Shown: positions 1-32,000 of the stretch, in pieces | Layout: every line of letters begins with the position of its first letter | Position numbering within the stretch: position 1 is the stretch's first letter | NCBI RefSeq assembly: GCF_000092105.1 | Contig: NC_014148.1 | Coordinates: 3,150,001 to 3,182,000, forward strand | Direction: 5' to 3' | Length of the DNA stretch: 32,000 bases | From: Planctopirus limnophila DSM 3776 | GTDB lineage: Bacteria; Planctomycetota; Planctomycetia; Planctomycetales; Planctomycetaceae | Notes under the pieces: generated by a model | Databases searched by the model: none | Seen by the model: the letters and a program-made list of their open reading frames with translations, nothing else | What the model was told of the DNA's origin: nothing | Position numbers and translations under genes: made by a program

Positions 1-420
1 CCACGGCCAATCACTTGTCCCCTCAGATGTGAGCAGACAATGTGTGCGGGGCATGTAATAGCCGCCACCAGTGAAGAAATCGACAATCGATGCACCAGTC
101 CGCGACGGTGCATGATCGAGTCGATTGACCGGCGATATCGCAGAAACCGGCACACCGAAAGCAGAGGCCGGAAGCGGGCACATCTCATGGGTACTGGCCA
201 GATGAGCCGTCTGGATAAATTTCGGACACGATGCCAGTGGCGGCGAGTCGCTAGGGTTCACGCTCGATGAGGGAAGCAGAGAATCGCGTTCAGAATTGAG
301 CGAGCAGGATCGATCCCAGAGAATCAGGCCGAGAAACGAGAGAGCGACGGCTCCCGCAATCCAGCGCGGATCGCGGGCACACCTCGAAACTCGAGGGTTG
401 TCTGGCGGACTAGGCGGCAC
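1..420 (-). CDS. hypothetical membrane-anchored protein, N-terminal part only (ORF runs off the left edge)
   Basis: Hand translation of the minus strand gives an uninterrupted 140-codon frame from GTG at 420-418 down to position 1. It reads VPPSPPDNPRVSRCARDPRWIAGAVALSFLGLILW..., one hydrophobic helix followed by a Ser/Pro-rich linker. An in-frame stop lies just upstream at 456-454. The listed + ORF 40..270 is its Arg-rich antisense shadow. No family recognised and the start codon is uncertain. Confidence 0.4.
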   Translation of the reverse strand, partial: MPPSPPDNPRVSRCARDPRWIAGAVALSFLGLILWDRSCSLNSERDSLLPSSSVNPSDSPPLASCPKFIQTAHLASTHEMCPLPASAFGVPVSAISPVNRLDHAPSRTGASIVDFFTGGGYYMPRTHCLLTSEGTSDWPW

Positions 421-995
421 CGTACGGCTCCAGGAAATTGTTACGCAAAGAATTCAGTCGATTTCGGCATAGCCCTTATGAAATTCTTCGCCACTGACAG
501 ACTTCCTGAATCAGTTCACCACTCTCATCATCAGCCCGAACAGTGTTTCCACTCACGCTACACTTGGAAAAGGTGGCATTGGCGAAAGAGTCAGAACATA
601 ATCAAGCATTCAACGGGTGGCACAGCCTTGGGTGGCACGACCCTGAAGGCTTTGCGAAAGGGCGTGGTCTTTCCACTCCTCAACATCACATTGTGGTGTA
701 CCACCGAATGGCCGGATTCAGATCTCCTACTCCGCCTCCCGGCCACAAAGTGTTGCCAGCTCAAACGCTTCCGCGATATGTTTTGCCGACGTGACAGCAT
801 ATTCGCCATACACAATCAGCGTCCGTCACCTGTGGACAAACCACGACGTCTGACCAGTCTTCAGCCACACATTGAAATCAGTGCTCACACAAATTTGTCA
901 CAAAAGACAGCAAGCCTGTTTGTCGGTATCTCTCATCTCGCCGTTGATCTCTGGAAAGCGTACCAAACTCACCTCTGCAAAGAGAGATTCACATC

Positions 996-1976
996 ATGCA
1001 GCCAAAACAGCTCTCCGAATGTGCCGCAGCCATTCACCGACTCCTCAAACACGCCCGAATGACATGGCTTCTAGGTTCTCTGGCCTTCATGGTATGTGAT
1101 GGGAATTCCGCTGCCTGTCAGGCCTCCGATCCACCCCTGGAACAGACGGCAAACGCCACCGAAGTCTTCTCCCTCTCGGAAATCTCTTCGAAGCTGAAGG
1201 AGCTACCACCCAGCCTCGCCCAATGGCAGGGCTTTCCCGTCCATCAGCTCGAAAGTGGTGGCAGACAGGCCATGATTGTCATGCCCAAGATGGCACACAA
1301 CATTCCCGAAGGCCGCGGCAAGCCCTGGGTCTGGATTGGCGAGTTCCCCCATGTGCTCAATGACTTTGAAACCCGCATGCTGCGGGAAGGGTTCGCCATT
1401 GTCTATTTACCCACTCCCAATCAGTTCGGATTAGCCCCCGCCATGAAAGCGTGGGAAGAATTCTATGACCGTCTCACGCGCGACTATGGCTTTGACCAGC
1501 AACCCGCACTCGTCGGCATCAGCCGGGGTGGCTTATACGTTTACAACTGGGCCTCCCGGCATCCCGACAAAGTCTGCTGCATTTACGGCGACGCCCCGGT
1601 GTGTGATATCCTGAGCTGGCCCGCTGGTCAACCTGTCAACGCCCAATACAAAGGGCCAGGCAGCGCTCCCAATTGGAAAGCACTCAAGGAAATAGCCGGG
1701 ATCGCCAGCGATGCCGAGATCGCCAAAGCCGGCTTAAGCCCGATCGATCAACTCGAACCCCTGGCCAAGGCAAACATCCCCCTGCTCCATGTCTATGGCG
1801 ATGCCGACGAAGTCGTACCCTGGGATGAAAACACGGGAGTACTCGCCACCAGGTACAAGGCCCTGGGTGGCGAGATCACCCTCATTCCCAAGCCCGGCGT
1901 CAAACATCACCCCCACGGACTGACCGATTCCACACCTATCGTCGAATTCGTTAAGAAAAGCTGGCTGAAGCAATAG
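996..1976 (+). CDS. secreted alpha/beta hydrolase (dienelactone hydrolase / prolyl oligopeptidase-like)
   Basis: 326-aa ORF with the nucleophile elbow GISRGG. An acid-residue context (LLHVYGDADEVVP) and a C-terminal His (KHHPHG) are in the order expected for the alpha/beta fold. The signal-like segment MTWLLGSLAFMVC suggests the real start may be the ATG at 1059. Confidence 0.8.
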   Translation: MQPKQLSECAAAIHRLLKHARMTWLLGSLAFMVCDGNSAACQASDPPLEQTANATEVFSLSEISSKLKELPPSLAQWQGFPVHQLESGGRQAMIVMPKMAHNIPEGRGKPWVWIGEFPHVLNDFETRMLREGFAIVYLPTPNQFGLAPAMKAWEEFYDRLTRDYGFDQQPALVGISRGGLYVYNWASRHPDKVCCIYGDAPVCDILSWPAGQPVNAQYKGPGSAPNWKALKEIAGIASDAEIAKAGLSPIDQLEPLAKANIPLLHVYGDADEVVPWDENTGVLATRYKALGGEITLIPKPGVKHHPHGLTDSTPIVEFVKKSWLKQ

Positions 1977-2066
1977 CCGCCGTTCGTAAAAATGTGCTGG
2001 CACGCTTCCCCGATATCGAGCATGATCGAGAGAGTGAATTCTCGCACAGGCCACGGGAGCGACACG

Positions 2067-2804
2067 ATGAAGAGCACATCACTTGATCAACGCAGCACTC
2101 GACGTGGCTTCACTGCCCTGGAACTGATCGTCGCCCTCGGCGTAATCGTAGCACTGGTGCTGTTTCTCATGCCCGCCACAAGGCGAGGGCGAGAAGCTGC
2201 AAGGCGAACGCAATGCCGCAACAATCTCAAACAGATTGGCCTGGCATTACATAACTATCACGATCAGCACGGCGTCTTCCCACCGGCATTTACAGTCGAT
2301 GCAGCAGGAAAACCTCTCCATAGCTGGCGCACGCTGATCTTGCCTTATCTCGATCAGGCAGCCCTCTACGACTCCATTGATCTCTCGAAACCATGGGATG
2401 ATCCCGCCAATGCTCACGCGAAAGAAACCGCATTGGCCTGCTACAGGTGCCGAAGCAGTATGCTCCCTGCGGGCATGACAACCTATGTGGGTGTTGTGGG
2501 AGAACAGAACTTCTTTTCACCCAACCATCCCCGGAAACTCTCTGAGTTTCCACCCGATAAGACCTTTCAACTGATCGCGATTTTCGAGCGGGACGACCAA
2601 CGGGCGGTTCACTGGATGTCTCCCGAAGATGGCACAGCCGCCGAACTCCTCACACCTCCGGCCGATAGAAAAACCGTCCACACTGGTGGATTCAATTCAC
2701 TGCTGGCTAATGAGCGTGTCTATTTCGTGAGCAAAGATCTCCCCCAGGAAACACTCAAAAGCCTCCTCTCCATCGACGCCCCACTCTTGAAGGACGACTT
2801 TTAG
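2067..2804 (+). CDS. DUF1559 family protein with type IV pilin-like (prepilin) N-terminal methylation motif
   Basis: RRGFTALELIVALGVIVALVLFL is a G/FTxxE prepilin cleavage-methylation motif followed by a hydrophobic helix. The HNYHDQHGVFPPA block is typical of planctomycete DUF1559. The C-terminal H-X9-DG-like block is HTGGFNSLLANERVYF. Start placed at the ATG at 2067 rather than the ORF-track start at 1992. Confidence 0.85.
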   Translation: MKSTSLDQRSTRRGFTALELIVALGVIVALVLFLMPATRRGREAARRTQCRNNLKQIGLALHNYHDQHGVFPPAFTVDAAGKPLHSWRTLILPYLDQAALYDSIDLSKPWDDPANAHAKETALACYRCRSSMLPAGMTTYVGVVGEQNFFSPNHPRKLSEFPPDKTFQLIAIFERDDQRAVHWMSPEDGTAAELLTPPADRKTVHTGGFNSLLANERVYFVSKDLPQETLKSLLSIDAPLLKDDF

Positions 2805-2812
2805 CATCGCCT

Positions 2813-3493
2813 TCAGTGTTGCGGGAAAGCCCCCTTCTGCCGCCAGTTTCGAGACCAGCTCTCGTAAATCAAAAGTGGCACCACCCAACTGAGCCAGTTG
2901 GCCACCGGATCAAACATCTCGGGATCGATCCACGAAATTTGCGCGTGAGTCACCAGCGCTGTCCCCACAATCAGCCTCAAAGTAATCGCCGAGCAGAGCA
3001 GGATCATCGTGCGTTCCATCCACCGGCGGTGCCGAGCGTATTGCCGCCGCACAGCCGCTCGCCAGCCCTGGAGGATGCAAAGGCTCGTCAGGATCGACAG
3101 TGTCGCCAGCGAAAACCCGCCGATCGGCCCGGAGGCCGCCCAGTACGACATCACCAGGCCGCTCGGCGTCAGCACTCCCACCACCATCAAGACCTGCACT
3201 CGGCCCAGCCAGCGATGAAACACAGGCCACCGGCTGCGGATCTTCCCACTGAGCAGTACCAGCCCGAACACAATCGCTAATGGCCCACTCACAATATGGG
3301 TATAAAAAGCCCAGGCATAGACTCCAAAAAAGTACCCCTCTCGATTCCGCAAAAACTCGGCGTCGAAATCAGGGGGCAGGTAATCGGGATAATTGCTGAC
3401 AATCCCGATCGTCACTCGCAAAATGAGCAACACGACCGTCGCACGCAGTAATAGCAGCAGGATGTAAAGTCGAGGTTCTGACATAACCGGCAT
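2813..3493 (-). CDS. DUF2306-like integral membrane protein
   Basis: 226-aa ORF with about 5-6 hydrophobic helices. The layout (N-terminal helix, FYTHIVSGPLA, RWPVFHRWLGR, RHRRWM) resembles the DUF2306 predicted membrane protein family. Convergent with the DUF1559 gene, only 8 nt apart. Confidence 0.65.
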   Translation of the reverse strand: MPVMSEPRLYILLLLLRATVVLLILRVTIGIVSNYPDYLPPDFDAEFLRNREGYFFGVYAWAFYTHIVSGPLAIVFGLVLLSGKIRSRWPVFHRWLGRVQVLMVVGVLTPSGLVMSYWAASGPIGGFSLATLSILTSLCILQGWRAAVRRQYARHRRWMERTMILLCSAITLRLIVGTALVTHAQISWIDPEMFDPVANWLSWVVPLLIYESWSRNWRQKGAFPQH

Positions 3494-3575
3494 AGACTCA
3501 CCGGGCGTTGACCATTTGGCACAGAAGATAATCAGTGCACACGATTCAGAATGTTGTACTCCTCAAAAGCATACC

Positions 3576-4133
3576 ATGACCACAAACCCCCATCCCCATG
3601 AGAATCTCGATCTCAAGCCCGTGCTGGAAGCCGTCCTCAAAGATTACGAACTCCCGCTGACGGGTGATCACGGCATCATCCATTGGGCCCGTGTGCTGGA
3701 AAACGGCTTATTGGTCGGTCGACACGCCGGCGCGAACCTGCGGGTCGTCTCCCTCTTCGCCGTGCTTCATGATTCGCAGCGGATCAACGAATGTTCCGAC
3801 CCTGCTCACGGCCCACGAGCAGCTCTCTTTGCCGAGGGCCTTCAAGGCCAGGTGTTTCAACTTGATGCCGGCGAGTTGGAACTTCTGAAAACCGCCTGCC
3901 GTGGCCATACCCACGAGAAGCACCATCCCGACGTCACCATTCAGACCTGCTGGGATGCTGATCGTCTAGATCTCGGACGCGTCGGCATCACCCCGCACCC
4001 AAACTATCTCAACACCAGCCACGCCAAATTAAAAGAAACGATCCTCTGGGCCGATGGCCGCGCCAGCATGAGATTCATTCCAGAATTAATTCAAAAAAAC
4101 TGGGGTATCGATGTGCGGCGAATCAGGGGCTGA
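3576..4133 (+). CDS. HD-superfamily-like putative phosphohydrolase
   Basis: Contains H...HD...D-type residues (IIHWARV, FAVLHDSQR, CWDADRLDL). Start moved to the ATG at 3576 because the ORF-track start at 3516 is TTG. The specific family was not identified. Confidence 0.65.
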   Translation: MTTNPHPHENLDLKPVLEAVLKDYELPLTGDHGIIHWARVLENGLLVGRHAGANLRVVSLFAVLHDSQRINECSDPAHGPRAALFAEGLQGQVFQLDAGELELLKTACRGHTHEKHHPDVTIQTCWDADRLDLGRVGITPHPNYLNTSHAKLKETILWADGRASMRFIPELIQKNWGIDVRRIRG

Positions 4134-4440
4134 GTTTTTTGATAAGCAATGCTTTGACAGGTTGCACTAAGTCATTCGCAAAACGAATCGGCAGCCAAAA
4201 ATCGGCGCCGGGTAGCCGGTTTGTGAGGGTTTGGCGAAGGCCGAATCGTTGCAATTCGTCTGGATGGTTGAACTTCCGGTCCTTGGCTGCTACGGTTCAA
4301 ACGTGAAATCGACATTCTAAGAAGTGTCGTTTCGTTTCCAGGGTGCTTTCTCACCTTGGTTTACAGTGTTTTTCTCGGTCTGATCCGCTGGCGGCACAGC
4401 CTGCTGCCATACCTTCGCATGAGAGGCTAGGGATTACGGT

Positions 4441-7164
<2,724 letters not shown>

Positions 7165-7225
7165 ACGGAAGGTGCAGATCCTCGACTCATGAGTTCGCTC
7201 ACCGGGTTGTGTATCAAGAATTATT

Positions 7226-7270
7226 CATGGCCGGTGTCAGCTTCGCCTGACACCGGCCATGCTGTTTTCT
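7226..7270 (+). terminator. rho-independent terminator of ppdK
   Basis: Perfect 15-bp stem CATGGCCGGTGTCAG / CTGACACCGGCCATG with a 6-nt loop CTTCGC, followed by CTGTTTTCT. It lies 62 nt after the ppdK stop. Confidence 0.75.
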
Positions 7271-7472
7271 ACAGCCAGTATTCCCAGAGCCATCTCTTCC
7301 CGTTTGCACCTCCATGGAATTGCCTGGGCATGACATCCAGATCATGCCCACTCATCATCATTTGGCAGACGAACAATGAGTTCCGAGATGATCTGCAAGA
7401 AGTTCATGGTAGACTTTGGCGGGTCACAAAACGTTCTTGCCAGAAATCCTGGAGCGCAAAGGACATCATCAG

Positions 7473-8420
7473 ATGCCGCTTGAACTTCCTCCACGAGAAC
7501 CATTTCGCCGCACGAATCTCCTCTGGCTGTATGGCCGCCGTCTATTGATCTGGCTGCTCGTGCCCTATGTGTTGGTGCATCTGCTCCTCATCACTTTTCA
7601 GCGGCAGTTGATCTTTCAACCCACAAAAACAGCCCCGCTTTCAGGTCACCTGGCAGGTGCTGGCCTGATCGATGTGCAGGATGTGAAGATTAAAATCAGC
7701 GATGAACTCACTCTCCACGGCTGGTATTACGAGCGGCCTGCCACAGCCGAGACTCCCGCCAGGCAACTGTTAATCTACTTTCCCGGCAACTCGGGCACCC
7801 GCAGTGACCGGCAGGAGATCTGCCTCGATCTGTTGAGACTGGGTTACAACATTCTGATCTTCGACTATCAAGGCTATGCCGAGAACCAGGGATCACCTTC
7901 GGAGCAGCACTTCGCCAGCGATGCTCAAGCGATCTGGAAATTCGCAACCACACAACTCGGCTATTCGCCCGAAAAGATCACACTCTTTGGGGAATCGATG
8001 GGAGGCGGTGTGGCCACTCGACTGGCAGCCGAACTCTCTGAAGCCAAGAGCCCACCGGCGGCCTTGATTCTCAAATCAACCTACTCATCCATCCCCGCAA
8101 CCGCTCGCTATCACTACCCATATCTGCCCCTCTTATCACTCTTCGTCTGGGATCCATTCCCTTCGATTGATCGAATTGGGAAAGTGACCTCGCCGATCCT
8201 GCAGTTTCATGGGACCGCCGACCGCATCACGCCCTATTTCGAAGCCGAACGACTCTTCGCTGCTGCCCCTGAACGATCAGCCTCTCAGGTAGCGAAGCAG
8301 TTCGTCACGATCCCCGAAGGTAGCCATAATGGAGTGCCCGAAGAAACACTCAGGCGGGAAATTCAAAAACTGCGGGCCAACATAGCGCAGCCCATAACCC
8401 CTCCAGAGAGTTCTAACTAG
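7473..8420 (+). CDS. membrane-anchored alpha/beta hydrolase (BEM46/ABHD13-like, serine aminopeptidase S33 type)
   Basis: N-terminal TM helix (LLIWLLVPYVLVHLLLITF), FQRQLIFQP, nucleophile elbow GESMGGG, and later QFHGTADRITP and GSHNG. ATG at 7473 chosen over the TTG at 7416. Confidence 0.85.
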   Translation: MPLELPPREPFRRTNLLWLYGRRLLIWLLVPYVLVHLLLITFQRQLIFQPTKTAPLSGHLAGAGLIDVQDVKIKISDELTLHGWYYERPATAETPARQLLIYFPGNSGTRSDRQEICLDLLRLGYNILIFDYQGYAENQGSPSEQHFASDAQAIWKFATTQLGYSPEKITLFGESMGGGVATRLAAELSEAKSPPAALILKSTYSSIPATARYHYPYLPLLSLFVWDPFPSIDRIGKVTSPILQFHGTADRITPYFEAERLFAAAPERSASQVAKQFVTIPEGSHNGVPEETLRREIQKLRANIAQPITPPESSN

Positions 8421-8537
8421 CCAGATCGGGAAGAACAGGAATCAGACGCCCATCTTGCCGCCACCTGAGCATGGCGATAGATCCATTCGTACGATCCACG
8501 TCCCCATGAGTTGGCGAGACGTAGCAAGGAGAAGAAA

Positions 8538-8708
8538 ATGACCACCATCATTAATGATCCTGAGATGGCCCGCCGCCTCATTCGCCAAAGGCGTGCGCGT
8601 GAGATCATCTGTGAAACCGCAGGACTGAAGATTTCCCTTCGAGCAAATACCACGCGCCGTCTGCTCTGCTTACGATCACTACAAACCGGTGAAGAATGGA
8701 CCGATTAA
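8538..8708 (+). CDS. small hypothetical protein (56 aa)
   Basis: The ATG at 8538 is preceded by AAGGAG 7-12 nt upstream, an unusually good SD for this window. The product is basic (MTTIINDPEMARRLIRQRRAREII...). No family recognised, and the ORF could be spurious. Confidence 0.3.
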   Translation: MTTIINDPEMARRLIRQRRAREIICETAGLKISLRANTTRRLLCLRSLQTGEEWTD

Positions 8709-8799
8709 TTTGTTTTTGGTGATTGATGACAGAGGCAGTTCATTTGGCTTATATATAGAATTCATTGCCAGTAGATGCATTGCGCCAGAACAGCTTTGT

Positions 8800-8829
8800 G
8801 CCATGCTTGTAGCCTTGGACAAGCATGGC
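8800..8829. terminator. stem-loop between the small + ORF and the 3' end of the beta-RFAP synthase gene
   Basis: 11-bp perfect stem GCCATGCTTGT / ACAAGCATGGC with an 8-nt loop, about 70 nt beyond the stop of the minus-strand gene ending at 8901. There is no clear U-tract on either strand, so a terminator role is only inferred. Confidence 0.35.
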
Positions 8830-8900
8830 TTCGCATTCAACAGAGCGCTATGATCTTATTAGAAAAAGCCTGACTCACACGTTGAAGCTTCTCCGCACAA

Positions 8901-9884
8901 TCATCGACGGATCACAGCCCGGCGATTCATCGCTTTCGTTCTCAATCGATCGCATCTTTCATGCGGCGGCCACTTCTTCCAGGCAGCTTCAAATTCTTCC
9001 TCGATCTCTGTTGTCACAGGCACCGCCACCGTCGGCCCCCACGACGATTGCACCACACACGGCAACCCTGCTCCCATCAAATGCTTCGCCAGATCTCCCA
9101 TAAGTGGCGACGAAAACACACTCCCCTGCACTGCCGCAAAATGCTCGCCCACCAGCCGACCATACTCATGCAGCCCCGTAGCAAACTCCCCGAAATTTCG
9201 CGACTTCAGCCCCGGCAAGATCGAAAGCAGCGTCAGCGCAGCCAACCGATCGGTCATCGCCTGCGGGATTGGCGACATCTCACGAAACGCCTTCAGCTCG
9301 GCCTCGCCCGATAACCCCGTCGAATTCTGTGGAGAGATGAGCCACCAATTCCACTGCTCTGGAAAATCCATCCGAACGACGATGGAATCCCGCTTGTGAA
9401 CCGCCTGATCCGTGGGACGATTGTGCCCCGCATCGACCAGAAAACCGCCGGAAAAATAGCCGAATTGACCAATCGACGAACGCGCCCCGCGTCGCGAGAG
9501 GCGAAAAACCTCGTCGTTGGCCAGCGTGAGGCCCAGAAATCGGGCCCACCCATCGACCACCGCCATCGCCAGTTGAGTCCCAGAACCCAGGCCGGCATGA
9601 TGAGCCAGCGGTCGTCGAACTGTCACCGCCAATGGTGGCTGGCCCGCAAAGGGTTCATTAACGCGTAATAGTGCCAGAAGCCGCTGAATGCGGGCTTGAG
9701 TCTCGCCATCCGCCACAACGCTATCGCTGTCCTGCGCTGCTGCCGCAAAATGAATTGACCAACCAGGAGATTCCAGCATCACACCCAGCCCGCCAAACGA
9801 GCGATCGTGGGCAGGGTCTGTGGAGAGGAGCCCAAAGTGCAGTCGGCAACCGGTTTCCACAATCATTTCAGCATTCATGAGCAT
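8901..9884 (-). CDS. mptG: beta-ribofuranosylaminobenzene 5'-phosphate (beta-RFAP) synthase, GHMP-kinase fold (methanopterin biosynthesis)
   Basis: The N-terminus IVETGCRLHFGLLS...FGGLGVMLESPGW and the GHMP-like HHAGLGSGTQLAMAV motif match the beta-RFAP synthase family. Three in-frame ATGs (9884, 9878, 9866) are possible starts; the ORF-track start at 9905 is TTG. Confidence 0.8.
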   Translation of the reverse strand: MLMNAEMIVETGCRLHFGLLSTDPAHDRSFGGLGVMLESPGWSIHFAAAAQDSDSVVADGETQARIQRLLALLRVNEPFAGQPPLAVTVRRPLAHHAGLGSGTQLAMAVVDGWARFLGLTLANDEVFRLSRRGARSSIGQFGYFSGGFLVDAGHNRPTDQAVHKRDSIVVRMDFPEQWNWWLISPQNSTGLSGEAELKAFREMSPIPQAMTDRLAALTLLSILPGLKSRNFGEFATGLHEYGRLVGEHFAAVQGSVFSSPLMGDLAKHLMGAGLPCVVQSSWGPTVAVPVTTEIEEEFEAAWKKWPPHERCDRLRTKAMNRRAVIRR

Positions 9885-9966
9885 CTGCTGGCAGGTTTTG
9901 AGCAAAGGCTCGTTTCGAGCCCATCAATGACATGTCATTCTCACGGACTCCAAAACCTTAACTCGA

Positions 9967-10572
9967 TTACGGTCTGTTCGCCAGACGCTGTTCGATGATG
10001 GACATCACCAGCTCCCACGCTTCCCGTTCGCGAGGGCCACCTGTCTTATCGACCAGAGGCTGCCAACGCCTGATCTCTTCCCAGATCACTGCCGGTTCGA
10101 GAATCGATGTCCGCGTCGCCAGAATGATCGCTTCCAGGACGGCGTGCCGGGCGCGATGAAAGCCCACGAAGGGCCTGACAATTCCTGAACTGGCAGCCTG
10201 CATGATAATCGTCGCCCTCTGCGATCCAGCGTCGATCGAAAGAACTTCCAGACTCCACCACTGGCAGCAATCCACCAGCCGATAACCCGTCGAAGGAGCA
10301 TCGAGAGGCATGATTGGCGGCAGCGCGAATGGCTCTGGCAACGATTCTTTCAGTGCAGCCCGCGCCAGCAGCAGAACATCATCTGTGGTGTGAAAAGTCG
10401 CCTGGGGAACAGCCTGCAGATTCGCCAGCGTGGTCGAAGGATAAAACGGCCTCAAAGTGAAACGTGTGAGCTCTGTTGACGATTGTTCGAGTGATTCGAC
10501 AATCGGGCCCATCGGAGCCAGATTCAGTTGACCCGTGGCGTTCGTCGTGAGCAATAAACCTTCCAGAATCAC
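9967..10572 (-). CDS. DUF447 family protein (H4MPT-pathway-associated)
   Basis: 201 aa with the N-terminus ILEGLLLTTNATGQLNLAPMGPIV typical of DUF447. It lies directly upstream of, and co-directional with, the beta-RFAP synthase gene. Apparent GTG start at 10572. Confidence 0.75.
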   Translation of the reverse strand: MILEGLLLTTNATGQLNLAPMGPIVESLEQSSTELTRFTLRPFYPSTTLANLQAVPQATFHTTDDVLLLARAALKESLPEPFALPPIMPLDAPSTGYRLVDCCQWWSLEVLSIDAGSQRATIIMQAASSGIVRPFVGFHRARHAVLEAIILATRTSILEPAVIWEEIRRWQPLVDKTGGPREREAWELVMSIIEQRLANRP

Positions 10573-10854
10573 AGGGGCCCCTCAAAAAAATAAGCAGGCA
10601 AAAGCCGGTAACACTCTGGCAGATTTCAACTTCACGCACAAAACTGCATCTGGGCAGCTTACGCAACTTTGCGACCGAACGGAACGGAGCGAGAGGTTGT
10701 CATTCCTGCCACTGCAAAATCCGTTTCTGCATGCGGTGGGCACCTTCTACCCGTGCCGAAAAATGCAGAAATCGTTACAACTGACATATAAGCGGGAGCC
10801 TGCCTGCGACATGTCGCCACTCTCCTGAACAACAGACATCGACTGGAGCCTCTC

Positions 10855-11295
10855 ATGAACACCAACCTCTTCCCCACCAGCCGCTTGAACATCAAGACCA
10901 TCGCCAGCGTGGCGCTGCTTGCGGCCATCGTTTCCTCGCTGGTTCTTCATTCCGGCGAGGGAAATCTGCGAGGTGCGGAAGCCCGGGCTCCCGAGAAACT
11001 TTTAAGGCATATCGTGCTCTACAAGTTCAAAGAGACCACCACGCCAGCTCAAGTCCAGGAAGTGATCGACACCTTCTCGGCTCTCCCCAAACAGATTCCA
11101 CAAATCGCCGATTTCGAGTGCGGCTCCAACGTCAGCCAGGAAGGCAAGTCCGAAGGGATGACCCAGGCCTTCGTCGTCAGCTTCCGCTCCGAAGCCGACC
11201 TGCAAACCTACCTGACACACCCCGCACACCTCGCCTACGTCAACGTCGTCAAAGATAAACGCGAAAAAGTCCTCGTCTTCGACTACTGGAAATAA
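10855..11295 (+). CDS. exported Dabb (stress-responsive alpha/beta barrel) domain protein
   Basis: Signal/anchor segment ([19 protein letters not shown]) followed by HIVLYKFKE...FECGSNVS...THPAHLAYV...VLVFDYW, the Dabb domain pattern. Confidence 0.85.
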
Positions 11296-11313
11296 CCCAA
11301 CTCCCAGCTCCGT

Positions 11314-11348
11314 ACTTCCAACTTCCAACTTCAAACTTCAAACTTCCA
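11314..11348 (+). repeat. five tandem heptamers ACTTCCA ACTTCCA ACTTCAA ACTTCAA ACTTCCA (CCAACTT phase) in the 68-nt Dabb-ileS spacer
   Basis: Read directly from the sequence. The array ends 15 nt before the ileS ATG at 11364. Confidence 0.9.
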
Positions 11349-11363
11349 AAGTCTCCACCACCT

Positions 11364-14300
11364 ATGTTCTCCAAAGTCAACGACGCCGAATTCATCACGG
11401 GTGAGCACACCGTCCTCAAGTTCTGGAACGAACGCCACATCTTCCAGAAACTCCGGGCCAAAAACGCCGGCAAACAGCCCTGGAGTTTTTTGGACGGCCC
11501 GATCACTGCCAACAATCCCATGGGTGTCCACCACGCCTGGGGCCGCACCTACAAAGATTCCTTCCAACGCTACTGGGCCATGAACGGCCGCGACCTCCGT
11601 TACCAGAACGGATTCGACTGCCAGGGCCTCTGGGTCGAAGTCGAAGTCGAAAAGCAACTCGGCCTCGGTGCCAAAAGTGCCATCGAAGAGTTCGGCATCG
11701 ATAAGTTCGTGCAGGAGTGTAAACGCCGCGTGCTGAAGTACGCCGCCATCCAGACCGAACAATCCGTCCGCCTCGGCTACTGGATGGAATGGGATCGCCC
11801 GGAAGAACTCCGCAAACTGGCCTCAGCCATTGGCAGCGAAACCCCCGTCACCCTCACCACCCCCAAAGGCATCACCGAGACCGCACCAGCCGAACAACTC
11901 GTCTCACGCCTCGGCAACCCCGATTGGGGCGGCAGCTATTTCACCTTCTCGACCGAAAACAACGAAACCATCTGGACATTCCTCAAAAAATGCTTCGAAC
12001 GCGGCAAGGTCTATCGCGGCCACGACGTCATGCCCTGGTCCGGTCGCGGCGGCAGTGCCTACAGCCAGATGGAAGTCGCCGACGGACGCAAACTCACCAC
12101 CCACCGCGCCCTCTTCGTCCGCTTTCCACTCCTTGATGACGCCGGACAGGAAACCAAGGAAAACCTCCTCATCTGGACGACGACTCCCTGGACGCTCACC
12201 AGCAACGTCGCCGCCATGATCAACCCCGAACTCGAGTATGTGAAACTCCAGTCCAAAAAGGACGGCCTCGTCTACTACTTCGCCAAAGACAACCTCGAAT
12301 TCCAGCGCCTCGCCAAAGAGTTCAAGGAAGGCTTCGGCCGCCCCGAATGGCAATGGCCCAAAGGCACCCCCAAGCTCAAAACCCTCTCGCAGATCTTCAA
12401 GGAATCCGGCGGCTACGAAGTGCTGGAGACCGTCAAGGGCGAAGCCCTCGTCGGCCGCAAATATCGCGGCCCATTTGATGAACTCGACGCGCAGAACTCT
12501 GCAGGAGGTGCCCCACGCTCAAGCGCCTATACGTCATCGCGAGGAAATCTCGAAGATCTTCTCCTTAATGACTTTTATGGACCAACACTGCAAAACGACG
12601 CTTTTGCAGATTCATTGAAGGCGACGTACAATAGTGAAGTTCTAAAAATCAATGAGGCACTCGACAAATACAAAACAGACGATGCCGACATTTATAATGT
12701 CATGGTGGACCTATCGATAGACAAGAAGAATGAACTTGCCGCATCATTTGTAGCAATAAGGTTCGCAATCATCCGTTCCCAGGTTTTGCATTTACTCCGA
12801 AACATTCGAGCAATTCTTAAAAAGCACAAAAACCTGGGGTTCTTCTCCGCAGAACTTAACCCATCAATGACGCTACGTGAGATCAAGGATTTACTAGTTC
12901 GCCTCGGTTCGACCAGTTTTCTAAAATCTGAATGCTGGTTAACACTCGAAGAAGTATCATTGTTGATCGAAGAATTTGAAAATCACGACGAAAGGGAAGA
13001 GTTCGATAATGAGAGAATGATTCAGCACGAGGACTTATTGTTTGAAGGCAATTTATTATTTTCCGAAGGCTTGTTCTGTAACGATTCAACGTCACTTATT
13101 GCGAGACTACACTCGACACTAGTGCTTCAACTGGACACAGAATTGCAGGGATTGGCAAGGCGATCTGCTGTTGAATGCCATCGGGTCATCGACGGTGGTC
13201 GCGACTTCAAAGGGGCACCTAACGTCAAGGAAGGCGAAGGGACAGGCATTGTCCATAGTGCGCCAGGCTGTGGTGATGTCGATCATCAGATCGGCCTCGC
13301 CAACGGTCTCCCCACGATCGCACCGCTCGGCCCAGACGGCAACTTCCTCGAAGGCTTCGGCCCCTTCACCGGCAAGAACGCCGTCCATCCCGACACCGTG
13401 CAACTCGTCATCGACAGCCTCAAGGAGAAAGGCCTGCTCGTCGCCGAAGAGAAGTACCCGCACATCTATCCCTTCTGCTGGCGTACCGGCGATGAACTTG
13501 TCTTCCGTCTCGTCGATGAATGGTTCATCAACATGGACTGGCGCGACGAAATCATGGGCGTCACCAGGCAGATCAACTGGCTTCCCGACAGCATTCAGGG
13601 CCAGGAACGCGAAGTCGAATGGCTCACCAACATGCGCGACTGGATGATCTCCAAGAAACGCTACTGGGGCCTCGCCCTCCCCATCTGGGTCGATGAACTT
13701 ACCGGCGACTTCGAAGTCATCGGCTCTCTCGCCGAACTTAAAGAGCGCGCCCTCGATGGTGGCGAAGGCTGGAACGACTTCCAGGGCCACACGCCCCACA
13801 AACCCTGGATCGACGGCGTCAAGATCCGCAATCCTAAAACGGGCAACCTCATGACCCGCGTGGAAGACGTCGGCAACCCCTGGCTCGACGCCGGCATCGT
13901 CTCCTTCTCCACCATGGGCTACAACACCCATCCCGACATGTGGAAGAAGTGGTACCCCGCCGACCTCGTCACCGAATGTTTCCCCGGCCAGTTCCGCAAC
14001 TGGTTCTACTCCCTCCTCTCCATGGCCACCATGATGGATGGCACGCCGCCCTTCAAAACCCTCCTCGGCCACCGCCTCGTCATGAACGAGCAAGGCCAAC
14101 CCATGCACAAATCCGATGGCACGGCCATCTGGTTTGAAGAAGCCGCCGAACAGATCGGTGTCGACGCCATGCGCTGGATGTATCTCCAGCAGAACCCCGC
14201 TTCCGACCTGCGCTTCGGCACCCGCCATCCCGATGAAAAGGTCACTCTCGAAACGGTCAATGGCCCGACCAACACCACCATCGATGGTGTTCCCACCTGC

Positions 14301-15542
14301 AAAGTCACCAGCGGCCCCGCCGACGAAGTCCGCCGCCAGGTCCTCATCCCGCTGTGGAACTCCTACGCCTTCTTCGTCAACTACGCCCGGCTGGACGAGT
14401 TCGACCCGAATGCGGCGATCGTCCCGGTGGCCGAACGCCCCGAGATCGACCGCTGGCTGCTCTCGAACCTGCAAGCCCTCATTCAGCAGGTCCGCGCTGG
14501 CTTCGAAGCGTTCGACACACCCGCCGCCTGTGCAGCCCTCGCCCGCTTCATTGATGATCTCTCCAACTGGTATATCCGCCGCAATCGCCGCCGCTTCTGG
14601 CGTTCCAAAGATACCGGCGATCTCGACAAGCGTGCAGCCTATCAGACACTCTACGAAACTCTCCTCACCCTCACGAAACTGATGGCACCGATGACGCCGT
14701 TCCTCGCCGAACGGATGTACGGCAACCTCACCTCGGGCCAGCCCGACGCCCCCGAATCGGTCCATCTTTGCGACTACCCCACTGCCGACGAATCGCTGCT
14801 GGATACCTCACTCAACAGGCGGATGTCACTGGCTCAAACGGTCGTACGCGTCGCTCACAAGCTGCGGGAAGTCGCCGATCAACGCGTGCGTCAGCCTTTG
14901 GCCGAACTCCGTTTCGCCACACTCAGCAGCGACGACCTCACTTCGATCAGCTCATTGAAAGACGTCATCGCCGACGAACTCAACGTCAAAGCCGTCAGCG
15001 GCTTTGAATCATTGGGCGATATCGTCAAGTACACCTACAAACCGAACCTCAAAACCCTCGGCCCGAAATACGGCAAGCTCCTCAATGCCTTCCGCGAAGA
15101 ACTTCCCAAGCTCCCGGGCAACCTGCTGGAATCGCTCCGTCGTGGCCAGACGATCAACGCGACGGTTGGCGGCGAAGCAGTCATCATTGGCCCGGACGAT
15201 GTTCTCATCGGAGCCGATCAGGCCGAAGGCTGGGTCGCCGGCGATGAATCCGGCATCCAGGTCGCCCTCTCCACGACCCTCACTCCAGAACTTGTCATGG
15301 AAGGGATGGCCCGCGACTTCATCCGCCACATCCAGCAGGCCCGAAAAGACGCCAACCTGGAAATCCAGCAACGCATCACCGTCAACTACCAGACCAGCGA
15401 ACCGATTGTGGCAGAAATGCTCAAGGAGTGGTCCGACCTGATCTCTAGCGAAACCCTCGCCAACGAGATCACCCCCGCGTCGGGTCTCTCTGGAAAACCC
15501 GTACAAGTCGGCGCAGCCGAGGTTATCATAACAATCAAATAA
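11364..15542 (+). CDS. ileS: isoleucine--tRNA ligase carrying a large internal in-frame insertion
   Basis: 1392 aa. Class I signature region [17 protein letters not shown], editing-domain motifs WTTTPWTL and [18 protein letters not shown]-like QPMHKSDG, and anticodon-binding region [11 protein letters not shown]. The length exceeds what I expect for IleRS because of the segment at about 12510-13170. Confidence 0.95.
12510..13170 (+). other. compositionally foreign in-frame insertion segment within ileS (about aa 383-603)
   Basis: Hand count gives 23/60 G+C for 12601-12660 versus 38/60 for 12301-12360. Codon third positions switch from mostly C/G to mostly A/T (tta, aat, ata, aaa). The reading frame stays open for about 220 codons. 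Boundaries are approximate to within about 20 nt. Confidence 0.8.
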
Positions 15543-15560
15543 CACTGTCTTGACACATTC

Positions 15561-15685
15561 CCGTAGGGCAGGCCCCCGCCTGCCTTCCTTCCGTTTTTAA
15601 CGTAGTATTTAACGTAGGGTGGGTTAAGCAAAGCGCAACCCACCGCATTCAAGTAGGGTGCATGAAGTTCCGACGAAATGCACCA
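15561..15685 (+). repeat. REP-like composite unit 1: three GTAG-headed hairpins
   Basis: Module 1 is GTAG-GGCAGG-cccccg-CCTGCC. Module 2 is GTAG-GGTGGGTT-aagcaaagcgc-AACCCACC. Module 3 is GTAG-GGTGCAT-gaagttccgacgaa-ATGCACC. A short TTAACGTAG / TTTAACGTAG sub-repeat sits between modules 1 and 2. Confidence 0.85.
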
Positions 15686-15788
15686 CAAACAGCAACCAAC
15701 CAGCAACCCACATCCACAAAACAACAACACTCTTCGTGCCATGTTTGCGGCTCTGAGCAAGCATGCCGAATAACATTTTGATCGGAAA

Positions 15789-15914
15789 CCGTAGGGCAGG
15801 CCCCCGCCCTGCCGTCCTTCCGTCTCAAACGTAGTCTCAAACGTAGGGTGGGTTAAGCAAAGCGCAACCCACCGCATTCAAGTAGGGTGCATGAAGTTCC
15901 GACGAAATGCACCA
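15789..15914 (+). repeat. REP-like composite unit 2 (direct repeat of unit 1)
   Basis: Same three modules in the same order. The last 74 nt (15841-15914) are identical to 15612-15685. The first module and the spacer carry a few substitutions and a 1-nt loop indel. Confidence 0.85.
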
Positions 15915-16098
15915 TCCTGATCGTCGATCACATTGAAACCGAATTTCACCATTCGACTGGATCGCCAGAAACTCCCGGATCTGTATCACACCACCGAAAG
16001 CCTCGACTTTACGATCGACGAGGCCTACAAATCCGGCTGGGTCGATGAAGTCGCAAACCTGCCGCTAGCGATATGCCATTTTTCGCAGGGAAACACTC

Positions 16099-16845
16099 AT
16101 GACGATTGAATCGGAAGACGATGTCGCCGCGCTCAAACGGATCGGTGGAATTGTCGCCAACGTATTACGAGAGATGCTGGCGGCCGCAGTACCGGGAATG
16201 ACGACGCGGGAACTGGACGCGATCGGTGAGAGATTACTGGAGCGTTATGGCGCCCGATCAGCACCGCGCCTCGCCTACAACTTCCCTGGTGCCACCTGCA
16301 TCAGCATCAACGAAGAAGCGGCTCACGGAATTCCGGGTGAGCGGGTGATCCAACCGGGCGATGTCTTGAACATCGATGTCTCCGCCGAGCTGGATGGCTA
16401 CTTCGCCGACACCGGGGGGACGAAGGTGTTGCCGCCCACTAATCCGCAGAAGACGCGGTTGTGCGAGGCGACTCGCAAGGCTCTGGAAGCAGCCATGCAG
16501 CGAGCCACTGCCGGGCAGCCGATCCATGGGATCGGCGCAGCGATCCAGCGAACAGCAGAAAGGCATGGCTTCCAGGTGTTCGAAAACCTGGGCAGCCACG
16601 GAATTGGCCGGGCGCTGCATGAAGCCCCCGAGCATATCGCCGGCTACTACGATCCGACCGACCGCAGGCGATTGAAAGAGGGGATGGTCATCACCATTGA
16701 GCCATTCCTTTCCACCAGAAGCCGACTGGTCAAGGAGCAACCCGACGGCTGGACACTGGTGGGAGCACGCGGCAATTTATCGGCCCAGTACGAGCACACG
16801 ATGATCATCACCAAAGGAATGCCGATTGTTGTAACGGGTTGGTAA
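16099..16845 (+). CDS. map: type I methionyl aminopeptidase
   Basis: 248 aa with pita-bread fold motifs: CISINEEAAHGIP, DVLNIDVSAELDGYFADTG, GHGIGRALHE, ITIEPF and QYEHTMIIT. Confidence 0.95.
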   Translation: MTIESEDDVAALKRIGGIVANVLREMLAAAVPGMTTRELDAIGERLLERYGARSAPRLAYNFPGATCISINEEAAHGIPGERVIQPGDVLNIDVSAELDGYFADTGGTKVLPPTNPQKTRLCEATRKALEAAMQRATAGQPIHGIGAAIQRTAERHGFQVFENLGSHGIGRALHEAPEHIAGYYDPTDRRRLKEGMVITIEPFLSTRSRLVKEQPDGWTLVGARGNLSAQYEHTMIITKGMPIVVTGW

Positions 16846-16957
16846 TCGAGAAAACTCGTCCAACTCAGCGACTGATTAAAGTCACTTTTGTTCCACACAA
16901 CGACAGTGCTCCCCAGCGTTTACCGGATGCGATTAACAATGAGAGAGATCGGACCAG

Positions 16958-17980
16958 ATGAAACAATTAGCAGTTTCTATTTGTTGGATATGCCTCGCCT
17001 CTCTTGGATTTGGCCAGGAGGCCCGAATCCCCGTACCCATCAACGATCCAGGAGATCGATTTGAGCTGATTGGAAAACTGGGAATCCCACTGGGAGAGTT
17101 AGCAACCGTCAGAGGAGTCGCGATCGAAGGGCCTGAAAAGGGCTATGAGGGCGGACCGAATCTGCTAGTCCAAATGATCAATGGCAAACCGACGCAGCGG
17201 CACATCCGCATCCCCATGACTCCCTACTTTTACGACTTTCAGGGGAAGAGCAGAAGTCGTCGAAAGAAGCCATTTGAAATCGTCAATGGAAGTACATACA
17301 GCATGCTGGCCTATGAGACGGGGGGGTTCGTTGGAATTCCGTCTGAGGCCTATAAGGCTGGGGGAATACCGATCCAGACGACGGGATTCTATTTTCGCAA
17401 CTCGTTGACTGTATTTCCTATGGAGAAAACCAATGCCGTCGAATGGAAGCCCATCGACTTTATCGGAACTACCGCCCTTCTCTCCGGAACGGCGGAGAAT
17501 GAAGGCGATGTTGCCACCATCCGTACCCCCGAATGGAAATTGATATTAACCGATTTAAGAAAATGGTCCGAAGCAGAGGAAGGAAAACAGGCTGAGGTGT
17601 TTGGAGTGGTTCGTGCCACAGACGAAAGTGACATTTTCCGCGTCGAGAAAGGACGGGCCCGGCTCACTCTTCTCGAAGATCAGGTTGGGCGTGAGGTGGC
17701 ACTCCGGGGGATCGCGTACACCAAGCAAGGGGAATGGCTTTTCAGCTACCGTGACAATGTGCTGCAAGTGGAAGGACTGGAAGAACTCATCGAGGGAAAC
17801 GCCCGCTTGTATAAGGAGCCCATTGAAATCACCGGACTACTTGTCGAAGCCGAGAAGTCGATCAATGAGCAGATTCGGAAGAAAACAGGCTTTGATTATG
17901 AAGTACGATACACTGTTCGTAATGCCAAGGTAACTGCTGCAGATGAGTTGCTCGCCCCAGAACTCATGCTGGATGACTAA
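16958..17980 (+). CDS. hypothetical secreted protein
   Basis: 340-aa ORF with a signal peptide (MKQLAVSICWICLASLGFGQEA). GC and GC3 look lower than in the neighbours. No family recognised. Confidence 0.65.
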   Translation: MKQLAVSICWICLASLGFGQEARIPVPINDPGDRFELIGKLGIPLGELATVRGVAIEGPEKGYEGGPNLLVQMINGKPTQRHIRIPMTPYFYDFQGKSRSRRKKPFEIVNGSTYSMLAYETGGFVGIPSEAYKAGGIPIQTTGFYFRNSLTVFPMEKTNAVEWKPIDFIGTTALLSGTAENEGDVATIRTPEWKLILTDLRKWSEAEEGKQAEVFGVVRATDESDIFRVEKGRARLTLLEDQVGREVALRGIAYTKQGEWLFSYRDNVLQVEGLEELIEGNARLYKEPIEITGLLVEAEKSINEQIRKKTGFDYEVRYTVRNAKVTAADELLAPELMLDD

Positions 17981-18060
17981 CCAGCTCGATAAACATCTAC
18001 ACTCTTGGATTATTGAACTATCTTGAGCCAAATCAAGAGAAACAAGATAGCCAGGTGTGC

Positions 18061-18083
18061 CACTGCTGGCTTGCCCAGCAGTG
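18061..18083. terminator. stem-loop between convergent genes (17980 end / 18266 end)
   Basis: 9-bp stem CACTGCTGG / CCAGCAGTG with loop CTTGC. There is no obvious U-tract, so the role is inferred from position only. Confidence 0.3.
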
Positions 18084-18265
18084 CTCCTGCATCACAGCAA
18101 TAATTAAACGAGTAGGCCACAAATCCAAGCCATATACGACGTACCTGTGTGCCCATCACGCAGTGGTTCTATTGCCAGAAAACCTCTCTGGTACAGTGAA
18201 GCAGACCATCCGCTGCTCATTAAGACCGGGCGATAGACATCAGCCTTATCCCTTCAAACGAACAT

Positions 18266-19318
18266 CTACGACCATCGTGCCAGCCAGCGGCGGTAATAGG
18301 GGAAAGCATCACTACTCAGAAGATGCCAGCCAACCCAGACGGTAAAGAACTGTGGTGCCCAGATCCCACTCAAGAGCAGTGCCAGCAGCTCAGGAGATGA
18401 ACGTGACATCAGCTTCACAGGCCATGCGTAGCCAATCAGAATACCGAGCACAATAACCATCATCTGCACAATCAGTATACGCGGGATCGAAAGCCACAGA
18501 TCGGTGAGTTTCAGACTGCCCGTCGACTGTCTCGCAATTCCAAAAGCATAAGCCCGCGTGTAGTGATAGAAACTGGCACCCGCGACATGAAAACCATAGA
18601 CACCATCGGCAAACGTGGGAGACATATAGGGTGCATACTCACTCCAGACGAGTGTTTCACCCACCAGAAATGCCGACATGAGAGTGACAGGCATCCGATC
18701 TTTACTTCTCAAAGCCGCCAGGCCGCCCCAATAGCCAATGGCCAGAATCATCGCCACACCCAGACTGAAAGCGAGCACCTGATGCTCAGCCCAGAATTCG
18801 TGGGCTAAAATCACAATTGAAAAGTAGGCAAAGCTCATCAGCAGCAGGGTATTGTCACGGCGAAGGGGTGCCGCTCGTTTCTGAAAGATCCCTTCCGCTT
18901 TCAGAAAATGCGGAATGAAGTAGACCCAGACAACCCCATCAAAAATTCTCACCGGAATGAACCACCTCCCCAGAGCCGTCACCCCCAAGATCAAAGCCAG
19001 AATTCCTAAAAACATGGGCCGCCAACTCCAGGCCCATGAACCTGTCGCTGCAGATGAAACGCCAAGAGCCAGATTCTGCCCGCGCCACGCATAGAAAAAG
19101 TGAGCCAGCCCACCCCAGGCAGTGAGCGTGTAAAGATTCATCGTGCCAGTACTTTTGACTTCCAGGGAAGGATCAATCGTCGGCCACATTACGACTGGCA
19201 ATGCGTAGCCAATCCCTAACAGGAAAAACGTAATCGCCAGGCAGATCGGGCCATCGCCGGAAGTGCTGTCATCCATTGTTGCCGCCTGACTCATGAGCGA
19301 ATGGCCCCTGGCTGGCAT
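18266..19318 (-). CDS. hypothetical polytopic membrane protein (about 9-10 TM helices)
   Basis: 350-aa ORF with an ATG start and many long hydrophobic, Trp/Tyr/Phe-rich segments. It lies 59 nt downstream of ruvB on the same strand. No family recognised. Confidence 0.7.
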   Translation of the reverse strand: MPARGHSLMSQAATMDDSTSGDGPICLAITFFLLGIGYALPVVMWPTIDPSLEVKSTGTMNLYTLTAWGGLAHFFYAWRGQNLALGVSSAATGSWAWSWRPMFLGILALILGVTALGRWFIPVRIFDGVVWVYFIPHFLKAEGIFQKRAAPLRRDNTLLLMSFAYFSIVILAHEFWAEHQVLAFSLGVAMILAIGYWGGLAALRSKDRMPVTLMSAFLVGETLVWSEYAPYMSPTFADGVYGFHVAGASFYHYTRAYAFGIARQSTGSLKLTDLWLSIPRILIVQMMVIVLGILIGYAWPVKLMSRSSPELLALLLSGIWAPQFFTVWVGWHLLSSDAFPYYRRWLARWS

Positions 19319-19377
19319 GTGAATCGATCGATCTAATCGAGAAGCTGCACAAGAAGATCATGAACAAAGTGGGCATG

Positions 19378-20427
19378 CTACCCCGAGAGATGATTCAACC
19401 CAGAAGCCGTCACGATCCGGCCGCGCGGTGTTCTCTGGATAAAGCCGCAGCGCAACAGAAATGGTTCGACCTCATCCTCGAGTGTATCGGGGGGGCAGTT
19501 CATCGTGTGGGCAATCGCCGCCAGACCAGCCGGGCCGCCACCAAAGACATTCACAATCGTACGTAGATACTTGCGATCCTGCTCTTCGAGACCCAGCACA
19601 TCGATTTCCAGCATCGCGAGAGCCTGTCGGGCAATCTCATTAGTAATGAGACCCTCCTTCTGCTTGACAGTCGCAAAGTCTCTCGCCCAGCGCAATAGAT
19701 TGTTCGATTTACGAGGTGTTCCCCGGCTGCGGCGGGCAATCTCAAGAGCTGAGGAATCGTCGATTTTGGTCCGCAATTTGATCGCATTACGGCGAACGAT
19801 TTCTGCCAGATCAGCCTCTTCGTAGAACTCCAGATGCTCACGAAACGTGAAGCGATCCCGCAAAGGAGCAGTGAGCATGCCAGAACGCGTCGTGGCCCCC
19901 ACAATGGTGAATGGCTTGAGTTTCATATTGATGGTCCGCGCGTTGAGCCCTTCCCCGAGGACAATATCAACACGGAAGTCTTCCATCACGGGATAGATAA
20001 ACTCTTCGACGGCGGCCGGCAGACGATGGATCTCATCGATGAAGAGAATCGAATTGCCACTCGCGTTTGTCAGATAAGGCAGCAGATCTTTCGGGGCCGC
20101 CAGGGCCGGGCCCGAGGTGATCTGGCATTCGACATCGAGTTCTTTGGCCAGTGCCAAAGCGAGGGTCGTTTTGCCCAGACCAGGCGGACCATCGAGCAGA
20201 ATATGGCTGAGTGGCTCAGTGCGCATCCTCGTCGCAGCGAGCATGATTTCCAGACGTTCGACGACCTTTCGCTGACCGACAACATCGGCCAGCCGCGAAG
20301 GACGTAACTCTTCGTCGAGCGCACGGTCATCGAACGCATTCGCTGCAGGAGCCCCCGCAGCACTGGAACGAACAGTACTGGCGACCGCTCCATCAGCCGG
20401 GCCAGTGAAGATCTTTTCGCGAGCCAT
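19378..20427 (-). CDS. ruvB: Holliday junction branch migration DNA helicase RuvB
   Basis: [12 protein letters not shown]...[21 protein letters not shown] (Walker A), [10 protein letters not shown] (Walker B), [17 protein letters not shown], and the C-terminal winged helix PRGRIVT. Confidence 0.95.
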
Positions 20428-20539
20428 ACCCCTCTCCGTGGGAATGTCGAAACGGGCAACTCCTGAAATACAAACGGAGATTAGCCGATCTCACCATTCC
20501 CTGCGATGTAAACTGGCTCGCAGGCTGGGCAAATTCCGA

Positions 20540-20583
20540 TTTTCTCGTCCGCGCCAGGGTCACGGACGAGAAAACCTTTCTCG
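20540..20583. promoter_or_regulatory. overlapping alternative stem-loops in the spacer upstream of ruvB
   Basis: TTTTCTCGTCCG (20540-20551) pairs with CGGACGAGAAAA (20563-20574) through a 12-bp stem and 11-nt loop. The CGAGAAA part can alternatively pair with a second TTTCTCG at 20577-20583. No U-tract, function unknown. Confidence 0.3.
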
Positions 20584-20648
20584 CAAACTCTTTTCGAACT
20601 GATCAGCGCCGGATTTGAAATGCAGATTCAGGAAATTCTGCACGAGAA

Positions 20649-21632
20649 TCAGACTTCAACCACTTCCTGCCCAGTCATCTTCAGATAAGCGACGGCGGTG
20701 AATAACAGCGTGAGTGGCAGAGTAAAGATCGCCCCGACGCACAACGCCAGAATCCCCAGCAGATTAATCCCGGCTCCAGCCAGCATCAGCACGAAAATCT
20801 GCAGCAGATTCCCTTTGGTTATTTCCTGTGATCTCGAAAAGCAATCAATCCCCTTAGAGTTTTCAGCCACAATCACATAGGCAAACGGATAGAACATGCA
20901 ACTCACAAGAATCCCGGGAATGATACACAGCACCATGCCAATCCCAAATGCGATGCTGAACAACACCAGCGAAATGGCGTAGCGCAGGAAAAATTTGCCA
21001 CCGCTGAAGATATCGCCAATTTGAGGATCTTCGCCGCGGGCAGCTTTCAAAAAGAGCTGGCAAAGCCCGATCTGCAAAAATGCACCGACACAGAACGACA
21101 TGGCCATGAAGCCTAAGAGCATGGCCAGCCCGACCATCACACCGGTCGGATCTTCACCGTCACCCATCACGAGACCAGGGATGATCTGCTGTGGAATGGT
21201 GGCCAGTTGCGACAACAGGTTGACGAGAAAACTTCCCACCAGACACGGGGCGAGGTTTTTCAAGTAAACCTTCCACGCGCTGCCAATGACTTCCCCAGCT
21301 TCGATCTTTGTCAGTTCTCCCGTGGCTCCCGAAGATGCCTCACCACCCCCTTCAGGAGAGAGATCTTCACCGCAATGTTTGCACCGCTTAGCAGCCGCCA
21401 GGACTTCGCCACCGCACATGGGGCAGGCGACTTTCGCTCGCGTGTCACGCATTTTCCCCACAGGTGGCGGAGGCGGAAGACCCTCTTCAAAGTCATCTTC
21501 GGCAGCCGGTTGATCCAGCCCCGGCACAGTGACAACTTCGCCACAACCAGGACATTTCGCTTTACGTCCAGCCCGATCCTCAGAGGTGCTGAGTGATTTA
21601 TCACAGTGCGGACAGTTGAATTCAATGGCCAC
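20649..21632 (-). CDS. double zinc-ribbon protein fused to a DUF975-like polytopic membrane domain
   Basis: N-terminus CPHC...CPGC, then a proline-rich linker, then CPMC...CKHC, giving two CxxC...CxxC ribbons. Five to six TM helices follow, with a DUF975 / GlpQ-membrane-domain-like pattern (GDIFSGGKFFLRY...IIPGIL...). Apparent GTG start at 21632. Confidence 0.8.
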   Translation of the reverse strand: MAIEFNCPHCDKSLSTSEDRAGRKAKCPGCGEVVTVPGLDQPAAEDDFEEGLPPPPPVGKMRDTRAKVACPMCGGEVLAAAKRCKHCGEDLSPEGGGEASSGATGELTKIEAGEVIGSAWKVYLKNLAPCLVGSFLVNLLSQLATIPQQIIPGLVMGDGEDPTGVMVGLAMLLGFMAMSFCVGAFLQIGLCQLFLKAARGEDPQIGDIFSGGKFFLRYAISLVLFSIAFGIGMVLCIIPGILVSCMFYPFAYVIVAENSKGIDCFSRSQEITKGNLLQIFVLMLAGAGINLLGILALCVGAIFTLPLTLLFTAVAYLKMTGQEVVEV

Positions 21633-21925
21633 GGATTGGTTACCTTGACGATGGAGAACGATAGGAAAGGCAAAAACTCACGAAGAACGCAGAACACTTG
21701 GCACTTGGCAATCCCCGCTCCCGCTTGAAGTGGGCAAGTACTTCGGGCCATGCTTACGAAGCGACAATTCCGATGGATTACTTCAATTCGATCATTGCAG
21801 AACTGATGACGCGAAGAAGTTAACAAGTGTTCGCTGTGAACTGAAGAGGGTCTTTCAGAAAATGAGCAAAGCCCTTCATGGACAGTTTATCATTCACGAA
21901 AGCCCGGGCTCATGACGGCCCAGGC

Positions 21926-22513
21926 TCATGACGGCCTTTGCTCATCATCGAGCAGAAGTTCCAGATAAGACCTGTTTTCGGGTTGGTCTAACTTCAAACG
22001 AGCAGCCCATTCCAGCAGGCGATCCCGCGCGGGTTGCCAGGCCTGTTCCTCAGTGATGATTTCGAGTTCGGCAAAGTGGCCGAGTTCCGGTACATGATCG
22101 ATCGTGCAGACCAGCACATACTCTTCATCAGGAAGAGTCCAGAACTGCCGACTCTTGACAACTTTTCGAACAGAGCGAAACCCTAACGCCAAGAGGATCT
22201 GACAGATCGCCAGGGGTGACTTGTCTGCAGCCAATGGCCCCGTCGAACCCACCAGCGGGGCCTCAATCTCATGACGTGTTTTCGTGAGTTGATCGAGCCT
22301 GGGGCCTTTGTAAGTGAGAATGGTCTCCAGCGGCGTCGAACGGACCCGTAACGCTTCCCCGGTTGTCGCGAAATCGCGTGCAGGATGTGCGAAGTACTCA
22401 TCACTTTCCGTCATGGCGGGCCCGGCACAAATCGCCTCGTGCTCCAGCAGAACGCCACGAAACGCTTCGACATCGTTCAAAGAAAACTTAATTTCCACTT
22501 CGATATCAGCCAT
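21926..22513 (-). CDS. CYTH domain protein (class IV adenylate cyclase / triphosphatase family)
   Basis: N-terminal EVEIKF signature (ExExK), then ALRVR..., TYKGP..., and HFAELEI near the C-terminus, typical of CyaB/CYTH. Confidence 0.85.
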   Translation of the reverse strand: MADIEVEIKFSLNDVEAFRGVLLEHEAICAGPAMTESDEYFAHPARDFATTGEALRVRSTPLETILTYKGPRLDQLTKTRHEIEAPLVGSTGPLAADKSPLAICQILLALGFRSVRKVVKSRQFWTLPDEEYVLVCTIDHVPELGHFAELEIITEEQAWQPARDRLLEWAARLKLDQPENRSYLELLLDDEQRPS

Positions 22514-22749
22514 GCCTGCTCAGCGATCTGTAAAAGGAAGACGTTTGTGATTCGGGGGATATCCGATTTGAGACCAACAATCATGTACCCTTCGCTCGTT
22601 TTTATGAAAAGCGAGCATCCCGAACAGCAGAGAAATTCGCCGGGAGAAGATTGATCAGTCAGGTCGGTTGGTTTTTGCGAAAGCGAAGATGGTGCAATCC
22701 GTCGGAACTTCTTGCACCCTACATCAAGAAGGGTATGCCTGGGGATCTA

Positions 22750-23058
22750 TTAACGATCAGCATGAGCCAGTTGTTGTAGACGTTCCCAGGTATAAAGCCC
22801 GGTATTGTGACCGTCGTTCCAGCGAATGCGAATCGCATACTGCCCCACAAGATCAAGCCCAGCGGGGGCAATCTCAGCCGGGATTTTTGCAGGATCAAGC
22901 AGTAGCTCGCCCGTGAATTCATCCACACACACAGCACAACTGCAGCCGCAGCGAACATCAAAAAAGCGAACAAATAGTTCGCTCTCCCCAGGCCATTTGA
23001 GTTCAAACAGCCCGGTCTCACGGTGAGCACGGATGATCTCGGGAGCATCAGTCGGCAT
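22750..23058 (-). CDS. DUF971 domain protein
   Basis: FELKWPGESELFVRFFDVRCGCSCAVCVDEFTGE...YAIRIRWNDGHNTGLYTWERL matches the DUF971 pattern (gamma-butyrobetaine hydroxylase N-terminal-like). Start placed at the ATG at 23058, because the upstream part of the ORF-track frame runs through simple repeats. Confidence 0.8.
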   Translation of the reverse strand: MPTDAPEIIRAHRETGLFELKWPGESELFVRFFDVRCGCSCAVCVDEFTGELLLDPAKIPAEIAPAGLDLVGQYAIRIRWNDGHNTGLYTWERLQQLAHADR

Positions 23059-23070
23059 GGGAAAATTTGA

Positions 23071-23105
23071 TGTTGGGTGTTGGGTGTTGCGTGTTGGATC
23101 TTGGA
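23071..23105 (-). repeat. five tandem heptamers; minus strand reads TCCAAGA TCCAACA CGCAACA CCCAACA CCCAACA
   Basis: Read directly from the sequence. The array ends 12 nt upstream of the DUF971 ATG at 23058. The plus strand reads TGTTGGG TGTTGGG TGTTGCG TGTTGGA TCTTGGA. Confidence 0.9.
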
Positions 23106-23135
23106 GAGATAAGTCGAGAGTAAGCCGCCGGTATT

Positions 23136-23164
23136 CAAACACCAAATACCAAACACCCAACTCC
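23136..23164. repeat. inverted, imperfect copy of the heptamer array
   Basis: Plus strand reads CAAACACCAAATACCAAACACCCAACTCC. Its reverse complement GGAGTTGGGTGTTTGGTATTTGGTGTTTG matches the 23071-23097 arm, including 10 contiguous nt GTTGGGTGTT. Together they form a long imperfect hairpin just after the cytochrome gene stop at 23177. Confidence 0.7.
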
Positions 23165-23176
23165 GAAAGCCATCGA

Positions 23177-24958
23177 TCAATCTCTCCAGGGATGAGCGAT
23201 TTCTTTCCAGTATTTGTCGAATTCAAACCCTGGGCTGTTATCTCCATCGTGGCATTGATAGCAGGTTGTCTTTTTCGCCTGATCGAGTGTCACACGCATG
23301 GCCAGCCGAGCGGCGGCCTGCTCTTCTTCAGTCGCTTTGCCACCATTTTCAATCCGCACATGCTCACTCCCGGGAGAGTGACAGTTTTCGCAGCCATTTC
23401 CGAAAAGATGGGCCGATGTTTCCAGATCGCGGTAGCCGGAGTCATACCGCAAAACCTGCTGTGCTTCCCACCCTGTGGTGTGGCAGTTAATACATTCCGG
23501 GTCGTAAATGCGCGAAATATACTCCCCTTCAATCCCCCCACGACCATGGATGATACTTTTAGTCGCTTTGGCGTGGCCGGTTTCTTCCCACTTTTCATAC
23601 GCTTTCGTGTGGCAATCGCCACACACTTTAGAACCTACAAATTTGCGTCCACTCGGGTGAGGAATGACCAGTTCTGGTGTTAAAGAGATTTGTTCAAGCT
23701 CCAGCCGCTTCTGATAGTCGGCCATGAGGTTTTCCATCGGCTTCGTCGCTTTGAACCGGCGATTGTCGAGATCGATCAGTTCGTAACGGAATGGAGTCTT
23801 TACATCATCCGGAAAATAGCCCACCAGCGAAACATACTTACCCTTCTGGCCAGGCTGAATGATCCACGAGCGACCTTCCATCACAGGTTTCGATTGAGGA
23901 TCTTCCGGCCCTCCCGTCGTGACAATCAACTGAAACGCAGGGAACTTGCGGGCGAACTCTTTCGCTTCATCGACAGTCCCATTATTCAACAGAATCAGCA
24001 GATGCGGCTTCTCACCTTTGAACTGCTCAATTGCTTTACGAATCTCTTCATCGGGATCGCTGAAGGTGATGTTGTTGGCCACACCGGCCGGTGCGACATC
24101 ATCTCTTCGGCTTTTCCCAAGGACTGAAACCACACAGGCTTTCACTTCGCCAATCTTGAAGGTCTTTGTACGCAGTGGAGTGCCAAGATCGGGTGATTCA
24201 AAGAAAGTGACATTCGCTCCAGAAATAGCGAGCGACTTCTGCACTTCCTCAGGATCAGCGACCTGTTGTGTCAGCAGGAAGTCGGCCCCCAGACGGAGAT
24301 CCGCAGGCCCCAGGCCAATCACCTGATAGTTGAGTGATCGCAAAGCCGTCAGAATCGCTTCGTACTTGATCTGATCCTGGCGGCGGGAACGCTTGACGAA
24401 TCCCCCGGCATCCAGCCCCGCGACGGGCCAACCTCTTTTGGTAAGCCGCTGGAAAAGATCGAGCCTGCGCGACATCCCACCCGATTGGGTTAATGAGCAA
24501 CCGCAAGGTTCGAGATAGCCATTCGTTTCTGCCGAGAGCATGAGGACCGCTTGCGGGCGAGGCCAGTCTTCCGCCACAGGCGGTTCACTGGTATGGCTGG
24601 TGGACTGGGATGTGGCTTCTGATGATTTGGTATCCGAAGGAAGCTGCCCGGCTGGCACTTGAGCCGCCTGTGCAAGGGTCGTATTCCAGGGGATGACGGA
24701 CAATACAGAGTTCTGTAACGGCAAAGAAGAGCTGGAGACAGCTTGTGTTGAAGTTCGGCTTGCCAGTTGTGCATCGCTGGGAACAAGTCGCGTGACCCAC
24801 GCCCCTCCAGTGAGCAGAGTTGTCAGGCAAGCCAGTCCCAGAAGACAGGGCCAGAGCACCCGGCCCAATTTAGGTGAAGTGGACTGCGCGGGGCGATTTT
24901 GACCACCCAGAGGACAGGAAATAGCACGCTGACGACGATGACGAGGCATAGCAGACAT
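23177..24958 (-). CDS. membrane-anchored fusion: degenerate metallophosphoesterase / 5'-nucleotidase-like domain plus tetraheme c-type cytochrome (cytochrome c554-like)
   Basis: Four CXXCH motifs in the C-terminal ~150 aa (CGDCH, CINCH, CENCH, CYQCH). The N-terminal domain carries the ETNGYLEPCGC motif, and one TM/signal anchor is present (VLWPCLLGLACLTTLL). Start is uncertain: ATG at 24958 or 24949, or the TTG at 25084 given by the ORF track. Confidence 0.85.
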   Translation of the reverse strand: MSAMPRHRRQRAISCPLGGQNRPAQSTSPKLGRVLWPCLLGLACLTTLLTGGAWVTRLVPSDAQLASRTSTQAVSSSSLPLQNSVLSVIPWNTTLAQAAQVPAGQLPSDTKSSEATSQSTSHTSEPPVAEDWPRPQAVLMLSAETNGYLEPCGCSLTQSGGMSRRLDLFQRLTKRGWPVAGLDAGGFVKRSRRQDQIKYEAILTALRSLNYQVIGLGPADLRLGADFLLTQQVADPEEVQKSLAISGANVTFFESPDLGTPLRTKTFKIGEVKACVVSVLGKSRRDDVAPAGVANNITFSDPDEEIRKAIEQFKGEKPHLLILLNNGTVDEAKEFARKFPAFQLIVTTGGPEDPQSKPVMEGRSWIIQPGQKGKYVSLVGYFPDDVKTPFRYELIDLDNRRFKATKPMENLMADYQKRLELEQISLTPELVIPHPSGRKFVGSKVCGDCHTKAYEKWEETGHAKATKSIIHGRGGIEGEYISRIYDPECINCHTTGWEAQQVLRYDSGYRDLETSAHLFGNGCENCHSPGSEHVRIENGGKATEEEQAAARLAMRVTLDQAKKTTCYQCHDGDNSPGFEFDKYWKEIAHPWRD

Positions 24959-25084
24959 CCCTGGCGAGGCATGCAAAAACCAGAAATCTGGTTCATCCAA
25001 CGCCATTGCACAAAATTTTCGACCTTGAAACACCCCTGGTGGCAGTGCCTGTGCAGTTCTCGACAATCCAATATCAACTGTCAA

Positions 25085-26236
25085 TTACAGCGATAGATAG
25101 CTGACAAAGAACTTGTACTCCGGGATGAGTGGATGATTCAACTTGAGAATCACTTTCTCGGATTTCTTGAACTGCCGGTCGGCAGGGAGACCAGGCAAAA
25201 CCTTGACTGTCAGAAAGTATCGCTGCACCCCTTTGCCCATGTACTTGTCGTCCTTTCGCAAGGCGACTTCCACCGCATTGTGAGCGGTCTCGTAGCTTTT
25301 AAGCTCCAGATCCCCTTCCAATTCCCTCACAAAGAGCGACAACTCGGCCGTCTTCCCGTCTTTGGCCGGAAAATCGCCTAAGATCAGAGCGGTCGATTCA
25401 TTGGCCCAGCCCCGTCCTATGACATCGATCGGCCCGGGGCGAGTCGCCTTGATGGTAAAGCTGACTTCCTTATGCTTTTCCAGACTGGTCTGTAAAACGA
25501 CCCGGTCAGAATAGCTGCCGACCGGGACATCACCGGAAACAGTCGCCTTCAGCAGATAACCAGATTTCGCACCGCGTTCGCCCAATTGTTCTTCAGTCAG
25601 AGGCACCCAGGTGATCTGTGTGGTGGGAAGATCCGTTTTGACTTCCGTAATTTCGAACTTGTCGAACAGCGGGCTGTAGATCGAACCCGTCGCTTCCGAT
25701 GGTGCTCCAATTTTCAATTGCCCCATCGCCCATTCCCCTTCGGGTTTGAGCTGCAGGCCGTTTTCCACTTTCCCGACCACCGTCAGTTCGATTCGGCGAT
25801 TACCAGGATCATTAGTACGAATGACCGCATGATGCCGGAAGCTGGGATTTGCGAGCTTGATCTTCCAGTTCAAAGTGACTTCCGTCTGCTGACCGGGTGC
25901 CAGCTTACCATCACCCGCCACATTCCCCACGGTGCAACTGCAGGTGGTTTCTTCCTTACGGGCCAGGATCTCCAGCGGTGCTTCGCCTTCATTTTTAATG
26001 ATAAAGACATGCGATCCTTCGTCGCCCATTTCCATTTTCCCGAAGTCGTACTCCACTTCAGGAATCACCGCTTTGGGCTGTGGCCCTTCTTTGGCCACTT
26101 TAGGGCCAATTTCAGTTTCTGGCACAGGCTGAGCCACGTTGACCGGTAACGTCGCAGTTCCACGGCCGAAAAACGCAATCGCTGCTAACGTCATCACCGT
26201 CAAAAATGCACAAACAGCCATGGCAGCAGGCTTCAT
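25085..26236 (-). CDS. DUF1573 domain protein, membrane-anchored or exported
   Basis: Signal anchor MKPAAMAVCAFLTVMTLAAIAFF, then EYDFGKMEMGDEGSHVFIIKNEGEAPLEI, the hallmark DUF1573 beta-sandwich motif, followed by further beta-rich repeats. ATG at 26236 preferred over the TTG at 26254. Confidence 0.8.
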   Translation of the reverse strand: MKPAAMAVCAFLTVMTLAAIAFFGRGTATLPVNVAQPVPETEIGPKVAKEGPQPKAVIPEVEYDFGKMEMGDEGSHVFIIKNEGEAPLEILARKEETTCSCTVGNVAGDGKLAPGQQTEVTLNWKIKLANPSFRHHAVIRTNDPGNRRIELTVVGKVENGLQLKPEGEWAMGQLKIGAPSEATGSIYSPLFDKFEITEVKTDLPTTQITWVPLTEEQLGERGAKSGYLLKATVSGDVPVGSYSDRVVLQTSLEKHKEVSFTIKATRPGPIDVIGRGWANESTALILGDFPAKDGKTAELSLFVRELEGDLELKSYETAHNAVEVALRKDDKYMGKGVQRYFLTVKVLPGLPADRQFKKSEKVILKLNHPLIPEYKFFVSYLSL

Positions 26237-26386
26237 AGCGATCCTCTCCAGCAATCCGGGCCTGTGTTGATCTCGTCATAAGTTTCGTTTGCAGAATATC
26301 TTCTGTAGAACCGCCCAGCTCAGCAGGCAATTTCAACACGCTTCCGCAGCGATATACGACAGTCTAATCGGAAATGCTGGAGAGAG

Positions 26387-29071
26387 TCACTGGACTCGCC
26401 CATTGTTCAAAGGATCTTCATCCAGCTTTTCTGCTTGCAGTCGCTTGAGTCGCTCGACAACTTCTTCAGGAAGCACACGATCCGAGTGGCCCAATTGCCG
26501 ATTCAATTCATTCTGCTTCAAAGCCAGATTCGCTTCAATTGAGGCCTCTTTTCGCTTCCCTGCCAATGCCAACGCTTCCGCAGCCCCAGCCAGAAGTCGA
26601 CTCGAACTGCGATATCTGCGATTCGCTTCCTCAAAAGATTCCACAGCCTTCTCGGCAAAATTTTGTCGCTCAGCAGGACTGCTCACAGCTCTTTCAAAAT
26701 AGGCACGCGCCAACTGCTCATGAGGCCGGTAACTGTGAAAATCGCGTTGACTGGCAGATTTCATCCATTTTTCACCGTTCGCCCAATCCGTCGAACTTTC
26801 GGCATTCGAAAACCACGCCATGCCAGCCGTCTCGGCCAGGCTGGGAGACCACTCATCCAATTCAGCCAATTTCACCATTTCCCGTATGGCAGCACCTCGC
26901 GTCGAGGCTGGTCGAGCTGACATCTGGATGCGCCCCTGTGAGACCATCCAGACTGGCCATGCTCCCCAGATCGAAAGGACCATCACCAGCACCATCGCCC
27001 CGGGGAGTAATCGACTTCCCCACCTGAAAATCGACGAGATCAGAGCCTCGCCGAAACCAGCTTTGACAGCCTGAAATTCTCCGGGTTCTCTCATCTGTGT
27101 AACAACGGCACCTACCGGCCATGTCGATAAAGTAATCAACAGCAGCCATAATCCCAGGATGGCCGCCATGCCAAACCCACCAGCCGCCAGGAGATTCACT
27201 CCCAGAGCGAACGCCGCAGCTGGAAATGCCAGATCTCCCCAACTGTGAGCGAAGCCACGAGCATCCCGATCGGCCCTCAATTCCTGCGGGGCAGCAGGCG
27301 ATTCATCGGCCGTCTCTGACTTCATCGATGAGTTCAATCGCCACCGGTCGATGATCAGATACAGCCCAGTCCAGAAGACACCAAACACAATGAGCGCATC
27401 GTCAAAGACCCCATCCAGCAGAAACCGGCCCCACCAGGCAATCGCCAGACTGCCAGCACCAGCCCACAGTGGCCAATTTGAAGGAAGGTGGATAGCTCGA
27501 GAATACTGAATGAAAAGTCTTTCCGACGAAGTTTGATCATTCACCACTGGCGACGAGTTCAATAACCCTTTCCCCAAAGCGAATAACCCAGTTCCCGCGA
27601 GCACCAGCAACCCCGCGAGCGACAAAACTCCTCCCGAACTCCACGCTTCAAGAACCATGTTATGAGGGTCAGCGATCTCTTCGCTCGAACTCGGGAGTTT
27701 GTACGACAAATAAACGCTGCGAAAGTTTCCGGGGCCCACACCCAACCAGGGGTGATCTGCCAGCATCTGCAATGTCGCGACCCAGTATTCCAGCCGATAT
27801 CGCAGTGATTTCGGGGCTTCTGTGATCACCTCCAGATCCAGCCCGCCTCTCCAGACCACCAGGCCGACCAGCAGAAGCATGGATCCTGTTCCAGCACCGA
27901 AGATCCACAACCACGATCTTGACGAAACACGCAGCTCGCCCACAGCTTTCCACTGGCTGACAAGTGGCCGCACAGCCAGCAGCAGCATCGTGACAGCCAG
28001 TGCCAGCACTGCCGTACGGGATTTCGTCAGCAGCAAGGTCCAGCCTCCCAATAGCCATGCCGACAGCAGAATCCAGGTGAACGGGCGGGAAAGATCTGGC
28101 CAGGACCACATCGTGCGCTGCTGAGTCACCTCTGGCCAGGCAAACAGACTCAATACCAGCAGAACCAGTAGGATAGCCGCAAATGTATTCGCCAAAGCGC
28201 AAAAGCCATAAGGTTCACTGCTGGTCAATCGTTGAAAGAACGCTCTGCGAGCATGCAGTTCTGTCGGGATGCCATCGCTTTCCAGCTTTTGCCTGAGCTG
28301 TGAAATCTTTGACTCATCTTCTGCGGATCGCTCCTGCAGACCCTCCAGTCGATCCAGTTCCTGTATCGCTTTGATATATCGACCGGAGATCGCAGGCAGG
28401 CCAATCTCATGCTGATACAGCCCCAGTACAGACATTGACAGTAATGTCGTGATCACAAACGGCCAGATCGCACTCAGGCTGATCACGTGGCCCGGTCGTT
28501 CCGGCAATCGAGGTGCCAGACGCCACAGCACGCAGGCTCCCATGGCCAGAGAAAAAAACTCAATCAGCAGATTGGCAGCCGCTCGTCGATCTCCCTGAGC
28601 CAGCCAGACGTGAATTGTCCCAGCCACCTGACCAGCAGTCAGCAGCAGCAATCCCCAGACAAACCCTGAACGCCAGGCACGCGAAGCAAGCTCTGTTTTA
28701 GGCAACAGGATCAGCAGCAGCGCCGATGTGGCCATCGACAGAATCGCCAGCCAGAGGGATTCCCCCATCACTGCGGCTTCAGGAGGTGTCCAGAACCTCG
28801 CAAAAAAAAGACTGGCGAGCAGCACGACCAGCCAACCCGCCACGCGCTCTTGCGATCGCGAAGGCTCAGCCAGCCCACCCGCATCCTGCACCATTCGCTG
28901 ACCTGTCGAAGTTCCAGCCCGCCGGGTTTCAACAACAGGTTTCTTTCCTCTCGCAGACATCCACAACCATCCCGGAGGACGCCCCTTTTCCAGATCTGAG
29001 CGAACAGGAATCGCCTGCTCCCCGAACAACAGACTCTGGATCGAAAACGCCATCGTTCGCAAAGAAGGCAT
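26387..29071 (-). CDS. O-antigen ligase-like (Wzy_C) polytopic membrane protein with C-terminal TPR-like helical repeats
   Basis: 894 aa with more than 10 TM helices. The Wzy_C-type block is ADPHNMVLEAWSSGGVLSLAGLLVL. The C-terminal soluble region is Ala/Glu/Arg-rich with TPR-like repeats (ARAYFERAV...AEKAVESFEEANRRY...AAEALALAGKRKEA). Confidence 0.85.
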   Translation of the reverse strand: MPSLRTMAFSIQSLLFGEQAIPVRSDLEKGRPPGWLWMSARGKKPVVETRRAGTSTGQRMVQDAGGLAEPSRSQERVAGWLVVLLASLFFARFWTPPEAAVMGESLWLAILSMATSALLLILLPKTELASRAWRSGFVWGLLLLTAGQVAGTIHVWLAQGDRRAAANLLIEFFSLAMGACVLWRLAPRLPERPGHVISLSAIWPFVITTLLSMSVLGLYQHEIGLPAISGRYIKAIQELDRLEGLQERSAEDESKISQLRQKLESDGIPTELHARRAFFQRLTSSEPYGFCALANTFAAILLVLLVLSLFAWPEVTQQRTMWSWPDLSRPFTWILLSAWLLGGWTLLLTKSRTAVLALAVTMLLLAVRPLVSQWKAVGELRVSSRSWLWIFGAGTGSMLLLVGLVVWRGGLDLEVITEAPKSLRYRLEYWVATLQMLADHPWLGVGPGNFRSVYLSYKLPSSSEEIADPHNMVLEAWSSGGVLSLAGLLVLAGTGLFALGKGLLNSSPVVNDQTSSERLFIQYSRAIHLPSNWPLWAGAGSLAIAWWGRFLLDGVFDDALIVFGVFWTGLYLIIDRWRLNSSMKSETADESPAAPQELRADRDARGFAHSWGDLAFPAAAFALGVNLLAAGGFGMAAILGLWLLLITLSTWPVGAVVTQMREPGEFQAVKAGFGEALISSIFRWGSRLLPGAMVLVMVLSIWGAWPVWMVSQGRIQMSARPASTRGAAIREMVKLAELDEWSPSLAETAGMAWFSNAESSTDWANGEKWMKSASQRDFHSYRPHEQLARAYFERAVSSPAERQNFAEKAVESFEEANRRYRSSSRLLAGAAEALALAGKRKEASIEANLALKQNELNRQLGHSDRVLPEEVVERLKRLQAEKLDEDPLNNGRVQ

Positions 29072-30385
29072 TTACCAGTTCCTTGCCGAAACATCGGTCG
29101 AAGTCCGATCCGAAGCGTGCGCATTCAATTCGCGGCCACTCGCTGAAACTTCAGTCACGCTTTGTGCAGGCCCAGCAGACGCCGACATCGCCACCACAGG
29201 GATTGTTCCCAAGGATGAACCAGCGATCGCAGGCCTTGGTGCCGATTCAAGAATGGCAATCATCGCGAGAATGCAAACCACAATCCCCAGGCATAATAGC
29301 GCCGCACCCCATGAATCGACCGAGCACAGCAAAAGACCAGCCAGCCCCGTCGTCAATGTCGCAAGATGCACCGTCAGTACGGCATGGACAGGTTTCAGCC
29401 CCAGCGCCACAAGTCGATGCGAAAAGTGCTTCTTGTCCGGCTGAAAAGGACTGCGCCCTTCCTTCAAACGAATACTGATTACCGACAGCAGATCGTAAAG
29501 TGGCACAGCCAGCACGCAAAGTGGTGCCAGAATCGTATGCGTCCGGCCATCTTCTACAGTGTAGAACGTCCCCAGGATCGTCATGCTCGCCAGCGAAAAG
29601 CCCAGAAAATAGCTACCGGCATCTCCCATAAAAATGCGGGCTGGTGACCAGTTGTGGCACAAAAAACCCAGCAGCGAGCCGCACAACAGCAGAAAATAGC
29701 CTCCGACCATCCAACGGGGATCATCAGCTCTCGAAAGCATCATACAGGCAAACACACCCGAAACGATGAAGCCAATCCCACCCGCCAGCCCATCCATGTT
29801 GTCCAGAAAGTTGATCGAGTTCACGAGCACCACAAACCACAACACACTGGCAATCGCCCCCAGCCAGAAACTCTCGACGAAAAAAGTCGCCCGCACTCCA
29901 CAAGCCACCACAATGGCGGAAATCAGAAATTGCAGAAAGAGCCTGGGCTGCCATGGCAAAGGACGAAAATCATCAGCCAACCCCACCAGGCCCATGGCCA
30001 ACGCTCCCAGAGTCACAGCCAATAGCTGAGGCAGACGGTACAGCACACTGCCATCAGCCGAGATCGTCTTCCCGGGAATTTTGACGGGCAACAGTTCCGG
30101 TGCAAAAAAGACAATCAGCAATGCTCCGGTCAGTGGAATCAGCACACCACACCACAGACCAATCCCGCCCCCCATGGGCTTGGGAACTAAATGAACTTTG
30201 CGAGCAGCAGGCTTATCGATCAGACCCAGCTGGGGAGCAATCCAGCGCATCGCACCGACGGCCGCGAATGAAACCCAGAATGAGGGAAGTACACAGGCAC
30301 AGACAAACAGCAACATGCGAAGGGCACTTTGCGACGTGAGAGTCACCACACCAGTGAGTCCATGCACTGGCCCGGCAATCTCCAT
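29072..30385 (-). CDS. glycosyltransferase family 4 polyprenyl-phosphate sugar-1-phosphate transferase (MraY/WecA family)
   Basis: GLIDKPAARKVH, NSINFLDNMDGLAGG and IFMGDAGSYFLGF are the family motifs, with about 10-11 TM helices. Start is uncertain: ATG at 30385 or 30316, and the ORF-track start at 30448 is TTG. The TAA stop (29074-29072) directly abuts the ATG of the downstream gene. Confidence 0.9.
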   Translation of the reverse strand: MEIAGPVHGLTGVVTLTSQSALRMLLFVCACVLPSFWVSFAAVGAMRWIAPQLGLIDKPAARKVHLVPKPMGGGIGLWCGVLIPLTGALLIVFFAPELLPVKIPGKTISADGSVLYRLPQLLAVTLGALAMGLVGLADDFRPLPWQPRLFLQFLISAIVVACGVRATFFVESFWLGAIASVLWFVVLVNSINFLDNMDGLAGGIGFIVSGVFACMMLSRADDPRWMVGGYFLLLCGSLLGFLCHNWSPARIFMGDAGSYFLGFSLASMTILGTFYTVEDGRTHTILAPLCVLAVPLYDLLSVISIRLKEGRSPFQPDKKHFSHRLVALGLKPVHAVLTVHLATLTTGLAGLLLCSVDSWGAALLCLGIVVCILAMIAILESAPRPAIAGSSLGTIPVVAMSASAGPAQSVTEVSASGRELNAHASDRTSTDVSARNW

Positions 30386-31183
30386 TGAGTGATCGACACG
30401 ATAACAGATTATTCTCCCGCATCGCGACACTCCCCCGCAAGTGTGCAACTCACAGACAGGCCCACCATGCGGTCAAAGTGGCTCCTTGAACTCCTGCCGA
30501 CCGGCCTCGATGGCGTGCCTTGAGGTTGTTCTATTCTGAGACTCATGGCCCCTTTTCGCTGTTGCAGAAAAACTCGAAAAAACGTTGGCAGAGACAGTCA
30601 TTTCTCCCCGAAAGCTTTCGCCTTTCTCGTAGTAATTCTTATAGAGACGACTGCATGAGCAGCATCGAATGCTTCCAGCAGGAACGACAAGTGAACCTGG
30701 AATCATGCATCCGCGTCAAATCAGATACTTACAGTCCATGAGGTTCTTGTTTTGCATTATGGCGGACTGCCGGTTTTCACGATGACTTCAGTCGAATGAA
30801 ACTTCTGCTGCCGGAAACTCAGGGATCACCCCTGATTTTCCATGCTCTGGAAACTGTCAGCTCCGCCTCAGGTTTCGACACAAATCCAAAGGGTTGTCAT
30901 TTTGACAGCAAGCCTGCCAAACAGGACACAGGTCATCTCACCCACTGGACAGCCCATCGACGAGACTGACGTAACAGCCATGCCACTTTTAACGAGAATT
31001 CCTGATGAGAATCGGCATAAAGATCATGGCTTTGCCGATTTCGAATTCAGGGCACATAACTTGCAACATAATTGATTGAATTGGTGTGATTCGACACTTT
31101 TGCGAACATCGCACCACCAGGCGACACTTGTCACCAGACATCCTTGAAAGTGCCAGGCATCCTCGAAAGTGAAGGGGCTGATC

Positions 31184-31606
31184 ATGAATCACGAGATTTC
31201 ATACAAAGTCGTCAAACGACTGGCCGCTGCTGAGGGATATCTGGAACTTGAACTGCCACAGGCAGCTCTTTCCGAACTCAATCGAATCGACGATGCCGGC
31301 CCTTTCAATGCCATCGAGCAGTTGCTGCGAGGCGAAGCTCTCACAGGTCTCAGCCAGTTCGACGAAGCGATTGAGCCCCTGAAGAAAGCTGCCGACCTGT
31401 TCCCTGCCCCCATGAATCGCCGGGCCTGGGCCAGTCTTTCGAAATGCTACGCCTCCACCGGCCAGGATTCGCTGGCGAATGAAGCTCTGGTCGCCAGCCA
31501 GACTGAAGATGCTTCTCAAGGCCAGCCGGGAGTGATCGTGCAGGTCGTCATGCAGCCGATCTTTACGGCCGTCCTGGGCAATCAAGTCCGGCAAATCCAG
31601 CGATAA
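31184..31606 (+). CDS. small TPR-like helical repeat protein (hypothetical)
   Basis: The ATG at 31184 is preceded by GAAGGGG. Helical repeat character shows in AAAEGYLELELPQAALSELNRI...LLRGEALTGLSQFDEAIEPLKKAADL...AWASLSKCYASTGQ. No specific family recognised. Confidence 0.6.
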   Translation: MNHEISYKVVKRLAAAEGYLELELPQAALSELNRIDDAGPFNAIEQLLRGEALTGLSQFDEAIEPLKKAADLFPAPMNRRAWASLSKCYASTGQDSLANEALVASQTEDASQGQPGVIVQVVMQPIFTAVLGNQVRQIQR

Positions 31607-31684
31607 GAGAGCTCCCTGAATCGCACATCGAGGGAACAACTTCAAAGATTCACCTCGCGAGTCAATTCCCATCACACGCATCAT

Positions 31685-31718
31685 TCAAAGCCCGGCATCA
31701 AAAAAGATGCCGGGCTTT
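31685..31718. terminator. perfect palindromic stem-loop (terminator-like) downstream of the TPR-like gene
   Basis: CAAAGCCCGGCATC - AAAAAA - GATGCCGGGCTTTG, a 14-bp perfect stem. The run of T or A lies in the loop and stem end rather than as a clean 3' U-tract. Confidence 0.5.
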
Positions 31719-32000
31719 GTGCATTCATGACCACACCTTATCGCGTCAGCACCACATTCTGAGGCTCCACCCGATTGCAGATGGGTGCCATGCTTGCAGC
31801 CTGCCTTGAGTAAATACTGGGCAAGCATGTTTTCGCAACCAACAAGTCGCTGGTAACTTCTGGGAAACGTATTAAGGCCCCACGCGATTGCAGCCACACG
31901 CGAACTCAGACCAGAATAGCGAAAACACATTCTGCGAGAGAATTCGTCTTGTCTCGTGTTCATAGCCAATCAAGAGTTGATCCACATGGCCAATAGCCCC

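Follow-up and report, generated by a model that had tools for sequence, protein, structure and literature searches.

Among housekeeping enzymes, aminoacyl-tRNA synthetases serve as a textbook case of slow evolution and vertical inheritance, and idiosyncratic insertions within them are normally fixed across large clades. Isoleucyl-tRNA synthetase (IleRS) is in addition a known antibiotic target. The described systems closest to the present one are (i) the lineage-specific insertions of bacterial RNA polymerase, (ii) inteins, (iii) the palindromic elements of Rickettsia, (iv) the hypervariable cassettes of flagellin and HsdS, and (v) the INS subdomain of IleRS itself. Each of them shares certain traits with an in-frame cassette in the editing domain of the Planctopirus limnophila IleRS and differs from it in others.

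Lineage-specific insertions are reportedly found in the β and β′ subunits of bacterial RNA polymerase. Like the IleRS cassette as predicted here, they are large folded domains that occupy surface loops of an essential, highly conserved enzyme, are restricted to particular lineages, and are dispensable for core catalysis. These insertions are, however, stable within lineages and have recognizable repeated folds, whereas the cassette is polymorphic at ~95% identity, comes in several barely alignable alleles that appear to be laterally exchanged, and has no known fold. Inteins also lie in-frame in conserved regions of essential proteins, with patchy empty and occupied alleles and lateral spread into the same site, but neither splicing motifs, a Hint fold, nor a homing endonuclease was found in the cassette, which the protein is predicted to keep. 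The palindromic elements of Rickettsia are said to be in-frame selfish repeats within protein-coding genes. Like the cassette, they are translated in frame and tolerated at the surface of essential proteins, yet they measure ~30–50 aa, are palindromic, and exist in many copies across many genes, while the cassette, of 90–215 aa across its alleles, lacks inverted repeats and turned up only at a single site in a single gene across the DNA examined (the window and related loci).

The D2/D3 domains of flagellin and the target-recognition domains of HsdS are hypervariable central cassettes between conserved ends. In these proteins, as in IleRS, conserved flanks permit the swapping of a divergent, often AT-shifted middle of variable length, and multiple alleles occur per species. 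Flagellin and HsdS are nonetheless surface-exposed or specificity-determining proteins with an obvious selective agent, while the host of the IleRS cassette is a cytosolic housekeeping enzyme. The INS subdomain of IleRS2/IleRS-A is an ancient, optional insertion of ~80 aa that contacts the D-loop of the tRNA and lies in the anticodon-recognition domain ARD2 (bioRxiv 10.64898/2026.02.03.703510). INS and the cassette belong to the same enzyme family and are both optional insertions present in some members, INS having been repeatedly lost in others; INS, however, resides in the C-terminal ARD2 and the cassette in the editing domain. The editing-domain cassette is not mentioned in the INS paper (bioRxiv 10.64898/2026.02.03.703510).

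The host gene and the extent of the cassette

The window, i.e., the whole 32-kb stretch of P. limnophila DNA that was analyzed, contains ileS among housekeeping genes (PPDK, hydrolase, GHMP kinase, Dabb, Met aminopeptidase, RuvB, and cytochromes), and no partner gene for the cassette was identified in the ileS flanks. The ileS product gives Pfam matches to tRNA-synt_1 (8e-77), Anticodon_1, and DUF5915, and it possesses the class I catalytic domain, editing motifs, anticodon-binding domain, and C-terminal domain of a type-2 IleRS. Landmarks were placed by aligning the product to the PDB IleRS chains 1ILE, 1FFY, and 8C8U. Outside the insert, ileS homologues are 97–98% identical. The features of the host gene around the cassette are as follows.

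11364..15542, + strand: ileS, type-2 isoleucyl-tRNA synthetase of 1392 aa, host of the cassette (ORF, Pfam)
12174..12194, + strand: WTTTPWT, threonine-rich editing-site motif, aa 271–277 (alignment with the IleRS editing domains of T. thermophilus and S. aureus)
12468..12515, + strand: conserved left flank plus the preserved left half of the ancestral loop, aa 369–384 (loop comparison, DNA alignment)
12516..13163, + strand: cassette of 216 codons (648 nt), aa 385–600, predicted all-helical domain (composition, frame, empty-allele alignment, AlphaFold2)
13164..13256, + strand: preserved right half of the ancestral loop plus the conserved right flank, through GTGIVH (DNA alignment)
13239–13256, + strand: GTGIVH editing motif, aa 626 (motif location)

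The left flank opens with GPFDELDAQ (aa 369–377), and the right flank resumes with a 12-residue stretch at aa 601–612. Compared with a sister strain whose loop is empty, the cassette adds a net 208 aa and replaces eight loop residues.

The composition of the cassette departs from that of its surroundings by several measures. Its GC content is 0.418 against 0.595 in the remainder of ileS, and the next-lowest 648-nt window elsewhere in the 32-kb sequence has a GC of 0.471 (z = −4.6 for the cassette). When computed in 150-nt windows, GC falls from ~0.60 to 0.39–0.43 between about 12525 and 13125, accompanied by a drop in GC3 from about 0.8 to about 0.4. Over its full length, the cassette has a GC3 of 0.44, compared to 0.76 for the host gene and 0.54–0.73 for the 20 other ORFs of the window. 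Codon choice changes with it: CTC accounts for 79 of 109 host leucine codons and CTA and TTA are not used at all, while the cassette employs all six leucine codons about equally.

On the evidence of the reading frame, the block at 12516–13163 is a genuine translated cassette under selection, since the ileS frame contains no stop in 216 codons while each of the other five frames contains 6–21, and since all 25 of the cassettes discussed below are in-frame and open. From composition, ~13 stops are expected; the probability of encountering none is ~1e-6, and none of 5000 shuffles left the frame open. These data bear out the core of a first-pass annotation made from the letters of the sequence, which had placed in an editing-domain loop of IleRS a translated insert of deviant composition and had remarked on the long open frame in an AT-rich block. 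Its 1392-aa ORF, its composition shift, and its hand counts of G+C (0.38 at 12601–12660, 0.63 at 12301–12360) are all exact or upheld by computation, and the equivalent stretch in T. thermophilus IleRS, which it had described as short (tens of residues), is ~10 residues long in the alignment.

Cassette alleles in Planctomycetaceae

At least 25 distinct inserts of 90–215 aa occupy the same loop of Planctomycetaceae IleRS, ~25 residues before GTGIVH. The 25 were gathered from protein matches and genome loci, with the isolates Planctopirus hydrillae JC280, Planctomicrobium SH664, and SH248 among the sources. Among the best 120 IleRS relatives, 10 (~8%, a frequency biased by match ranking) carry 90–215 extra residues between PFD[DE]L and HRVIDGG. 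Most species have a fixed 25-residue loop, which is the ancestral and commonest state of the site. The same loop also takes short low-complexity expansions, and it is the only site in the IleRS alignment with insertions longer than about 50 aa.

The P. limnophila segment belongs with these inserts by position, motifs, and composition. It lies between the two loop halves of the family, AQxxPGGxP on the left (here AQNSAGGAP) and the pattern beginning [ST][GA] on the right (here a 12-residue stretch). Within it, stretches of 35 and 11 residues align with the family core motifs and the terminal helix L-x2-E-L, and its GC3 is depressed relative to the host (0.44 vs 0.76). The last trait is general, as every cassette measured at the DNA level has a GC3 below that of its host gene (0.27–0.62 vs 0.51–0.82).

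Most inserts have a ~50-residue core motif and a C-terminal helix in common, and their relationships are detectable mainly at the profile level. Searches by phmmer and jackhmmer, run with 40 shuffled decoys per sequence, returned matches only between real sequences and resolved clusters A–E. The P. limnophila allele pairs with the insert L010 (phmmer, E = 1e-4), and the profile built from these two aligns with a profile of clusters C and D by hhalign with a score of 33.4 (P = 2e-4), against a maximum of 15.0 for column-shuffled controls and a score of 14.6 for the reversed alignment. Cluster B (L033, L019, L022) is joined to the others by eye and by MAFFT, and more than one origin for the cassettes is possible because an hhalign link is absent for this cluster. 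Taken together, the alignments suggest that the P. limnophila cassette is probably one allele of an undescribed, very fast-diverging insertion-domain family so far confined to Planctomycetaceae IleRS.

The alleles appear to move between genomes independently of the rest of the gene. In ileS segments sampled at a distance from the loop, four genomes of the Planctopirus clade (the P. limnophila window, L001, L002, and L013) have nucleotide identities of 94–97%, yet they carry four different states at the loop itself: the 208-aa allele of P. limnophila, alleles of 96 and 135 aa, and the empty loop. Mismatch density is raised only within ~60 nt upstream and ~180 nt downstream of the cassette. This restriction of raised divergence to the immediate flanks indicates, at the level of sequence comparison, cassette exchange by short-patch recombination, with the right flank (13164..13256) as a probable breakpoint region. 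Unalignable inserts are found at host identities of 96–98% and homologous inserts at host identities of 72–82%, and the insert families lie dispersed across the NJ tree of the hosts. Homologous insert pairs are 22–37% identical and are saturated for dN/dS. In a mechanism consistent with these patterns, short-patch homologous recombination would break within the conserved flanks and swap the alleles, including the empty loop, from one genome to another, such that the phylogeny of the cassette becomes decoupled from that of the host gene. Exchange of this kind would explain why the loop differs completely between strains whose ileS is otherwise ~95% identical.

Predicted fold and searches for relatives

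The features predicted within the cassette are as follows.

12588..12833, + strand: long N-terminal stalk helices, aa 409–435 and 441–490, the latter of 50 residues with pLDDT about 85–94 (DSSP, pLDDT)
12828..12866, + strand: core motif 1, an extended loop of 13 residues (family alignments)
12873..12983, + strand: core motif 2, a helix containing a 12-residue signature, a short turn helix, and a helix containing an 18-residue signature, pLDDT 91–95 (family alignments, hhalign)
12984..13085, + strand: acidic segment of low confidence, pLDDT 40–51 (model, alignment)
13086..13163, + strand: C-terminal return helix, aa 575–600 (alignment, model)

AlphaFold2 models the P. limnophila allele with a mean pLDDT of 76 and a pTM of 0.65, the closest homologue, L010, having been left out of the MSA. 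A C-type allele is modeled with a pLDDT of 77 and a pTM of 0.71, and the order of helices around both motifs is identical in the two. According to these models, the cassette is a folded all-helical domain in which long, variable N- and C-terminal helices bracket a small, conserved helix-loop-helix core. From the order of the secondary-structure elements, the helices may form a stalk with the core as its projecting tip. Core motif 1 (K-x-h-G-h-F-x3-h-P-x-F) is non-helical in both models. Core motif 2 (h-x2-h-x3-L-x2-L-G-h-x7-W) is the best-conserved stretch of the family and falls within the hhalign match to the C and D profile, and the C-terminal helix follows the pattern L-x3-L-x2-E-L-x2-h-P-x-R-S. 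The acidic segment is specific to the P. limnophila allele and missing from shorter alleles in the alignment. The model thus agrees with the initial description of a helix-rich peptide with an acidic patch. Most alleles have a pI of ~5, and this acidic net charge argues against a simple tRNA-binding arm.

Relatives of the P. limnophila allele were found neither in a word-indexed search of 5.8e9 proteins, nor by full phmmer against 1.84e9 representatives, nor by tblastn against phage and plasmid collections, nor in scans of metagenome and viral contigs. A metagenome scan with the P. hydrillae allele gave no match, and a profile of the 25 cassettes retrieved nothing at E ≤ 1 from the 5.8e9 proteins, its scores being probably too low for a database of that size. 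Pfam, PHROGs, and PADLOC returned only single chance-level matches on the 25 cassettes, and a fold search of both models against PDB and BFVD recovered only generic helical bundles (E > 0.2). That no known domain is recognizable in the segment, as had been noted from its translation, therefore holds across the protein and family searches. Three candidate folds were considered and rejected. The best match of the core profile to PDB sequences (E = 0.07) covers only an EF-hand linker and has no Pfam counterpart. A HEPN assignment rests on a Foldseek E of 4.5 and on an Rx4H motif (RSQVLH) in the P. limnophila allele that is not conserved in the others. The LxxLG motif has what we take to be a SAP/HeH-like shape, but this assignment is without Pfam support.

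Origin and possible function

The account that we consider likely as a whole is that of a translated, folded cassette that represents one allele of a family, is exchanged by recombination, and plays an accessory role. The first-pass annotation had entertained, besides a lineage-specific regulatory or moonlighting module, a very recent and precise insertion, a new kind of in-frame selfish insertion, or an element excised from the RNA or protein. Excision, by which an intein or self-splicing intron would leave the mature enzyme without the segment, would suit the in-frame position in a conserved essential gene and the intein-like patchy distribution. It is barely tenable given the data: the junctions (...GGAP|RSSAY... 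and ...GLARR|SAVECH) provide neither an N-terminal Cys/Ser nucleophile context nor a C-terminal His-Asn followed by Cys/Ser/Thr, the 25 cassettes have no Pfam match to Hint, intein, or homing-endonuclease (LAGLIDADG/HNH) domains, and the predicted fold is all-helical rather than the β fold of Hint. An Rfam cmscan of 12300–13400 at E ≤ 1 returned 0 matches, group I and II introns included, as did Rfam over the whole window at gathering thresholds, and an intron would require no open frame, yet the host frame is open. An assembly chimera or sequencing artefact could produce the abrupt composition break in an allele whose exact sequence is seen in this window only. Its probability is practically negligible, as the frame is kept exactly, the junctions preserve both halves of the ancestral loop, independent assemblies (isolate and complete genomes among them) have analogous cassettes at the identical codon-level position, and a chimera would yield neither 216 open codons nor a confidently folded domain with family motifs. 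One recent, horizontally acquired piece of foreign AT-rich DNA, peculiar to the P. limnophila genome and acting as a new in-frame selfish insertion, would accord with an allele that has no relative in any searched collection, displays the most deviant GC and codon usage of the window, and is absent from the closest strains. This origin is nonetheless quite improbable. The homologue L010 and the profile-level kinship to C and D cassettes at the identical loop position speak against it, as does the GC3 depression of every other cassette measured at the DNA level. Repeats are of chance-level length only (10–14 nt), with none at the junctions, no terminal repeats, and no target duplications; no second copy of the cassette exists in the 32-kb window or, outside the ileS site, in 82 related loci; and silent donor cassettes near ileS are lacking in every locus examined. 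A diversity-generating retroelement was likewise discarded, with no DNA repeat of the insert in the window and no reverse transcriptase among the neighboring genes. The selfish-insertion proposal is largely refuted by the family-wide pattern, and the supposed singular event gives way to a family of recurrent, distantly homologous cassettes, of which the segment is one allele at the loop they all share. At the same time, the pattern that the annotation had named as fatal to novelty, a homologous segment in most related genomes, is not what the comparison shows: only ~8% of the best 120 protein matches have one, and the closest strains have none or a different one. The initial label of "compositionally foreign" survives in its first half: the composition is deviant, but this does not prove a foreign donor, since GC3 lies below the host in all cassettes measured. 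Because this depression is family-wide, a single recent foreign acquisition is not required, and the AT-rich, codon-unadapted composition is most simply read as a trait of the whole family, reflecting fast amino-acid turnover with weak codon selection, possibly together with repeated import.

The main rival to an interaction module is a neutral or selfish passenger, i.e., a helical domain inserted once or a few times in a permissive loop, without host function, constrained by little more than foldability, on its way out of most lineages, and hitch-hiking on ordinary ileS recombination. Such a passenger is plausible without being likely. Sister strains live without the domain, the sequences are extremely divergent and poorly adapted in codon usage, no functional family or fold is matched, and the loop tolerates short low-complexity expansions as well. 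Conversely, the ~50-residue core and terminal helix are still recognizable across hosts 72–82% identical, the models are confident and conserve their topology, and drift alone would hardly maintain three non-empty alleles plus an empty one, with raised flank divergence, in one clade of ~95% identity. To judge from those same sister strains, the domain would be dispensable for core catalysis. Returning to the preferred account, the cassette would most likely be an accessory module for interactions, with a protein or RNA partner bound by its conserved core. Diversifying or frequency-dependent selection would best fit a cassette that is polymorphic for presence and absence, has several long-lived allele families, and is exchanged laterally, and the cassette may then constitute a conflict or interaction interface on IleRS. 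The more specific proposal of a conflict interface is unlikely; it would make the cassette a hypervariable, exchanged shield, decoy, or sensor that alters the engagement of the editing domain by a toxin, phage factor, or natural inhibitor, with alleles and the empty state kept by negative frequency-dependent selection. If true, it would be, to our knowledge, the first immune-like polymorphic cassette in a housekeeping aminoacyl-tRNA synthetase.

In Planctomycetaceae IleRS, a predicted folded domain of 100–215 residues within the proofreading domain appears to act as a swappable allele that is present, absent, or replaced between strains at ~95% identity, while a cassette domain can be common to hosts only 72–82% identical. 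The family also serves as a warning about calling horizontal transfer from composition, since segments native to a lineage can be flagged when they evolve fast and are codon-unadapted. If the cassettes are neutral, they offer a clean natural case of permissive loops in essential enzymes gaining and shedding whole domains. If they are functional, they would reveal an unrecognized selective pressure on the surface of the IleRS editing domain, exerted by a partner, inhibitor, toxin, or phage factor, and would provide a natural domain-swap series with which the effect of editing-domain appendages on fidelity may be tested.

An AT-rich, translated insert in the editing domain of IleRS

Isoleucyl-tRNA synthetase (IleRS) of Planctopirus limnophila comprises, by Pfam, a class I tRNA synthetase domain, Anticodon_1, and a C-terminal DUF5915 domain, the last of which is typical of type-2 IleRS. 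The landmarks quoted in the first-pass annotation, which proposed an in-frame, compositionally deviant insertion in ileS, all lie at the positions it gave.

11364..15542, forward strand: ileS ORF, 1392 aa
aa 271 of IleRS: WTTTPWT motif
aa 369-377 of IleRS: GPFDELDAQ landmark
aa 601 of IleRS: right-hand landmark past the insert
aa 626 of IleRS: GTGIVH motif

In 150-nt windows, GC drops from ~0.60 to 0.39-0.43 over ~12525 to ~13125, and recomputation reproduces the earlier hand counts of 0.38 and 0.63 exactly. The block at 12516-13163 has a GC content of 41.8% vs 59.5% for the remaining ileS, and elsewhere in the 32 kb no 648-nt window falls below 47.1% (block z = -4.6). Its GC3 of 0.44, vs 0.76 for the remaining ileS, is below that of all 20 other window ORFs (0.54-0.73). 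Codon choice also differs in kind: of the 109 leucines in the host gene, 79 are encoded by CTC and none by CTA or TTA, while all six leucine codons are in near-equal use in the block. The ileS frame contains no stop in 216 codons, and the five other frames contain 6-21; composition predicts ~13 stops, with a probability of none of ~1e-6, and none of 5000 shuffles stayed open. GC, GC3, codon use, and the open frame confirm the proposed insertion as a real feature with correctly assigned coordinates, and frame statistics indicate that it is translated. Sequence alignment to solved IleRS structures maps the loop between Thermus thermophilus YTPPYPQ, ending at residue 295, and ADYVSQEDGTGIVH, starting at residue 306; this gap of ~10 residues agrees with the short stretch given earlier for that enzyme.

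The class I HIGH signature in this IleRS is the non-canonical GVHH (11523-11534; aa 54-57). A GXHH signature motif of IleRS is described, and tied to mupirocin hyper-resistance in IleRS2, in passages of Brkic et al. 2023 (PMC10485003). Because GVHH is a GXHH form, the P. limnophila enzyme is predicted to belong to this hyper-resistant type.

The 32 kb contain no tRNA or Rfam element. Other features include the following.

1992-2804, forward strand: DUF1559/SBP_bac_10 protein (DUF1559 is typical of Planctomycetota)
11904-12353, reverse strand: antisense ORF inside ileS
13119-14765, reverse strand: 548-aa antisense ORF inside ileS, starting within the AT-rich cassette close to the cassette's downstream end
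23177-25084, reverse strand: multihaem cytochrome (c554/c7 domains)
26387-29071, reverse strand: large Wzy_C O-antigen-ligase-like protein

The antisense ORFs, and other long off-frame ORFs in ileS, are probably not genes but shadow ORFs, which occur commonly in coding sequence rich in GC. The spacer between ileS and the Met-aminopeptidase gene is 557 nt (15543-16098); the 95%-identical MAG locus L001 (5509-8695) has three extra genes there (encoding 382 aa, 101 aa, and a DUF4328 protein), a strain-level indel directly downstream of ileS.

Recurrence, homology, and probable exchange at one loop

The insertion is not singular: it is one allele within a cassette system that spans the family and is polymorphic between strains. 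Relatives were sought in a 5.8-billion-protein collection, and the top 120 IleRS relatives were compared. Outside the block, the closest proteins match the query at 97-98% identity, but site length varies: P0001 (1188 aa) and P0003 (1184 aa) have PFDEL-to-HRVIDGG spacings of 39 and 35 residues, while P0002 (1280 aa) carries an unrelated-looking 96-residue insert. This spacing is exactly 35 residues in most of the 120; ten have 127-248 residues between the anchors, all ten different. The loop is the sole alignment site with insertions of more than ~50 residues. Scanning one genome per GTDB species yielded 80 loci; the further occupied loops among them include those of three isolates (Planctopirus hydrillae JC280, Planctomicrobium sp. 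SH664, and strain SH248) and of many MAGs. Proteins and loci pooled contain 25 distinct large inserts. Since occupied alleles usually retain both ancestral loop halves (left AQxxPGGxP, right [ST][GA]VxCH), the insert replaces the middle ~8 residues. GC and GC3 are lower in the insert than in the host gene in every locus measured (GC3 0.27-0.62 vs 0.51-0.82); the compositional deviation holds for the whole family.

Length variation also takes other forms. Lineages without a large cassette show short expansions (10-25 aa) of the same loop (P0005, P0025, P0030/L021, L056, and L074), built of a recurring proline/glycine-rich unit, LAPG[DE]SPGAK, that is repeated in some and constitutes a second, low-complexity variation mode at the site. 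Insertions of 26-49 residues occur in three further IleRS loops (query aa ~260-263, ~1014, and ~1123-1126); they are limited to subsets of Planctomycetaceae IleRS, and none is as large as the editing-loop cassettes.

All-against-all phmmer and jackhmmer searches, in a database with 40 shuffled decoys per insert, matched real inserts only with one another and gave five clusters of IleRS proteins (P) and genomic loci (L).

Clusters of inserts
Cluster A: L015, P0094
Cluster B: L033, L019, L022
Cluster C: L008, L012, L009, L006
Cluster D: L020, L013, L016
Cluster E: window allele and L010 (E = 1e-4)

Clusters C and D joined on iteration, and profile E aligned with profile C+D over 62 columns (score 33.4, P = 2e-4); of 60 control alignments, the reversed one scored 14.6 and the 59 column-shuffled ones at most 15.0 (mean 10.1). 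Most inserts are therefore distant homologues. Cluster B is tied to the others by eye and MAFFT only, and its common origin with them is not established. Three elements are common to nearly all alleles, in identical order.

Element 1, extended: K-x-h-G-h-F-x3-h-P-x-F
Element 2, helix-turn-helix: h-x2-h-x3-L-x2-L-G-h-x7-W
Element 3, terminal helix: L-x2-E-L-x2-h-P-x-R-S

Outside the loop, the window, L001 (MAG D1_MAG_00040), and L002 (an SRA assembly) share 93-95% nucleotide identity in ileS, and the gene of P. hydrillae (L013) is ~95% identical in segments away from the loop. These four genomes hold four states: a 208-aa E-type insert, a 96-aa insert, an empty loop, and a 135-aa D-type insert. 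Raised mismatch density is confined to the ~60 nt immediately upstream of the loop and the ~120-180 nt immediately downstream, and past these flanks the density is at background (2-5 per 60 nt), as would be expected of short-patch homologous recombination with breakpoints in conserved flanks. Unalignable inserts accompany host cores 96-98% identical, and recognisably homologous inserts (24-37% identity) accompany hosts only 72-82% identical. Because similarity is erased at 2-4% host divergence but detectable at 18-28%, in-situ divergence cannot account for both, and allelic replacement, through lateral exchange or long-lived polymorphism, has to be invoked instead. Insert families are scattered on the host-protein NJ tree, often as sisters to empty alleles. 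Alleles thus appear to be exchanged, not diverged in place. The sequences show a cassette confined to one site, with homology across most alleles, polymorphism between close strains, and mosaic flanks.

A second divergence hotspot among Planctopirus-clade ileS genes lies at ~11814-11903 (aa ~150-180), with 10-24 mismatches per 90 nt vs a background of ~2-6 and no length change.

Predicted fold and rejected identities

The cassette domain is predicted to fold. The AlphaFold2 model of the window allele (11-row alignment; mean pLDDT 76, pTM 0.65) contains five helices (insert residues 27-53, 59-108, 122-131, 141-158, and 193-218), with residues 159-192 forming an acidic stretch of low confidence. 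The model of the C-type allele L008 (pLDDT 77, pTM 0.71) has the same order of elements: N-terminal helices lead into a long helix, which is followed by an extended loop (motif 1), helices of 10 residues (motif 2) and 4 residues, one further helix, and another long one at the C terminus. This order suggests a stalk-and-tip geometry. Foldseek against PDB and BFVD returned generic helical bundles only (E > 0.2), Pfam, PHROGs, and PADLOC matched none of the 25 inserts, and the core profile gave no significant hit among PDB sequences. Relatives of the window allele were undetectable in 5.8e9 proteins, in 1.84e9 cluster representatives, among phages and plasmids, and in metagenome and viral contigs. 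The earlier suggestion of an acquired, unrecognised domain is upheld.

The first-pass annotation also entertained an element excised at the RNA or protein level, which the results do not support: Rfam, including group I and II introns, gave no match in 12300-13400 (E <= 1), no intein residues are present at the junctions, and the predicted fold is helical. Terminal inverted repeats and target duplications, as of a transposon, were not found. A search for further copies found no second DNA copy in the window and none of any cassette elsewhere in 82 loci, and so no sign there of a dispersed repeat or of silent cassettes. Nor does a reverse transcriptase or mobile-element gene of a DGR or mobile-element context lie nearby; ileS is surrounded by housekeeping genes in synteny with sister strains. 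An assembly artefact is implausible given the retained loop halves, open frame, family motifs, and independent cases in isolate and complete genomes.

Selection and possible role

An optional insertion, INS, occurs in the ARD2 domain of IleRS, according to passages of bioRxiv 10.64898/2026.02.03.703510. Neither an editing-domain cassette nor "Planctomyc" appears in the passages that term searches found in the INS and GXHH papers, and a full-text literature search for an editing-domain insertion in IleRS returned nothing relevant. Lineage-specific insertions of RNA polymerase are among the closest analogues. Inteins resemble the cassette in site specificity and patchiness but differ in chemistry, while flagellin central domains and HsdS target-recognition domains are analogous recombining hypervariable cassettes.

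Site conservation was reportedly linked to codon optimality by Akashi in 1994. Given this link, the family-wide AT shift would most economically reflect weak codon selection on a fast-changing, poorly conserved segment; repeated import may add to it, and a foreign donor would not be required.

Sister strains have an empty loop, so the domain is probably dispensable for catalysis. A simple tRNA-binding arm is unlikely because most alleles are acidic (pI ~5). The main rival reading, a passenger domain that has no function and is tolerated by a permissive loop, is considered less likely. One clade holds several old alleles together with the null allele, and there is lateral movement of alleles, which points to an interaction surface under diversifying or frequency-dependent selection as the best account of both coexistence and exchange. 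The working surface would be a small conserved core borne on variable helices, and the system as a whole is best described as a lineage-specific insertion domain acting as a recombining hypervariable cassette.
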